From positions 32,001 to 96,000 of the forward strand of contig JBJKYD010000010.1 of the NCBI GenBank assembly GCA_045561295.1: DNA of 64,000 bases, given 5' to 3'. Made by a program: the position numbers and the translations under genes. The notes under the pieces were generated by a model. It was not told the DNA's origin and made no database searches. It saw only the letters and a list, made by a program, of their open reading frames with translations. Shown here in pieces: positions 1-64,000 of this stretch. The DNA comes from Gammaproteobacteria bacterium. Its GTDB lineage: Bacteria; Pseudomonadota; Gammaproteobacteria; GCA-002705445; GCA-002716945. Every line of letters begins with the position of its first letter. Position 1 is the first letter of the stretch.

Positions 1-19
1 TTTGCATTGTGTATTTATC

Positions 20-772
20 TCAAATTGTGGAACAAATATCAATAAATTTTTTTGCTATTAGAGATGCGCCACCAATTAAAAGCCCACTAACGTATTGTGT
101 CTTCATCAAAGATTGTGCATTTTCTGGCGAGACACTTCCCCCATATAGCAACTTAATGGGCTCATTAGATTCGTTATATCTCTTAACAGTATTATATATA
201 TAACCAAAAGTATTAGATAATTCTTTGGCTGATGGAATCAGACCAGTGCCTATCGCCCAAACAGGTTCATAAGCAATAATTACTTTATTGGATCTTTTTG
301 ATTTATTTAAGCTTTTAAATAGAGATTGTAATTGTTTATTGAGGATGTATTTAGTTCTTTTAGTTTTATACTCTTTTAGAGTCTCTCCAATACAATATAT
401 TACTTTAATATTATTTTCACGAAGCCTTGAGACCTTCTCACATAGAGATAAGTTATTTTCATCTAGGATATGTCTTCTTTCTGAGTGCCCAACAAGACAA
501 TATTGAATTTTTGAGTCTTTCAACATTGTAGCTGAAATCTCTCCAGTGAGTGCTCCATCATTATATGCAGATACATTTTGGGAACCAATATTAATAATTT
601 CTTTTTTATTAATATTTTTTATTGATAACAGATAAATGCTTGGCGGAAATATTATTACTTCGTGTTTAATATTATTTTTTTTTACTCCGCGAATAATATC
701 TTGTGCAAGCTTAATACTTGACTTGATGTTTCCATTTTGCTTCCAATTACCTGCGATTATTTTTTTTGACAT
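20..772 (-). CDS. tpiA: Triosephosphate isomerase
   Basis: IAGNWK, GHSERR, AYEPVWAIGTG, LYGGSV and LIGGASL motifs; follows glmM. Confidence 0.97.
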   Translation of the reverse strand: MSKKIIAGNWKQNGNIKSSIKLAQDIIRGVKKNNIKHEVIIFPPSIYLLSIKNINKKEIINIGSQNVSAYNDGALTGEISATMLKDSKIQYCLVGHSERRHILDENNLSLCEKVSRLRENNIKVIYCIGETLKEYKTKRTKYILNKQLQSLFKSLNKSKRSNKVIIAYEPVWAIGTGLIPSAKELSNTFGYIYNTVKRYNESNEPIKLLYGGSVSPENAQSLMKTQYVSGLLIGGASLIAKKFIDICSTI

Positions 773-2115
773 TATATAATATTATCAATAATTTCCTTTG
801 CTTTGGAAAGTGTATTCTCAGATCTGTGCTCTATGAGAATTCTTATTAGTGGTTGCGTTCCAGATTCTCTTATAAGGATTCTACCATCTTCATTTAAGAT
901 TTCTTCTACTTTCTTAAAATTTGTATAATTATTTTTTATCCAAGACTCTTTGTCGGTTACTTTGATGTTAATAAGCTCAGATGGTATTTTCAATGATTCA
1001 GGATATAACTCATCAAGAGAAGAATTACTTGCTTCAAGTAGATGTATTATTTTAATTAGTGTGATTATAGCATCTCCAATAGGTATATTACTTGAGTCGG
1101 TATGAATTATGTGACCAGATGACTCGGAACCAATCTTTGCATTATGTTGAATAATTCCTTCTAAAACATTCTTATCACCCACTGCTGTTTCTATAAAGTT
1201 ATAACCCAATTTATCAAAGCTTGTTCTTATTCCATAATTTGTCATAACAGTTCCTACTATTGTTGAAGTGGCAGGAAAATTATGGGTGGATAAAATATAT
1301 AGAATTTCATCTCCATCTATAATTTTACCACTATCACTTATTAGTATAGTCCTATCGCCATCTCCATCAAAAGCTATACCGAAGTCAATCCATTCATTAT
1401 TATTTTTATCATGCTTCCTATTAGTATCTTTGACAAATTGTGAAAGGTTTTCTGGATAAACAGCTCCACAATTATGATTAATATTTTTTCCATTAGATAA
1501 GTTATTCAATAGAGCAAATGAAATATTATTAGGAACTTTTAGTGATTTGAATATATTTGAGACTGCTCCATTTGAACAGTCCAGTGCAATATTTAGTTTT
1601 TTCTTGAACTTTATATCTTTGGTTAACTTCTCTGAGAGATAATGTGAATAGAGATCCACAGTTGACTGGTCAACATTTAAATCACAATCAATTTCTTTTT
1701 GAAAATTATCTTGAGAATTAACGATTTCCTCAATTGCTTTTTCTTCATTTCTAGAAATTTTATACCCATTATAACCAAAAATTTTTATGCCGTTATCATT
1801 GTAAGGGTTATGAGATGCAGTTATTTGAATACCAATTGAATCTTGAGATGTATTATGCGAGAGAATAAAAGGTAAGGCTGGTGTAGGCAGCATTCCCAAA
1901 AACTTGATAGAATATGCTTTTTCAAAAAGAATACCTTCTAATAGATTTCTATAGACTGATTTAAATGATTCTCTTCCATCATGAGCAATATAAATATTTT
2001 TGATATTATTATCTAATATTTTACTCAAGGCTAAGCCTATTTTTTTGATTGTAGGGTTGTCCATTGGAAAATTTCCATATGTACCTCTAACACCATCTGT
2101 TCCAAATAACTTCAT
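772..2115 (-). CDS. glmM: Phosphoglucosamine mutase
   Basis: KLFGTDGVRG, ITASHNP (catalytic Ser), FDGDGDR, RESGTQP; folP-glmM-tpiA synteny. Confidence 0.93.
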   Translation of the reverse strand: MKLFGTDGVRGTYGNFPMDNPTIKKIGLALSKILDNNIKNIYIAHDGRESFKSVYRNLLEGILFEKAYSIKFLGMLPTPALPFILSHNTSQDSIGIQITASHNPYNDNGIKIFGYNGYKISRNEEKAIEEIVNSQDNFQKEIDCDLNVDQSTVDLYSHYLSEKLTKDIKFKKKLNIALDCSNGAVSNIFKSLKVPNNISFALLNNLSNGKNINHNCGAVYPENLSQFVKDTNRKHDKNNNEWIDFGIAFDGDGDRTILISDSGKIIDGDEILYILSTHNFPATSTIVGTVMTNYGIRTSFDKLGYNFIETAVGDKNVLEGIIQHNAKIGSESSGHIIHTDSSNIPIGDAIITLIKIIHLLEASNSSLDELYPESLKIPSELINIKVTDKESWIKNNYTNFKKVEEILNEDGRILIRESGTQPLIRILIEHRSENTLSKAKEIIDNII

Positions 2116-2912
2116 TATGAATTTCTAATTAGTTCTTTGAAGTTCAATAACATTTTAGTTTCTCTAACGTCATGTACGCGAAGAATGCTAGTATTATTTT
2201 TAATCGCTATTACTGATGCAGCAAGACTGCCGTAAAGTCTATCTGTTACAGGTTTATTAAGAACATCACCAATCATGCTTTTTCTTGATATACCTGAGAG
2301 GACGCGATATCCCATGTTACTGAACTTTTCTAAGTTATTTAATATCTCATAGTTATGATCCAATGTTTTGCCAAAACCAAAGCCTGGATCAATGATAATA
2401 TTACTTTTATCGATACCATGATTAATGCAAAGTTCCGCTCTATTTTTTAAATACCCATATATATCATCAACGACATTATCGTAAATTGGATTAATCTGCA
2501 TAGTTTTAGGAGTACCTAACATATGCATTAATGAAATAGATAATCTATTAGATTTTACAATATCTAGAAGGTCTTTATCTTCAAGAGAAGAAATATCATT
2601 TACAATGTTAATTTCATATTTTAATAAATGGGAAATTACTTTTGAGCTTCTTGTGTCTATGGATATAGGAATGTTTGAAATATCTCTTAAAGCTTCTACT
2701 AAAGGTTCAATTTTACGTATTTGATCTGTGCTTGAAACTGGGTCAGATCCTGGTTTAGATGATTCTGCGCCAATATCAATGATATCAGCACCATCATTAA
2801 TTAATTTTTTTGCGTGATCAATTGATGCTTTTAGGCTATTAAATTTACCACCGTCATAGAATGAATTGTCGGTAATATTTAAAACTCCCATTATTTCTAC
2901 TTTAGAATTCAT
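2115..2912 (-). CDS. folP: Dihydropteroate synthase
   Basis: IMGVLNITDNSFYDGG, IDIGAESS, DPGFGFGK, SRKSMIG, LRVHDV. Confidence 0.96.
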   Translation of the reverse strand: MNSKVEIMGVLNITDNSFYDGGKFNSLKASIDHAKKLINDGADIIDIGAESSKPGSDPVSSTDQIRKIEPLVEALRDISNIPISIDTRSSKVISHLLKYEINIVNDISSLEDKDLLDIVKSNRLSISLMHMLGTPKTMQINPIYDNVVDDIYGYLKNRAELCINHGIDKSNIIIDPGFGFGKTLDHNYEILNNLEKFSNMGYRVLSGISRKSMIGDVLNKPVTDRLYGSLAASVIAIKNNTSILRVHDVRETKMLLNFKELIRNS

Positions 2913-2914
2913 TT

Positions 2915-3607
2915 TTAATTTCTGTTTAACATTTTATATTTTGCAACACGTTCTAAGAATTTTTTTTGAAACCATAGAAACTCATTATCTTTAATAATAA
3001 ATTCTTGAAATTCAAACTTAGGTGTACATATTAGTATAACGCCTTGTTTAATATTAGTATTATGTTGCAAATTATGAGCGAGTGCGTAGGCTGCAGTTTG
3101 TAGAAAGTAATCTGTAATCCACTCTCTTCTTTTCGTTTTTGTTGATGATTTAAAATCAATAATAGATTCCTCGTTATTATAAACCCCACATAAATCTGTT
3201 GTACCTGCGTGTGAATCCGGGTAGAAAAGCGGTGTTTCGCAACCCCAAATTTCATTTAATTTTTTTTCTAATGCTTGATCAAGAATAACCTGTGACATTT
3301 TCTTTTCATTATCATTCATGATATCAAAATCAAGTGCCTGTTTACCATGCAATGCATCTTCGAGATGCTTATGCATTTTATCTCCTCTCGACATAGATTC
3401 TTTTGATATTCGTGATGCTTCTATTTGCCCAACCTTTTCCTTCCATGCAATTAAGGCATCCTTATCTTTTTGAGATTTAGTTTTATCGAGAATAGTCGTA
3501 ACAGATGGTACTTTTTCACCATTTGAGCTATAAAATCTACCACCAGTTTTGTCTGTTACCCTGGAGAGATTACTATATGAAAATTTTTTATTCCAAAGAT
3601 GTAACAA
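2915..3607 (-). CDS. PD-(D/E)XK RecB-like exonuclease, MGME1/marine-phage exonuclease type
   Basis: PSVTTIL, RGxxxH, E(TPLFY), AGTTDL, IIDFK and QTAAY (Q-x3-Y) motifs; TTG start; ends 2 nt before folP. Confidence 0.85.
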   Translation of the reverse strand: MLHLWNKKFSYSNLSRVTDKTGGRFYSSNGEKVPSVTTILDKTKSQKDKDALIAWKEKVGQIEASRISKESMSRGDKMHKHLEDALHGKQALDFDIMNDNEKKMSQVILDQALEKKLNEIWGCETPLFYPDSHAGTTDLCGVYNNEESIIDFKSSTKTKRREWITDYFLQTAAYALAHNLQHNTNIKQGVILICTPKFEFQEFIIKDNEFLWFQKKFLERVAKYKMLNRN

Positions 3608-3612
3608 TCAAT

Positions 3613-3653
3613 TTAGTCCATGGTAGCTTTTTTTATATACTACCATGAACTAA
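3613..3653. terminator. 14-bp stem-loop after ftsH (terminator or translational attenuator of the exonuclease)
   Basis: TTAGTCCATGGTAG-N13-CTACCATGAACTAA; the single mismatch is a G:U pair on the minus strand. Confidence 0.6.
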
Positions 3654-3663
3654 TTTTTAAGTC

Positions 3664-5574
3664 TTATGATGCAGGTGAAGCTGAAGGACTATCTTTTGAA
3701 GAGGTATTAGCCGGTTTACCAGATGAATCATTATCATCATCCGACCAACTATCAGGTGCATCAGGAACCTTACCATCCATAATTTGATCAATTTGTTCAA
3801 CATCAATAGTTTCATACTTCATTAGTGCGTCTGCCATCAGATGCATTTTTTCTAGATTGTCTTTGATAAGCTTCGTAGCTCTCTGATACTGATGATCAAT
3901 AATTTTTCTGATTTCAGAGTCTATAGAACTAGCTGTCTCATTCGACATGTTCTTACTTGTTTGAGATGCTGACTTGCCTAAGAATACTTCTTGTTCTTGC
4001 TCACTGTAGGCTAATGGACCCATCTTTTCAGAAAGACCCCACTTTGTTACCATATTTCTTGCTAAGTCCGTGGCTCTTTCAATATCATTTGAAGCACCAG
4101 TCGTTACCGCGTCATCACCAAAAATGACCTCTTCTGCAACTCTTCCGCCAAATAATGCTGCAATCATACTGTTTATACGTTGTCTACTGTTACTGTATCT
4201 ATCTTCTTCGGGTAAAAACATAGTAACACCAAGAGCTCTTCCTCTTGGAATAATGCTTACTTTATAAACTGGATCATGATCAGGAACTAACCTTCCTACA
4301 ATTGCATGACCTGCTTCATGATAAGCTGTGAGTTTCTTTTCATCATCGTTCATGACCATTGATTTTCTCTCACCACCCATTAGAATTTTATCTTTAGCTT
4401 TTTCAAAATCATCCATATCAACAATTTTTTTATTAGCTCTTGCAGCAAATAGTGCAGCTTCATTTGCAAGATTAGCCAAGTCCGCCCCTGAGAATCCAGG
4501 AGTACCTCTTGCTAACAGTTTAGGATTTACATCATTTGCTATAGGTATTTTTCTCATATGTACTTTGAGAATCTGTTCTCTACCACGAATATCAGGCAGA
4601 GGAACTGTAACTTGTCTATCAAACCTGCCAGGACGTAACAAGGCTGGATCCAACACATCTGGTCTGTTAGTAGCTGCAATTACAATAACGCCTTCATTAC
4701 CATCAAATCCATCCATTTCTACTAGCAATTGGTTGAGTGTTTGCTCACGCTCGTCGTTTCCGCCGCCTACACCTGCACCCCTGTGTCTTCCTACTGCATC
4801 GATCTCATCTATAAAGATAATACATGGAGCATGTTTTTTTGCAGTCTCAAACATGTCTCTTACTCTTGAAGCACCAACACCAACAAACATCTCTACAAAG
4901 TCTGAACCAGATATTGTAAAAAATGGCACTTTTGCTTCTCCTGCGATTGCTCTGGCAAGGAGTGTTTTACCTGTACCAGGTGAACCTGACATCAATACTC
5001 CTCTGGGAATATTACCACCAAGGTTTTGAAATTTTGCAGGATCTCTGAGGAAATCAACAAGCTCTTTAACTTCTTCTTTTGCTTCTTCTACTCCAGCAAC
5101 ATCCTTAAATGTAACTTTCACTTGATCCTCAGTTTGCATTTTAGCTTTACTTTTACCAAATGACATTGCTCCACCTCGGCCACCGCCGCCTTGCATTTGT
5201 CTCATAAAGAAGATCCAAACACCAATTAGCAGAAGAAATGGAAACCAATGTATAAATATTTGAGCCAGAAAAGATTGTTTTTCCGGAGCTTTCCCGCTGA
5301 TGCGAACCTTGCCTTTAATGAGTTCGCCTACCAATGCAGAATTATCTGTTTCAGGACTATAAGTTCTGAATGTTTCACCCGATTTGAATGAACCAGAAAT
5401 TTCTCTTCCTGCTATTGTTACTTCCTCAACCTGGCCGGTTTGGACTTGTTGCATAAAATCTGTGTAATTAAATTCTTGTGAGGCAGTATTTCTTCCTCCA
5501 ACTCCTGTAAATAAAGACATAATTACAACCGCAATTACTGTCCAAATAACTAAATTTTTGACTAAGTCTCCCAT
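3664..5574 (-). CDS. ftsH: ATP-dependent zinc metalloprotease FtsH
   Basis: Two N-terminal TM segments, GSPGTGKT Walker A, IFIDEID, SRH ([10 protein letters not shown]), HEAGH. Confidence 0.99.
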
Positions 5575-5586
5575 AATACTCCCTTT

Positions 5587-5630
5587 CTTAGAATCATTCT
5601 AAGTGTGACACTGTTAATTAATAATTTCAA
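5587..5630 (-). promoter_or_regulatory. Putative ftsH promoter with an overlapping 7-3-7 palindrome
   Basis: Minus strand TTGAAA-17 nt-(TGn)CACACT; CTTAGAAtcaTTCTAAG at 5587-5603; SD GGGAG before the ATG. Confidence 0.4.
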
Positions 5631-5635
5631 TAATA

Positions 5636-6247
5636 TCAGTCTTTATATCCATTACAAACAAAGAACACCTCATTACTGCTTCTTCTTGAGGAATCAGGCT
5701 TATAAGTTGCTACTTTGCTAAAAGACTGTTTCAGCTTTTCTCTTGAAAAATCATATGATGATCCAATGAAAAACTTCATAACTAAAACTCCATTTATTTT
5801 GAGTAAATCAGAACATATGCTAAGTATTGACTCAAGAATCTCAACGAAATTTGCCTGATCTACATCTTCTATACCACTAATGTTAGGGGCGATATCTGAT
5901 AATACAAGGTCTGCTTTGTTCATTTTAGCGTATATTTGACTTCTATCCGCCAATTTATTGATATCCCCTTTAATAAAATGTACGCCTTTGATTTTTTTCA
6001 TGTCAAGGAGATCTATAGCGACAAGATTTTTTTCCTTGAAGTTTCTGCTAACATACTCCGACCAAGAACCAGGGGCGGAACCTAAATCAAGTATGTTCTG
6101 AGAAGACTTAAAAATACTATATTTTTCTTGAATCTCATGAAGCTTATGAAATGCTCTAGATCTATAATTTCCAGTTTGGGATAACTTCACATACCTGTCT
6201 TTAGAATGTTTGTTAACCCAATTTTTTATACTTTTCTTTTTTGTCAT
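5636..6247 (-). CDS. rlmE: 23S rRNA Um2552 methyltransferase
   Basis: YRSRAFHKL, DLGSAPGSWS, LSDIAPN, KPDSSRxxSxE; start reassigned to ATG 6247 (MTKKKS) to avoid overlap with tpx. Confidence 0.93.
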   Translation of the reverse strand: MTKKKSIKNWVNKHSKDRYVKLSQTGNYRSRAFHKLHEIQEKYSIFKSSQNILDLGSAPGSWSEYVSRNFKEKNLVAIDLLDMKKIKGVHFIKGDINKLADRSQIYAKMNKADLVLSDIAPNISGIEDVDQANFVEILESILSICSDLLKINGVLVMKFFIGSSYDFSREKLKQSFSKVATYKPDSSRRSSNEVFFVCNGYKD

Positions 6248-6266
6248 ATCGGTATAATCTATGTTC
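6248..6266. promoter_or_regulatory. Putative bidirectional promoter with overlapping -10 boxes (rlmE/tpx)
   Basis: TATAAT (+, 6253-6258) is 8 nt before the tpx ATG; TAGATT (-, 6261-6256) is 8 nt before the rlmE ATG; no SD on either side. Confidence 0.5.
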
Positions 6267-6767
6267 ATGGCTAAAATAACATTGAAAGGTAATGAAGTTA
6301 ACACAAATTCTGATATCGTTACCAAAGGCTCAATTGCTCCGGACTTCATCCTTGTGGATTCTGATTTACAAGATGTAAATCTCTCTAGTTTTGATGGTAA
6401 AAATAAAATATTAAGTATTGTTCCTAGTCTCGATACGCCTGTATGTCAAAAATCAACATTAGTTTTCAATGAGAAAGTGGCAGGACTTGATGATACAGTG
6501 ATGCTAATTGTATCAAGCGACCTACCTTTCGCTATGAAAAGATTTTGCTCGAGCGAATCTCTTGCAAATGTGACGCCTGTGTCGATGATGAGGTCAAGAA
6601 ATTTTGCAAAAGATTATGGTGTTTTATTAGTAGATGGCCCGCTTTCTGGTATTACAACAAGAGCGATTGTTACAATCTCTAAAGATAACAAAGTACTTCA
6701 CTCAGAACTTGTAACTGAAATTGCTGATGAACCTAACTATCAAGCTGCATTAGACTCAATTAAATAG
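6267..6767 (+). CDS. tpx: Thiol peroxidase Tpx
   Basis: MAKITLKGN, VPSLDTPVC (peroxidatic Cys), DLPFAMKRFC, EIADEPNY. Confidence 0.96.
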   Translation: MAKITLKGNEVNTNSDIVTKGSIAPDFILVDSDLQDVNLSSFDGKNKILSIVPSLDTPVCQKSTLVFNEKVAGLDDTVMLIVSSDLPFAMKRFCSSESLANVTPVSMMRSRNFAKDYGVLLVDGPLSGITTRAIVTISKDNKVLHSELVTEIADEPNYQAALDSIK

Positions 6768-6769
6768 TA

Positions 6770-7990
6770 ATGTCCTTCACAAAAAAAATCATTGTTGCAA
6801 TGATTTTAGGAATTATAGCCGGTATATTTTTAAATATATTTACTTATGATGTATCTGCAGATGATTCAATTGTTATAAATCTTTTTAGTGTAGTATCAGA
6901 TTTATTTATTTCTGCCCTCAAGCTAGTTATTATTCCCCTGATATTTTTTTCCATAGTTTGCGGCATAATATCATTATCTGATGATGTTTCACTTTCTAGA
7001 TTAGGTATCAAAACTTTATCGTTATATTTGCTAACAACTGTCATAGCTATTTCGTTGGGTTTATTATTTTCATCATTTATAGATTATGAACCAATTTTAT
7101 TATCAAATCTTGAGAGTGATGTTTCTATAGATAATATTGAAACTGAGTCAAATTTCTTCCCAACTAATATCTTTAAATCACTATCCAATGGAAATATCAT
7201 TCATCTATTAATTTTCTCTGTTCTAATTGGTATTGCAGCAAGTAAAGTTAAAGATAAAGTTAAAACTTTTGTTAATTATTTTCATGAATTTAATGCCGTG
7301 ATTAATGAGCTTGTAAAGATAATCATATCTTTTACGCCAATCGCAGTATTTTGTATTTTATCAAAAACATTTGCTACTCAAGGTCTTGAAACACTCACGC
7401 CACTAATGGGTTATTTTTTTACGGTCGTTTTTGTACTGCTATTTCATTTCTTTATAACTTTTTATTTCATGTTAAAAACTTTCACGAACCTAAGCCCAAA
7501 GAAATTTTTTATCAATATAAAAGACGTCATTGTTTTTACATTTAGTACATCCAGTAGCAGTGCATCAATTCCGTTTACACTTAAAGCTGCTAATGAGAAA
7601 TGTGGTATAAATAAATCGATAAGCAGTTTTACGATTCCATTAGGTGCAACTATAAATATGGATGGAACTGCAATTATGCAGGGTTGTGCGACATTTTTCC
7701 TGGCCAGTCTCTATGGTATTGATCTTGGAATGCCTGAAATACTTACAATCGTGATAACGGCAACAATTGCTTCCATAGGTACTGCGGGTATACCTAGCGC
7801 TGGAATAATAATGCTAACAGTAATTTTTACTCAAATAGGCATCCCTTTAGAGGGTATAACATTACTCTTAGGTGTTGATAGATTGCTTGATATGATGAGA
7901 ACCTCTATTAATGTGAGTGGTGACCTTTGTATAAGTTGCATAGTTGCTAATAGTGAAAATAGAATAGATGAGACTATTTTTAAATCTTAA
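6770..7990 (+). CDS. Dicarboxylate/amino acid:cation symporter (DAACS/SDF family)
   Basis: [41 protein letters not shown]. Confidence 0.93.
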
Positions 7991-10900
7991 TTAACAGTTA
8001 AAGACTCATGTCTTAGCTTTAAATCAACAGCATCAAAATCATCTATAAATTTAATTGCTTTACAAAAAGCTTTGGCTCCAGACACTGTTGTCGTTAAGGA
8101 TATTTTATGATTCTGAGCCTCTTTTCTTATTGAGAATGAATCTTTTATGGAGCGTGCACCCTCGGTCGTATTTATTATTAAATGAACTTCGTTATTTTTT
8201 ATCATATCTACAATATGAGGATGTCCATCTTTTACTTTATTAATTTTAGTACATGATACTCCAGATTCTTTGAGGTGAAGATAAGTTCCAGAGGTTGCGT
8301 AGATATCAAATCCCATATTTATAAGTTCTGCTGCTACTTCACATATTGGTTCTTTATCGTGATCTCTTACACTGATAAATACATTCCCAGTTTTAGGTAA
8401 AATAACACCAGCTGCTCTCTGAGCTTTAAAATATGCTTCACCGAATGATTTACCAAAACCCATAACTTCTCCAGTTGATTTCATTTCAGGTCCCAATAAT
8501 ACATCTACTTCTGGAAATTTAGAAAATGGGAAAACAGCCTCTTTAACAGAAAAATAAGAATTATTTTTTCTTTCTGTTGGTAAACTTAATTCCTTAATGG
8601 TAGCACCTGACATGACTAGAGCGCCTAGTTTTGCTAGTTGGAGTCCAATAGCTTTTGAGACAAATGGTGCTGTTCTTGATGCTCTTGGATTTGCTTCTAA
8701 TAAAAATATTTGATCATCTTTAATGGCGAATTGGGCATTCATTAAACCTATCACTTTTAATGCCATAGCTAATTTAGAAGCTTGATCTTTCAGTTCATCA
8801 ACGATTTTATCTTTAAGAGTGTACGGTGGTAGCGAACAACCTGAATCGCCAGAATGTATACCTGCTTCTTCTATGTGTTCCATGATACCAGCTACATAAA
8901 CATCTTTACCGTCGCAAAGAAGATCAATATCAACTTCTATAGCATCATTTAGAAACTTATCCAGAAGGATAGGCGAATCATCAGAGACATCTACAGCTTC
9001 TTTCATATATTTTTCTAAATCAGAAGTATTAGTAACAATTTCCATAGCTCTTCCACCAAGAACATAGGATGGTCTTACAACCAATGGGTAGCCTATCTCT
9101 TCGGCAGATTTTTTTGCTTCAGCAATATTGGTTACAGTTTCATTCATAGGTTGTCTTAAACCTAATGACTCAACCAAAACTTTAAATCTTTCTCTATCCT
9201 CTGCCAAGTCAATAGAATCAGGAGAAGTTCCTATTATTCTTACGCCACATTTCTCAAGTTCATCTGCAAGTTTCAAAGGTGTTTGTCCTCCATATTGAAC
9301 AATTACACCCCATGGTCTCTCAATGTCTATTATAGACATTACATCCTCTACTGTGAGTGGCTCAAAGTAAAGTCTGTCAGAAGTATCGTAGTCAGTAGAG
9401 ACAGTCTCAGGATTACAATTTATCATAATTGTTTCAAACCCAGCCTCTTTGAGTGCCATAGAGGCATGTACACAACAGTAATCAAATTCTATTCCTTGTC
9501 CAATTCTATTTGGTCCACCACCAAGGATAATAACTTTTTTATTGTCTGTAGGATTAGATTCACAAAAGTCAGAATATGTAGAATACATGTATGCTGTTGA
9601 TGATTTAAATTCTGCTGCGCATGTGTCAATTCTTTTAAAAACTGGGCTTATAGATTTGTCCTTACGGAAATCTCTAATATTTTTTTCGCTAGTGTTGTAT
9701 AACTTTGCTAATCTCCTATCGGAAAATCCGACTGATTTCATTGCATATACATCTTCTTTTGTTAGTTCAATTGATTTATCTTTTATTTTATTTTCAGAAA
9801 TAATGATTTCATATACTTGATTAAGAAACCATTTATCAATAAAAGACAAATTGAAAACATCATCTATGCTCATACCTTCTCTGAAAGCTTGTGCAACATA
9901 AAGAATTCTATTAGAGGATGGCGTTGATATTTCTTTGACTATCAAATCTTGTCTCTCTTTTGGTGACAGTGATTCTTCAAATATAATTTCATCGAATCCA
10001 TCTATACCAACCTCCAGTCCCCTCAATGCTTTTTGAAGAGATTCTTTAAAACAACTGCCAATTGCCATTACCTCGCCTACTGACTTCATTTGGGTTGTAA
10101 GATGAGAATCAGCCTCTTTAAATTTTTCGAATGCAAACCTTGGTATTTTGGTTACAACATAATCAATGCTTGGTTCAAATGATGAAGGGATTACATCTCC
10201 AGTGATTTCATTTCTTAGTTCATCCAAGGTATAACCGATAGCTAATTTAGCTGCAACTTTAGCGATAGGAAAACCTGTAGCTTTTGATGCAAGTGCAGAA
10301 GATCTAGAAACCCTTGGATTCATTTCAATGACATAAATTTTTCCATTATCTGGATTAATTGCAAATTGAACATTTGATCCACCTGTATCAACTCCAATTT
10401 TTCTAAGAACTTGAATAGACTGGTTTCTAAGGTTTTGATATTCCTTATCTGTAAGAGTTTGTGCTGGAGCTATTGTAATCGAATCTCCTGTATGAACTCC
10501 CATTGGATCTAAATTTTCTATAGAGCAAACAATTATGCAATTATCATTCTTATCCCTGACAACTTCCATTTCGAATTCTTTCCATCCGATTACTGACTCT
10601 TCTAGAAGAACCTCATTCGTTGGTGATAAGTCTAGACCTCTTTTAACTATTTTCTCAAAGTCTTGTTTGTTGTATGCAATGCCTCCGCCTGATCCGCCTA
10701 ATGTAAATGAAGGTCTTATAATAATTGGGTAACCAATGTCTTTTTGAATCACTAATGCTCTATCAAAATCTTTAGCAACATAAGCTCTTGGTGTTTCAAG
10801 ACCAATATCTGTCATCGCATTTTTAAAGAGTTCTCTATCCTCAGCCATATCAATAGAATCAACGCTTGCTCCAATTATCTTGACATTATATTTTTCAAGA

Positions 10901-11220
10901 ATCTTATGTCTATTGAGATCTAATGTTGTGTTAAGCGCAGTCTGACCACCCATGGTTGGAAGAATTGCATCTGGTTTTTCTATAGCAATAATTTTTTCTA
11001 TATTCCTCCAATGTATTGGTTCAATATAAATTTTATCTGCCATATCAGGATCAGTCATGATTGTAGCAGGGTTAGAATTTACAAGAATAGTTTTTATACC
11101 CTCTTCTCTAAGAGCTTTACATGCTTGAACACCAGAGTAATCAAATTCACATGCCTGACCGATAATAATTGGCCCTGCACCGATTACCAAAATACTATTT
11201 ATTCCGTTTTCTTTAGGCAT
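7987..11220 (-). CDS. carB: Carbamoyl-phosphate synthase large subunit
   Basis: [17 protein letters not shown]; duplicated ATP-grasp halves; C-terminal MGS domain; 1077 aa. Confidence 0.99.
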
Positions 11221-12337
11221 TTTTCTTTTTCATATTGTCTATAAACTTTTTAAATAAATTATAAATATCTTGTGGGCCAGGACTAGCCTCTGGATGTCCC
11301 TGGAAGCCATATGCAGGAGTATCTGTTAATTCAATTCCTTGAAGAGATTCATCAAAAAGAGATTTATGCGTGATTTTATGGATGCTTTTTAATGAATCTT
11401 TATCCACTGCAAATCCATGGTTCTGACTGGTTATGTAAACCCTACTTGTATTAACATCAATTACGGGGTGATTTGCGCCATGATGGCCAAACTTCATTTT
11501 ATAGGTTTTTGCACCACTTGCTAAACACATCAACTGAAAACCTAAGCATATTCCAAAAATTGGTATTTGTTTTGATAATAAGTTTCTGATGTTGTTTATG
11601 GCATAGTCACATGCTGCAGGATCCCCAGGGCCATTAGATAGAAATACTCCATCGGGTTTATTTTTCAATACTTCATTATAAGTAGTCTCTGCAGGGACAA
11701 CAGTCACATCGCAACCCAAATCAGTAAGTATTCTTAATATATTTTTTTTAATGCCATAATCATAAGCAAATACTCTCAGCTCTTTTTGACCTTTTGAAGA
11801 CTCAACATTTACTAAATCGTGTGTTCCTTCATTCCAAATATATTGCTCTTTAGTTGTCACATTTTTTGCTAAATCTAATCCATTTAGACCTGGGAATTTT
11901 GATAATAAATCCTTTGCTTGATCCAATTTTTTTATATCTGGCACTATACATCCATTAATAGAACCTTTTTCTCTTAGAAGTGATGTCAAATATCTTGTAT
12001 CTACCGAACATACAGCAGAAATCGTTTTGTCCTTGAGAAATTCAAGAAAATTATTTTCGTTTCTCCAACTACTTTCTTTTGTAGGGTGATTTCTGATAAT
12101 AATTCCTGAGCATCCGTTATAGCTAGACTCATAATCATCGACATTAACTCCAGTGTTCCCAATATGTGGATTAGTAAAAGTAACGATTTGTTTATCGTAT
12201 GATGGATCAGTAATAATTTCCTGATATCCAGTCATAGATGTATTGAATACTATTTCACCTATGGTAATTGAATCATATCCAATTGATTCAGCAGGTATTA
12301 CCGTGCCGTCCGCTAGAAGAATCGCAGAAGATTTCAA
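11213..12337 (-). CDS. carA: Carbamoyl-phosphate synthase small subunit
   Basis: [37 protein letters not shown]; TTG start with AAGGA SD. Confidence 0.98.
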
Positions 12338-12358
12338 GTATTTTTCCTTGTTTTAAAT

Positions 12359-12452
12359 AAAAAAAAAGATGCCTCGATTCGAGTCATCTTATATGTCGTT
12401 TAGCAGGTTCCACTAAAACTAAATGATACGATAAAACTATATGCTATGTCTA
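12359..12452 (-). promoter_or_regulatory. Putative carA promoter and leader attenuator (intrinsic terminator at 12390-12359)
   Basis: TAGACA-18 nt-TATCAT, then a hairpin TTTAGTGG/CTGCTAAA, then AAGATG-CTCG/CGAG-CATCTT with a U-run ending about 20 nt before the carA start. Confidence 0.55.
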
Positions 12453-13267
12453 ATAGATAATACGTTTTTATAGATTTCTTTTTTTGAATCATTCGAGATG
12501 AGGTTGATTATCTCTACTATGTCTTTATTGGTGAATTTCTTCTTAATCAGCTGTTCTACAATTATCAAATAATTTATATCTGGGGTCTTATGTAAGGATT
12601 TTGACGAAATGATGATTACAAACTCTCCTTTTGGGGGATTTTCGCTGTAGTAATTAATCAAATTTGAGACACTATCATGAATAATAGTTTCATAGACCTT
12701 TGTAAGCTCTCTGAATATACCAATTTGAGTCTTCTGCCCGAATATCTCATTTATATCTCTAAGGAGCTTCAATAATCTGTGTTTACTCTCAAATAAACAG
12801 ATAGGATTATTATATAAAACTAATTCAGCTAGCTTCTTTTTTCTGTCGTTATCTTTTTTTGGTAAAAATCCGACGAAAATAAAAGAATTCATTGGTATTT
12901 TTGATACTGATAATGCGCAGCTTAGCGATGATGCTCCTGGTATTGGTATTACATTAATCTCAGGACAAAGTTTTGATAATAAATGATATCCGGGGTCAGA
13001 TATTGATGGTGTCCCAGCATCGGTCACTAAAGCAATATTATTGGATTCTTCAAGGTAAGATATAATTGTACTTGCCTTTCTGACTTCATTGTCTTTGTTA
13101 TATGATATTACTTTCTTTTTAATTCCAAAGTGTGAAAGCAAAGATTTGGTTCTTTCAACACTTTCAGCAAAAATGAAATCTACATCCCTTAATACATTTA
13201 GTGCTCGGATAGTGATATCATCCAAGTTACCTATAGGAGTGGAAACAATATATAACTCGCCATACAT
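12437..13267 (-). CDS. rsmI: 16S rRNA Cm1402 methyltransferase
   Basis: LYIVSTPIGNLDDIT, TDAGTPSISDPG, IPGAS, RELTKVYE, KGEFV. Confidence 0.95.
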   Translation of the reverse strand: MYGELYIVSTPIGNLDDITIRALNVLRDVDFIFAESVERTKSLLSHFGIKKKVISYNKDNEVRKASTIISYLEESNNIALVTDAGTPSISDPGYHLLSKLCPEINVIPIPGASSLSCALSVSKIPMNSFIFVGFLPKKDNDRKKKLAELVLYNNPICLFESKHRLLKLLRDINEIFGQKTQIGIFRELTKVYETIIHDSVSNLINYYSENPPKGEFVIIISSKSLHKTPDINYLIIVEQLIKKKFTNKDIVEIINLISNDSKKEIYKNVLSIRHSI

Positions 13268-13340
13268 AAGAATTACTTTATCATATGTTAAATTATATTA
13301 GATGATATAAAACATAAGACCTAATGAATGTTTATGGAAT

Positions 13341-13958
13341 TTAAAAAAGTTCTTTTTCTGTTTCAGTTAAACTTTCTTGAAAAGCTTCTCTATCAAATAT
13401 TCTCTCTGAGTACTCGCAAATTATTTTATTATTTGAAGCTAAATCAAAATCTAATGATTTTAGTCTCCATAATAATGGTGCCAGGCTACAGTCTACGAGA
13501 CCAAAATCATCGCTCATAAAAAAACTATTTTTAATCATAGGAGCGATTTCAAGTAAATAATTTTTAATTTCATCAACAAACTTCATATCCAAAACTTCAC
13601 CTATATATAACTCGTTATATTTAACATACCAATGTTGTTCTATTTCATTTAATGCAAGCCTAAATTTTGCGCGTGATATTGGGTCTACTGGCAATAGTGG
13701 CGGATGAGGAAACCTCTCATCTAAATACTCGATAATTACTCTAGAATTTTGAAGTATCAACTCTCTATCTACTAGAGAAGGATATTGGTCATAGGGGCTG
13801 ATAACTTTAATTTCATCAGGAATTTTATTTGTATCAACCTCATGGACTTCAGCTGATATCTCCTTCTCTTTAATTACGATGCGAGTTCTATGACTATCCA
13901 GACAGTTTGGGAGAGAGAACAATAGTATCGCAGATCTGCGATTAGCTAATAAGGTCAT
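13341..13958 (-). CDS. sspA: Stringent starvation protein A (GST fold)
   Basis: SHRTRIVIKEK, IIEYLDERFPHPPLLPVDP, DCSLAPLLWRL; follows petC. Confidence 0.93.
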   Translation of the reverse strand: MTLLANRRSAILLFSLPNCLDSHRTRIVIKEKEISAEVHEVDTNKIPDEIKVISPYDQYPSLVDRELILQNSRVIIEYLDERFPHPPLLPVDPISRAKFRLALNEIEQHWYVKYNELYIGEVLDMKFVDEIKNYLLEIAPMIKNSFFMSDDFGLVDCSLAPLLWRLKSLDFDLASNNKIICEYSERIFDREAFQESLTETEKELF

Positions 13959-14674
13959 TACTTAATGTCTCTCCAATACTCAATCTTTAGAAGATACGTA
14001 ATAAAGGCAAAAAATACAAGGAATAACATCACCCATAGACCTATTGAGTACCTTTCTAGTTGAGCAGGCTCAGAGACATAAGTTAAAAAATTTACTAAAT
14101 CAGTTATTTCTTGTTCATATTCTTTTTGAGTGAGCTGCCCCTGAACCTTAACAGTGAGAATATTATTTTCATCCATTTCTTTTAAACCTTCCTTGTACCA
14201 GAGTACATGAGGCATATTTACATTCGGATATAGAACATTATTTACACCCATAGGTCTTGTGTTGTCCTCATAAAAGGATGTTAAAAATGTATATATCCAT
14301 TCAGATCCACGTGAGCGCGCCGTCAGTGTTAAGTCTGGCGGAACAACGCCAAATCCCTCTTTAATAGAGTCATGATTTATAGCATTCACGATTGTAGATC
14401 CCAACTTAGTTTTTTCACCTTTGCTGGTAGTAAGAATAAGATTAGATTTAATCATATCTTCGCTAATTCCTAAATCGCCTACAAATTTACTATACCTATG
14501 ATATTGTAATGTATGACAACCAGCGCAATTATTAAAAAAAATTTGCGCACCTCTTTGAAGAGAGGCTTTATTTCCTAAATCAATTTGTACGGGTTTGAGC
14601 TGACCGCCACTTGCAGCATATGTAAGTTGGGTTGAAAAAATTAGGATAAAAAAAAATACATATTTTTTATTCAT
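13958..14674 (-). CDS. petC: Cytochrome c1
   Basis: SLQRGAQIFFNNCAGCH (CxxCH), PPDLTL, C-terminal TM helix and KIEYWRDIK. Confidence 0.96.
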   Translation of the reverse strand: MNKKYVFFFILIFSTQLTYAASGGQLKPVQIDLGNKASLQRGAQIFFNNCAGCHTLQYHRYSKFVGDLGISEDMIKSNLILTTSKGEKTKLGSTIVNAINHDSIKEGFGVVPPDLTLTARSRGSEWIYTFLTSFYEDNTRPMGVNNVLYPNVNMPHVLWYKEGLKEMDENNILTVKVQGQLTQKEYEQEITDLVNFLTYVSEPAQLERYSIGLWVMLFLVFFAFITYLLKIEYWRDIK

Positions 14675-15884
14675 ACATAGTTACTCTTTCCGGTACGGGC
14701 TTTGTTTTCTCATTCTTACTCGTGAGATAAAGCAACACAAAGAATCCAAAGTAAACTAATGTGAACAATCTGCCTAATATAGTCAAAATGGGTGTAGGCG
14801 CCTTCATGCCGATATAACCTAAACCGATAAAGCTTATTACAAAAGATACGAGTAAGATTTTATATGTTAATGATCTATATCTTATAGATTTAACTTTACA
14901 TCTATCCAACCAAGGCATTAAAAAGAGAACAAAAATAGCAAGGCCCATTGCTAAAACACCACCAAGCTTATCAGGAATTGCCCTAAGAATTGCATAAAAA
15001 GGAGTAAAGTACCAAACAGGGACGATATGTTCTGGTGTTTTTAATGGATCTGCTGGAACAAAGTTATCTTTCTCAAGAAAAAAACCTCCAAATTCTGGAA
15101 GAAAAAACACTACAAACATAAATATAGTTAAAAATACTGCGAGACCAAAGATGTCTTTAACTGTGTAATAAGGATGAAAAGGGATGCCGTCAACTGGTTT
15201 ACCATCTTTATCTTTATTTTGTTTTATCTCCACTCCATCAGGATTATTTGAGCCTACTGTATGTAAAGCTGCAATATGCAGATAGATTACAGCAAAAAGT
15301 AAAAGCGGAAGAGCTATAACATGGAAGGCAAAGAATCTATTCAATGTAGCATCTGAGATTACATAATCACCGCGTATCCATAAAGCCAAAGACTCACCTA
15401 CAAATGGAATCGCACCAAACAATGATATGATTACTTGGGCTCCCCAGTATGACATTTGACCCCAAGGTAAAAGATATCCCATGAACGCCTCTGCCATTAA
15501 AAGTACAAATATAAACATTCCAAATAGCCACAATAGTTCTCTTGGTTTTTTATATGATCCATACATCAAGGCTCTCAACATGTGTAAATAAATTATAATG
15601 AAGAAAAATGAAGCTCCAGTAGAATGCATATACCTAATTAACCAGCCCCATTCTACATCTCTCATGATGTATTCAACTGAGGCAAATGCTGAGGCAGCAT
15701 CTGGCTTATAGTTGATAGTGAGGAATATACCTGTGATAATTTGCATTATAAATACGAATAATGCCAAGCTCCCAAAAAAGTAAAAAAAGTTGAAGTTTTT
15801 AGGTGCGTAATATTCAGATAAGTGGTTTTTTACAAAGTTCGATACCGGCAATCTTTCATCAATCCATGTTATAAATTTACTCAT
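14667..15884 (-). CDS. petB: Cytochrome b of the bc1 complex
   Basis: GWLIRYMHSTGAS, GYLLPWGQMSYWGAQVI, HIVPVWYF (proteobacterial PVWY variant of PEWY). Confidence 0.98.
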   Translation of the reverse strand: MSKFITWIDERLPVSNFVKNHLSEYYAPKNFNFFYFFGSLALFVFIMQIITGIFLTINYKPDAASAFASVEYIMRDVEWGWLIRYMHSTGASFFFIIIYLHMLRALMYGSYKKPRELLWLFGMFIFVLLMAEAFMGYLLPWGQMSYWGAQVIISLFGAIPFVGESLALWIRGDYVISDATLNRFFAFHVIALPLLLFAVIYLHIAALHTVGSNNPDGVEIKQNKDKDGKPVDGIPFHPYYTVKDIFGLAVFLTIFMFVVFFLPEFGGFFLEKDNFVPADPLKTPEHIVPVWYFTPFYAILRAIPDKLGGVLAMGLAIFVLFLMPWLDRCKVKSIRYRSLTYKILLVSFVISFIGLGYIGMKAPTPILTILGRLFTLVYFGFFVLLYLTSKNEKTKPVPERVTMYE

Positions 15885-16480
15885 TATGTTTTATCCTCTC
15901 CAACGACTAACTTAGTCTCACTTGCAAAATAATGTGGTGGTACTTCAAGATTATAAGGCGCTGGCATTGCCTTATATACTCTTCCAGATAAATCAAACTT
16001 TGATCCGTGACAGGGACAGAAGAATCCTCCTTTCCACTCGAGGCCTAAGTCCTTATTCTCTCCTGGTTTATACAATGGTGAACAACCTAAGTGGGTACAT
16101 ACTCCGACTAGAACCAAATATTCAGGCTTTACCGATCTAAATTTATTCTGAGCATATTGCGGTTGATATTCCTCATCCGATTTAGGATCAGCTAGATGCT
16201 CGGCATCATTTTTAATCTTTTCAAGCATCTCTGTTGTTCTATGAACTATCCAAACAGGCTTTCCTCTCCATTCAACAATTTTAAATGCACCAGGTTGGAT
16301 TGCAGATATATCTATTTCTATAGGCGCACCTGCCATTTTCGTTTTTTCACTTGGGGACATTGAAGATAAAAATGGGATTGCAGCAAAAATTGCTCCGACA
16401 CCGCCCACTACTTTTGTTACATTCGTAAGAAAATTTCTTCTATTTGATGAATTATTATTATCGCTCATGTCCCTGTTCAC
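15884..16480 (-). CDS. petA: Rieske iron-sulfur subunit of the bc1 complex
   Basis: Tat motif RRNFL; CTHLGC and CPCHGS; the start may be ATG 16468. Confidence 0.97.
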   Translation of the reverse strand: MNRDMSDNNNSSNRRNFLTNVTKVVGGVGAIFAAIPFLSSMSPSEKTKMAGAPIEIDISAIQPGAFKIVEWRGKPVWIVHRTTEMLEKIKNDAEHLADPKSDEEYQPQYAQNKFRSVKPEYLVLVGVCTHLGCSPLYKPGENKDLGLEWKGGFFCPCHGSKFDLSGRVYKAMPAPYNLEVPPHYFASETKLVVGEDKT

Positions 16481-16553
16481 TTTTTTAATTCTGTCGATAA
16501 TATATCATATAATGATTCTCTAATATATACTTTTAGACATAGAAATTAATATT

Positions 16554-17549
16554 ATGTTTAAAGAACTTTTAAAATATATGGTAATTGGTGTTGTTGCAGG
16601 TATCGCATCGTATTTAGTTATTTTAGATACACCGGTCTCTATAAAAGTAAATCAGACTTCAAATGAAAATATTATATCGGGGAAAAATTCTTATAACTAT
16701 ATATATGAAGCTGTAAAAGATTCTGTTGTTACAATACAAACAGACAAAGGAAGAGGTTCAGGTGTTATCGTAACTTCTGATGGGCATATTGTTACAAATG
16801 AACATGTAATTAGACAAGCTCAAATAGTTAACATTATAACTACTGATAATAAAATCTATCCGGCGAAAATTATTGGGGTAGATTCTATAACTGATATAGC
16901 GTTATTGCATAGTAATTATGAGGGTAAATCAATTACTTTTTCCGATTCCACATTGGTAAAAATAGGAGATATAGTTCTAGCTATAGGCAATCCATTTGGA
17001 GTTGGACAGACATTGACCCAGGGAATAATTTCAAGAACAAATAGTGGACATATAACCGAAAACCCGCTTGATGAATTCCTCCAATCTGATGCTGCTATCA
17101 ATCCAGGAAATTCAGGTGGGGCAATGGTTAATACAGATGGAAATTTAGTTGGCATTAACACCATGAACTTATCTCTTGGCGGCGGCAGTGATGGAATTGG
17201 GTTAGCAGTGCCCTCTAACCTTGTGAGAAACATCACTGAACAGATAATCAAGTATGGAAGGGTAGTCAGAGGCTATGTCGGTATGTCTGCATATAACACT
17301 CCAAGCGGAGTAGTCATAACAAATGTACTAAAAAATGGTCCAGCAGACGAATCTGGATTAACCCCTGGGGATATCATTGTGAGTATTGATGGTATAATAA
17401 TAGAGAATATCAAACAGGTAGTAAAAATTGTAGCCTCTTTTGAGGTAGATCAAAAAGTAACTCTCAAATATCGAAGAGGTGAAGAATTGGTTGAGTCTTC
17501 TATTAAGGTAACCGCGATGCCAGCAACTCATAAAACCATAAATAGATAG
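16554..17549 (+). CDS. degS: HtrA-family serine protease with one PDZ domain (DegS-like)
   Basis: N-terminal TM helix, TNEHV, DIALL, AINPGNSGG, single PDZ; position between hisD and petA. Confidence 0.8.
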   Translation: MFKELLKYMVIGVVAGIASYLVILDTPVSIKVNQTSNENIISGKNSYNYIYEAVKDSVVTIQTDKGRGSGVIVTSDGHIVTNEHVIRQAQIVNIITTDNKIYPAKIIGVDSITDIALLHSNYEGKSITFSDSTLVKIGDIVLAIGNPFGVGQTLTQGIISRTNSGHITENPLDEFLQSDAAINPGNSGGAMVNTDGNLVGINTMNLSLGGGSDGIGLAVPSNLVRNITEQIIKYGRVVRGYVGMSAYNTPSGVVITNVLKNGPADESGLTPGDIIVSIDGIIIENIKQVVKIVASFEVDQKVTLKYRRGEELVESSIKVTAMPATHKTINR

Positions 17550-18839
17550 TTACTTTCTATACTTAGCTGATTCTGAATGTGAATATAACCCTTCGCTGTC
17601 TGCAATAGAAATAGCTATTTTTGAAAGCTCTTTTGCATGAGTCTTTGATATTTGCATAATGCTAGACCGTTTTAAAAAGTCATAAACTCCTAAAGGTGAA
17701 GCGTATTTAGCCGTACCGTTTGTTGGAAGCACATGGTTGGGTCCAGCACAATAATCTCCGAAAACCTCAGGGCTAGACTCGCCTATAAAAATTGCACCAG
17801 CATTATTAATTTTTTTTGGTAAGTTTAATTTTTTATAGCCAAGAATCTCTAAATGTTCAGGAGCTATGGAATTTGCTATATTTACAATGTCAGACTGTGT
17901 TTTTACTTTGATAAACAACCCTCTCGAAGTAAGTGATTTTTTTATAATATCTTTTCTTTTTTGATTTTTAATCATTATGTTAATTTTTTTACTCACGTCT
18001 AAAATTAACTTATCACTTGTTGTCAGTAAAATTGATTGTGCCATTTCATCATGTTCAGCCTGAGCAAACATATCAATAGCTATACATTCTGGATTCACAT
18101 CTTTATCAGCAATAATTAATATTTCTGATGGTCCTGCAAAACTGTCAATACCAACTGTACCAAATACTTTTCTTTTAGCAGTAGCTACATAGATATTCCC
18201 TGGGCCTACAATTTTATGAACTTGTTTAATAGTTTCTGTGCCATAAGCAAGAGCCCCAATCGCATGAGCTCCACCAATTTTATAGATTTCATCGACTTCA
18301 CATAAATCTGCAGCAACTAAAACAAGTGGGTCAAGTTTCCCATTAATTGGAGGACAAACCATAGTTATATTTTTTACACCCGCTGTTCTTGCAGGAATTG
18401 CATTCATCAATACAGTAGACGGATAGGATGCTTTGCCACCTGGAACGTATATACCGACCCTTTCAATAGCTGTCACTTTCTCTCCAAGTGTTGATCCATT
18501 GATTTTCATTGACCAACTTTTCAGCATTTGTTTTCTTGAAAATTTTTTTATATTTATTATTGCTTTTTTTAGACTTGTTAATGTTTGTTTAGATATATGT
18601 GAATAAGCTTTGACTATTTCAGCTTTTGATACATCAGATTCAGATGTACTTTTATAGGCAGTCTTGTCAAATCTTTTAGATAATTTTATTAAAGCTTTGT
18701 CTTTATTTTTTTTAATATCCTCTAATATTAGAGAAACAGAAGTTTCGATAGCTTTCGAGTTTTCGACCTTCAATTTAAGATATTCATTTAAGTCTTTATT
18801 AAAGTTCGTTTTACTAATATCTAAAGTTTTAATTTTCAT
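17550..18839 (-). CDS. hisD: Histidinol dehydrogenase
   Basis: GIYVPGGKASYPS, AGPSE, QAEHD, APEHLE, GDYCAGPNHVLPT. Confidence 0.97.
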   Translation of the reverse strand: MKIKTLDISKTNFNKDLNEYLKLKVENSKAIETSVSLILEDIKKNKDKALIKLSKRFDKTAYKSTSESDVSKAEIVKAYSHISKQTLTSLKKAIINIKKFSRKQMLKSWSMKINGSTLGEKVTAIERVGIYVPGGKASYPSTVLMNAIPARTAGVKNITMVCPPINGKLDPLVLVAADLCEVDEIYKIGGAHAIGALAYGTETIKQVHKIVGPGNIYVATAKRKVFGTVGIDSFAGPSEILIIADKDVNPECIAIDMFAQAEHDEMAQSILLTTSDKLILDVSKKINIMIKNQKRKDIIKKSLTSRGLFIKVKTQSDIVNIANSIAPEHLEILGYKKLNLPKKINNAGAIFIGESSPEVFGDYCAGPNHVLPTNGTAKYASPLGVYDFLKRSSIMQISKTHAKELSKIAISIADSEGLYSHSESAKYRK

Positions 18840-19888
18840 AAATTATTTTTTAATGCTTCATCGAGTGATAAAATTATTTCTTCAGTTTCATTCCATCCTA
18901 TGCATGAATCTGTAATGCTTTGACCGTATTTTAGTTTTTCTCTGCTATTAATTTTTTGATTGCCTTCTACAAGGTTACTTTCTAGCATAATTCCGATGAT
19001 ATTTTTTTCACCATTACATATCTGTTGTTTGACATCTTCGACAACAGTGGACTGTTTTTTATAATCCTTTTTACTGTTGGCGTGGCTTGCGTCAATCATA
19101 ATATTAGGTTTCAAATTATTATTCTCTAATGTGATAGTAGATTCCTTCACATCCTTAGAAGAGAAATTTGTTTTTTTATTACCTCCGCGGAGAATTATGT
19201 GGCAGTCATTGTTGCCTGCTGTGTTGAATATTGCGGACTTTCCTTCTTTTGTTACAGATAAAAAACTATGAGAGTGTCTTGCAGCATTCATTGCATCAAT
19301 TGCAATTTGAATACTACCATCTGTTCCATTTTTAAATCCAACTGGGCAAGATAATCCTGAAGCAAGCTCTCTATGACTCTGACTTTCTGTAGTTCTAGCG
19401 CCAATTGCACCCCAACTTATCAAGTCAGATAAATATTGTGGGCTTACTAAATCAAGAAACTCATGACCACATGGTATGTTCATCTCGGATAGGTCTATTA
19501 ATAACTGTCTTGCTATTTTTATACCATTGTTGATTTTAAAAGATCCATCTAAATCTGGGTCATTAATTAAACCCTTCCATCCAATGACTGTTCTTGGTTT
19601 TTCAAAATATACCCTCATGACCAATAAGCTATTATCAGATAATGAGTTTTTTAAAGTTTTTAATTTGATAGCGTATTCTTTTGCTGCATCAATATCATGT
19701 ATTGAGCAAGGGCCAACAACAATTACAAATTTCTTTGATGTTTTGTCAAGGATATTTTTGATTTCAGATCTTGTGTCAATTATGGTTTTTATTCCAGAAT
19801 CTGAAGGCGAAAGCTCACTTATAATATCTTTAGGGCTTATCAGTTCTTGCGTGTTGATTATCCTTACATCATCTGTTTTATTTATCAT
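18836..19888 (-). CDS. aroG: Class I-alpha DAHP synthase (feedback class undetermined)
   Basis: GPCSIHD, RVYFEKPRT, IGARTTESQ, GFKNGTDG, DASHANS, YGQSITDSC. Confidence 0.93.
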   Translation of the reverse strand: MINKTDDVRIINTQELISPKDIISELSPSDSGIKTIIDTRSEIKNILDKTSKKFVIVVGPCSIHDIDAAKEYAIKLKTLKNSLSDNSLLVMRVYFEKPRTVIGWKGLINDPDLDGSFKINNGIKIARQLLIDLSEMNIPCGHEFLDLVSPQYLSDLISWGAIGARTTESQSHRELASGLSCPVGFKNGTDGSIQIAIDAMNAARHSHSFLSVTKEGKSAIFNTAGNNDCHIILRGGNKKTNFSSKDVKESTITLENNNLKPNIMIDASHANSKKDYKKQSTVVEDVKQQICNGEKNIIGIMLESNLVEGNQKINSREKLKYGQSITDSCIGWNETEEIILSLDEALKNNL

Positions 19889-20495
19889 GAGTCTTAACCC
19901 TGTCTATGAGTGAATTTATTTCTTTATTTTTTAATTTATATGAAACTTTATTTGCAATTAATAATGATGATATATCGAAAATTTTATCAAATTCTTTTAA
20001 TCCATTTTCTTTCAGAGTTTTGCCCGACTCGACTATATCAACAATAAAATCAGAAAGCGACAGAACTGGAGCAAGCTCTATAGAGCCATATAGCTTAAGG
20101 ATAGAACACTGTAATCCTATCTCTTCAAAATAGTTTTTTGCTGCATTTGGATATTTTGTTGCAATTTTCATATTATTGAAATAAGCAGTATTTGGCTTTC
20201 CCGCAACTACAAGTTTGCATTTAGCTATTTGGAGATCTAGAAGACGATAATGATTACCGAGACTCTCCTCCAAAAGAGTATCAAATCCTACTATTCCTAT
20301 ATCTACTTTTCCCGAATCAATATAAACGGGAACATCACTTGCCTTAATAACAATAATCTCAAGATTTTTCATATTAGTAGGAATTATCAATTTTCTAGAA
20401 TCTATAGGATTAAATTTACAATTAATATTAATTCTGCGAAGAATTTCAATAGCTTGTTCTAATATTCTTCCCTTGGAGATGGCTAATCTAATCAT
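19878..20495 (-). CDS. hisG: ATP phosphoribosyltransferase, short (HisZ-dependent) form
   Basis: AISKGRI, IATKYPN, LYGSIELAP, DIVESGKTLKENGL; 205 aa with no C-terminal regulatory domain. Confidence 0.95.
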   Translation of the reverse strand: MIRLAISKGRILEQAIEILRRININCKFNPIDSRKLIIPTNMKNLEIIVIKASDVPVYIDSGKVDIGIVGFDTLLEESLGNHYRLLDLQIAKCKLVVAGKPNTAYFNNMKIATKYPNAAKNYFEEIGLQCSILKLYGSIELAPVLSLSDFIVDIVESGKTLKENGLKEFDKIFDISSLLIANKVSYKLKNKEINSLIDRVKTHDK

Positions 20496-20506
20496 TTGGT
20501 AGCATT

Positions 20507-21766
20507 TTACATGGGTTTTCTTGAAATCCTAGCCCCAATTAACTGTAGTTTTTCCTCTATACAGTCATAACCTCTATCTATGTGATAAACTCTTGCAATT
20601 TCTGTAGTTCCCTCAGCAGCTAGTCCTGCTAATATTAGGCTAGCTGAAGCCCTTAAATCTGTTGCCATTACTGGTGCTGCAAAAAGTTTTTTTGTCCCAG
20701 ATATTGTAGCGGTATTATCGTCTACCTTTATTGATGCACCCATTCTTTCAAGTTCTTGAACATGCATGAACCGATTTTCAAAAATGTTCTCTCTAACGTA
20801 ACTGTCGCCTTTTGCTACAGAATTTAGAGCGGTCATTTGTGCCTGCATATCTGTGGGAAAGTATGGATAAGCATTTGTTTCTATGTCAACCGCCTTTGGT
20901 CGTTGTCTCATCTTTACTCTAATAGAATTATCAGTAGAAGTAATTTCTGCTCCAGCTTCAATAAGCTTTTCAATTACAGCGTGAGAATGTTCAGGAACAA
21001 TATTGTTTATCTCTACATCTCCTCTAGTTATAGCCGCTGCTATCATAAATGTCCCTGCTTCTATTCTATCTGGTAAGGGCTTATGTTTTGTTCCTCTTAG
21101 AGTATCTACTCCGTCAATCTCAATCATGTCAGTACCATATCCACTTATCTTGGCTCCCATTTTATTTAAAAAAAGGCATAAGTCTGAAATTTCTGGCTCG
21201 TTAGCTGCATTGCTAATTTTTGTTTGTCCTTTAGCTAATGATGCAGCCATAATAATATTTTCTGTTCCAGTAACTGTTTTTTTCTCAAAAGTAATATTAG
21301 CCCCTATTAATCTCTTTGATCGTGCAGTGATATAACCTCTTTCAACTTTAATTTCAGCACCCATTTTTTTAAGCGCCTTTAGATGCATGTCCACTGGTCT
21401 TAATCCAATAGCGCAACCACCTGGAAGAGAGACTTTTGCTTCACCAAATCTTGAAAGTAATGGTCCTAATACCAATATGGATGATCTCATTGTCTTCACT
21501 AAATCATACGGAGCATAGAAATTATCAATTGCTGATGGATCAAGACTAATATTCATAAATTCATCCATAGTAACGCTGACACCCATTTGTGTTAGTAATC
21601 TTGTAGTAGTTGTAACGTCTTGTAAATGAGGTACATTTTCTAATTGTACAACTCCTGTTGTAGGCATTACAGATGCGCAAAGCATTGGCAGAACAGAGTT
21701 CTTAGCACCTGATATCTTTACGGAGCCAGACAAAGATTGACCGCCTTGAATTAATAATTTATCCAT
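20507..21766 (-). CDS. murA: UDP-N-acetylglucosamine 1-carboxyvinyltransferase
   Basis: [22 protein letters not shown] (active Cys), [15 protein letters not shown]. Confidence 0.98.
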
Positions 21767-21820
21767 AGTTATTTTTTTAAGTTTGTTTCGGTATTCTAAG
21801 AGTTTATACTCAATAAAGCT

Positions 21821-24274
21821 ATGATTAAAAAGATATCATATTTTTACGAACACTATATTCTAGGCTACCCAGCTTTGGTTCTCTCACTACTATCAATTAT
21901 ACTTGCGTTCTCGATGAGTAACATAAATAATTTTAAGTTAGATGCATCTGCAGATACCCTAATACTTGATGATGACAAGGACCTAAAATTATTTAGAGAA
22001 ATAAATGATCGATATGAATCAAATGAATTTTTAATTTTAACAGTTACAGATAGAAATAAAGATATTTTTGCTAATGAGACTCTTGAATACATACATAACC
22101 TAACATTAGAAATCGAAGAGTTTGCAAGTGTTCAATCAGTGACAGCAATAACTAACATACCCCTTGTTAGTAGTTCGAAAAAACCTCTAACAGAATTAAT
22201 AAATAATATTCCAAATATTTTTAGTAAAGATATAGATCCTGAGCTTGCACAAGAAGAAATATTAACAAGCCCGATTTATAAAGACTTGGTGATTAGCCAA
22301 GATGCTAAGACGACAGCTATGCAAGTTACTCTTAAAAAAAATACTGAATTAAAAGAGGCGCTTATAAAAAGAGAATTATATTACAAAAAATATAAACAGG
22401 ATGCTTCTTTTGAGACTCAATATCTACTATCAAAGCAAGAATATAATAATATATCTGAAACTCAGAAAAAAAAGATTAGTAACCTCATTAAAGAAATTAG
22501 AAAAGTTCAAGAAAAATATACTAGCGATAGATATGAGATAAGGCTTGGCGGTATACCTATGATTACTGATGATATGGTTACTTTTATAAAAAATGATTTA
22601 ATAAATTTTGGTTTAGGAGTTCTGATATTTATTTTGGCTACATTGGTAATTATATTTAGAAAATTAATATGGGTAATGACGCCAGTAATTAATTGTATTT
22701 ATTCAGTTTTGTTTATGGTTGGTTTGCTGGGTTATCTAGACTGGAAAGTAACGGTGATATCATCAAATTTTATATCATTGATGCTGATTCTGACGCTATC
22801 AATGAATATACACATTATAGTAAGATATCGACAGATATATACCTCCTCAAATCAAGACAAAAAGCTTTCTATAACTCAAACTACTCAAAAAATGATATGG
22901 CCATGTCTATATACAGCTCTAACAACAATAGTTGCATTTGCATCTTTAATATTTAGCGATATTAAACCAGTCATGGATTTTGGCTATATGATGGTACTCG
23001 GGCTTACTACATTATTTTTGACATCATTTTTTCTTCTACCTTGTTTAATCATGATTTTTTCAAATAGAAAAAATTCTATAATCCATGAAAATAAAACAAA
23101 ATTATTTGTTACTGATTTTTTAGCTGGAGTTACTATCAATTCTGGTAAATCTATCTATGTTATATTTACACTAGTAACTCTAGTAACTGTATATGGCTTA
23201 AATCTACTAAAAGTTGAGAACAGCTTTATAAATTATTTTAGATCAGACACAGAAATATATAAAGGTATGCAGCTAATTGACAATGAACTTGGTGGAACAA
23301 CGCCAATGGACATAATTATCAAATTTGATGACGAAAAATTAACTTCTGAAAATGATGAGTTTGAAGATCTATTAGGCGATGAAGATGAGCCTGTAGAATC
23401 AAACTGGTTTACAACTGACAAAATTAATAAAATTAAATATGTTCATGATTATCTAGATAAAAATTATTATATAGGAAAAGTCTTATCTTTTGCGTCCTCA
23501 ATACGTGTTGCTGAAATTGTTAATGATGATAAGGAACTAAATAGTCTTGAAATGTCTCTGCTTTATAAAAAGTTGCCTGATGAAGTTAAAGATATTGCAG
23601 TGACCCCCTATCTATCTATAGATAATAACGAAGCTAGAATTAATATTAGGATTCTAGATTCAAATCCTGATTTGAGAAGAGCTGATCTTATAAATAAAAT
23701 TCAAAATGATTTGAATCAAGACCCATATCTTAAAACAGAAAAAATTACACTTACAGGGATTCTTCTTCTTTATAATAATATGTTACAAAGTTTATTTGAT
23801 TCTCAAATAAAATCTTTAGGTTTTGTGATGTTAATTATAGCTACTATGTTCCTCATTTTATTTAAATCTATTGCATTAATGGTTATAGGAATTGTGCCGA
23901 ATCTGCTTTCAGCATTATTAGTTTTGGGAATAATGGGTATTATGAAATTACCATTAGATATGATGACTATTACTATAGCAGCCATTACTGTAGGTATAGC
24001 CGTAGACAACAGTATTCATTACATTTATAGGTTTAAAGAGGAGTTAAAGACTTGTGGTGACTACGAACAAACAATTCTTATTTGCCACTCAACTATAGGA
24101 AAAGCAATTTTTTTCACAGGTATTACGGTTATATTTGGATTTTCTATACTAATACTATCTAATTTTATACCAACAATAATATTTGGGGTGTTGACTGGTT
24201 TTGCAATGCTTGTTGCGCTGATTGCTGTTCTAACGTTGCTGCCTAGAATGCTTATCTCGTTTAAGCCTATTTAA
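21821..24274 (+). CDS. MMPL/RND-family lipid transporter (HpnN-like)
   Basis: Two repeats of 1 TM + periplasmic domain + 5 TM; [10 protein letters not shown] in the second repeat; 817 aa. Confidence 0.88.
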
Positions 24275-24281
24275 ATAGGAC

Positions 24282-24863
24282 CTATTGTCCTAGACTATTT
24301 ATAAGGGAGTCAATCCCATTTTTGTTCACATGCTCTCTAAAGTCTGCTCTGTAATTTTTCATTAAACTGATGCCTTCAAAGATAATATCGTAAACTCTCC
24401 AGCCATCCTTATTTTTGATTAATCGATAATCAACATCTATATTACCTGCTGCAATTAGATATTTTGATTTCACAAATGCAATTCTGTTTTTTTTTCCTGG
24501 AACAAAAGGTAAGAATTCTATTTTCTCACCATCAAATGCTGTAATTGATTTCATATATGTGCTCGTCATCCTATATTTAAATGCTTCTACAAAATCAGTT
24601 TTTTGTTGTGGGGTCATATCTGTCCAAATACCTTTACCAAGTATAATTTTGGACATAAGAATAATGTCAAGTTTAGGCATAACAACCAAGTTCATTTGGC
24701 TTCTTAAGAAATCTTCATCTTTCTCAAATCTATCTTTATGCTTAGAAACTAGCGCACTTACCTCCTGGACCGACTTTTTTAAGAAATCATCAGGTCTTTC
24801 CGTTGTATATCCGCTGGATGATATGAATATGAAAATTATGAAGAACGATATTTTTTTAATCAT
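24282..24863 (-). CDS. mlaC: Periplasmic phospholipid-binding protein MlaC/Ttg2D
   Basis: VDYRLxxxxxGWRVYDIIFEGISLMKNYRADF, GIDSLI; start reassigned to ATG 24863 (signal peptide MIKKISFF...). Confidence 0.9.
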   Translation of the reverse strand: MIKKISFFIIFIFISSSGYTTERPDDFLKKSVQEVSALVSKHKDRFEKDEDFLRSQMNLVVMPKLDIILMSKIILGKGIWTDMTPQQKTDFVEAFKYRMTSTYMKSITAFDGEKIEFLPFVPGKKNRIAFVKSKYLIAAGNIDVDYRLIKNKDGWRVYDIIFEGISLMKNYRADFREHVNKNGIDSLINSLGQ

Positions 24864-24891
24864 GTTACATATTTTAGTATATAATCTACTT

Positions 24892-25653
24892 ATGTCACCG
24901 ATTAAATTTAAAAATTTCTTTAGTGTATTAACCGTATCACTAGCTGTTATATTGTCATTTTCATTAGCTCTTAATGCCAAAAATGTATATTCATCAGATG
25001 ATGACCCACTTGAGCCAATAAATAGAGCAATCTTTGGTTTTAATGAAGTAATTGATGATGCAGTATTAGAGCCAGTTGCCAAAGGTTACCGAGCGATTAC
25101 TCCTGATCCAGTTGAAAAAAGTGTGTCGAACTTTTTCAATAATCTAGGAGAAATTAATAATATATTTAATAGCACATTACAGTTAAAGCTAGATAAAACA
25201 CTGTCTTCATCCGCGAGGTTTGTTATAAATTCTACTGTGGGTGTTTTTGGCTTGTTTGATATAGCTACAAGTCTAGGAATTGAGAGACATAGAGAGGATT
25301 TTGGACAAACACTTGGTCATTATGGTGTTCCAGCTGGCCCGTATCTTGTTTTACCTTTTTTTGGACCGAGTACTTTTAGAGATGCACCTGGATTCTATGC
25401 TGACATAGCAGTAGAGAAAAGTATCTCGCCAGTACATACAGAACTTCATCATGAAGAAAGGCAATTAATTCAAGCTACTAATGTTATAGACACCAGGGCA
25501 AACTTGTTACAAGCAACAAAAATCTTAGATACTGCAGCAAAAGATAAATATATATTTTTAAGGGAATCATATCTTCAAAAAAGAACAAAAATGATTGCGG
25601 ATGGCAAAAATGTCCAAGATTTTGAAATCGATGTTCTTGAAATTAACTACTAG
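24892..25653 (+). CDS. mlaA: VacJ/MlaA family outer-membrane lipid asymmetry protein (no lipobox Cys)
   Basis: DPLEPINRAIFGFN, RFVINSTVGVFGLFD, EDFGQTLGHYGVPAGPYLVLPFFGPSTFRD, DKYIFLRESYLQ; start reassigned to ATG 24892. Confidence 0.92.
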   Translation: MSPIKFKNFFSVLTVSLAVILSFSLALNAKNVYSSDDDPLEPINRAIFGFNEVIDDAVLEPVAKGYRAITPDPVEKSVSNFFNNLGEINNIFNSTLQLKLDKTLSSSARFVINSTVGVFGLFDIATSLGIERHREDFGQTLGHYGVPAGPYLVLPFFGPSTFRDAPGFYADIAVEKSISPVHTELHHEERQLIQATNVIDTRANLLQATKILDTAAKDKYIFLRESYLQKRTKMIADGKNVQDFEIDVLEINY

Positions 25654-25683
25654 TTCAACACTTAACATAATCTAATTATAAAT

Positions 25684-26610
25684 ATGATGATAGAATCCAT
25701 ATCTATCTTGTTAATAGGACTAGCACTATTATTAATAGGATCTAATCTTTTAGTCGCATCAACTGATAATGCTTCTAAGCGTTTTTCGATATCTGGCTTT
25801 TATGCAAGTTTCTTTATGATTGGTATAGCAACATCAGCACCTGAAATTTTTATATCAATCGAATCAGCTCTTCAAGATAAAACAATTTTAGCAATAGGAA
25901 ATGCCCTTGGTTCAAATATCTCAAACATAGCTTTAGTATTTTGTATTTCTCTTTTTTTTATTAAAGGAGATTTGATAAAAGAGAATCTTCCTATAAGGCC
26001 CTATGCGAGTATGATCATATTGACTATTTCAGCTTTCGTATTAATGTTTTTTGATGAACGTCTTGATATAAAAGACTCTTTAATATTGATTGTACTACTA
26101 ATATTATGCGTGAATTTTTTTCAACCTCCAGAGGACAAAAAGCCTGCTGATAACAAAGGGAGCGCTAGTTTATCAAATATAATTTTTTATCTATTACTAA
26201 GTTTAGCGATGTTAATATTTGGATCAACCTACTTCATAAATGGTGCAACTCAAATTGCAACAGCTCTAGGTGTAAGCGCATACGTAATTGGTCTTACGTT
26301 AGCCGCATTAGGGACAAGTTTACCTGAACTTGCTGCTAGTATTCAATCTGCAAGAAAAGGGAAATTTGATTTTATAATTGGAAATATTATTGGCTCAAAT
26401 CTCTTTAATATTGCAATAGCTATGTCGATTGCTGGGATAATCAGCTCTTCACATATAGAATCTGACGCTCTTGTAAGAGATATCATGATGCTTGGATTGT
26501 CAACATTAGTTCTCTACCTTATTATTCAATCAAATAGTATGTTTAGAACTGTATATTCAGTGGCATTAGTAATAACATACTTTTTATACTTAACGTTAAT
26601 TTTAAAATGA
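25684..26610 (+). CDS. yrbG: Ca2+/Na+ antiporter family protein (YrbG-like)
   Basis: Alpha repeats ATSAPE...GNALGSNISN and GTSLPE...GNIIGSNLFN; upstream of kdsD. Confidence 0.88.
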   Translation: MMIESISILLIGLALLLIGSNLLVASTDNASKRFSISGFYASFFMIGIATSAPEIFISIESALQDKTILAIGNALGSNISNIALVFCISLFFIKGDLIKENLPIRPYASMIILTISAFVLMFFDERLDIKDSLILIVLLILCVNFFQPPEDKKPADNKGSASLSNIIFYLLLSLAMLIFGSTYFINGATQIATALGVSAYVIGLTLAALGTSLPELAASIQSARKGKFDFIIGNIIGSNLFNIAIAMSIAGIISSSHIESDALVRDIMMLGLSTLVLYLIIQSNSMFRTVYSVALVITYFLYLTLILK

Positions 26611-27575
26611 TAATGAAAAATAAATCTAATATTAGCCTTGCAACAGAAATTATTAAAACTGAGATAACAGCCCTAACAAGGACTTTGAAAAGGATTGATT
26701 CAAGCTTTGATAGAGCATGTGAATTGATTAAAAAGAACTCAGGAAAAGTAGTTACAATAGGTCTTGGTAAGTCAGGATATATTGCTATGAAAATGGCTGC
26801 CACGTTAAGTAGTACTGGAACTCCGTCGATTTTTATACATGCTACAGAGGCTCTTCATGGTGACATGGGTGTTATAAATTCAAATGATATAATTATATTT
26901 TATTCCAATTCTGGAGATACTGAAGAAATAGTTAAGCTTGTGCCTTTGCTAAAAGTTCTCAAATGCAAAATAATTTCAATCACAGGTAATAAAAAATCAC
27001 AGCTAGCAAAATATTCAGATTTGGTTCTAGATGCCTCTGTTACCAAAGAAGCCTGTCCAAATAACCTAGCCCCAACATCGAGTGTTATGTGTGCACTAGC
27101 TATTTCTGATGCCTTAGCTCTGACAGTCTCATCAAAAAAGAATTTTACAATGAAAGATTTCGCCAAGACTCATCCAGAGGGTTCTCTTGGTAAAAGATTA
27201 TTAAAAAATGTTCAAGACATAATGATCAAGAAAAATATTCCTAAAATAAATATAGATGTAAGCTTCTCTGAGCTTATCAATATGACTACAGAATATAATT
27301 TAGGAATTGCTTTAATTATAAATAAAGAAAAAAAATTAGTAGGAGTAATAACTGATGGCGATATAAAAAGAATAATGAATGCTCATAAGAATATTGATGA
27401 GATTCTAGTCAAGAATGTAATGACAAGAAAGCCTTTACATGTAAGTAGTGATATCCTCGCAGCTGAAGCATTATCAGTTCTCGAGAAAAATAATATTAGC
27501 GTATTGCCTGTAATAGATAAATCGGCAATTAAAGGTATCATTACCATGCAAGATCTAATTAAATCTATTAACTAA
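26607..27575 (+). CDS. kdsD: Arabinose-5-phosphate isomerase
   Basis: GLGKSGYIA, EALHGDMG, EACPNNLAPTSS, HPEGSLG; two CBS domains. Confidence 0.95.
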   Translation: MIMKNKSNISLATEIIKTEITALTRTLKRIDSSFDRACELIKKNSGKVVTIGLGKSGYIAMKMAATLSSTGTPSIFIHATEALHGDMGVINSNDIIIFYSNSGDTEEIVKLVPLLKVLKCKIISITGNKKSQLAKYSDLVLDASVTKEACPNNLAPTSSVMCALAISDALALTVSSKKNFTMKDFAKTHPEGSLGKRLLKNVQDIMIKKNIPKINIDVSFSELINMTTEYNLGIALIINKEKKLVGVITDGDIKRIMNAHKNIDEILVKNVMTRKPLHVSSDILAAEALSVLEKNNISVLPVIDKSAIKGIITMQDLIKSIN

Positions 27576-27576
27576 A

Positions 27577-28122
27577 ATGATTAACAAGTCAACATATATA
27601 AAATTAGCAGAGAAATTATACACAGATAAGCTTATTGATAAGGCTAGTAAGATAGAATTGCTAGCATTTGATGTAGATGGTGTTCTTACAGATGGCGGGT
27701 TATATTTTGATCATAATGGTAACGAGAGTAAGAGATTTTATGCACAAGATGGACATGGAATAAAAATATTACAATCAATTGATATTGATATAATGATTAT
27801 ATCTGGTCGTTATTCGAAATGTGTAAAAGAAAGAGGAGAAGAACTTGGCATCCAAAGAATTATTCAAGGTAGCAGGGATAAACTAAAATCATTTCATGAA
27901 CATAAAATAAATCTACCAAAAGAAAAGTTATGTTATGTTGGTGATGATACCGTTGACGTTGAACTTCTACAGTTTTGCGGGTTATCGGTAATTGTTCCAA
28001 ATGCTAATCCAATACTGAATCTATTAAATTTTGACTGGGTAACTCCTAGACGAGGAGGAAATGGGGCAATTAGAGATATCTGTGATTTAATATACTTTTC
28101 TAAAATAATTAATGCTCAGTAA
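27577..28122 (+). CDS. kdsC: KDO-8-phosphate phosphatase
   Basis: FDVDGVLTDG, QDGHGIK, YVGDD, GGNGAIRDICD. Confidence 0.95.
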   Translation: MINKSTYIKLAEKLYTDKLIDKASKIELLAFDVDGVLTDGGLYFDHNGNESKRFYAQDGHGIKILQSIDIDIMIISGRYSKCVKERGEELGIQRIIQGSRDKLKSFHEHKINLPKEKLCYVGDDTVDVELLQFCGLSVIVPNANPILNLLNFDWVTPRRGGNGAIRDICDLIYFSKIINAQ

Positions 28123-28780
28123 AATTAAAGTCCGGCTTATCTTCTTTATATATCTTCTTTCAAGTACAACTGTTTTTGGGAATTCGTCAGAAAGTAATAT
28201 TTTGATCAAAAATCAATTATATAATTTTTCTACGATAAAAAATAACAAAGATATGACAATTGATTGGGAACTTAAAGGAAGCATGTTGACAAAATACAGC
28301 AATAATATAACCCTAATTGAAAAACCATTTCTCAATATATATAAGACTACATCTACAGTTGATATAAAATCTGATACTGCCATAGATCCATCAGGTAATA
28401 TGGAAGAAATATATTTAAAAGATAATGTATTTATTAATAGAGAATATCTTCTAGATGATATTTCAATGAAGATGTATACATCTTATGCAATTTTCTATGT
28501 ATCAAAAAATTTATTTGAAACTGATCGTGATGTTACAATCATTACTTCTGATTCTACAACGACTGGTTCAGGTTTATCTGCTAACATGGATACTGGCATT
28601 ATCAGAATTTTAAGTAATGCTAAGAGAATAGTAAGAGATAATGATAAGTCTAGAACAATTGAAGGTAATCAAATGATTTATGATGCTAATAAAGAGAAAT
28701 GGACAGTCAAAGATGTAGCTGCAAATAATTTAAAAAAAATAATTACAAAAAAAGTTACTACAACATTTTACGTCAAATAA
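28112..28780 (+). CDS. lptC: LptC-like LPS export protein with an LptA-like C-terminal extension
   Basis: Lies between kdsC and lptB; LptC beta-jellyroll pattern (ETDRDVTI...TTGSGLSANMDTGIIRILSN) plus about 45 extra residues. Confidence 0.72.
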   Translation: MLSKIKVRLIFFIYLLSSTTVFGNSSESNILIKNQLYNFSTIKNNKDMTIDWELKGSMLTKYSNNITLIEKPFLNIYKTTSTVDIKSDTAIDPSGNMEEIYLKDNVFINREYLLDDISMKMYTSYAIFYVSKNLFETDRDVTIITSDSTTTGSGLSANMDTGIIRILSNAKRIVRDNDKSRTIEGNQMIYDANKEKWTVKDVAANNLKKIITKKVTTTFYVK

Positions 28781-28781
28781 T

Positions 28782-29507
28782 ATGTCTATTCTTAAATGCA
28801 ATAATCTTGAAAAGAATTATAACACAAAAAAAGTTGTTCAAGATATATCTATAGAGGTTGCTTCCGGAGAAATTATTGGTTTGCTTGGTCCTAATGGAGC
28901 TGGTAAGACAACAACTTTTTACATGATAGTAGGCCTTATAAAATCAGATTTAGGCTCTATAATAATTGATGATGTAGATATTACCTTGGTACCAATTCAT
29001 AAAAGATTTGAATATGGAATTAGTTATTTACCTCAAGAGCCTTCAATCTTCCGCAACATGACCGCACTTGATAATATTAAGGCAATATTAGAGACAGACA
29101 ATAAATTGAGTAAACAGAAAAAGAAAGATATCCTTGATGAACTAATTATTAGGTTTGATCTTAAAAATTTCTTAAATACCCAAGGTATGCAGCTTTCAGG
29201 TGGCGAAAGGAGAAGAGTTGAAATTGCAAGAGCATTAGCCTTAAGACCTAAGTTCCTACTTTTAGATGAGCCCTTTGCAGGAATTGATCCTCTTTCCGTA
29301 ATAGATATTCAGGAAATAATTAAAGAACTGTCGCTAGCTAATATAGGTATCTTAATCACAGATCATAACGTTAGAGAAACCTTAAAAATATGTGATAAAT
29401 CCTATGTAGTAAATACCGGACAAGTACTTGCTTCAGGTAAAACAAAAGATTTGATTAAAAATGAGACTGTCAAAAAGGTATATCTAGGTGAAAAATTTAA
29501 ACTATGA
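28782..29507 (+). CDS. lptB: LPS export ABC ATPase
   Basis: GPNGAGKTTTFYMIVG, YLPQEPSIFR, LSGGERRRVEIARAL, LITDHNVRETL. Confidence 0.97.
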   Translation: MSILKCNNLEKNYNTKKVVQDISIEVASGEIIGLLGPNGAGKTTTFYMIVGLIKSDLGSIIIDDVDITLVPIHKRFEYGISYLPQEPSIFRNMTALDNIKAILETDNKLSKQKKKDILDELIIRFDLKNFLNTQGMQLSGGERRRVEIARALALRPKFLLLDEPFAGIDPLSVIDIQEIIKELSLANIGILITDHNVRETLKICDKSYVVNTGQVLASGKTKDLIKNETVKKVYLGEKFKL

Positions 29508-30838
29508 ATAAATTAAAACAATCCATTCACCTAAAACAAAAAAAAATCTTGTCGCACCAGACAAGACAAGCCATTAACATTTTACAACTAAACTCTCTTG
29601 ACCTACACAAAGAAATAGAAAATATTATTCTTGAGAATCCTTTTCTTGAAAAAGAAGTAGATATGGAACCTAGTTATAACTTGGAACATTCTGTTCGATC
29701 TAATAATGCTGATATTGAAGATATATTAAGCTATCACTATGACTCAGATAATTTAAGAGAATATTTAAATAAACAACTTGATACATCCTCATTTTCTGAA
29801 GAAGAAAAAAAAGTAGCTTTAATAATAATTGATTGTGTAGATGATAACGGCTATCTAACTGAAGATTTAAGAGAGATATTCATAGAAGCTAATAGAATAA
29901 GTGAAGTATCTTTTCAAGATATATTCTATATACTTCATACTCTCCAAAGATTTGATCCTGTTGGTACCTGCGCTATTGACCTATGTGACTCGTTAAATAT
30001 TCAGCTAGATCATTACCATAAACAATCAGATTATTATGATAATGCAAAAGATATACTAGATACTCTTAAAGGTGTAGATATTAATGAAAAGTTGAATTTT
30101 GATAGAGTAATCAAATTAATAACTAATGATGAAATTTCTAATGAAAAAACTCTAGCTCTTTTAAAAAGACTTAATCCAAAACCTGGATTAATAATCTCTA
30201 AAAAACTTAATACTTATCATATCTATCCTGATGTAATAATCTTTAAAAGAAATAATCAGTGGATAGTTGAATCAACAAAGAACACTCCTGTTCTCACTAT
30301 GAATAGAGAATATATTTCACTGATGAAAGATAGTAAAATTAAGTCAGATAAGGATTATTTAGAAAAAAACTATAATCAAGCAAAATTTATTATTAAATCT
30401 ATCAGCAATAGAAATATAACCATACTTAATGTATGTAATGAGATATTTAAAAGGCAATCAAAATTTTTAAATGATGGTGATATTGGAATAGTACCAATGA
30501 CTTTAAAAGAAATATCTAATTCTTTAGATGTACATGAATCTACAGTATCAAGGGCCACCAACAATAAATATGTACAAACCCCAAGAGGAGTATATGAACT
30601 TAAGTATTTCTTTTCATCAGAATTAAGCACTAATACTGGTAAAATGGTATCTTCAAAAGCGATAATGAAAATGATTGATGAGATCATTAAAAATGAAGAC
30701 AAAATGAAGCCCTCAAGCGATAGCCAAATTTCAAAATACTTCGAAGATCAAGGAATTTCTGTTGCCAGAAGGACAGTGACGAAGTATAGAGAGAAATTAA
30801 ACATAGAAAAATCAACAGAAAGAAGAGTTAAGAATTGA
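29504..30838 (+). CDS. rpoN: RNA polymerase sigma-54
   Basis: Region I (QAINILQL...ENPFLE), HESTVSRATNNKY, ELKYFF, RpoN box ARRTVTKYRE. Confidence 0.96.
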   Translation: MNKLKQSIHLKQKKILSHQTRQAINILQLNSLDLHKEIENIILENPFLEKEVDMEPSYNLEHSVRSNNADIEDILSYHYDSDNLREYLNKQLDTSSFSEEEKKVALIIIDCVDDNGYLTEDLREIFIEANRISEVSFQDIFYILHTLQRFDPVGTCAIDLCDSLNIQLDHYHKQSDYYDNAKDILDTLKGVDINEKLNFDRVIKLITNDEISNEKTLALLKRLNPKPGLIISKKLNTYHIYPDVIIFKRNNQWIVESTKNTPVLTMNREYISLMKDSKIKSDKDYLEKNYNQAKFIIKSISNRNITILNVCNEIFKRQSKFLNDGDIGIVPMTLKEISNSLDVHESTVSRATNNKYVQTPRGVYELKYFFSSELSTNTGKMVSSKAIMKMIDEIIKNEDKMKPSSDSQISKYFEDQGISVARRTVTKYREKLNIEKSTERRVKN

Positions 30839-30839
30839 A

Positions 30840-31298
30840 ATGATAAACATTAAACTAGATGACTCTCAAATAAGCATAAATGATGATTGTAGAAGTAAAA
30901 AAAGTATATTAGAGAGATTGTCTTTATTATTAAGTAAGTCCTCTGGGATTAGTACTGACGAGATATTTGCTGGTTTATACGAAAGAGAAAAATTAGGATC
31001 TACATCAGTTGGCAATGGCGTAGCTATACCTCATGCAAGAATTAAAGGCATTAATCATCCATTTGTTTCAGTAATTATACTAGATAACCCAATTGACTTT
31101 GATAATATTGATAGCCTTGATGTAGATATTGTTGTTTGTTTAATTGTTCCTACTGAAGAGACAGAAAATCATCTTACTCTGTTGGCATGTTTAAGCGAGA
31201 TTCTTGATAAAATATCAAATAGGAAAAAACTGAGAAGCGCCAGAAATAGCGAAGAAATATTACATTGCTTGGAATCAACTGACTTGATATTTATATAG
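30840..31298 (+). CDS. ptsN: PTS IIA nitrogen-type protein
   Basis: EREKLGSTSVGNGVAIPHAR; follows rpoN. Confidence 0.9.
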   Translation: MINIKLDDSQISINDDCRSKKSILERLSLLLSKSSGISTDEIFAGLYEREKLGSTSVGNGVAIPHARIKGINHPFVSVIILDNPIDFDNIDSLDVDIVVCLIVPTEETENHLTLLACLSEILDKISNRKKLRSARNSEEILHCLESTDLIFI

Positions 31299-31679
31299 AT
31301 GAACGTAGGTATATTAATAATTACCCATAGTGACATTGGCAAGCAAATGCTGCTTACTGCGACTTCTGTCTATGGAAATAATCCTTTTCGCGTTGAGTTG
31401 TTATCGGTTGATAATTATGACCAACCGAATGATGTAATCCAACTTGGTCAAAAATATGTCAATTTTTTAGATGAAGGAAAGGGAGTTTTGGTTTTAACAG
31501 ATATAATTGGAACTACTCCATCTAATATTGCTAAATCTATTAAACATCAGAAGATTAGAATTGTAGCAGGATTAAATTTATCAATGATTTTAAATGTTTT
31601 TAACTACCCTAAATATTCCCTTGAAAATCTTGCTGAAAAAGCAATTGAGGGAGGTATTGACGGTATCATGAATCTATAG
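31299..31679 (+). CDS. Stand-alone PTS EIIA, mannose/fructose type
   Basis: GILIITH, GVLVLTDIIGTTPSNIA, AGLNLSM. Confidence 0.9.
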   Translation: MNVGILIITHSDIGKQMLLTATSVYGNNPFRVELLSVDNYDQPNDVIQLGQKYVNFLDEGKGVLVLTDIIGTTPSNIAKSIKHQKIRIVAGLNLSMILNVFNYPKYSLENLAEKAIEGGIDGIMNL

Positions 31680-31683
31680 AAAT

Positions 31684-31953
31684 ATGATTACTAAAGATTT
31701 ACATGTGTTAAACAAACTTGGACTTCATGCAAGAGCAGCTGCAAAATTGGTTTTCATAGCAAATAAATTCGTATCTGATATTACTCTTGTAAAAGATGAC
31801 AAACAGGCAGATGCTAGAAGTATTATGAAAATACTCATGCTGTCTGCTTCGAGAGACTCTATTATAAATATTACTGTTGAAGGTAACGATGAAATTCAAG
31901 CAATGAATTCTATAGAAAAACTATTTCAAAATAAATTTGATGAAGATTCATGA
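31684..31953 (+). CDS. ptsH: Phosphocarrier HPr/NPr
   Basis: NKLGLHARAAAK (His15) and ARSIM (Ser46). Confidence 0.92.
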   Translation: MITKDLHVLNKLGLHARAAAKLVFIANKFVSDITLVKDDKQADARSIMKILMLSASRDSIINITVEGNDEIQAMNSIEKLFQNKFDEDS

Positions 31954-33668
31954 GCATAATTATTAAAGGGTTAAGTGTATCCACAGGCATATGCATAGGA
32001 AAAGCAACTTTAATTAGTAAAGATGATATTAACTATGCGCCGTCTTTTATCAAAAAATCTCAAGTAAAAACTGAAACTAAAAGATTTCTAAAATCGCTAG
32101 CTAGTATCAAGGAAGAGTATAAGAAATCTAGAGAAAAAATTAAAGATAATTTACCGATGGCTAAACTTATAGAAACACAATTGTTCTTTATCGAAGATCA
32201 AGATTTCCAAATGCATATTATTGAAATGATTGAAAATAATTTGTATACAGCAAATTGGGCAATTGCAATTGAATATAAGAGTATTAAAAAATCTTTCGAT
32301 GATATTAAAGATAAATATATAAAAGAAAGATTAATAGATATAAAGCAAATGGTAATGAGCTTACTAGATCTTCTACAGTCGAATAAAAAAGAGAATATAT
32401 ATAGTAAGATTAGCTTAGAAAGTAAGGTTGTTATTACTGATGAAATAACACCAAAAGATGTTATTGATATCTACCAAAAGCAAGGTTCGGGCGTAATAAC
32501 ATCCCATGGTAGTAAATCGTCTCATAGTGCAATATTAAGTAAGAGTCTTTCTTTGCCTATGATAGTTAAAGCAGAATCCTCAAAAGAAGTTATTCGGGAT
32601 AATGATGACATTATTATGGATTTGGATAATGAAATTATTATTGTTAATCCCGACCAATTTGAACTTGAATACTTTAAAGGTATTCAATCACACAGATATT
32701 CATTGCAAAAAAGTTTAAGGAGAGTTTTAAAGAAAAAGTCACTTACTGATGATGGAATAAAAATAAATATTATGTCTAATTTAGAATTATCAGACGAAGT
32801 AAAGTTTTTAAATAATAATTGTGATGGAATAGGATTATATCGAACTGAATATTTATATATGAATAGAAATGATCTTCCTTCAGAAAAAGAACAAATGTCT
32901 GTTTATGCGAAAGTTTTCAAAGCTATGAAAAATAAGCCAGTCACACTGAGAACACTAGACATTGGTTCAGACAAAGAAGTATCTGAAAATATAAAAGTTG
33001 GAGACATTGCCAAAAACCCTGCTCTTGGACTCAGAGGAATAAGATATAGTCTTGCCGAAAAAAATATATTTCAGACCCAAATCAAAGCTATGTTGAGAGC
33101 TGGATATAATAATTCATTAAGGATATTGATACCAATGATTACATCCCTTAATGAAATCATCAAAACAAAAGAATTAATAAATAATGCAAAATTAGAATTG
33201 AAAAAAGAAAGAAAGAAATTTACAAATAAATATGACCTCGGAATTATGATTGAAGTTCCTGCATGTGCATTACAAGCTGATGAACTGGCTAAACATGTAG
33301 ATTTCATGTCTATTGGTACAAATGATTTGATTCAATATACTCTTGCAATAGATCGAATTGATGATGAAGTATCGAGTCTATATGATCCTACTAATCCAGC
33401 AGTGTTGTCTTTAATAAAAAAAGTTATCGAATCATGTAACAAATCTAGTATTGATGTAACTGTTTGTGGTGAAATGGCAGGAGAAAAATCATATACAAAG
33501 CTACTACTAGGTCTTGGATTAGAATCATTTAGTATGCATCCTCAAGCAATACCTGAGGTAAAAGATATTATCCTGAATAGTAATATTAATAAAATTAAGA
33601 GAAAAGTTAATGCGATTTTAAAATCTAATGATAGATTCCTAAGAGAAAAGTTAATAAGCAATCTCTAG
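31950..33668 (+). CDS. ptsI: PEP-protein phosphotransferase, enzyme I (no GAF domain)
   Basis: SHSAILSK (phospho-His), GIGLYRTE, NPALGLRGIR, SIGTNDLIQY, VCGEMAG. Confidence 0.95.
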   Translation: MSIIIKGLSVSTGICIGKATLISKDDINYAPSFIKKSQVKTETKRFLKSLASIKEEYKKSREKIKDNLPMAKLIETQLFFIEDQDFQMHIIEMIENNLYTANWAIAIEYKSIKKSFDDIKDKYIKERLIDIKQMVMSLLDLLQSNKKENIYSKISLESKVVITDEITPKDVIDIYQKQGSGVITSHGSKSSHSAILSKSLSLPMIVKAESSKEVIRDNDDIIMDLDNEIIIVNPDQFELEYFKGIQSHRYSLQKSLRRVLKKKSLTDDGIKINIMSNLELSDEVKFLNNNCDGIGLYRTEYLYMNRNDLPSEKEQMSVYAKVFKAMKNKPVTLRTLDIGSDKEVSENIKVGDIAKNPALGLRGIRYSLAEKNIFQTQIKAMLRAGYNNSLRILIPMITSLNEIIKTKELINNAKLELKKERKKFTNKYDLGIMIEVPACALQADELAKHVDFMSIGTNDLIQYTLAIDRIDDEVSSLYDPTNPAVLSLIKKVIESCNKSSIDVTVCGEMAGEKSYTKLLLGLGLESFSMHPQAIPEVKDIILNSNINKIKRKVNAILKSNDRFLREKLISNL

Positions 33669-34579
33669 TCTTGGTAAGATAACAAAAATTCTATCAAAGC
33701 CATGCTACTATAAAGTCTATTATGAGCTTGTTGCCAAACAACACTAAAATCTGAATCAAGAATGATATCGTCAATCTCCTCCCCTCTATGTGCAGGTAAA
33801 CAATGTAAAAATATTGCATCTTTTTTAGCTTTCGACATTAAATTCATATTTACTTGGTAACTTTTGAATATTTTTTTTCTTTCTTCATTTTCTTGTTCAT
33901 CACCCATACTTGTCCATACATCGGTAGTTACTATGTCAGCATTATTAGCAGCAGTTCCAGGGATATCACATAATTCGACATTATCACCAAATTTTTCAAG
34001 AGTATACGTATCAGGTTCATAACCATTTGGTGTTGATATATTGAGTTTGAAGCTTAATAACTTTGATGCATTAATATAAGAGTTACACATGTTGTTGCCA
34101 TCTCCAATCCATGCAATTGTCATTTTGGAAAAATCATTTCCTTTTGTCTCTGCTACTGTTTGCATATCAGCTAATAACTGACAGGGATGAAAAAGGTTAC
34201 ATAAACCATTAATTACAGGAACTGAGGAAAATTTTGCAAGTTTCTTAATTTCATCATGAGTATTCGTTCTCATCATAATTAAATCGACCATACCTGAAAG
34301 CACTTGGGCAGTGTCAGAGATATCCTCACCTCTTTTTAACTGTGAAGAATCTTCGGATAAAAATATTGCATGTCCACCCAATTTATACATTGCAGTTTCA
34401 AATGATACTCTCGTCCTAGTAGAATTTTTCTTGAATATCATTGCTAATGTTCTATTCAAGAATGGTCTAGGTATTTTATTTAGTTTATCCAGTTCTTTAA
34501 AATCAATTGCTCTTTGAATAATCTTCAAGAGTTCTTGAGTATTTATATCTATTAAAGATTTGAAATCTCTTTTATTCAT
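33665..34579 (-). CDS. argF: Ornithine carbamoyltransferase
   Basis: STRTRVSFE, HPCQLLAD, GDGNN, WTSMG, HCLPAHRGEE. Confidence 0.96.
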   Translation of the reverse strand: MNKRDFKSLIDINTQELLKIIQRAIDFKELDKLNKIPRPFLNRTLAMIFKKNSTRTRVSFETAMYKLGGHAIFLSEDSSQLKRGEDISDTAQVLSGMVDLIMMRTNTHDEIKKLAKFSSVPVINGLCNLFHPCQLLADMQTVAETKGNDFSKMTIAWIGDGNNMCNSYINASKLLSFKLNISTPNGYEPDTYTLEKFGDNVELCDIPGTAANNADIVTTDVWTSMGDEQENEERKKIFKSYQVNMNLMSKAKKDAIFLHCLPAHRGEEIDDIILDSDFSVVWQQAHNRLYSSMALIEFLLSYQD

Positions 34580-35753
34580 AATTTTCTTTGATTAGCTGTT
34601 CAATAATATCAACAATATTCAAAATATGTTTGTCTTCACATATTAGAGGCGGTAGTAATCTAATTATTCTATCTTTGGTTACATTCAATACTAAACCTTT
34701 TTCTAGTGCTTTCACAACTAGTTCCGTGCAGTTGCAATCTAGTTCTATACCAATCATCATTCCATGAATCCTAATATCTGATACAACTTTAAGATCTTTT
34801 ATTTTTGAATGCATAGCATTTTTCATCGTTGAACTTATAGCTCTTACATGATTGCATATGTGTTCATCTCTCATGATATCTAGAATACATAAACCGACAG
34901 ATGTAGATAAATAATTTCCACCAAATGTTGAGCCATGCATACCTGCGCTTAATACTTTGGCTGCATCTCCTTTAGCAAGACAAGCTCCTATCGGAACACC
35001 GTTTCCAAGTGCTTTTGCTACCATGACAACATCAGGTGATACATTAAAATGTTGATAACTAAACCATTTCCCTGTTCTACAAAAACCAGATTGAACTTCG
35101 TCAGCCATAAGGAGTATTTTGTTAGCTGTGCACATATCACTGAGTTCTCTCATGTAATCGTCACTACAAGAAATAATACCCCCTTCACCTTGAACAGGCT
35201 CCAATAGAATTGCAGCAATATCTTTATGTGCTTTTAGGACCTCTTTGATCTCATTAATATCATTAAATTTTACTCTTACGAGCCCTTCTAAAATAGGTCC
35301 AAATGCTAGATGAGAAGCTTCGTTAGATGTTACGCTCATTGCTCCCATTGTCCTACCATGGAAACTATTTGACATTACAACTATCTTTGGATTTTCATAA
35401 CCTCTATCATGGCCATATTTTCTTGCTATTTTTATTGCTGCTTCAACTGCCTCAGCACCTGAGTTACAAAAAAAGGAATTTTCCATTCCTGTAAGTTGGC
35501 ATAGTCTTTTTGCTAACTTCTCTTGGCTATCAATTTGAAATGCATTTGATGTGTGTATTAATTCTTGAGATTGTTTTTTTATAGCTTCAGTAATTTTTGG
35601 ATTAGAGTGCCCCAGACTTGTAACCGCTAATCCACACAAAGCATCTAGATATTTTTTCCCTTTATTATCGTAAAGATAAACTCCCTCTCCTTTTAAAAAG
35701 GAAACAGGTTTTCTGTTATAGGTTGGCATTATATTACTTTTCATATTCATCAT
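34572..35753 (-). CDS. argD: Acetylornithine aminotransferase
   Basis: NSGAEAVEAAIK, FHGRT, EPVQGEGG, DEVQSG, AKALGNG, HGSTFGGN; upstream of argF. Confidence 0.93.
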   Translation of the reverse strand: MMNMKSNIMPTYNRKPVSFLKGEGVYLYDNKGKKYLDALCGLAVTSLGHSNPKITEAIKKQSQELIHTSNAFQIDSQEKLAKRLCQLTGMENSFFCNSGAEAVEAAIKIARKYGHDRGYENPKIVVMSNSFHGRTMGAMSVTSNEASHLAFGPILEGLVRVKFNDINEIKEVLKAHKDIAAILLEPVQGEGGIISCSDDYMRELSDMCTANKILLMADEVQSGFCRTGKWFSYQHFNVSPDVVMVAKALGNGVPIGACLAKGDAAKVLSAGMHGSTFGGNYLSTSVGLCILDIMRDEHICNHVRAISSTMKNAMHSKIKDLKVVSDIRIHGMMIGIELDCNCTELVVKALEKGLVLNVTKDRIIRLLPPLICEDKHILNIVDIIEQLIKENYE

Positions 35754-35896
35754 TTTCGCATGAAAAAGGTATTCTATATTAAATTATCAAGAATACTAGA
35801 TATAGCTGATAATTCACTTAAGGTGCATATTAATGTGTATTTTTGGTGCAATTTCCCTTATTATAGTCATGTTAACGTTAAACATTAGGGGAAAAC

Positions 35897-36964
35897 ATGA
35901 AAAAACTATTAAGTTTAGTACTACTTATGGGCCTTTCATCTTTATCTTATGCTGGCGGTCAAGCAATGAGTGGTAGTGAACATAACCATGCTTCTTCAGC
36001 TAAGGCATCTTCCGGAGTTCATTTCTATGGAAGATTGTACATAGGATATGATAAAACATCTGGATCAGTTCAAAGATTAGATGATGGTGGTAATAAAAGT
36101 AGATTGGGTCTTAAAATTAAATCTGGAAATATCATCGGAAACTTAGAATATAAATTCGATATTGGTGATGGTACAAGTGGCGCAGGTAATAACTGTGGTA
36201 CTAATAATGCAAATGGTTGTCAAACATTTGATATGCATGTAGGTAATCTTGGCTTTATGACACCTTTAGGTTATATAGGTGCTGGTACATTTGAAGCGCC
36301 ATATAAAACAATGGGGCAATTTGATACCAATATGGATACTGCTATCGCATTAAACTCTCATGGTGGATTTAGTCAAGGACAAGGTGGTATAGCTGGCAAC
36401 TTCGAAGGTGCTATGGCTTATCATGCAATGATGGGTCCGATAGAACTTGGGTTTATGTATGCAGCGACAGACAATACAGCTAATGACAATACAAATACAG
36501 ACAGAGGAGACTATTCTCTTGGTATTACATTTAAAGACATGGTCATGAGCGGTTTGACATTTGGATATGCAACGTATAATGATAATGAAGTTTCTGGGGG
36601 CGATAGTGAGAGTAATGACAAATTCTTTGCTTCTTACAAAGTAATGCCAAATATGGGCGTATTTGCATCTCTTGAAGATCTTGAAGTGGCAAATACTTTC
36701 ATAGCATCTAGTAATCTAGACGGTGAAATAAAAACCTTTGGTATTCACTACTCTATGGGCACAGCTGATTTACAACTAGTCACTGCAGAAGGTGAGGTAA
36801 GTTCAAGTGGAGCAGCTAATCAAGACTATAACACACGTAGTATCTCTGCGAAAATTAATCTAAGTAAACATTCAGATATTACAATTGGTTATACTAAGCA
36901 AGACTTTGATCAAGATGGAGCTGATGTCAGTACCTCTGGATTTGGACTAACACATAAATTTTAG
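35897..36964 (+). CDS. Gram-negative porin (Porin_4-like), porin 1
   Basis: Signal peptide, V.FYGRL first strand, SRLGLK, terminal FGLTHKF with C-terminal Phe; SD GGGG. Confidence 0.88.
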   Translation: MKKLLSLVLLMGLSSLSYAGGQAMSGSEHNHASSAKASSGVHFYGRLYIGYDKTSGSVQRLDDGGNKSRLGLKIKSGNIIGNLEYKFDIGDGTSGAGNNCGTNNANGCQTFDMHVGNLGFMTPLGYIGAGTFEAPYKTMGQFDTNMDTAIALNSHGGFSQGQGGIAGNFEGAMAYHAMMGPIELGFMYAATDNTANDNTNTDRGDYSLGITFKDMVMSGLTFGYATYNDNEVSGGDSESNDKFFASYKVMPNMGVFASLEDLEVANTFIASSNLDGEIKTFGIHYSMGTADLQLVTAEGEVSSSGAANQDYNTRSISAKINLSKHSDITIGYTKQDFDQDGADVSTSGFGLTHKF

Positions 36965-36988
36965 TTTAGTTCAGTATCATGAGAAATT

Positions 36989-37021
36989 AACCTAACCTGT
37001 TTAACAGGTTAGGTTTTTTTT
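36989..37021 (+). terminator. Rho-independent terminator after porin 1
   Basis: AACCTAACCTGTT/AACAGGTTAGGTT inverted repeat followed by a T-run. Confidence 0.88.
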
Positions 37022-37023
37022 GA

Positions 37024-37641
37024 TTAAGCAATAAATGTTATTAAAGATGCTAATGATACTAGACCTGGATGATGTGCTCCTCCCATGAACAAGAGCATTG
37101 GTATGCTTAGTGCAGTATTAGTCCTCGAAGCAAGTAAAGCTGTTTTCTTTGCTTTTGCAATTTCATCTGCTGTTGCATCCACTAAACCAAGTACTTTTTG
37201 TTGATTTGGCCAAATAAGTACCCACACATTAAATAACATGATTGTTCCAAGCCATGCGCCAGCACCGATTACTGAGCTGTAGCCGCCTGCAAATGTGAAT
37301 GCATCTACGAATTGACCATGGTGCCCTAGGTAAGCTGCTCCTGTCACCCATGTAACTACCGCGCCCCATCTGAACCATAACAAAGCTAAAGGTGCTACGT
37401 ATTTTCCTATTGCTGCAGGTCCGGGCTCCTTATCTGCAGTTGCCTTAGCCATTGCTGGAACTTGTACAAAATTAAAATAGTACAAAAGACCTATCCATGT
37501 TACCCCTGATAGATAATGTAACCATCTAATATAGCCCTCTGCTTCGATAGGAATAGCACCGTCGGTCAATATCATTATAAATACTACCGCTAGTAGAAAA
37601 CCTGAAATTATAGTACCTTTTATTGATAATAAAGGATTCAT
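37024..37641 (-). CDS. Membrane protein of the Urate_ox_N/PuuD-like family, lacking the cytochrome c domain
   Basis: RWLHYLSGVTWIGLLYYFNF, WFRWGA, LGTIMLFNVWVLIWPNQQKVLG, SRTNT; no CxxCH. Confidence 0.75.
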   Translation of the reverse strand: MNPLLSIKGTIISGFLLAVVFIMILTDGAIPIEAEGYIRWLHYLSGVTWIGLLYYFNFVQVPAMAKATADKEPGPAAIGKYVAPLALLWFRWGAVVTWVTGAAYLGHHGQFVDAFTFAGGYSSVIGAGAWLGTIMLFNVWVLIWPNQQKVLGLVDATADEIAKAKKTALLASRTNTALSIPMLLFMGGAHHPGLVSLASLITFIA

Positions 37642-37724
37642 ATATATGCCTCATTTGTTGATTGAAATTATGTCTAATAATAAATGAAGTAGTATATTTA
37701 ATCTACAGGAGATGCAACTCAATT

Positions 37725-39491
37725 ATGTGTGGAATTTGTGGTGAATTCAAATTTAATGGAAAATCCTTTAATGATGTAAAGTTGACTAATCTAATGAGCT
37801 CAATCTCAAATAGAGGAAGAGACTCAAAAGGAACATTCAAAAACACAGATATATTTCTTGGTCATCATAGATTATCGATTATTGATACTTCAGATAAGTC
37901 TAATCAGCCTATGGTCATAGAAAATTATGTGATCGTGTTCAATGGCATTATCTATAACTACAAGGAAATCAGGCAGAAACTAATTGCTGAGGGGCATGTC
38001 TTTAAATCAACAGGTGATACTGAAGTTGTAATTAGATCATATATTGAGTATGGGGATAAATGTGTAGAGCATTTTGATGGTGTTTTTTCCTTTTGCATAT
38101 ACAACTTAACTAAGAAGAATGTTTTTTTAGCAAGGGATCGAATAGGCATAAAGCCTCTCTATTATTCTATAGATAATAGTCAGCTAGTATTCTCGTCATC
38201 TATGAAAGGCATTTTAAGTAGTAAAGGTAAGATTGAAATAAATCCAATCGCCCTGAACTATCAGTTTACGATTCACTCTATGGTACCTGCTCCGCACACG
38301 ATCATTGATGGCATAAAAAAATTGGAACCAGGACATACTCTAAATGTAACTAAATCAGGTGAGACTCGCCTTCATAAATATTTTGATGTCAATAATGTCG
38401 AATTAAAAAAATATAGTGATGATGAAATTATAAATAATATTGATGCTCTTCTGAATAATGCTGTAGAAAAAAGATTAAATATTGCAGATGTTCCAGTTGG
38501 AATATTGTTATCTGGAGGACTAGATTCAAGTCTAATTACTGCAATTTCAAAAAAATATAAGGAAGAATTAAATACTTACTCAATTGGGTTTAATACGATA
38601 AATAATGAGATTGGTAATGAATTTTATTATTCAGATTTAGTAGCGGATGATTTTAAAACATCACATTATAAATATAATATATCTAATGATGATTTATATC
38701 ATAATCTAGACACAGTTATATCTAATATGAGTGAGCCTATGGTCAGCCAGGATTCATCAGCTTTTTTCTTGTTAGCAAAAAATGTTTCATTGTCAAACAA
38801 GGTTGTATTAAGCGGTCAAGGAGCAGATGAGGTATTCGGAGGTTATTTTTGGTACGAACAAATAATGAAAGATCAAGGTAGAAATGATACAGAGATATTA
38901 TCTAAGTATTATTTCGATAGGACATTTGATAATTATTGTAATGCAATAAATAAAAAATATATAAGTACTAATAATGTATTTAATGAGATCAATAATAAAT
39001 TTAAAGAAATGGACCAAGACTTACCTGTGCTTGATAAAGTATTAAGATTAGAGCTGTCTACACTTATAATAGATGATCCTGTTAAAAGGGTTGATAATAT
39101 GACTATGTCTCATGCATTAGAGGCAAGGGTGCCTTTCCTAGATATAGATTTAATTGAATTTATGTTATCAGTAAAAAGCGAAAACAAAATAAATAAAACA
39201 AATAAATACTATTTAAAAAAGCTATCAGAGAAGTACCTTAAAAATGAAGTAATTTATCGAGATAAGTTTTATTTTCCAGTACCTCCACTAAAGATAATTA
39301 AAAACAGATTTTATGATTATTGTAAGAATATTCTGTGTAGTGATGTTGCCATAGAAAGAAATATCTATAATAGAAAATATATTGATAAATTAATCGCTAG
39401 TCCTAATGATAATTTTACAAACTTAAATGGTAATGAGCTCTGGCACTTTACCCTACTAGAAAGGTGGTTACAACTTAACGTTGATGTATGA
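37725..39491 (+). CDS. Asparagine-synthase-family glutamine amidotransferase (N-acetylglutaminylglutamine amidotransferase-like)
   Basis: Ntn start MCGICG (start reassigned to 37725), LSGGLDSS, SEPMVSQD, SGQGADEVFGGY, DDPVKRVDNMTM. Confidence 0.85.
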   Translation: MCGICGEFKFNGKSFNDVKLTNLMSSISNRGRDSKGTFKNTDIFLGHHRLSIIDTSDKSNQPMVIENYVIVFNGIIYNYKEIRQKLIAEGHVFKSTGDTEVVIRSYIEYGDKCVEHFDGVFSFCIYNLTKKNVFLARDRIGIKPLYYSIDNSQLVFSSSMKGILSSKGKIEINPIALNYQFTIHSMVPAPHTIIDGIKKLEPGHTLNVTKSGETRLHKYFDVNNVELKKYSDDEIINNIDALLNNAVEKRLNIADVPVGILLSGGLDSSLITAISKKYKEELNTYSIGFNTINNEIGNEFYYSDLVADDFKTSHYKYNISNDDLYHNLDTVISNMSEPMVSQDSSAFFLLAKNVSLSNKVVLSGQGADEVFGGYFWYEQIMKDQGRNDTEILSKYYFDRTFDNYCNAINKKYISTNNVFNEINNKFKEMDQDLPVLDKVLRLELSTLIIDDPVKRVDNMTMSHALEARVPFLDIDLIEFMLSVKSENKINKTNKYYLKKLSEKYLKNEVIYRDKFYFPVPPLKIIKNRFYDYCKNILCSDVAIERNIYNRKYIDKLIASPNDNFTNLNGNELWHFTLLERWLQLNVDV

Positions 39492-39527
39492 TCATTCTAG
39501 TTATATAATTTAAAAAAAGGAGATAGT

Positions 39528-39842
39528 ATGTCAGCATTAGAAAGAATTAAAAAACAAGTAGAAGAAAGTCCAGTAATAATCTATATGAAAGGTACACCTC
39601 AAATGCCAATGTGTGGATTTTCATCAAGGACAGTTGAAGCCCTGAAAAGTTGTGGTAAAGAATTTTCGTATGTTAATGTAATTTTGGATTCAGAAATCAT
39701 GCAAGAACTTCCAAACTTTGCTGACTGGCCAACTTTCCCTCAGCTTTATATTAAAGGTGAACTGATAGGTGGTTGTGATATAACTTTAGATTTACATAAA
39801 TCAGGTGAACTACAAAAGATGATTGACGAGGCTGTGGCCTAG
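39528..39842 (+). CDS. grxD: Monothiol glutaredoxin
   Basis: MKGTP..PMCGFS, WPTFPQLY, GGCDI. Confidence 0.96.
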   Translation: MSALERIKKQVEESPVIIYMKGTPQMPMCGFSSRTVEALKSCGKEFSYVNVILDSEIMQELPNFADWPTFPQLYIKGELIGGCDITLDLHKSGELQKMIDEAVA

Positions 39843-40468
39843 TCAACTGGACTGTTTATTGCGTGTATAATACCCCAATAGTCAAAAAGATTTATCTTAG
39901 AGATTGATTGTACGTTTAATTTTGCGTAAGCATTAAATTCTGAGAATGGAAAATACGGCCTCCAACCTAAGTACTTACTTATTGGCATTAAACCTTTTTC
40001 TAGGACTTTTATTAATGCATTATCAGTATCAAAACTAAAATGGTTTACTAGGTAAATATCTCCCTTGGGTTTGCATACTCTTTTCATTTCTTTGATTAAT
40101 AAATCAGGATTTTGCGTAACTGATACGACATACATTCCTACAACTTTATCAAATGAATTATCTTCAAATTTAAGTTGCTCACCGTTCATCATAACTACAC
40201 TTTTATTTTTAAGGCGATTTGATTCAATGTGATTTCTAGCTTTATCTAACATATCAGGTGATATATCTATGCCTGTTACAGCTGTTTCATCTGGATAGTA
40301 GCTATACGATGTTCCTGTTCCAATTCCTATCTCAAGCACTTTATCTGTTGGTGTGCATTCCATCATGCTAACAAGTTTTTTCTGCCCAGGTTTGAAAACT
40401 TTACCGAATGTATAGTCATAAAAACTAGACACTCTTTTATATGATTTAATTATAGACTTGTCGTCCAA
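39839..40468 (-). CDS. pmtA: SAM methyltransferase, PmtA-type (phosphatidylethanolamine N-methyltransferase-like)
   Basis: YKRxxxFYDxxFGxVFxPG, VLEIGIGTG, MYVVSV, EMKRVCKPxGxIxxVNHF; TTG start with AAGGA SD. Confidence 0.72.
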   Translation of the reverse strand: MDDKSIIKSYKRVSSFYDYTFGKVFKPGQKKLVSMMECTPTDKVLEIGIGTGTSYSYYPDETAVTGIDISPDMLDKARNHIESNRLKNKSVVMMNGEQLKFEDNSFDKVVGMYVVSVTQNPDLLIKEMKRVCKPKGDIYLVNHFSFDTDNALIKVLEKGLMPISKYLGWRPYFPFSEFNAYAKLNVQSISKINLFDYWGIIHAINSPVD

Positions 40469-40512
40469 TATGCTATCCTTTAATAAATATTAAACGTCAA
40501 TTGTACCACTTT

Positions 40513-41028
40513 ATGAATGGATTATTCAAAACTTTCACAGATATAATGCTTTTTAAAAAAGGGCCTCAAGACCTACCTTCTAGTCAAAGCCTCCTAAATT
40601 TATTTATAATAGCGAATATTCTTATTAGCTTTATACCCAATGATGTTAACTACAATATGGGCATAGCAGTTATCACATCCCTTATTTATATAGGAGCTAG
40701 CCTCTTTTTTATCCAAACAATATTAAGCATTAAAGAAAACATGACTTCCAGCACTGGTTACAGGGTGCGCTATATTCAATCAGCTACATCTATACTGGGA
40801 ATTCATGCAATTATTGGTTTTATAACGAGCATAATTTTCTACTTAAGCAGTAATTCTGACTCTGTAATTTTTATTATACTTTTAGCAACGATCTATTCGT
40901 GGCTGATCTATGGTTATATATTTAAGAATGCCCTTGATTGCACGACATTCATGGGCCTATCAATATCATTTCTCTATAGCATGATAATAGGGTTCATGCT
41001 TATTATCGTTCTTTCCTTTTTTATATGA
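40513..41028 (+). CDS. Conserved membrane protein upstream of mpl
   Basis: About 5 TM segments; DIMLFKKGPQDLPSS; stop overlaps the mpl start. Confidence 0.75.
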   Translation: MNGLFKTFTDIMLFKKGPQDLPSSQSLLNLFIIANILISFIPNDVNYNMGIAVITSLIYIGASLFFIQTILSIKENMTSSTGYRVRYIQSATSILGIHAIIGFITSIIFYLSSNSDSVIFIILLATIYSWLIYGYIFKNALDCTTFMGLSISFLYSMIIGFMLIIVLSFFI

Positions 41029-42344
41029 AAATACATATTCTAGGTATCGCTGGAACATTCATGTCAGGTATAGCTATTTTGGCAAAACAAAAAGGTCATG
41101 ATGTTACAGGATCTGATCTTGCTAATTATGATCCAATAAAATCAGTTTTAGAAAAAAATAATATAAATGTGATTATTGGCCATAGAATCAAAGATGTAAA
41201 AAATAAGGATTTAATAATCATAGGTAATGTAATGTCGAGAGGCAATCCTGTTGTTGAATACATTTTAAAAAATCAAATTAGTTTTACATCTGGACCTAAA
41301 TGGCTTTATGAAAATATTTTAAAAGATAAAAAAGTCATCGCAGTGAGTGGCACACACGGTAAAACGACGACTACATCTATGATTGTACATATAATGAATA
41401 AAAATAAGTTAAATCCAAGTTATCTAATAGGCGGTGATCCTATAGGTGATACTCCTTCAGTTAAACTTACCAAATCAGAATACTTTGTGATTGAAGCTGA
41501 TGAATATGATACGGCATTTTTTGATAAGCAGTCTAAATTCATGCATTATAGTCCTCATATTTTATTAATTAATAATATTGAATTTGATCATGCTGATATT
41601 TTTCGAGATATTGGAGATATCATTAAAACATTTCATAATCTAATTAGGCTTATACCGCCTGACGGAAAAGTTATTATAAATAAAAATAATCCCAACATAA
41701 AAAATCTTATAAAAATTGGTTGTTGGTCTAAAATCATAACAATAGACGAGAAAAAGACGAATGGAGATTTAAATCTTATTAAAGGTAAAAATTATACTCT
41801 TTCAGTAAAGAATAATAGATACAAATTGCCTGATCATATGATTGGACAACATAATTACTTAAATGCTACAGCGGCGATAGCAGTAGGTTGTCAATTAAAA
41901 ATTAATATTAATAAACAAATTAATAGTTTAGAAACATTTCGAGGTGTTCAAAAAAGAATGGAATATATCGGACAAGTCAATGGAACAAAAATATACGATG
42001 ACTTTGCACATCATCCTACAGCGATAAAATCATCCATAGAAGGAATAATGAGTAAGCATAGAAATCAAAAATTATTGACGATATTTTTACCGAACTCTAA
42101 TTCGATGAATCTAGGCACTCATGATAGTAAGCTGTTGTCTTCGTTGAATAAATCTAGAGATGTGTTAATTGTGACTAAATCTAAGAGGTTAAAAAAGCTT
42201 CTAGAAAATAACATTAAAATAAGTGTTATTGAATCTCAGTCACAAATAGGCCACTATCTTCAAAACAATAATGAATACGATACTATATTAATACTATCTA
42301 ATAAAAGTACAAAAGATATAATCAGATCCATAAGAAATGAATAA
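41025..42344 (+). CDS. mpl: Murein peptide ligase
   Basis: [55 protein letters not shown]. Confidence 0.93.
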
Positions 42345-42723
42345 AACAAATAAAAATGAGCTTTCAAAAAAGTTGACTAGTGATCAATTTAATATCACTC
42401 AAAACAAAGGTACAGAGCCACCTTTTACAGGCAAATATTTAAATAACAAGCAAGCTGGAAGGTATAAATGTATTTGTTGTGGAACTGAACTTTTTTCATC
42501 AGAACATAAATATGATTCACATTCAGGCTGGCCTAGTTTTTTTGACGTAAGTAATAATAAAAACGTATTGTTAGTAACCGATAAATCTCATGGAATGATA
42601 AGAACCGAAGTTGTATGCAGTAATTGCCATGCTCACTTAGGGCATGTTTTTGATGATGGACCAGCTCCTACAAATAAAAGATACTGTATAAACTCAGCTG
42701 CTTTGAAATTTATCAATGAGTAA
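42337..42723 (+). CDS. msrB: Peptide-methionine (R)-S-oxide reductase
   Basis: [30 protein letters not shown]; two CxxC zinc motifs. Confidence 0.97.
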
Positions 42724-43318
42724 TCTAAAAAATATTCCTATTTTCCCTCTAAAAAGCATAATACTTCCGGGTGGTCAATTCCCGTTGAGAATATTTGAAA
42801 GAAGATACTTAGACATGATAAAAAACTCCCTAAAAAATGATTCTGGATTTGTAATTGCATTAACAAAAAAAGATGCGGACTATATATCATCAGTTCATGA
42901 TTATGCATGTTATGTAGAAATAGTTGATTGGTCACAATTAGATGGAGGATTGCTTGGTATAACTGTTGAAGGGAAAAAAATAGTAATGTTAAGTAATTGC
43001 GAACTTAATGAGGGAAACCTATTAACGGGTCATGCAAAGGTAATTGAATCTAGTATTGACCATTTAATACCCGCTAAATATCAAATTTTATCTAAGTTCT
43101 ATAGAAAGATATATCCTGAAATTAAAGCTTATATATTCCATAATCAATCAAAATATAATGATGCTAATTGGGTGGGTTTCAGGTTGATAGAGTGTCTTCC
43201 TATACAAATATGTGATAAGGCAGATTTAATTGCAACTAATGAGCCACTTGATAGGCTAGAAAAAATATTACATATTGTTAAAAGAATTTATCCTAAGGAG
43301 CTTAATCTTCTAGATTAA
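42716..43318 (+). CDS. LON peptidase substrate-binding domain protein
   Basis: [24 protein letters not shown]. Confidence 0.87.
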
Positions 43319-44979
43319 GTTGTAGTAGCACCTGTATTAGCTTGACTTACAAGTCGAGCATACTTTGTAAGCGCACCATTAGTACGTTTAACATTTTTGT
43401 TTTTTAACTTTTTAAGCCTTAGTGAAATTTCTTTTTTAGATGTCAATAGATTGATTTCTTTTTTTATAGCACAAATCTCAATTTCGTCACCATTTTTTAT
43501 TAAAGCTAATGGTCCTCCTATAGCAGCTTCCGGGGCAATATGCCCGACCACAAAACCATGGCTACCACCAGAAAACCTTCCATCAGTGATTAATGCCACA
43601 TGATCACCAAGCCCTTGACCCATTATAGCTGATGTAGGTGATAGCATTTCTCTCATTCCAGGGCCTCCAACTGGTCCCTCATTTCTAATAACAATTACTG
43701 TACCTTTGGATATTTTTCCATTTAGAATTGTTTTTAAACACTGCTCTTCAGACTCGAATACTTTCGCCTTACCTTTGAAATATGTGCCCTCTTTACCTGA
43801 TATTTTTGCTACGGCACCATCAGGAGCAATATTTCCTCTCAAAACTATTAAATGTCCATCTTTTTTAACTGGAGAGGTCAAAGGCATAATTATCTTTTGG
43901 TTGGACGGATATGGTTTAATATTTTTTAGATTCTGAGCAAGAGTTTTTCCAGAAACAGTTAAACAGTCTCCATGCATCAGTTTTTTATTCACTAGAGTTT
44001 TCATTAGTGGAGCCACGCCTCCTATGCTAACTAATTCTGCCATAGAATATTTTCCACTTGGTTTTAGATCAGCAAGAACAGGTGTTTTTTTACCAATTCT
44101 TTCAAAGTCTTTTAGAGAGAGATTTAATTTAGCTTCTTTTGCAATAGCAAGAAGGTGTAATACAGCATTGGTAGAACCGCCAAGTGCCATAACAATCGTG
44201 ATTGCATTCTCTAATGATTTCTTTGTAACTATGTCTCTTGGTTTTAGATCTTTTTTAATACAGCTCATAAGAGCTATGGAAGCATTCTTAGTATCTGTAG
44301 ATTTTGATTTTGAAATTGCTGTTTGTGCAGAACTATTAGTTAATGAGAGGCCCATAGCTTCTATAGCACATGCCATAGTGTTTGCAGTATACATACCTCC
44401 GCAAGATCCTGGGCCTGGAATAGCTTTTTTTTCTATTTGCATTAGTTCTTTATCATCCATATCACCATTTGCATTTTTACCGACAGCTTCGAACACAGAA
44501 ACGATATCAATTTTTTTATTTCGATATATACCTGGAAGTATTGTGCCGCCATAGACGAATACTGATGGTCGATTTAATCTAAGCATGGCCATGACACAAG
44601 CCGGCATGTTTTTGTCGCAGCCTCCAAAACTAATGAAGCCATCAAGGCCTTCACCTGCCACAACAGCCTCGATAGAGTCTGATATGATTTCCCTAGAAAC
44701 AAGCGAATATCTCATCCCATCTGAACCCATTGAGATACCATCTGAAATTGTTATTGTATTAAAGTTTACAGCTTTTCCGCCATTAGAATCGATCGCTTTG
44801 GTTGCAACCTTAGCTAGATCATTTATATGCATGTTACATGGAGTAACCATGCTCCAAGTAGAGGCAATACCGACTTGCGGTTTTAAAAAATCTTTGTCAT
44901 TAAAACCGACCGCCCTAAGCATTGATCTACTCGGAGCTCTGTCTTTCCCATCAACAAGTTTTGAAGAGTATTTTCTCAT
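43315..44979 (-). CDS. ilvD: Dihydroxy-acid dehydratase
   Basis: [41 protein letters not shown]. Confidence 0.97.
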
Positions 44980-44982
44980 ATT

Positions 44983-46035
44983 TTATTGTACCAGTTTACC
45001 GAATATTTGATATCTCCAACCCTTCATAAATCTAGCCTCACTATTAGTGTTAGTGAAAATTTCTAAATCCCTTTTAGTCGCTATTATAGTAGAATCAATG
45101 TTAAATTCATCTGATACATAACCTAATAATTCATTACATTTCTTCTCGATATCTTTTTTTGGAGATAAGTTTTTATTTTTTATTACTTTTTTCAAGGATA
45201 AAATTTTCATGAGCTTACTCATTTCACTATCTGTAAGTTGTTGCTTAATATTATTTACGACATCCATCGTTTTTTTATCATTTTTTAACATAAGCTTAGT
45301 TGCTGAGGAATCACTAAAAATCCATCTTTTTGGGACATCATACTTTATCGCTAGCTCCTCTCTCCAGCATGCAATATTTTTTAACAATGCAAGCTCTTGA
45401 GTAGAGAAGTGAAGCGGGTAATTTATTTTTTTCCATGCTTCATTGGGCTCAATAATAATATTAGATTTTTTAAGTTCATTTAATTGCTCCTCTTTAAACC
45501 ATGAAAATCTGTCTAATGATTTCAATCTTTTTATAAGCAAACTTTTCATTTCAATTAAGTATCTTACATCATCAGCTGCGTACTCTACTTTTTTAGTACT
45601 CAATGGTCTTTCTAGCCAATTAGTTCTCCAAGAACCTTCTTTAATATCACATTCACATAACTTTTTAACTAGTGTTGAATAACCAACATTAGAATTTTCA
45701 GATATAAAATTTGAGGCTATCTGTGTGTCAAAAATATTAACTGGATAAGTGTTGGTATAACTATATAAGGCCTCTATATCTTGTTTTGAGGAATGAATTA
45801 TTTTAATTAGGCTAGGGTTACTAATAATATTACTGATCAAATCTCTTCGATTGATGACAATTGGATCTATTAAATAAATCTCTCCATTCGGTAATGATAC
45901 TTGTATCAAAGCCAATATTGGGCGATAAGTAGATTCTCTTATGAATTCGGTATCGAGACCAATTTCATTAACATCCTTCAATTTAGATGCAAGATTTAGT
46001 AGTTTTTTATCTGAATCGACTAGAAAGTTTGTCAT
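44983..46035 (-). CDS. rnd: Ribonuclease D
   Basis: LDTEFIRESTY, FDTQIA, W..RPLS, YAADDV, HRDC domain, GWR near the C-terminus; start reassigned to ATG 46035. Confidence 0.88.
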   Translation of the reverse strand: MTNFLVDSDKKLLNLASKLKDVNEIGLDTEFIRESTYRPILALIQVSLPNGEIYLIDPIVINRRDLISNIISNPSLIKIIHSSKQDIEALYSYTNTYPVNIFDTQIASNFISENSNVGYSTLVKKLCECDIKEGSWRTNWLERPLSTKKVEYAADDVRYLIEMKSLLIKRLKSLDRFSWFKEEQLNELKKSNIIIEPNEAWKKINYPLHFSTQELALLKNIACWREELAIKYDVPKRWIFSDSSATKLMLKNDKKTMDVVNNIKQQLTDSEMSKLMKILSLKKVIKNKNLSPKKDIEKKCNELLGYVSDEFNIDSTIIATKRDLEIFTNTNSEARFMKGWRYQIFGKLVQ

Positions 46036-46084
46036 AATATTTAAGAGAACTTGATAATAACATATGTTCTGCAATGATACTCTA

Positions 46085-46612
46085 ATGATGAATAAATATA
46101 TTCTAAAAAAATCAACTTATATAGAATCAGAAAATTGTGATGATCGATCACCTGGTATTATTGTAGATACCATCATAATTCATTGCATAAGCCTTCCAGA
46201 AAAAGAATATGATAATGACTATGTAATTTCATTTTTTACAAATAAACTTAATTTTGATGCTCATGAAAGCTTCAAAGATTTAGAAGATCTGAAAGTATCA
46301 TCCCACTTATTTATCAGACGATCAGGTGAAGTAATTCAATTTGTTCCATTTAATAAAAAGGCATGGCATGCGGGTAAATCAAGATATAAAGAAAGAGAAA
46401 ACTTTAACGAGTTCTCAATAGGTATTGAGCTAGAGGGTTCTGTTGATGATATTTATACAGATAATCAATATGATAGACTGAAGATTGTGATTCAAGAATT
46501 AAAAGAATTATATCCATCAATACAAGATAGTAATATACTCAGACATAGTGATATTGCACCCGATCGAAAAAATGATCCTGGTGAGCATTTTTCTTTGGAT
46601 AGGATTAAATAA
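46085..46612 (+). CDS. ampD: 1,6-anhydro-MurNAc-L-alanine amidase
   Basis: IIHCISLP, VSSHLFIRR, AWHAGKS, FSIGIELEG, HSDIAPDRKNDPG. Confidence 0.94.
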   Translation: MMNKYILKKSTYIESENCDDRSPGIIVDTIIIHCISLPEKEYDNDYVISFFTNKLNFDAHESFKDLEDLKVSSHLFIRRSGEVIQFVPFNKKAWHAGKSRYKERENFNEFSIGIELEGSVDDIYTDNQYDRLKIVIQELKELYPSIQDSNILRHSDIAPDRKNDPGEHFSLDRIK

Positions 46613-46613
46613 T

Positions 46614-47468
46614 ATGTCTACTATGTTAATAATAATAATCGTACTTATATTTGAATATTTCTATGATGATATTAAGAAATTCAGACAAAATGAAATAATT
46701 TTAAAATCTTATCATTCATTTCAAAAATCATTAGGTAAAAGTGATTATGTGATTAATAGAATACACCTTATATTTGTGATATCTGTCTTACTCATTGGCA
46801 TGATAATACTGACAATTTCGTCATATATTTCCTCATTACTTTATTTTGTAATATCTTTGATTATGCTTTCATATACTTTGAGAACAAATCAATATAACAA
46901 AGATATTGAAGAGCTTAAAATTAAACTAGAATTTAAAAAAGATAATATTGATAAGAATTTTTTATTTAATATATGTCCTAACCTAAAACAGACACGTGTA
47001 AAAACCAATTTAAATAGTCTTGTTATAAAAAACCTCTTTTTTAACTCAATTAGAAATACATTTAGTATATTATTTTTATTTATACTATTGGGAGCGCCTG
47101 CTGCAATAGCATATAAGGTTTTAGACTGCATGATATATTCAGATGAATTTAAAACAACAGCTAAGGTTAAACAAGAATTAAAGAAATATCTTTATTACTT
47201 AGACTACGTTCCTATAAGATTAACTTCTTATACTTTTTCAGTAGTAAGTAATTATGATCAAGTTATAAATAAAATAAATAACCTTAAACTATCTAATAAC
47301 CAATATCTGAGTAATATAGAGTTTATAAATCAAACTGGTGAAAGTGTTTACGATGAAACGGCAAAAGAGTCAGATCAAATAGTTCAGGTACAAAATATAT
47401 TATCAAGGACATTAATTGCTTGGCTTGGTATTATTGTCTTGTTAGCTGTTACTGGAATCTTTATCTGA
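46614..47468 (+). CDS. ampE: AmpE/CbiB-like membrane protein (divergent)
   Basis: Directly after ampD; [12 protein letters not shown] and LDYVPIRL patterns. Confidence 0.6.
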
Positions 47469-48104
47469 GAAAGAATAGTATTTAATACCTATTTCAATCT
47501 TAGGTTTGTTGTTTTTGTCTCGCCATATGTTTGTATCCCTAAGTGAATATATACAACCGCAGTACTCTTGCATGTAGAATCTCTCATTTTTTGATACCTT
47601 AATCATATCTTCAGATCCTCTGTTTTTTCTCCAGTTGAATGTCCAATAATCAATATCTGTAAAGTATGAGACAGCTTTTAATCCAGATTCATTTATCTGA
47701 TTCATGTCTTTCCATCTTGAAATACCAAGGGTACTAGATATCAATGAAAAATTATTATTTGATGCATATTGTGCAGTTTTATAAAATCTCATATCAAAAC
47801 AAGATGAACATCTTTTTCCTCTTTCGGGTTCCCATTCTTGTCCTTTTACTAGATCAAACCAGTTGCGTGTATCATAATCATCATCAATAAAAGGAATATT
47901 ATGTTTTCTTGCAAATTTTAAATTTTCTTCTTTTCTTATAAGATACTCTTTCCTTGGATGAATATTAGGATTATAAAAATAGATTGTATAGTCTATACCA
48001 GCTTCTTTGAGTCTTAACATTATATCTCCCGAACATGGTGCACAGCAGCTATGTAATAAGAGATTTTTATGGCCATTAGGCAATTCAAGTTTATTCATCA
48101 TCAA
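47442..48104 (-). CDS. queH: Epoxyqueuosine reductase QueH (DUF208, B12-independent)
   Basis: [40 protein letters not shown]. Confidence 0.93.
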
Positions 48105-48897
48105 GATTAAAAAATTTACATGTATTATTATACAATTCTTTAGATAAAAGGGATTTATCTTTTTTTAAAATATTTGATATAGCATCTATTACATATATCA
48201 AGTTACTTGGTTCATTATATTTTTTATTTTCAATCTCGTCATAGTAAGGCATTAAGTATGGTGAATCTGTTTCAATCATGAGTTTATCTGATGGAATGTA
48301 TTTAAGAATGTCATGTAAATGTAAACCTCTTTTAGGATCTGTTATCCATCCTGTAATTCCAATGTAACAATCAAGATCAAGATATTTTTTTAGTGATGCT
48401 TTATTTCCAGTAAAACAATGCACAACTACATCCTCTATTTTATGTATATATTCTCTAAGTAATCTAAGAAAATCTTTATGCGCTTCTCGTTCATGTAAAA
48501 ACATGGGCATGTTTATCTCGCAAGCAAGATCTAAGTGTCTTTTAAAACAAAACATCTGATCTATTTTATTTGAGTAGTTTCTTTTATAGTCTAGTCCACA
48601 TTCACCAATTGCTTTAACATAACTTTGATTGCATAGTTTTAGCATTTCGTTGTAATAATTATCATTATAATCTTTTGCATTATGAGGGTGAAATCCTACA
48701 GTTGTGCATAACAATTCAGGTTCTTTTTCTATTAACTCTCTAGCAGCATATGTGTCGTTTATATGTGATGAGGTAATAATTATTTTTTTAAGATTATTGG
48801 CTTTACTTTTTTGAATTATAGAGTCGAAATTTTTGTAGAGTTTTGAATCTAATAGGTTTGCGCCTATATCAATTAGTGGAGAAAGTGTATCAGCCAA
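48091..48897 (-). CDS. tatD: TatD family nuclease
   Basis: [41 protein letters not shown]. Confidence 0.93.
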
Positions 48898-49780
48898 GGT
48901 TTTTTAAGACAGACGCAACAGTTTCACCAATTACAGATGGATTCTTTGCTATTGTTATGCCGGCTTCTTTAAGAATTTCAACTTTCTCAGCAGCTGATTC
49001 TCCACCTGCACTTACTATGGCTCCAGCATGACCCATTCTTTTGCCTTTAGGTGCTGTTAGACCAGCTATATAAGCAATTATTGGTTTTGAGCAGTTAGAT
49101 TGAGCATACTCAGCCGCCTCAGCTTCTTGAGGTCCGCCTATTTCTCCAATCATCAGGATAACTTTAGTCTCATCGTCCTTCTCAAATTTAGCAAGATGAT
49201 CTTTAAATGCGCTTCCATTAATAGGATCGCCACCTATTCCAACGCTTGTAGAAATTCCAATATCTAAATCTTTCATTTGTTGTGCAGCTTCGTATCCTAA
49301 TGTCCCTGAACGACCTATCACGCCAACATTACCCTCTTTATATATATGTCCCGGCATAATTCCTAACATACACTTACCTGGACTTATCACACCAGCACAG
49401 TTTGGGCCAACCATAGTCATTCTATCTTCAGCTTTATACCTTCTCATGTATCTTTTAACTTTAATCATGTCGTGTGCAGGAATACCATCAGTAATTGCCA
49501 CTAATGTTTTAATACCGGCATCGGCTGCTTCCATAGCTGAATCCGCAGCAAAGGCAGGTGGTACAAAAAGAATACTTGCATCAGCACCAGTCTCCTCTAC
49601 AGCTTCTTTAACAGTGTTAAATACAGGCCTATCTAAATGTTTTTGGCCACCTTTTCCAGGAGTTACCCCGCCAACTACATTTGTGCCATATTCCATCATT
49701 TCTTCTGCATGAAATGAACCAATTTTTCCAGTAAAGCCTTGAACAATTATTTTAGATTCTTTGGTTATTAAGATTGCCAT
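48890..49780 (-). CDS. mtkB: Malate-CoA ligase (malate thiokinase) alpha subunit, SucD family
   Basis: Mtk-type signatures VKRYMRRY, MLGIMPGHIY, RSGTLGYEAA; RMGHAGA phospho-His; operon with mcl. Confidence 0.85.
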   Translation of the reverse strand: MAILITKESKIIVQGFTGKIGSFHAEEMMEYGTNVVGGVTPGKGGQKHLDRPVFNTVKEAVEETGADASILFVPPAFAADSAMEAADAGIKTLVAITDGIPAHDMIKVKRYMRRYKAEDRMTMVGPNCAGVISPGKCMLGIMPGHIYKEGNVGVIGRSGTLGYEAAQQMKDLDIGISTSVGIGGDPINGSAFKDHLAKFEKDDETKVILMIGEIGGPQEAEAAEYAQSNCSKPIIAYIAGLTAPKGKRMGHAGAIVSAGGESAAEKVEILKEAGITIAKNPSVIGETVASVLKNLG

Positions 49781-49787
49781 GTAATTT

Positions 49788-50957
49788 TTATCCTAACTCT
49801 TTTAAAGCTTTTACTGCTTTATTAGCAGCATCTTCTAAAGTAAATGCTTCTATATAATCTATTTTACTATCCTTTAAAATTTTAATACCCTCATCTACAT
49901 TTGTACCTGCAAGTCTTATTACAAGAGGTTGTTCAATTTTTATTTGAGCAAGGGCATCAACTATCCCTTGAGCCACCCAGTCGCATCTATTTATACCTGC
50001 AAAAATATTAATCAATATAACTTTTACATTAGGGTCACCCGAAATTAATTTAAATGCTTTTACAAATTTTTCTGGCGTTGCGCCTCCGCCAACATCTAAA
50101 AAGTTTGCAGGTTGACCACCGGCAAGTTGTATCATATCCATTGATGCCATTGCTAATCCAGCACCATTAATAATATTGCCTATATCTCCATCTAATGGGA
50201 TATAATTCAAACCGCGATCTGCGGCATATGTTTCTTTAGGATCCTCTTGTGACTTATCTCTTAGCTCTGATAATTGCGGGTTTCTAAAAAGCGCATTATC
50301 ATCAAATGACATTTTGCAATCAAGCGCAAGGACATGATCATCACCTGTTAAAACTAATGGATTAATTTCTACCATTGTTGCATCTGAAGTGCTGAATGCT
50401 TTATAAGCTCCTAATATAGCTTGAGCACATCGATTTATAGCTTTAGCTTCTAACCCTAAAGCAAAGGCAATTTCTCTTGCTTGAAAGGACTGCATACCTA
50501 CTGCTGCTTCAATTCTAGTTTTAATGAGCGATTCTGGTTTCTCTTCTGCAATTTCCTCTACACTCATGCCTCCCTCAGATGAAGCCACAACCATAATACT
50601 TTCTGTGCTTCTATCAAATACGAGACCAAGATAAAATTCTTTTTTGATATCTGTTCCTTCTTCAACATAGACTCTTTGAACTGTCTTGCCTTCTGGACCT
50701 GTTTGATGAGTAACGAGAGTTTTACCAAGTAATTTGTTCGCAGCTTCTGATACTTCTTGTTCATTTTTGCAAACAATAATACCGCCTGCTTTACCTCGTG
50801 CCCCTGAATGTATTTGTGCTTTGACTACCCATAAATCACCACCTAGTTCAGTGGCTCTATCTTTTGCATTTTCTGGACTGTATGCTATGCCGCCTTTTGG
50901 AATTGATACTCCAAACTTAGCTAAAATCTCTTTTGCTTGATACTCGTGGATATTCAT
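49788..50957 (-). CDS. mtkA: Malate-CoA ligase beta subunit, SucC family
   Basis: [40 protein letters not shown] (Mtk-type; SucC has GGIVRCD). Confidence 0.87.
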
Positions 50958-51898
50958 TATTTTTTAGATTGTATTAAATTATCAATGTTAACAATATTTT
51001 CAGCCATACGTTCCGATGCTGCATCAATCATTCTTCCATCAAGCTGTGCTGCTCCTCGTCCCTCAGCAGCTGCTTTAGCAAGTTCTTCAATAATTCTTTT
51101 AGCTTTATCAACCTCAGCTGCAGGTGGTGAATAGACATCATTAGCATGTTCAATTTGTGATGGATGGATTGCCCATTTGCCTTCCATTCCAATAGCAGCT
51201 CCACGTTTAGCAGCTTTAATATAACCATCTGGATCATTAAAGTCTCCAAAAGGTCCATCTATTGGTCTCAGACCATAAGCTCTGCATGTTGCTACTAACT
51301 TAGATAAGCCATGATGCCATTGATCACCAGGGTAGTCAGGATTTAGTCCTCCTATTACTACCGTTCTAGCTCTTAGGCTTGCAGCAAAATCAGCTACTCC
51401 AAAGTGAAGTGCTTCTAATCGATCAGATGATCTTGCAATCTCATCTATATTTACCATTCCTAATGCGCTTTCAATAAGACACTCAAGTCCAACTCTATTT
51501 TTTAATTCTCTTTCTTGTTCAATCTGAGTCACCATGCAATCAACCATGTAAACATCATCTCTAACTCCAACTTTTGGAATTAGCAGTGTGTCAATATGTT
51601 CACCGGCCTGCATCATTAATTCAACAACATCTCTATACATATAATGAGTATCTAAACCATTAATACGTACTGAAATAGTTTTACCATGTCCTTTCCAGTC
51701 AAGCTCTTTTAGAGCCTTGATTACATTTTCACGTGCTGATACTTTATCATTCGGTGATACAGCATCTTCAAGATCTAAAAATATGTAATCCGCACTTGAA
51801 TTGAGTGCTTTTTCGAACATTTTTGGAGATGAACCGGGTACGGCTAATTCACTTCTTTGTAATCTGGTTGTTGCGCTTTTGTATGATGTATGACTCAT
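50957..51898 (-). CDS. mcl: L-malyl-CoA/beta-methylmalyl-CoA lyase
   Basis: [59 protein letters not shown]. Confidence 0.9.
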
Positions 51899-52011
51899 AA
51901 ATCTATTTCAAATTTTGACTTGATATACCCCTGTATATTCGCTATAACTCGATAAGTTTTGAGAAGTATATATGATAATTTTAAAATATGCAAAATCAGT
52001 AGGGTTAATAA

Positions 52012-52923
52012 ATGACTAAATATGCACTAGAAATTAAGCATCTTAATAAAACATATAGAAATGGCGTAATTGCTTTAAAAGATATAAATCTTAATGTCGA
52101 AGATGGTGATATATTTGCGTTTCTCGGTCCTAATGGTGCGGGTAAATCTACTGTTATAGGTATTATAACTACCCTTGTGAACATCACATCTGGTGAAGTA
52201 AAAGTTTATGGTAAAGACATAATGCAACATCCAGAGATTACTAAACAAATGATTGGTGTTGTACCTCAGGAATATAACCTTAATCAATTCATTCCAATTA
52301 TAGAAACCATGGTTAATATAGGTGGCTACTTTGGGCTCTCAAAAAAACAAGCTTTAAGTAAAACACAGGAATTATTTGAAGATTTGGGAATATGGCATAA
52401 ACGAGAATCTACTCCCAGAGAATTATCTGGTGGAATGAAAAGAAGATTAATGATAGCTAGAGCTCTTATACATAATCCAAAGCTATTAATACTGGATGAA
52501 CCTACAGCTGGAGTAGATACAGAATTAAGATTAACTATGTGGGATTTTTTTAAAAAAATAAATAATGATGGCGTTACAATTATTCTTACCACGCATTATT
52601 TAGAAGAAGCAGAAAGGCTATGCAAGAATCTTTCAATTATTCATCATGGTGAAGTAGTTCAAAATTCTCCAATGGTAGATATTATGTCTTCCTCAAGAAA
52701 ACATACCTACATTGTAAGAACAGATTCTAAAATTACTGATAAAAATATATTTGAAGAAAATATAAATATTATTGATGATAAATCATGTGAATTGACTGTT
52801 GATAATAAGACCTCAATTACAGAAATCATCACAAAATTTAATCAATCTAATATAAATGTAATTGATATTCTAAGTAAACGAAACAAACTTGAAGAACTAT
52901 TTATAGAATTAACACAAAAATAA
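52012..52923 (+). CDS. ABC-2 transporter ATP-binding protein (YadG-like)
   Basis: GPNGAGKST, VPQEYN, LSGGMKRRLMIARAL, LTTHYLEEAE. Confidence 0.92.
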   Translation: MTKYALEIKHLNKTYRNGVIALKDINLNVEDGDIFAFLGPNGAGKSTVIGIITTLVNITSGEVKVYGKDIMQHPEITKQMIGVVPQEYNLNQFIPIIETMVNIGGYFGLSKKQALSKTQELFEDLGIWHKRESTPRELSGGMKRRLMIARALIHNPKLLILDEPTAGVDTELRLTMWDFFKKINNDGVTIILTTHYLEEAERLCKNLSIIHHGEVVQNSPMVDIMSSSRKHTYIVRTDSKITDKNIFEENINIIDDKSCELTVDNKTSITEIITKFNQSNINVIDILSKRNKLEELFIELTQK

Positions 52924-53693
52924 TGAAAGATTTATATTTAATACAAATAACAACTATATTTAAAAAAGAGTTTGCTCGCTGGTCAAGAATTTGGATTCAA
53001 ACTATTCTGCCTTCAGTAATAACTATGTTTTTATACATCACTATTTTTGGAAATTTCATAGGTGAACGTATAGGCGAAATCAATGGTTTAGCCTATATAC
53101 ACTTCATAATACCAGGCCTGATAATTATGCCGATTATTTCAAATTCCTATATGAACGTAGTTGGATCTTTCTATAGTGGAAGGTTTCAAAAAAGCATAGA
53201 GGAATTATTTGTATCACCTCTCTCAAGTCATGTAATTTTAATTGGATATGTGATGGGTGGTGTCTCAAGAGCCTTTGTTGTAGGATTTGTTGTATACATA
53301 GTATCTCTTAGTTTTACAAGCATACCTGTTCATAATGTTTTTTTAGCTATATTTCTTACTCTATTAGTAAGTTTTTTATTTTCTATTCTGGGCTTTATCA
53401 ATGCTGTCTATGCAAAAAGTTTTGATGATATTAATATAATCCCTACATTTGTTCTGACACCACTTACCTATCTAGGCGGAACCTTCTATTCAATTTACAA
53501 CCTACCAGAAGCTTGGCAAACAGTTTCTATGTTCAATCCAATTGCATACATGGTAAGCGCATACAGATATGCATTCATTGGTGTAGAAGACTTAAACACA
53601 TACGGTGCAATATTATTGATGTTCATTTTAATATTTATGCTGTATTCTTTAGCTATATATTTACTCAATAAAGGTATTGGTGTAAAAAATTAA
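52923..53693 (+). CDS. ABC-2 transporter permease (YadH-like)
   Basis: RIWIQTILP, FIIPGLI, IPTFVLTPLTYLGG. Confidence 0.92.
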   Translation: MKDLYLIQITTIFKKEFARWSRIWIQTILPSVITMFLYITIFGNFIGERIGEINGLAYIHFIIPGLIIMPIISNSYMNVVGSFYSGRFQKSIEELFVSPLSSHVILIGYVMGGVSRAFVVGFVVYIVSLSFTSIPVHNVFLAIFLTLLVSFLFSILGFINAVYAKSFDDINIIPTFVLTPLTYLGGTFYSIYNLPEAWQTVSMFNPIAYMVSAYRYAFIGVEDLNTYGAILLMFILIFMLYSLAIYLLNKGIGVKN

Positions 53694-53694
53694 C

Positions 53695-53805
53695 TCTCAC
53701 GAGGTTGGGAAAGTCAGTGAATACATAATCTGACACTGCCCCCGCAACGGTGAACAACAGTCCGAATGCCAACGAGGTGAGACCAACATTAGCGGTGGTG
53801 CTATG
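53695..53805 (+). ncRNA. Compact cobalamin riboswitch (Cbl-II/AdoCbl-variant type)
   Basis: TCTCAC/GTGAGA closing stem, GGGAA, GTCAG-TGAA...-CTGAC T-loop stem, CTGCCCCCGCAACGGT, B12 box AGTCCGAATGCC, P13 TAGC-GGTGGT-GCTA; upstream of btuB. Confidence 0.92.
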
Positions 53806-54036
53806 AAAAAAATATTAATCATATAGAAATATCAGCTATTACTTAACAGGTTACTGTAATGCAGTAAATGTATCATTGTGTCTTGTTTAATCTTAAATAA
53901 CATACTTAAGAATATGATATTCAGTGAATATTAATAACCTTTTCACTGTATATATTCAACATAGGTCTCACTTATGTCCTTTTGAGAGAGTAGTAGTTTT
54001 CATCAAAATTTTAATCTAACTAACAGAGAAAATATT

Positions 54037-55797
54037 ATGAATTTAAGAAAAATTTTATTACTAAATGCATTACTTACATTGTTCACTTATTCTTATGCAA
54101 GTGAAACATTGAATCCTATTGTAGTAAGTAATTCTATCTCACCTATTGATATTCATTCATCGCCCGCATCCATGGAGGTTTTCGCCGCATCAGACATCAA
54201 AGAAAGAGGATTTACAGATCTCCCTGATTTATTAAATTCTATTAGTTCTATCAACGTGAGTGCTGTCGGTGGAAGCGGACAATTAACCTCTGTATTTACA
54301 AGAGGCACGGAAAGCAATCATACAAAAATCATACTAGATGGAGTTGAGCTTAATCCAGGAACACTTGGTCTTGCACCTATACATAATATTTCAATCCATT
54401 CTATTGATAAAGTAGAAATTATAAAAGGATCTTCGTCAGCCCTGCACGGTGCAAATACTATTGGAGGAATTATTAATATTAAAACAAAAGAGAATTCGAA
54501 TTCCATCTCAATTTCCTCTGGTTCATGGTCAAGTAATTCAACATCTTTTACACAAGGATTTAATGCAAATGGTCTTAATATAAATATTAATGCAAATAGA
54601 TATGAGTCAAAATCCATACCAGCAAAAATTGCCTCAATGAAAAGGCATTCTCATAACACAAATAACATAGCTTTAGGCATAAGTAAGGAAATTAATGATT
54701 ATGTTTTTACATCTAGACTTTATAGCTCTACGGGAAACGCTCAATATGATAACTTCAACAGTTCAGCTGTTCTTAATCAAGATCATGATGACTACTTCTA
54801 TACATTTGGTATTAAAAAGTTTATCGATGATGATATTTTAGAGATGGTTTATAAAAGCTCTCAAAATAGAATTATTCAAAGTGCAACAGGTGCCACTGAC
54901 TTTACAGATACTCTTAGAGACATATATGATTTCTCTTACACAAATGTAGGTAATAATATGATACAAAAAGTAGGAGTTATTTATACAAAAGAACATATGA
55001 GTGAACTATCATATGGAACTCGTTTTATTGCATTCACAAACTACAAAGAATACTTTTACCAAAGTGAATTATCTTATCCATCTTATCTTGTTAACTATGG
55101 AGCAAGGCATATTGATCACTCACAATACGGTCACTTCACAACCGGCAACTTTGGACTTTCTATTTTGTCAGCTAATGACGTCTATTCTTTTAATATTACC
55201 AGGTCATTAAGACCAGCAGATGCTACGGATCTTTATGGTTATGGCGGTATCCCAACACTTGAGCCTGAAGAATCATTTTCTTATGAGTTTGGAATCAAAA
55301 GATATGTAAATGAAGATACTTTTCTTCGTGGTACTCTATTTAAAACAAAAATCAAAAACCTGATTGAAGCAAATGCAATGTCTCAATTATATATTGCAGA
55401 TTCTGAAATAACTGGAATGGAGTTAAGATTTCAGTCAATCTTTAAACCTATCAAATATGATATTGGCTATACATATATGGTTCCAGAAGATACAAAAAAT
55501 AATCAGCCATTGACAAAACGAAGTAAGCATAAATTTAATGCTGATTTGATATACACAATAGATCAAGAGAGTAGTTTACGAGTAAACGTTATGGCAGAAG
55601 GAAAGAGGAAAGGATCAGCTTATGCCGATATTGATTTAGGGTCTTACTATATTGCTAACCTTAATTATAAAACAAAGTACAACCAAAACTCGATCACTGT
55701 GAGCCTTAAAAATATATTTGATAGACCATATAGAGCAGCACATAATTTTAATAGTCCTGACCGATCCGTCTTTGTTACATATTCGTATGATTATTGA
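54037..55797 (+). CDS. btuB: TonB-dependent cobalamin receptor
   Basis: Signal peptide, TonB-box-like PIVVS, plug TRGTESNHTKIILDGV and KVEIIKGSSSALHG, C-terminal aromatic residue; lies behind a B12 riboswitch. Confidence 0.85.
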   Translation: MNLRKILLLNALLTLFTYSYASETLNPIVVSNSISPIDIHSSPASMEVFAASDIKERGFTDLPDLLNSISSINVSAVGGSGQLTSVFTRGTESNHTKIILDGVELNPGTLGLAPIHNISIHSIDKVEIIKGSSSALHGANTIGGIINIKTKENSNSISISSGSWSSNSTSFTQGFNANGLNININANRYESKSIPAKIASMKRHSHNTNNIALGISKEINDYVFTSRLYSSTGNAQYDNFNSSAVLNQDHDDYFYTFGIKKFIDDDILEMVYKSSQNRIIQSATGATDFTDTLRDIYDFSYTNVGNNMIQKVGVIYTKEHMSELSYGTRFIAFTNYKEYFYQSELSYPSYLVNYGARHIDHSQYGHFTTGNFGLSILSANDVYSFNITRSLRPADATDLYGYGGIPTLEPEESFSYEFGIKRYVNEDTFLRGTLFKTKIKNLIEANAMSQLYIADSEITGMELRFQSIFKPIKYDIGYTYMVPEDTKNNQPLTKRSKHKFNADLIYTIDQESSLRVNVMAEGKRKGSAYADIDLGSYYIANLNYKTKYNQNSITVSLKNIFDRPYRAAHNFNSPDRSVFVTYSYDY

Positions 55798-55811
55798 TAG
55801 TATGAAATAAT

Positions 55812-56318
55812 ATGAAGAATATTAATTATATGAATATATCAATTTTACTACTATTGCTTGTCTCTAAGCTCTCGAGTAGCTTCATAAATATATCACCTTT
55901 TATAGCAACTATTATTATTGGATCTTATTTTGTTAATAGTAAATATCATTTACTAATCATGGTATGGATAGCTCAATTTGTTTCTGATATAAGTTTTGGT
56001 ATACATGTATCAAGTATCTTTGTTTACTTGTCGTACTTTTGTATAGTTTTAATTTTATATTTATCTGAAAAGAATTTTAGCTTAGTGACTAGTCTTATTA
56101 ATGCTGTATATGCGAATATTATATTCTTTTTTGTAAGTAACTTTGGTCATTTTATTTCTTTCAGTGAATATTATTCATTACCTATATTTTTTGATAGCTA
56201 TGAAGCAGGAATACCATTTGGTATTAATTTATTGCTATCAACATTATTATTTATTTTTATTTATCATGCCTTACTAGCTATTAGTAATAAACAGCTAGTA
56301 AGTTCATGGTTAAAGTGA
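55812..56318 (+). CDS. btuM: BtuM/DUF6580 cobalamin transporter (solitary S-component)
   Basis: NISP, SD..FG.H, FFFVSNFG, Y.AGIPF motifs; about 6 TM; directly after btuB. Confidence 0.75.
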   Translation: MKNINYMNISILLLLLVSKLSSSFINISPFIATIIIGSYFVNSKYHLLIMVWIAQFVSDISFGIHVSSIFVYLSYFCIVLILYLSEKNFSLVTSLINAVYANIIFFFVSNFGHFISFSEYYSLPIFFDSYEAGIPFGINLLLSTLLFIFIYHALLAISNKQLVSSWLK

Positions 56319-56324
56319 GGATAT

Positions 56325-57524
56325 TTAAAACTTAAGTTGTCCACCTGTTTTATATTCAGTAACACGTGTCTCAAAGAAATTCTTCTCTTTGTTTAAGTCC
56401 ATCATCTCTGACATCCATTCAAATGGATTTGTTGCGCCAGGGTACTGATGAGGTAAGCCAATGCGTTGGAATCTTCTGTTCGCAATAAACTTTATATACT
56501 CTTCAAACTGATTAGCGTCCATACCTAGCATTGGTTTTGGCATAGTATCTCGTCCATATTGAATTTCTAGTTCGACTCCAGTTTTAATTAAATCAATCAT
56601 ATCTTGTTGAAATGATTCAGTCCAAAGTTCAGGATTTTCATTTTTTATTTGATTAATCACATCCATCCCAAAGTTCATATGCATAGATTCATCTCTTAAT
56701 ATGTATTGAAATTGTTGTGACACACCAGTAAGCAGATTTCTTCTTCCTAATGATAGAATCTGTGTAAACCCTACGTAGAAGAATATGCCCTCAAAGACAA
56801 CATAGAATGCTATCAAATCTCTAAGCAATCTTTGATTATCTTTATGTGTACCTGTTTGGAAAGTTGGATCACCAAGACTTTGTGTAAATGGTAGTGCCCA
56901 CTCTGCTTTTGTTGCAACAGCTGGTAATTCCCTATACATATTAAATATTCTTGCTTCATCCAGGCCAAGTGATTGTACACAATATTGATAAGCGTGAGTG
57001 TGAATTGCTTCTTCAAATGCTTGACGAAGAAGATACTGTCTACATTCAGGATTTGTTATGTGCTTATAAACTGCTAGAACTAAATTATTAGCAACAAGAG
57101 AATCTGCGGTTGAGAAGAAACCAAGGTTTCTCTCAACCATTTCTCTTTCCTCAGGTCTGAGCGCGCTAGGATCATTCCAACATTTTATATCATCATGCAT
57201 AGGAATTTCTTCCGGCATCCAATGGTTTGCAGAACCATCTAAATATTTTTGCCATGCCCATTCATATTTGAAAGGAACAAGCTGATTCAAGTCTGCTCTA
57301 CAGTTAATAATTGCTTTATCGTCAACTTGTATTCTTGCAGCTCCTTGCTCAATATCTTCCATTCCAGTAGAGCCCACTCCGCTATCTTCAGACGCAGGAA
57401 AATCCTGAATGTCTGCTGATGCTGAGTCAGTAAAGTTTTTATTTAGTTCTGATGACACTTTCTTCTCAGGTACTATATCTGGTTTACTCAGTGCATCATT
57501 AATAGGATCGTCCCAATTATACAT
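56325..57524 (-). CDS. nrdB: Class Ia ribonucleotide reductase beta subunit
   Basis: [18 protein letters not shown] (radical Tyr present), [23 protein letters not shown]. Confidence 0.96.
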
Positions 57525-57666
57525 TTTTATCTCCTTTTATTTGTCTATCAGCATCCATCGCTAATAACCTATCTTTTTCTAGTTTGTTTAGTTTTATGAT
57601 TACAAATACCATTGCAACAATAGCAATGACATAAATCATGAAATCGGGTATGTAAAAATTCATCAT
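57517..57666 (-). CDS. Small single-TM protein (49 aa) between nrdA and nrdB; not in the ORF track
   Basis: [49 protein letters not shown]; ATGA overlap with the nrdA stop and an 8-nt overlap with the nrdB start. Confidence 0.65.
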
Positions 57667-60509
57667 TGGCAAGCCTCGCATTCTGGATCATCAATTAAGC
57701 ATTGTTTAACTTCTTCATCTGATTTAACCGCATTTAAATTAGAACCTGAATTATCTGATGTACTTTTCTCTACGTGAGTTGCACCTAGTGATCGTAAATA
57801 ATAAGTGGTTTTCAAGCCTCTTATCCATGCTAGTTTATAAGCGCTATCAAGTTTTTTACCATCAGAGTCAGGAATATATAAATTTAGTGATTGTGACTGG
57901 TCAATCCATTTTTGTCTTCTTGCCGCAGCTTCAACAAGCCACCTTGTATCAATTTCAAAACATGTTGAATAAATAGACTTCAAATCATCAGGTACTCTAT
58001 TAATAGGTTGTAATTGACCATCAAAATATTTTAAATCTTTAATCATTACTTCATCCCATAAGTCTCTTTCTTTTAAATCTTTTATTAGATAAGGATTTAT
58101 TACAGTAAATTCACCAGAAAGATTAGATTTAACATATAGATTTTGGTATGTGGGCTCTATTGATTGAGAAACTCCACATATATTAGATATGGTTGCAGTT
58201 GGTGCAATAGCAAGCGTATTTGAATTACGCATTCCATGTTTTTTGATTTTATCTCTTAAGTCATCCCACTTTAAGCTTTCATCGAGGTTTACATCTAAAT
58301 ATTTTCCACGTATCTCTTTTAGATTTCTTAAACTATCTATAGGAAGAATTCCTTGGCTCCATAATGAGCCTTCGAAGCTTTCATAAGCACCTCTTTCTTT
58401 TGCAAGTTCCATAGACGCTTCAATCGCAAAGTAGCTAACGTACTCCATACTCTTATCAGCGAAAGCAACAGCTTCTTCTGATTCATAAGGAACACGGATT
58501 TTATATAAAGCATCTTGAAAGCCCATAATCCCTAATCCAACAGGGCGATGTTTTAAGTTAGAGTTTTTTGCTTTATCTACACTGTAATAATTATATTCAA
58601 TAACATTATCAAGCATTCTCATAGCTGTCATAATTGTTTTTTTAAGTTTCTTTGTATCAATTTTTCCAGCTTCAGTAATATGAGCAGCCAGGTTGACAGA
58701 TCCAAGATTACATACTGCAATTTCATCTTTTGAAGTATTCAATGTGATCTCTGTACATAAGTTTGATGAGTGAACAACGCCTTTGTGTTGTTGTGGAGAT
58801 CTGACATTACATGGATCTTTAAATGTAATCCAAGGATGCCCAGTCTCAAAGAGCATGCTGAGAATTTTTCTCCAGATATCTACTGCATTTACAGTCTTAA
58901 AATTTTTAATCCCACCAGATTTTGCAAGATCTTCATATTCCATATACTTTTCTTCAAAATCTAAGCCGTATAAATCATGGAGATCAGGTGTATCTGAAGG
59001 GGAGAAAAGTGTCCACTCTTCATTGCCATGGACTCTTTTCATAAATAGATCAGGAATCCAATTAGCTGTATTCATATCATGTGTTCTTCTTCTCTCATCA
59101 CCTGTATTTTTTCTAAGCTCGAGAAATTGTTCAATATCTAAGTGCCAAGTTTCTAAATAAGCACACATTGCACCTTTTCTTTTACCACCTTGATTAACAG
59201 CTACTGCAGTATCGTTTGCTACTTTAAGAAAAGGAATGACTCCCTGACTTTTACCGTTAGTACCTTTGATGTATGAACCTAGAGCTCTTACTTGTGACCA
59301 ATCATTTCCTAAACCACCAGCAAATTTAGAGAGCATTGCATCATCGCTTATGCCTTCAAATATTCCCCTTAAATCATCTGGCAATGTTGATAAGTAGCAA
59401 GATGATAGTTGAGGTTTTAATGTTGCAGAATTAAATAGTGTTGGTGTACTGGACATAAAATCAAATGATGATAATAGTTTGTAAAACTCAATTGATTTAG
59501 CTTCTCTATCGTCTTCATTAATGGCAAGTCCCATTGCAACTCTCATAAAGAATGCTTGAGGCAATTCAAATCTTACTTCATTGTGGTGAATAAAATATCT
59601 GTCATACAAAGTTTGTAAACCTAAGTATGTAAATTGCATGTCTCTTGAAAGATCAATATTTTTTGTTAGAAATTCTAAATCATAGTTTAGTAATTCTGGA
59701 TCAAGGTGCTTTAGTTCAACACCTTTTTTAATATAACTTTTAAAATAGTTTGGATAAGATTTTTCCATAGCGCTTATGCTTAAATCTGATGCATCTATTT
59801 CAAGAAAGGAGTACGCCTCTTCTGACATACTATTTGATAACAATCTTGCTAATACAAAAGAGTAATTAGGGTCTTTCTCAATAAGTGGTCTTACAGATAT
59901 AAGTATCGAATCGGATAAATCTGATTTTTTTATACCATCATATATATTCTTATCAATAGTGTTAAATATTAAGTCACCTGATACATCATCAATGTCTAAG
60001 CAACTCTCAGCAATCATGTTTTTTAATTTTTTATAATCTATAGGAACTGTAGAGCCATCGTCTAAGACCATGTTTTTAGATATTGGCATATCTTCTGTTT
60101 GCTCAACGCCAAGTTTTCTTGCTTTTGATCGATCTTCTCTATAGATAACGTACGCTCTTGCTACGTCTTGATAACCCGCTCTCATTATTGCTAGCTCAAC
60201 TTGATCTTGAATATCCTCTATATGAATAACGCCACCATTAGGAAATCTTCTTTTAATAGTGTGATCTACTTTGTCAGTTAAATTTTCTACTTCGTTATGT
60301 ATTCTAGATGATGCAGCTGCGCTACTTCCCTCTATACTTAAAAATGCTTTCGTCATTGCAACAACAATCTTGTGTGAGTCATAAGCAGTCACCTTTCCAT
60401 TTCTTCTCATTACACGATAAAGACCAGGAATTGGCTCTAACTGCGGAGCTTCTGCAACAGGCTTATTGATAGGCGAATCTATACTTATTTTTTCTCTTTC
60501 TTCTGACAT
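57663..60509 (-). CDS. nrdA: Class Ia ribonucleotide reductase alpha subunit with two ATP-cone-like domains
   Basis: STPTLFN, QLSSCYL, SSNLCTEI, AVCNLGS, APTATIS, KTTYYLR, C-terminal CEACQ. Confidence 0.97.
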   Translation of the reverse strand: MSEEREKISIDSPINKPVAEAPQLEPIPGLYRVMRRNGKVTAYDSHKIVVAMTKAFLSIEGSSAAASSRIHNEVENLTDKVDHTIKRRFPNGGVIHIEDIQDQVELAIMRAGYQDVARAYVIYREDRSKARKLGVEQTEDMPISKNMVLDDGSTVPIDYKKLKNMIAESCLDIDDVSGDLIFNTIDKNIYDGIKKSDLSDSILISVRPLIEKDPNYSFVLARLLSNSMSEEAYSFLEIDASDLSISAMEKSYPNYFKSYIKKGVELKHLDPELLNYDLEFLTKNIDLSRDMQFTYLGLQTLYDRYFIHHNEVRFELPQAFFMRVAMGLAINEDDREAKSIEFYKLLSSFDFMSSTPTLFNSATLKPQLSSCYLSTLPDDLRGIFEGISDDAMLSKFAGGLGNDWSQVRALGSYIKGTNGKSQGVIPFLKVANDTAVAVNQGGKRKGAMCAYLETWHLDIEQFLELRKNTGDERRRTHDMNTANWIPDLFMKRVHGNEEWTLFSPSDTPDLHDLYGLDFEEKYMEYEDLAKSGGIKNFKTVNAVDIWRKILSMLFETGHPWITFKDPCNVRSPQQHKGVVHSSNLCTEITLNTSKDEIAVCNLGSVNLAAHITEAGKIDTKKLKKTIMTAMRMLDNVIEYNYYSVDKAKNSNLKHRPVGLGIMGFQDALYKIRVPYESEEAVAFADKSMEYVSYFAIEASMELAKERGAYESFEGSLWSQGILPIDSLRNLKEIRGKYLDVNLDESLKWDDLRDKIKKHGMRNSNTLAIAPTATISNICGVSQSIEPTYQNLYVKSNLSGEFTVINPYLIKDLKERDLWDEVMIKDLKYFDGQLQPINRVPDDLKSIYSTCFEIDTRWLVEAAARRQKWIDQSQSLNLYIPDSDGKKLDSAYKLAWIRGLKTTYYLRSLGATHVEKSTSDNSGSNLNAVKSDEEVKQCLIDDPECEACQ

Positions 60510-60548
60510 ATTCTCTCTCTGGTTTGAGATGTTATGAGATTAATTGTA

Positions 60549-60596
60549 CCACTAAATATTGTGGTATGTAATTACTAAAAACACTATATATTGTGT
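60549..60596. promoter_or_regulatory. Tandem NrdR boxes
   Basis: CCACTAAATATTGTGG (60549-60564) and ACACTATATATTGTGT (60581-60596), 32 bp apart, match acaCwAtATaTwGtg. Confidence 0.9.
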
Positions 60597-60614
60597 TTAA
60601 GTTTGTGATTTAGT

Positions 60615-60623
60615 TGTGGATAA
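60615..60623 (-). promoter_or_regulatory. DnaA box upstream of nrdA
   Basis: Perfect TTATCCACA on the minus strand; a one-mismatch box TTATATACA at 60655-60647. Confidence 0.7.
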
Positions 60624-60677
60624 GTTGTGAAATCGTTGTATTTACTTGTATATAAGATAATCCCAATATACTGATTT

Positions 60678-62045
60678 TTACATCAGAAAAGTTGCGATTC
60701 CCAAAAGTGAGACGAAACCAACAACATCTGTGATAGTGGTCAAAATCACACCGCCTGCGAGAGCTGGATCGATATCAAGCTTCTCTAAAATAAGAGGTAA
60801 GCTCACGCCACTTATCGCACCTACAATTAAATTGATCATCAATGCTGCAGCAATCACTCCACCGAGGAACATGCTATCAAACCATAGATAAACAATTCCT
60901 GCTACAACGCCAGACCAAATGATTCCATTTAATAATCCAATAGCAGACTCTTTATAGATGAGAAGTTTTGAGTTTGAGGATCCAATTTGATCAAGTGCTT
61001 GTGCTCTAATGACTAGTGCTAGACTTTGACTGCCCGCAATGCCACCCATACTTGCAACAATTGGCATTAAAATAGCTAAAGCTACAACTTTTTCTATTGT
61101 CGCTTCAAATATTCCAATGGCAGCGGCAGCTAAAAGTGCAGTGAGGAAGTTTGCGCCAAGCCATAATGTTCTTCTTTTAGTACTTTGTATGACAGGTGCA
61201 AAGATATCATCGTCCTTTTTAAGACCCGCCATGTTTAATACACTTTCATCAACCTCTTCTCTAATGACATCGACTACATCATCGACTGTAATCCTACCTA
61301 ATAAAAATCCTTGATTGTCCACCACAGCAGCGGATACTAAATCTGCGTTTTCAAATCGTCTTGAGACTTCGTGTTCTCCTAAATCTGGATCAATAGGGTC
61401 TTCATCTTTTTTCATGATTTGGAAAACATATTTTGAGGGTTCTGCAACTAAGACATCTTTTAATGAGACGAACCCGTGATACATATTTATTCTGTCAGTT
61501 ACAAATATTTTATCTGTTTGATCAGGTAAACTTTTCATTCGTCTTAAATATTTTAAAAGCACATCAACAGTTACATTACTTCTTATAGTAATGGTATCCG
61601 TGTTCATGAGCCCACCTGCTGTACCGTCTTCAAACGACAAAACTTTTTCGAGTCTTTCCTGATTTTGTTTGGTAAGACTCTTAATCGCTTTTCTAGTTAA
61701 GCCTTTTGGAAGAGATTGGATAATATCTGCAAGGTCGTCAGAATCAAGCTTCTCTGCAATCTTTACTAGACCTTCAGTTCCGTCTTTATCAATAAGTTCA
61801 TCAATTAAATTTTCTCGAACTTCATCATGTAGCTCAGCGAGTGTCTCACCTTTATTTTCATCGGTAACTAATGTCCATAAAAGATCCCTTCTGTTACGAG
61901 GTGTACTTTCTATGACATCAGCAATCTCAGATGGATATAGAGAATTGAGTAGATTTTTTGCTTTGATAACTGCGCCGCTATCAAGAACTTCTGAGAGTTG
62001 GTCAAGAGTGACAGTATTATCTTTATTAATGCTTTCTGCAGGCAT
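60678..62045 (-). CDS. mgtE: Magnesium transporter MgtE
   Basis: N-terminal domain, CBS pair (TAGGLM, LLGRITVDD), PIVASMGG, DPALAGGVILTTITDVVG. Confidence 0.96.
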   Translation of the reverse strand: MPAESINKDNTVTLDQLSEVLDSGAVIKAKNLLNSLYPSEIADVIESTPRNRRDLLWTLVTDENKGETLAELHDEVRENLIDELIDKDGTEGLVKIAEKLDSDDLADIIQSLPKGLTRKAIKSLTKQNQERLEKVLSFEDGTAGGLMNTDTITIRSNVTVDVLLKYLRRMKSLPDQTDKIFVTDRINMYHGFVSLKDVLVAEPSKYVFQIMKKDEDPIDPDLGEHEVSRRFENADLVSAAVVDNQGFLLGRITVDDVVDVIREEVDESVLNMAGLKKDDDIFAPVIQSTKRRTLWLGANFLTALLAAAAIGIFEATIEKVVALAILMPIVASMGGIAGSQSLALVIRAQALDQIGSSNSKLLIYKESAIGLLNGIIWSGVVAGIVYLWFDSMFLGGVIAAALMINLIVGAISGVSLPLILEKLDIDPALAGGVILTTITDVVGFVSLLGIATFLM

Positions 62046-62099
62046 TGGTCTGACCTCTCTTGATTTTGTTTATTTTTTACATATTCCTGAGACAAAGAT

Positions 62100-62131
62100 A
62101 ACACAAAGGGCCTACTTAAGTAAGTAGGCCC
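62100..62131 (-). terminator. Rho-independent terminator closing the porin 2 3' UTR
   Basis: GGGCCTACTT/AAGTAGGCCC 10-bp stem followed by TTTGTGTTATCTTT on the minus strand. Confidence 0.8.
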
Positions 62132-62246
62132 CGATATATATAAATGAAATCTTTATCTTAAGAAGGCTAGCTGTCTATGAAATTAGGTTGGTTGTTAACG
62201 TCAAACTAATGGGGGCAGCTAGCCTCTCATCTAGATCCAAAGAGGA
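62100..62246 (-). ncRNA. Candidate 3'-UTR-derived sRNA of porin 2
   Basis: Long hairpin 62164-62225 (AGGCTAGCTG/CAGCTAGCCT and ATTAG/CTAAT), followed by the terminator; a segment is complementary to the porin 1 RBS region. Confidence 0.5.
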
Positions 62247-63379
62247 TTAGAAGTCATGTCTTAGACCAAAGATATAAGTTCTAAAGTCTGTTGTGTTATT
62301 ATTTGCATCACCATCGTGATCAGAATAACCTGCGTAGAATCTACTTGTCTTAGATAGCTTGTATTGCATACCTACGTTGTAAGCAGTTCCATCACCTTCT
62401 GTAGCAGATCCTGCATCAGATTCAGTATTAGCAATTGAATACTGAAGCTTCATTGGACCTGATGAGTAGTGAATACCATACCAATCTACTTCACCTTCTG
62501 AGCTGTCGAACATTTTGCTGTCAATCTCAACATCTTCATGCATATACCATACTTTGACCTTTCTTTTATCAGCAAGTTTCATATCATATGTAATAGTATA
62601 TTTTTTGTTTTCTTTGTCAGCACTGTGATCTGTGGTTCATTGCATACACAAGACTTAAGCCTTTAATACCTAAGTTTTTGTACTCAAGACCGTAACCATA
62701 GTCTTTCTTGTTGTTTGCAGAATATGCAGCTTCGTCATGGTTACTGAAACCTCTAATAGCAGCAAATCTGAAGTTACCAGCTTTAAGCTCGTAAAAACCA
62801 GCTGTTCTCCAATAACCTGAATGAGACATACTACCTTGTGAGATACCACGTGTGTCTCTCATTTGCGCTAATGTATCATGCAAGATATCGTGTTTAGCAA
62901 GAAATTTATAAGGTGATTCCATAGAACCAAACTTAAATTGACCATATGGAGTTAAAAGACCTAACCAAGATTGTTTGTTGGTAAATGCATTTGCTTTAAA
63001 CCCTGCTTCATTATCCCGAGTCATTTGCAACATCTTCACCGTCTGTTCCAGATGAGTCTCCATCACCAAGATCTATCGCCCACTCAACTTTATAGTTGAC
63101 TGAATAGCCATTGCCGATAGAGCTTTTACCTTTAAAGCCCATACGAGCCATACCTTCATCATCAAAGATTGTGGTGTTAGCTTCTCCACCGGCTTTTTTT
63201 GTATTACTGTATTGAGACCAAAGTCGACCATAAAGCTTCGCACTAGAGCCTTTTTTAAGAGCTGGAGATGCGACTGCTTCGTTTGGTTTGATGACAGAAT
63301 TTGTCATAGCACCACCCGTGAAACCGACTAAAGGAACTGCAAGTAAAGCAAGTACAAGATATTTTTGTAATTGTTTCAT
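62247..63379 (-). pseudogene. Gram-negative porin (porin 2) split by two +1 frameshifts; possibly sequencing errors
   Basis: Three ORFs join into 376 aa after removing 1 nt at CCC 63015-63017 and 1 nt at GG 62634-62635; signal peptide, KLYGRL, terminal FGLRHDF. Confidence 0.8.
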
Positions 63380-63514
63380 ATTTCCTCTTTGTTTAATAAC
63401 GTTAAATTTTTCCCTAAATAAGGAATAGTCAAAGGATATAAAACTAAAGTGAAAAGTTTTAATAAATGTATATGAAAGATTTATATATGAAATATGACAG
63501 AATTATGAATCATG

Positions 63515-63955
63515 TTAGGTTTCATTTTTTTTTAATATAGCGTTTAACCTTGAGCCTATATCTTGATAAATTTCGAGTAATTTTTGTTTTCTCTCATTAA
63601 AGTCTACGATATCTGCAGGGTCTGAATAACTCCAGTGAAGATTGTTCAAACAGTTTGTATAGACAGGGCATGCATCTTTAGCGTTATCACAAACTGTAAT
63701 TGCATAATCAAATTTATTGTTATTGCTCTCACTAAAAATATTAATGCTTTTAGATTTAAGCTTATTTATTGGATACCCCAACTCTTTTGCAATTTCTAAA
63801 GCAGCAGGATTAATTATACCTGTAGGGTTGGAGCCTGCAGAAAAACCTATGAAATATTCATTGGTCAGAAGATTAGCAGCCATTTCTCCCATAATAGAGC
63901 GTGCAGAATTACCAGTGCAGATAAATAAAACACTATGTTGTTTGGGATAGCTCAT
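63515..63955 (-). CDS. arsC: Arsenate reductase (LMW-PTP fold, thioredoxin type)
   Basis: LFICTGNSARS P-loop, SAGS, TVCDNAKDACP, HWSYSDPA. Confidence 0.88.
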   Translation of the reverse strand: MSYPKQHSVLFICTGNSARSIMGEMAANLLTNEYFIGFSAGSNPTGIINPAALEIAKELGYPINKLKSKSINIFSESNNNKFDYAITVCDNAKDACPVYTNCLNNLHWSYSDPADIVDFNERKQKLLEIYQDIGSRLNAILKKNET

Positions 63956-64000
63956 CTATTACACCTTCTCTTATCCCACCATTAGATTTATAGATATCAG
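63933..64000 (-). CDS. 3' end of an upstream gene, possibly Ppx/GppA family (partial)
   Basis: Open frame DIYKSNGGIREGVIDELSQTT* resembles the S-x-G-x-(L/I)REG end of Ppx/GppA domains; only 21 aa visible. Confidence 0.3.
   Translation of the reverse strand, partial: DIYKSNGGIREGVIDELSQTT

Follow-up and report, generated by a model that had tools for sequence, protein, structure and literature searches.

An extended LptC in an apparently LptA-less gammaproteobacterial order and its possible direct contact with LptD

Analysis of a 64,000-nucleotide stretch of gammaproteobacterial DNA, referred to here as the window, showed that a single ORF of 222 aa fills the space between kdsC and lptB. The product is a bona fide LptC jellyroll, lengthened at its C-terminus, and it belongs to an order of marine bacteria with streamlined, ~1-Mb genomes. 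We propose that this is the LptC of an order lacking LptA, in which a six-protein machine would operate and the extended LptC would meet LptD directly, its tail most likely having come from LptA; we put the chance that this reading is right at about even. The long LptC was conserved across the order, and its architecture was recovered in independent assemblies.

The locus was as the original prediction had described it, with one 222-aa ORF between kdsC and lptB and no lptA. This ORF, lptC, shares its first 11 nt with the end of kdsC, and the lptB start lies one base past the lptC stop. The cluster runs from a yrbG-like exchanger through kdsD, kdsC, lptC, lptB, rpoN, ptsN and the gene for an EIIA-Man protein to npr and an enzyme I homologue, a gene order that matches the canonical cluster of E. 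coli except for the absence of lptA. The name kdsC was assigned from position in the cluster, a position also kept in related loci. The features of the locus and of the extended lptC are as follows.

25684..26610, + strand: yrbG-like Na/Ca exchanger gene at the upstream end of the cluster (Pfam Na_Ca_ex, E 6e-50)
26607..27575, + strand: kdsD, arabinose-5-phosphate isomerase type (Pfam SIS, E 1.3e-24; CBS, E 6e-19)
27577..28122, + strand: kdsC, HAD-type phosphatase (Pfam Hydrolase_3, E 2.9e-07), its last 11 nt shared with lptC
28112..28780, + strand: extended lptC, 222 aa (Pfam LptC, TIGR04409, AlphaFold and LptC structural matches)
28112..28180, + strand: lptC N-terminal hydrophobic segment, residues 1–23, either a membrane anchor or a cleavable signal (low pLDDT over residues 1–27)
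28181..28624, + strand: LptC jellyroll core, residues 24–171 (extent of the PF06835 match)
28625..28777, + strand: LptC C-terminal extension, residues 172–222 (outside the cover of any LptC model)
28661..28711, + strand: extra beta-hairpin, residues ~184–200 (AlphaFold strands 187–191 and 196–200)
28724..28768, + strand: basic C-terminal segment, residues 205–219 (AlphaFold helix H205–219)
28782..29507, + strand: lptB, ABC ATPase (Pfam ABC_tran, E 6.2e-34)
29504..30838, + strand: rpoN, sigma-54 (Pfam Sigma54 DBD, CBD and AID domains)

Identification of the ORF as LptC was based on family models, profile alignment and predicted structure. Pfam LptC (PF06835) matched residues 24–171 (E 1.6e-18, 67.4 bits against a cut-off of 21) and TIGR04409 matched residues 10–171 (E 2e-20, 73.1 bits against a cut-off of 38), both above the curated cut-offs, as expected of an LptC (YrbK) of the kind solved from E. 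coli, Enterobacter and Vibrio (3my2, 6mit, 6mjp, 9doq). The ORF was the sole PF06835 match in the window's own genome, and hhalign aligned its core with LptC of the same class at a probability of 99.7%. The AlphaFold model had a mean pLDDT of 87.3, low only over the first 27 residues. Its top fold matches were LptC chains, at Z 15.3–17.5 (6mit_C, Z 17.5, rmsd 2.5 Å over 147 residues; 3my2, Z 15.3), and the fold was the same as that of the solved LptCs (Z 15–17.5, rmsd ~2 Å over 122–147 residues). The position after kdsC and the N-terminal hydrophobic segment are likewise shared with E. coli-type LptC. LptA (YhbN; PF03968, TIGR03002; 2r19, 2r1a and 4uu4, the last being LptH) is of the same fold class and aligned at Z 12.3–12.9. 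LptA models themselves did not match the ORF, with no PF03968 match at E ≤ 1 and no TIGR03002 match at E ≤ 10, and an HMM of same-class LptAs gave E 3.1. The ORF is an LptC domain plus ~50 residues, with no whole LptA domain, rather than a full LptC-LptA fusion. An NCBIfam match to a Shiga-toxin subunit was dismissed as chance (16 bits against a cut-off of 720).

Unlike E. coli-type LptC, the protein carries additional C-terminal residues, a hairpin followed by a basic segment, and has no lptA downstream. Residues 172–222 (~50 residues) were covered by none of the LptC models. The original prediction had counted about 45 extra residues; the extension is real, but the end of a full-length solved LptC (residue 189 of 6mit_C) aligns to residue 183 of the model, and the true surplus over canonical LptC is therefore ~38 residues, not 45–50. 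In the AlphaFold model the jellyroll strands reach residue 200, one hairpin past the solved LptCs, and LptD N-domains could be aligned structurally on the model through residue 202. The extra hairpin carries a G-x-x-M-I-Y-D/N motif and an invariant W197. The surplus had been taken for the LptD-docking strands of LptA; it amounts to one hairpin and a terminal segment, which falls far below an LptA domain. The same prediction had the final KKVTTTF stretch as the edge strand that docks on LptD. This did not hold in the model, in which residues 205–219 form a helix with block pLDDT values of 88–93, a poor fit to an exposed docking strand over the last 15 residues. The hydrophobic moment of residues 204–220 did not discriminate between helix and strand, as a control strand gave the same behaviour.

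The tail was then compared by profile with the C-terminus of LptA, from which the original prediction had derived it. A weak likeness was found: hhalign aligned the tail co-linearly with the final 40 LptA columns (P = 0.0017 and 0.0013, scores 22.6–23.1), against P = 0.24 for LptC of the same class. The two share the patterns G-x-x-I-x-Y-D and R-V-x-x-x-I, and residues 205–219 face the last conserved stretch of LptA, 'RV...I.P'. The observed LptA score of 22.6 exceeded those of all 120 column shuffles of the tail (mean 9.5, maximum 15.0) and of the reversed tail (11.3), and the tail-bearing windows were the most LptA-like part of the long LptC. Of 30 tails compared by BLASTP, 25 had an LptA as their best match, 3 had an LptC and 2 matched best to the LptA portion of a fusion protein; these tails are close kin, and the 25 do not count as independent observations. 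This likeness does not prove the derivation. LptA HMMs and the sequences of solved LptAs produced no match to the tail or to the whole profile at E ≤ 10. Unlike LptA, the tail could contain no more than two to three strands of the LptA fold, with a last segment that is predicted to be helical. A search of the tail profile against sequences of solved structures gave only a chance match to D-Ala-D-Ala ligase (E 0.21). The ESM Atlas returned, for residues 160–222, mixed clusters of LptC, LptD_N and OstA fragments (score 0.92), which we treat as a lead only. From these comparisons, the proposal that the tail is more LptA-like than LptC-like is weakly supported, and its descent from LptA is plausible but unproven.

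The strongest alternative is that the tail is an elaboration of LptC specific to this lineage, without LptA descent, that arose by duplication of an internal hairpin or from newly recruited sequence. Such a tail may still help LptC to meet LptD, or its terminal helix may serve as a lid that caps or regulates the groove where it opens. The tail also aligned to an N-terminal hairpin of its own LptC core, including a conserved Trp (score 17.3, P = 0.015). Ordinary LptC windows aligned to non-equivalent parts of LptA at hhalign scores of 23–32 (up to 31.8), and a tail score of 23 therefore falls within the general likeness of the jellyrolls, whose top scores exceed that of the tail. The helix predicted for the terminal segment, and the failure of any LptA model to match the tail, point the same way. 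Against this, the match to the LptA C-terminus is the stronger one (22.6–23.1 versus 17.3), is co-linear over its full length and takes in both conserved motifs of the LptA C-terminus; BLASTP favoured LptA over LptC for most tails; and the gene missing exactly at the junction is lptA. We consider lineage-specific elaboration unlikely, while taking it seriously.

In the proposed reading, the LPS machine would work as LptB2FGC-DE, with the extended C-terminal edge of LptC passing LPS straight to the N-terminal jellyroll of LptD. Direct transfer would leave the bridge shorter by about one LptA unit. It counts against this reading that a surplus of one hairpin cannot span the whole LptA distance. 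The origin of the tail is the least certain step. It would most likely be the C-terminal end of LptA, and an in-frame fusion with deletion between the adjacent lptC and lptA would have kept the part that recognizes LptD. Besides lptB, the order has lptF, lptG, lptD and lptE, and lpxC was found in 33 of its 37 genomes, including all 17 of high quality. The LptD jellyroll is not lengthened either, a further point against direct transfer: 133 residues separate the invariant C178 and C311, a span that we take to be similar to that in E. coli LptD. A BamE domain is also fused to LptD in this order. An AlphaFold model of the first 430 residues of LptD, built from a 12-row alignment, was poor, with a mean pLDDT of 53, and was usable only over the jellyroll core (~190–270, pLDDT 70–85) and part of the BamE region. 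Prediction of a complex between LptD 45–340 and LptC 28–222 scored 0.14 against a mark of 0.32 in a run made without controls, and weighs neither for nor against their contact.

The periplasm might also be bridged by head-to-tail self-association of the extended LptC, the protein also taking the place of LptA. A cleaved signal at the N-terminus, which sequences from the window's genus suggest, would make such an arrangement easier. All LptC sequences begin with a hydrophobic stretch of 14–28 residues followed by small residues. In the alignment, the window's genus has a short N-terminus with small residues and a polar stretch after it, which looks signal-like and may resemble a signal peptide more than that of E. 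coli-type LptC does. A crude count of hydrophobic stretches did not separate the window's genus from the other genera into anchor and signal peptide groups. Pairing of an LptA-like C-terminal edge with an N-terminal edge of the jellyroll is conceivable in principle, and a tandem LptC-LptC protein, P0130, exists in nature. The other five genera, however, have longer N-terminal hydrophobic segments that look like anchors, and in E. coli it is LptF, not a further bridge unit, to which LptC binds through its N-terminal edge. Self-association seems improbable.

Three kinds of query, run on as many as 37 genomes of which some are 98–100% complete, found no separate lptA in the window's own genome or in any other searched genome of the order. 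In the own genome, the sole PF03968 match was the 898-aa LptD frame, TIGR03002 gave no match at E ≤ 10, and PF13100 gave none. An unfiltered HMM built from 15 same-class LptAs found nothing below E 0.15 among 4119 frames, its best match being LptD. Its weak candidates included ClpP, EF-Ts, an SCP2 protein and a small membrane protein, which were rejected, and a 129-aa frame without a family (L060, E 0.6). Across the 30 distinct genomes of the order searched with PF03968, all matches fell in frames of 738–937 aa, which are LptD, and an LptA alignment run against the 37 genomes gave four weak matches, two to LptD frames and two to cytochrome c. The latter, a 216-aa frame in two genomes of one genus, has two CxxCH motifs and was rejected as LptA. 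Outside the order, all 16 genomes sampled from other families of the class had a PF03968 match, in a frame of 155–310 aa; at these loci it lay between lptC and lptB in 15 cases and was fused to lptC in one.

These searches bear on the possibility that the genomes encode, away from this locus, a highly diverged LptA or a non-homologous protein in its stead, so that the bridge would keep a middle piece and the tail would have adapted to that partner. The sensitivity of PF03968 in this AT-rich order is low. Even the N-domain of LptD was detected only at E 1e-3 to 1e-5 and was missed in 10 of 25 genomes, so that a very divergent LptA might be overlooked. Completeness of the window's own genome is 92%, with lpxC falling in a gap, and the L060 frame is a conceivable candidate. 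All three kinds of query nonetheless came back empty even in the most complete genomes, lptC adjoins lptB in 30 of 30 loci, and every sampled family of the class outside the order keeps lptA at the same spot. A hidden partner is judged quite improbable.

The long LptC was present in 35 of the 37 genomes of the order, spanning six genera, and lptC directly adjoined lptB in 30 of 30 loci. The tail alignment across the order was nearly gap-free, with G185, Y190, W197 and T217 invariant, and the majority-residue fraction was 0.54–0.57 in the tail compared with 0.60 in the LptC core, the two being about equally conserved. Such recurrence puts the feature well beyond chance. In a search of 1.84 billion representatives, 10 of the best 150 of 2419 matches reached profile position 230 or beyond, and the rest ended by position 200. 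As judged from these alignments, the long tail is restricted to the window's order and conserved across it. Loss of lptA by a mis-assembly deletion, an outcome the original prediction had allowed for, was not seen. An assembly or sequencing artefact that removed lptA in silico is refuted for practical purposes by the identical architecture in the 30 loci of separately assembled genomes, by a first protein search (450 matches at E ≤ 0.001) in which most of the best 120 of the 450 were 222 aa long, and by DNA contigs from two runs of different studies (X8 and X14) that cross both junctions unchanged, with no indels or joints reported. Contigs from two RNA libraries (X15 and X16) also cross the lptC-lptB junction without differences, indels or joints. 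The arrangement is ancient and conserved in the order, and is no assembly error.

Two experimental systems offer precedents for the proposed bridge. In PMC12065857, an engineered LptC-LptA fusion supported LPS transfer to LptD in vitro; E. coli reconstitutions without LptA yielded no LPS at LptD, which speaks against the proposed bridge. The engineered protein resembles the proposed role of the long LptC in placing one polypeptide between the inner-membrane complex and LptD, and differs in that the natural protein retains only a short tail. PMC9972910 describes E. coli LptF R212G suppressors that run a six-protein bridge without LptC, and so indicates that an Lpt bridge can work one jellyroll component short. 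There, LptC is the missing part, overproduction of LptA is needed and the strains are novobiocin-sensitive; in the window's order the missing part is LptA, and the state is natural and ancient. A natural fusion was found in one genome (G037) as a 307-aa ORF between kdsC and lptB (L055:1994–2914), with Pfam LptC at 15–161 and LptD_N at 168–278. It is a full LptC-LptA fusion at the same locus as the long LptC and indicates that in-frame fusion of lptC with lptA can occur in nature; unlike the long LptC, it keeps nearly the whole LptA domain. A search of 5.8 billion clusters found no relative of it but itself, and as its genome is the only one sampled from its order, the fusion is less secure as a real gene. 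Open-access papers and bioRxiv yielded no description of a natural gammaproteobacterial Lpt system without LptA, or of a natural LptC-LptA fusion.

E. coli cannot live without LptA, thanatin-type antibiotics target the LptC-LptA and LptA-LptD contacts, and there is continuing debate over the number of jellyroll units required for a functional bridge. A six-protein bridge in this order would be the first natural one without LptA and would offer a direct route to the minimal length and make-up of a working LPS bridge. It would mean that LptC can adapt to reach LptD directly, would define a minimum length for the bridge and would point to the residues that give LptD specificity. It would also bear on the simplification of the cell envelope in genome-streamlined ocean bacteria. 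A fuller scenario can be offered tentatively, with the odds somewhat against it as a whole: this abundant order would have reduced its envelope machinery to a minimal form, with LPS crossing the periplasm on a six-protein bridge that lacks LptA, LptC would have taken over the LptD-docking end of LptA by in-frame fusion and deletion, and LptD would have taken on the cell's only BamE domain at its N-terminus. The BamE-LptD fusion hints at a wider rewiring of outer-membrane assembly in the same lineage.

The 222-aa open reading frame between kdsC and lptB was identified as an LptC followed by an extension. Pfam matched its residues 24-171 to PF06835 (E 1.6e-18) and NCBIfam matched residues 10-171 to TIGR04409 (E 2e-20), while residues 172-222, referred to here as the tail, were covered by no model of either library. 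As the LptC match ends at residue 171 and lptA is missing from the locus, as read from the neighbouring genes, the original prediction was correct in its starting observation, an extended LptC with no lptA beside it. The genes concerned are:

27577..28122, kdsC (HAD-phosphatase gene), directly upstream of the ORF, with an 11-nt overlap with its start
28112..28780, plus strand, the ORF (lptC), 222 aa
28782..29507, lptB, beginning one base after the stop of the ORF

Named by Pfam and NCBIfam, the preceding genes are, in order, an MMPL exporter, mlaC (minus strand), mlaA, a yrbG-like Na/Ca exchanger, kdsD (SIS+CBS) and kdsC; the ORF is followed by lptB, rpoN, ptsN (EIIA-2), a gene for an EIIA-Man protein, npr (HPr) and an enzyme I homologue. 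This is the canonical enterobacterial order, yrbG-kdsD-kdsC-lptC-lptA-lptB-rpoN-...-ptsN-...-npr, minus lptA. The G+C content of the window is approximately 30%. Just 5′ of the cluster (21821-25653), the exporter (817 aa, MMPL family), mlaC and mlaA adjoin it, so that lipid-trafficking genes are grouped with LPS export genes here. Between the genes from ptsN to enzyme I that follow rpoN (30840-33668), neither an hpf-type nor a rapZ-type gene was seen. In the genus of the window, the LptC N-terminus (28112-28180) is short and resembles a signal peptide, with small residues and a polar stretch after it; in the other five genera of the order it has a longer hydrophobic segment, likewise followed by an S/T-x-A motif. 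The N-terminus may act as a membrane anchor or as a cleaved signal.

Mis-assembly could be excluded as the cause of the missing lptA, since the arrangement recurs in relatives and in separate sequencing runs. The gene order kdsC, lptC (218-264 aa), lptB was found in 30/30 fetched loci of the order, with lptB broken into two frames in one of them. Near-identical DNA was found in 14 marine metagenome runs. Contigs from runs X14 (27747-28397 and 28657-28822) and X8 (28567-28822) crossed the kdsC-lptC and lptC-lptB junctions without difference, and the junction of lptC with lptB was also spanned by RNA-library contigs from X15 (28603-28868) and X16 (28521-28822). Neither indels nor joints were reported in the contigs of these four runs. 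The two RNA libraries hint at transcription, and only hint, because such libraries can contain DNA.

The long LptC is widespread in the order, whose single family has six genera, each with genomes of approximately 1 Mb. At E<=0.001, 450 relatives were recovered by protein search, and the best 120 of these were mostly of 222 aa, with identities down to 67% and many marine metagenome sources. Relatives of 175 aa are taken to be the same protein in a shorter call, because that length equals the span from Met48 to the end. The long form was present in 35 of 37 genomes, with matches extending to query residue 202-222; the two without a match are 81% and 87% complete. The tail alignment was nearly gap-free, with invariant G185, Y190, W197 and T217, and the tail was conserved about equally to the core (majority-residue fraction 0.54-0.57 versus 0.60). 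When a profile of the family was compared with 1.84 billion representative proteins, 2419 LptC relatives were recovered, and ordinary LptCs of 185-200 aa ended at profile positions 181-197. Only 10 of the best 150 reached position 230 or beyond, all at E<=1.4e-15 and all members of this group or fragments thereof; thus the tail is peculiar to the order, and we regard a conserved, order-specific LptC tail as solidly established.

No separate lptA was detected elsewhere in the genome of the window (1.03 Mb, 19 contigs, 92% complete), in line with the original prediction. The sole match to PF03968 was the 898-aa LptD frame (E 0.007), TIGR03002 gave nothing at E<=10, PF13100 found nothing, and PF06835 matched the ORF alone. 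A class LptA HMM, built from 15 LptAs of other families and run unfiltered over all 4119 stop-to-stop frames of at least 50 aa, identified no LptA; its top match was LptD (E 0.15). Other weakly matching frames were ClpP, EF-Ts, an SCP2 protein and a small membrane protein, and one frame of 129 aa belonged to no family. Absence from this assembly alone should be read with caution: lpxC was not found in it either, most likely through an assembly gap, and gaps can hide genes. Across the order, lpxC was present in 33/37 genomes and in 17/17 of high quality.

In 30 distinct genomes of the order, all PF03968 matches lay inside frames of 738-937 aa, which are LptD. Querying 37 genomes with an LptA alignment produced four weak matches (E 0.016-0.13): LptD frames account for two, and a cytochrome c carrying two CxxCH motifs for the other two. 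By comparison, PF03968 matched a frame of 155-310 aa in 16/16 sampled genomes of the other families of the class (E 1e-9 to 1e-30); of the 16 loci, 15 have this frame as lptA, flanked by lptC and lptB, and one has it fused to lptC. Such searches could miss a highly divergent LptA located elsewhere in the genome, as PF03968 picked up even the LptD N-domain of this AT-rich order with E-values of just 1e-3 to 1e-5 and missed it in 10/25 genomes; we consider an LptA of this kind improbable. Loss of LptA in the order is, in our assessment, a solid conclusion. In another small genome of the class (G031, 1.7 Mb), locus L059:1944-2886 carries an unusually short lptC of 164 aa, with no Pfam match at E<=0.01, and an lptA of 152 aa (PF03968, E 3.8e-09).

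An AlphaFold model of the ORF, built on a 29-row alignment, had a mean pLDDT of 87.3, with blocks of 93-97 over residues 31-210. Predicted strands continued unbroken through 163-176, 179-185, 187-191 and 196-200, followed by a predicted helix at 205-219 (block pLDDT 93 and 88). Foldseek ranked LptC chains first among the matches of the model, then LptA, then LptD. With a second structural aligner, residues 39-189 of full-length Enterobacter LptC superposed on model residues 31-183 (Z 17.5), LptD N-domains superposed up to residue 202 (Z 13-14.7), and LptA and LptH on residues ~49-180 (Z 12.3-12.9). As Enterobacter LptC ends at model residue 183, the surplus over a canonical LptC is approximately 184-222: one hairpin plus a basic terminal segment. 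The proposal that the last residues form an LptD-docking strand is contradicted by the helix predicted in the model.

The general OstA-type nature of the tail is clear; its descent from LptA, as originally proposed, is less certain. Using hhalign, the tail aligned end-to-end with the last ~40 columns of class LptA, scoring 22.6 (P 0.0017, probability 15%) or, on alignments made by the tool itself, 23.1 (P 0.0013, probability 18%). The tail motif L-E-G-x-Q-M-I-Y-N/D lay opposite F-x-G-x-x-I-x-Y-D, which contains the single invariant Tyr of the LptA alignment, and R/K-V-K/T-T-I/T-L/F lay opposite R-V-x-x-x-I-x-P. Comparison with class LptC gave P 0.24, and with the protein's own core P 0.015. 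None of 120 column shuffles matched the observed score (mean 9.5, sd 1.8, maximum 15.0), and the reversed tail scored 11.3. In a sliding-window scan, tail windows were the most LptA-like of the protein (19.4-22.9 versus 12-17 for the core) and always fell on the C-terminal third of LptA. BLASTP of 30 tails, which are close kin and non-independent, against a small set of 15 LptA, 15 LptC and one fusion protein gave best matches to LptA for 25, to the LptA half of the fusion for two and to LptC for three; 19 of the 25 stopped near the LptA C-terminus, and matches at E<1, individually weak, numbered 104 to LptA versus 20 to LptC.

However, windows of ordinary LptC scored 23-32 against non-equivalent parts of LptA, so that the tail score of 23 falls within general jellyroll likeness, and neither LptA HMMs nor solved LptA sequences matched the tail or the full profile. 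The terminal segment is a predicted helix, whereas the alignment and the residue ranges visible in 2r19/2r1a suggest that the equivalent LptA stretch would be its last strand. The chances that the tail descends from LptA appear about evenly balanced. LptA ancestry and direct docking on LptD are both reasonable proposals, and overall the original interpretation has partial support.

The remainder of the pathway is retained. LptB, F, G, C, D and E and lipid A synthesis are kept in the order, with lptF, lptG and lptE present, while LptA is undetectable and the LptC jellyroll extends by one more hairpin and carries a conserved segment at its end. LptF and LptG, with open frames of 362 and 379 aa, are of ordinary length relative to the E. 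coli proteins, and the LptD jellyroll, from invariant C178 to C311, is about the size of that of E. coli LptD. LptD itself is encoded outside the window (loci L001 and L065):

G000:C13:60509-63205, minus strand, LptD of the window's genome, 898-aa frame

After a signal-like N-terminus, it has a BamE domain at residues 59-125 (PF04355, E 1.4e-12), then a linker that was poorly predicted, the jellyroll and the barrel (PF04453, E 3e-51). No other BamE match in the genome exceeded Pfam's cut-off; one broken frame of 25 aa matched at E 0.18. Of the order's genomes, 22 had a BamE match, and in 20 of these it lay within an LptD-size frame (860-956 aa); a BamE-LptD fusion is thus the second peculiarity of this machinery that extends across the order. 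The two exceptions had BamE in short frames of 145 and 168 aa, that of G003 directly beside the LptD frame. In the other families, BamE occurred in frames of 114-388 aa in 15/16 genomes, the sixteenth (62% complete) having no match. No conserved lipobox Cys was seen in the LptD signal region of the alignment, and a literature search showed no description of a BamE-LptD fusion.

We propose that LptC would dock on LptF/LptG via its N-terminal edge, as in solved complexes, and that its new C-terminal edge would be offered to LptD's N-terminal jellyroll, with LPS sliding along a continuous groove of F/G, C and D only. As the LptD jellyroll, LptF and LptG are not lengthened, the bridge would be shorter by roughly one LptA unit, and would require either that the periplasm is narrow or that the membranes approach each other locally. 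On docking, the predicted terminal helix may be displaced as a lid; alternatively, it may make a separate contact, speculatively with the extra N-terminal domain of LptD. An LptA-less order with a tailed LptC is of real interest to the LPS-transport field.

In the open-access papers and bioRxiv preprints searched, we found neither a natural system without LptA nor a natural LptC-LptA fusion. One report describes an engineered LptC-LptA fusion that associated with LptB2FG in a stable complex and gave ATP-dependent LPS crosslinking to LptD, and no LPS-LptD crosslink without LptA in that reconstitution (PMC12065857). E. coli LptF R212G mutants are described as assembling, under LptA overproduction, a bridge of six proteins that lacks LptC (PMC9972910). 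Passages in two further papers note the lptABC cluster of Proteobacteria and, in Borrelia, a six-protein system without LptE, and otherwise have no bearing on a natural LptA-less system or LptC-LptA fusion (PMC8871954, PMC10353723).

There are natural precedents for rearrangement of these genes. G037, from another family of the class, has a 307-aa ORF (L055:1994-2914, plus strand) between kdsC and lptB, matching Pfam LptC at 15-161 (E 5e-27) and then LptD_N/LptA at 168-278 (E 3.5e-23); in-frame lptC-lptA fusion therefore occurs in nature. This ORF is a singleton, however, with no relatives found among 5.8 billion clusters. P0130, a 320-aa protein of the representative library, contains two Pfam LptC stretches in tandem, and is another natural way to lengthen the inner-membrane end of the bridge.

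Follow-up and report, generated by a model that had tools for sequence, protein, structure and literature searches.

A hairpin in the 3' UTR of a porin mRNA as a putative antisense element against a paralogous porin in uncultured marine gammaproteobacteria

The DNA analysed here, referred to as the window, is a stretch of 64,000 nucleotides that forms part of contig 10 of a 1.03-Mb MAG (G000; 32% G+C, 92% complete, 6.8% contamination), the close relatives of which are uncultured marine gammaproteobacteria. The window carries two porin genes on opposite strands and a gene for a Mg2+ transporter, mgtE (Table 1). Porin 1 matched no Pfam family at E values up to 1. It is a paralogue of porin 2 with about 31% identity and, used as a query, retrieved the porin 2 orthologues at 1e-23 to 1e-38 with 27-34% identity. 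In the window the porin 2 frame is interrupted, giving three ORFs, a point that the sequence-only reading of this stretch did not mention; each of these fragments matched the Porin_4 family piecewise. In relatives the gene is intact and encodes 364-370 aa; the orthologue in G004, the closest relative (96% identical), has an open frame and aligned with positions 16-309 of the 310-position Porin_4 profile (E 7e-22). Compared with G004, the window has one extra nucleotide at ~62631 and an out-of-frame variable stretch at ~63001-63021. Base 62631 is missing from the RNA contigs in four of four metatranscriptome runs, and near 63013-63021 the frame is restored in all three RNA runs that cover this region, two of them lacking one base and one having two extra bases. 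The frame breaks in the window are probably assembly errors in a strain-variable loop region, and porin 2 is probably not a pseudogene. Elsewhere in G000, an RNase III match contains an internal TGA (C18:16040-16255) and one RNase E/G-family match is split over two adjacent frames (C1:11678-12488), which we read as additional indications that the assembly contains frameshift errors. The sole Rfam match in the window is an AdoCbl-II (cobalamin) riboswitch at 53691-53779 (+), which scored 52 bits against a gathering threshold of 36.5.

Table 1 Features of the porin 1 and porin 2 loci in the window, in order of position.
Feature	Position	Strand	Description
Candidate -10 element CAATTT	35849-35854	+	Positional homologue of SAAAAT in sister genera; predicted start ~35860
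Candidate -10 element TATTAT	35859-35864	+	Reads TAnAAT in all genus members; predicted start ~35871
Predicted target in porin 1 leader	35870-35891	+	14-nt block, 4-nt spacer, Shine-Dalgarno sequence GGGG
porin 1	35897-36964	+	355 aa, signal peptide, C-terminal F
mgtE	60678-62045	-	Mg2+ transporter; next same-strand gene after porin 2; outside the element
Intrinsic terminator	62097-62132 (also called at 62132-62107)	-	11-bp stem with 6 G:C, U-rich tail
65-nt hairpin	62162-62226	-	In porin 2 3' UTR
Candidate seed	62193-62215	-	C run 62211-62215 and GUUUGACGUUAACA 62193-62206
TCCTCTTTG	62238-62246	-	Directly after porin 2 stop; perfect 9-nt complement of porin 2's own Shine-Dalgarno region (63391-63383)
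porin 2	62247-63379	-	Porin_4; three ORFs in the window; stop codon 62247-62249

The tail of porin 2 holds a hairpin followed by an intrinsic terminator, as an earlier reading of the sequence alone (the sequence-only reading) had described. In the hairpin, an outer stem joins 62216-62226 with 62162-62173 and an inner 5-bp stem joins 62206-62210 with 62182-62186, leaving an apical loop at 62187-62205. The terminator is predicted to close the porin 2 transcript, and its tail overlaps the likely mgtE promoter. Folding of 156 nt of the minus strand gave -48.9 kcal/mol (z -4.8), which was equalled by none of 200 shuffles. The C run and the apical sequence had both been assigned to unpaired loops; in the minimum free energy structure four of the five C residues and the apical UUUGACGUUAACA are indeed unpaired, whereas the AUUAG stretch is held in the 5-bp inner stem. 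Opening the hairpin in the window would cost about 5 kcal/mol. The suspicion that the hairpin also folds on the opposite strand proved justified: the + strand of this region folds equally well or better (z -5.2), and because both strands are about equal in this respect, fold energy was dropped as a means of calling the strand.

Several familiar identities for this region were considered and set aside. A search of 61950-62350 against Rfam 15 returned a best E value of 0.22, with all matches far below gathering thresholds, and contained neither MicF, MicC nor any other sRNA family. An Mg2+ leader or M-box riboswitch of mgtE lacks an Rfam match, and the hairpin follows porin 2 where the two genes are split. 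The 171-nt region is present only once in the genome and is not a dispersed repeat of the REP or MITE kind. A small + strand ORF using the leader-like Shine-Dalgarno (SD) sequence was likewise rejected, since frames of 13 codons found in G000 and G025 are not kept in G009, G026, and G028.

On the + strand, positions 35870-35891 and 62193-62215 form a direct repeat with 13 of 14 identical positions, followed by an unlike spacer of 4 nt and then a G run. Any RNA read from the minus strand over 62215-62193 would accordingly be antisense to the leader of porin 1. The pairing put forward in the sequence-only reading, comprising 14 bp with one G:U, a 4x4 internal loop, and four G:C pairs on the SD, was reproduced in both coordinates and letters. 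The GGGG of the SD (35888-35891) ends 5 nt before the porin 1 ATG at 35897. When both strands of the 1.03-Mb genome were searched, the 13-mer GTTAACGTYAAAC occurred at only two sites, namely the leader and the loop, and when the porin 2 3' region was shuffled 1000 times with dinucleotides preserved, the observed run was matched only once. It is unlikely that the match between loop and leader arose by chance. In line with the expectation that porin 1 should stand near the top of a genome-wide target ranking, it came first among 1229 crude start regions by hybridisation energy (-25.8, compared with a mean of -8.8, an sd of 3.2, and -19.7 for the next region) and dropped to rank 2 of 1229 once opening energies were included. 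A seed-filtered whole-genome scan, for which a longer probe with stem bases was used and sites in coding sequences were allowed, returned 30 windows at or below -26.4; the porin 1 leader is outside these, and two of the 30 are the probe's own locus. An all-against-all duplex matrix of 3' regions and leaders was noisy, with multi-loop duplexes that took in terminator bases, and tests of longest run and opening energy were used instead.

Two properties of the core limit what can be drawn from it. Its G:U pair is conserved rather than corrected, which speaks against pairing in trans. The core is also nearly palindromic, so that likeness on the sense strand (ACGUUAA) and antisense pairing are not fully separable.

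To place the target relative to the porin 1 transcript, we compared porin 1 leaders across genera. Sister genera share porin 1 promoters of the form TTGAAW-17-SAAAAT, and from the leader alignments two -10 candidates were derived for the window (Table 1), neither of which appeared in the consensus promoter scan. The alignments imply that porin 1 transcription would start near 35860 or 35871. Either start would leave the SD and no fewer than 13 of the 14 core bases in the porin 1 mRNA; a start at ~35871 would cost the duplex its first base or so. The porin 1 leader has no significant structure.

We then examined conservation among 13 genomes of the genus, which range from 68 to 98% in completeness. 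Porin 2 and its 3' hairpin were found in eight of them (G000, G001, G002, G004, G005, G009, G010, and G012), and in all eight the hairpin sits 3' of the porin 2 stop on the same strand and shares the terminator of the parent mRNA. The 13-nt loop core TTTGACGTTAACA is identical in all eight genomes, and likewise in 12 of 12 metagenome contigs that carry the hairpin type of the genus. An alignment of the 150-nt 3' region showed a mean column identity of 77%, and its longest invariant block (17/18 columns) lies over the loop core. Both stems show double compensatory changes, at three positions in the outer stem and at one pair in the inner stem. On the target side, the leader block GTTAACGTTAAA is kept in ten of eleven genus leaders, the exception being G011 with two changes. 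Pairing reaches the SD, via a bulge or a small loop, in all six genomes that have both elements. The sequence-only reading had named conserved complementarity and compensatory changes in relatives as checks; complementarity is conserved in core, block, and SD contact, and the stem changes are compensatory. In these six genomes, 18-31 bp are predicted, with a net energy of -8 to -18 kcal/mol after opening of both partners, and the window's own genome has the weakest SD extension, with its 4x4 loop. The contiguous core measures 13-16 bp in the genus, a run that was reached by 0-3 of 1000 shuffles. Opening costs amount to about 5-13 kcal/mol in five of the six genomes and 19.8 in G001. In the G009/G010 lineage, a C-to-T change at leader position 14 is matched by a G-to-A change in the loop and is matched in the inner stem as well. 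The proposed contact between C run and SD held in modified form: the exact CCCCC is present only in G000, G004, and two contigs, and other pyrimidine-rich anti-SD stretches (UCUCC, UUCCC, UCCCUU or ACCUU) take its position in the other genus members.

The stem changes also inform on the strand. Porin 2's sense strand shows four G:U wobbles, while two terminal A/C positions favour the other strand. One reading that does without pairing is that a single RNA-binding protein recognises ACGUUAA/GUUAAC on the sense strand of both leader and loop, or that a + strand hairpin serves as a decoy mimicking the leader. ACGUUA is indeed common to both RNAs and to the leader of porin 2, and the + strand folds at least as well. 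However, outside the shared 7-mer the conserved flanks of leader and loop complement each other and are not identical, which a protein-site model does not predict, and the terminator U tail and the gene orientation join the four wobbles in favouring the minus strand. In addition, the promoter scan found no promoter-like site driving the + strand into 62100-62246; the sole + strand site, at 61991-62020, lies inside mgtE in antisense orientation. Of the readings weighed here, this is the one to which we give the least credence.

The surroundings of the hairpin vary within the genus. In G001, G005, and G012, a small ORF of 141 aa and a second terminator lie between porin 2 and mgtE, and the hairpin stays next to porin 2, which assigns it to that gene rather than to a leader of mgtE. 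The 141-aa product (L017, L015, and L016, respectively) has a signal peptide and a terminal F, resembles outer-membrane proteins, and has its own terminator. Its ORF is absent from the window lineage; in G003, G006, G008, and G011 it is preceded by the gene for an OmpR-type response regulator rather than by porin 2. A module consisting of an AU-rich stretch plus terminator is found upstream of mgtE in all genus genomes and is duplicated in G001, G005, and G012. Among the metagenome contigs, L096 has kept the hairpin and is missing spacer and terminator, so that the hairpin abuts the mgtE ribosome-binding site, and L098, with a porin 2 of 64% identity, has the terminator only and lacks the hairpin.

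The leader motif was also followed in genomes in which neither porin 2 nor the hairpin was detected. It is kept exactly in G003 (98% complete), G006, G007, and G008, and among genomes without porin 2 it has decayed in G011 only. This persistence indicates that the motif has, or also has, another role. A second exact leader-type motif in G006 overlaps the stop codon of an unrelated ORF and was taken as chance. One such role is envisaged in a reading in which both sites are DNA operators of one transcription factor that recognises TGTTAACGTYAAA, represses porin 1 at its start, and acts near porin 2 or mgtE. Besides persisting in genomes that lack porin 2, the motif has the same sequence and strand at the two loci, covers the predicted start of porin 1, and is nearly a palindrome of 14 bp centred on CG, an architecture that may resemble LacI-type operators. 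In G003 and G012, a ferritin-like gene has a related sequence, AGTTAACGTTAAA, upstream of it. Nevertheless, the 13-mer is not a genome-wide regulator motif: it was enriched over a reversed-pattern control in none of 37 genomes, and exact sites are essentially confined to these two loci. Moreover, the porin 2 copy resides in the loop of a hairpin kept by compensation, with 150-200 nt and one terminator between it and the next gene downstream, which points to a feature at the RNA level and would be an odd place for an operator. The anti-SD loops of sister genera, described below, are different and non-palindromic. Taken together, we consider a pair of operators quite unlikely. The ferritin-linked AGTTAACGTTAAA, conserved in the intergenic region beside that gene (L085 in G003 and L086 in G012), is a related near-palindrome that could itself be a protein-binding site.

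The stretch TCCTCTTTG directly downstream of the porin 2 stop raises yet another reading, namely that porin 2 tunes its own translation or decay by contact between the 3' UTR and the 5' leader of its mRNA, as in icaR. The match of this stretch to the porin 2 SD is present in G000, G004, and G002, stretches of the CCUC/CUCU type follow the stop in most g2 genomes, and the loop can form 9 bp with the TTTAACGTTA of porin 2 (G009). On the other hand, G009 and G010 have lost the 9-nt match, and the loop fits porin 1 far better than porin 2, with runs of 13-16 compared with 7.5-9. As a replacement for contact with porin 1, action in cis appears very unlikely to us; it could instead coexist with it.

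In order to see whether comparable pairing extends beyond the genus, we turned to five sister genera. Their porin 1 leaders lack the 12-nt block and have kept only the SD, as GGGGA or GGGGAG. In genera g2 and g6, the interval from porin 2 to mgtE holds another hairpin, homologous between the two genera, whose loop ends in CUCC-type stretches. Loop runs of 10-13 bp on the genome's own porin 1 SD were found in five of ten genomes tested (G025, G030, G028, G026, and G033), with 8-51 of 1000 shuffles attaining runs of this length. The loops of G025 and G030 have a second stretch, which covers the porin 1 start codon. At a leader position that varies between C and U, the facing loop base is G or A, and the combinations observed are C:G, U:G, and U:A, never C:A. 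The other five of the ten genomes showed no significant complementarity, either with a hairpin (G013 and G034) or without one (G023, G029, and G019). The 9-mer AAYGGGGAG around the SD occurs in 5-9 copies per genome in sister genera. In genus g4 (G020, G024, and G027), porin 1 and porin 2 are 2-3 kb apart, compared with 26 kb in the window, porin 2 is not beside mgtE, and a 3' hairpin was not seen. Overall, support from outside the genus is moderate.

These comparisons bear on the simplest explanation that dispenses with regulation, in which the porin 2 hairpin is a structural 3' end element for nuclease protection or termination, and its likeness to the leader is a relic of copying or gene conversion that has no function in trans. 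Such an element would fit with the hairpins of other sequence at the same place in sister genera and with the complete absence of the hairpin from L098, G029, G023, G018, and genus g5. It would also fit with the related TTTAACGTTA in porin 2's own leader, which suggests that motifs circulate among porin loci, and with the lack of RNA evidence for action in trans. A relic should drift, but no part of the 3' region is more conserved than the loop, and the stems around it change by compensation. Furthermore, the conserved blocks of loop and leader have the same boundaries, and the independent loops of g2 and g6 also fit their own porin 1 SD. For these reasons we regard a purely structural or relic hairpin as unlikely.

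As trans-acting RNAs often work with chaperones, the sequence-only reading had named the presence of hfq or proQ as a check. Hfq was found in none of the 13 genus genomes, and ProQ was not found in the window's genome (92% complete), so that any mechanism would be chaperone-independent. All 24 genomes of the other five genera have Hfq, which suggests a clean, lineage-wide loss of Hfq in the genus of the window. The genus that lacks Hfq is also the one with long pairing, which is consistent with a longer, chaperone-free contact but amounts to a single evolutionary contrast. RNase III and RNase E/G are present.

Seventeen listed runs are recorded as RNA, and four of them were examined as assembled contigs, which carry neither strand, ends nor abundance. 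RNA libraries do contain the 3' region of porin 2: contigs from X1 (61975-62293) and X2 (61975-62273) run from the 3' end of porin 2 through hairpin and terminator into mgtE, and X7 contains a 121-nt RNA contig over 62164-62254. Contig depth over the hairpin relative to the coding sequence was lower in X1 and X2 and higher in X7, with no cover in X9; as contig depth cannot rank parts of one gene, these values were counted neither way.

Considering the conserved loop core, its match to the porin 1 leader, and the compensated stems together, we think the chances slightly better than even that the porin 2 3' UTR carries a trans-acting antisense element that represses porin 1. In such a mechanism, transcription of porin 2 would produce a tail with the hairpin loop, and the active form would be either the whole porin 2 mRNA or a processed fragment ending at the shared terminator. 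The loop would pair in vivo with the porin 1 leader and its SD, the pairing would block the 30S subunit at porin 1, and the duplex of ~20-26 bp would probably be exposed to RNase III or RNase E. Porin 1 synthesis would be expected to fall as a result. The long contiguous core, together with the SD-proximal extension, may allow the element to work without a chaperone. A mutually exclusive porin switch, as first envisaged, goes beyond the evidence: a reciprocal element in the porin 1 3' region was not seen, and comparison of that region with the porin 2 leader yielded terminator-stem artefacts only.

A more far-reaching proposal is that, in streamlined (~1 Mb) marine gammaproteobacteria, the mRNAs of paralogous porins are in direct contact, the anti-SD loop of porin 2 silencing porin 1, and that after loss of Hfq in one genus an ancestral seed of 10-13 bp, as in Hfq-bearing sister genera, gave way to a core of 13-16 bp with an SD extension (~20-26 bp altogether), by means of a matched 13-nt block in loop and leader. 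We put this forward tentatively and think it more apt to be wrong than right. If true, it would provide a natural example of base-pairing regulation that was re-engineered after the loss of a chaperone. Already the antisense reading, if true, would mean that a single transcript encodes an outer-membrane channel and silences its paralogue, which would make a very compact circuit for porin choice. The setting is one of abundant, uncultured, genome-streamlined ocean bacteria, in which RNA regulation is almost undescribed, and the contrast between long pairing in Hfq-less genomes and short anti-SD loops in Hfq-bearing ones makes the function and evolution of chaperone-free sRNAs directly testable.

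The kind of regulator proposed here, an antisense element embedded in a 3' UTR that represses a porin at its ribosome-binding site, is already well known. In the micF/ompC/ompF system and for MicC, the ribosome-binding region of one porin mRNA is blocked by an antisense RNA that is linked to a different porin gene, and MicF is a separate, divergently transcribed, Hfq-dependent gene. The porin 2 element would follow the same logic, but unlike these RNAs its antisense part lies inside the 3' UTR of the porin mRNA itself. Loop-mediated antisense RNAs of plasmids and toxin-antitoxin systems are cis-encoded and fully complementary to their targets. As proposed for porin 2, a conserved apical loop presents the seed and pairing is long and chaperone-independent; in contrast to them, the porin 2 element is trans-encoded at a distance of 26 kb and its extension is imperfect.

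In Staphylococcus aureus, the long 3' UTR of the icaR mRNA is reported to contain a C-rich anti-SD stretch that blocks translation by pairing with the SD (PMC3868564). While icaR thus acts on its own mRNA, the best match of the porin 2 tail is a different mRNA, and the icaR-like part would be restricted to the stretch after the stop, seen in three of the five genus genomes in which the porin 2 leader was read. A porin-derived 3' UTR regulator of a paralogous porin appeared neither in the porin and omp passages of a 2022 review nor in a limited literature search.

The nearest counterparts are the enterobacterial porin repressors MalH, from the malG 3' end with targets ompC and ompA, and FadZ, from the fadBA 3' UTR with targets ompD and other porins (PMC8081044, PMC10703908, PMC9438474). 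The porin 2 hairpin is related to neither in sequence or by Rfam family. They differ from the element described here in that its parent mRNA itself encodes a porin and its target would be the paralogue of that porin, and in that Hfq and ProQ were not found and pairing would be much longer, with a contiguous core of 13-16 bp. In common with both, the regulator would reside in an mRNA 3' end, share the terminator of its parent, and pair with a porin mRNA, one uptake function thereby lowering porins. The element would work like these known 3' UTR porin repressors, and we file it with them, as an unvalidated, predicted member of this group.
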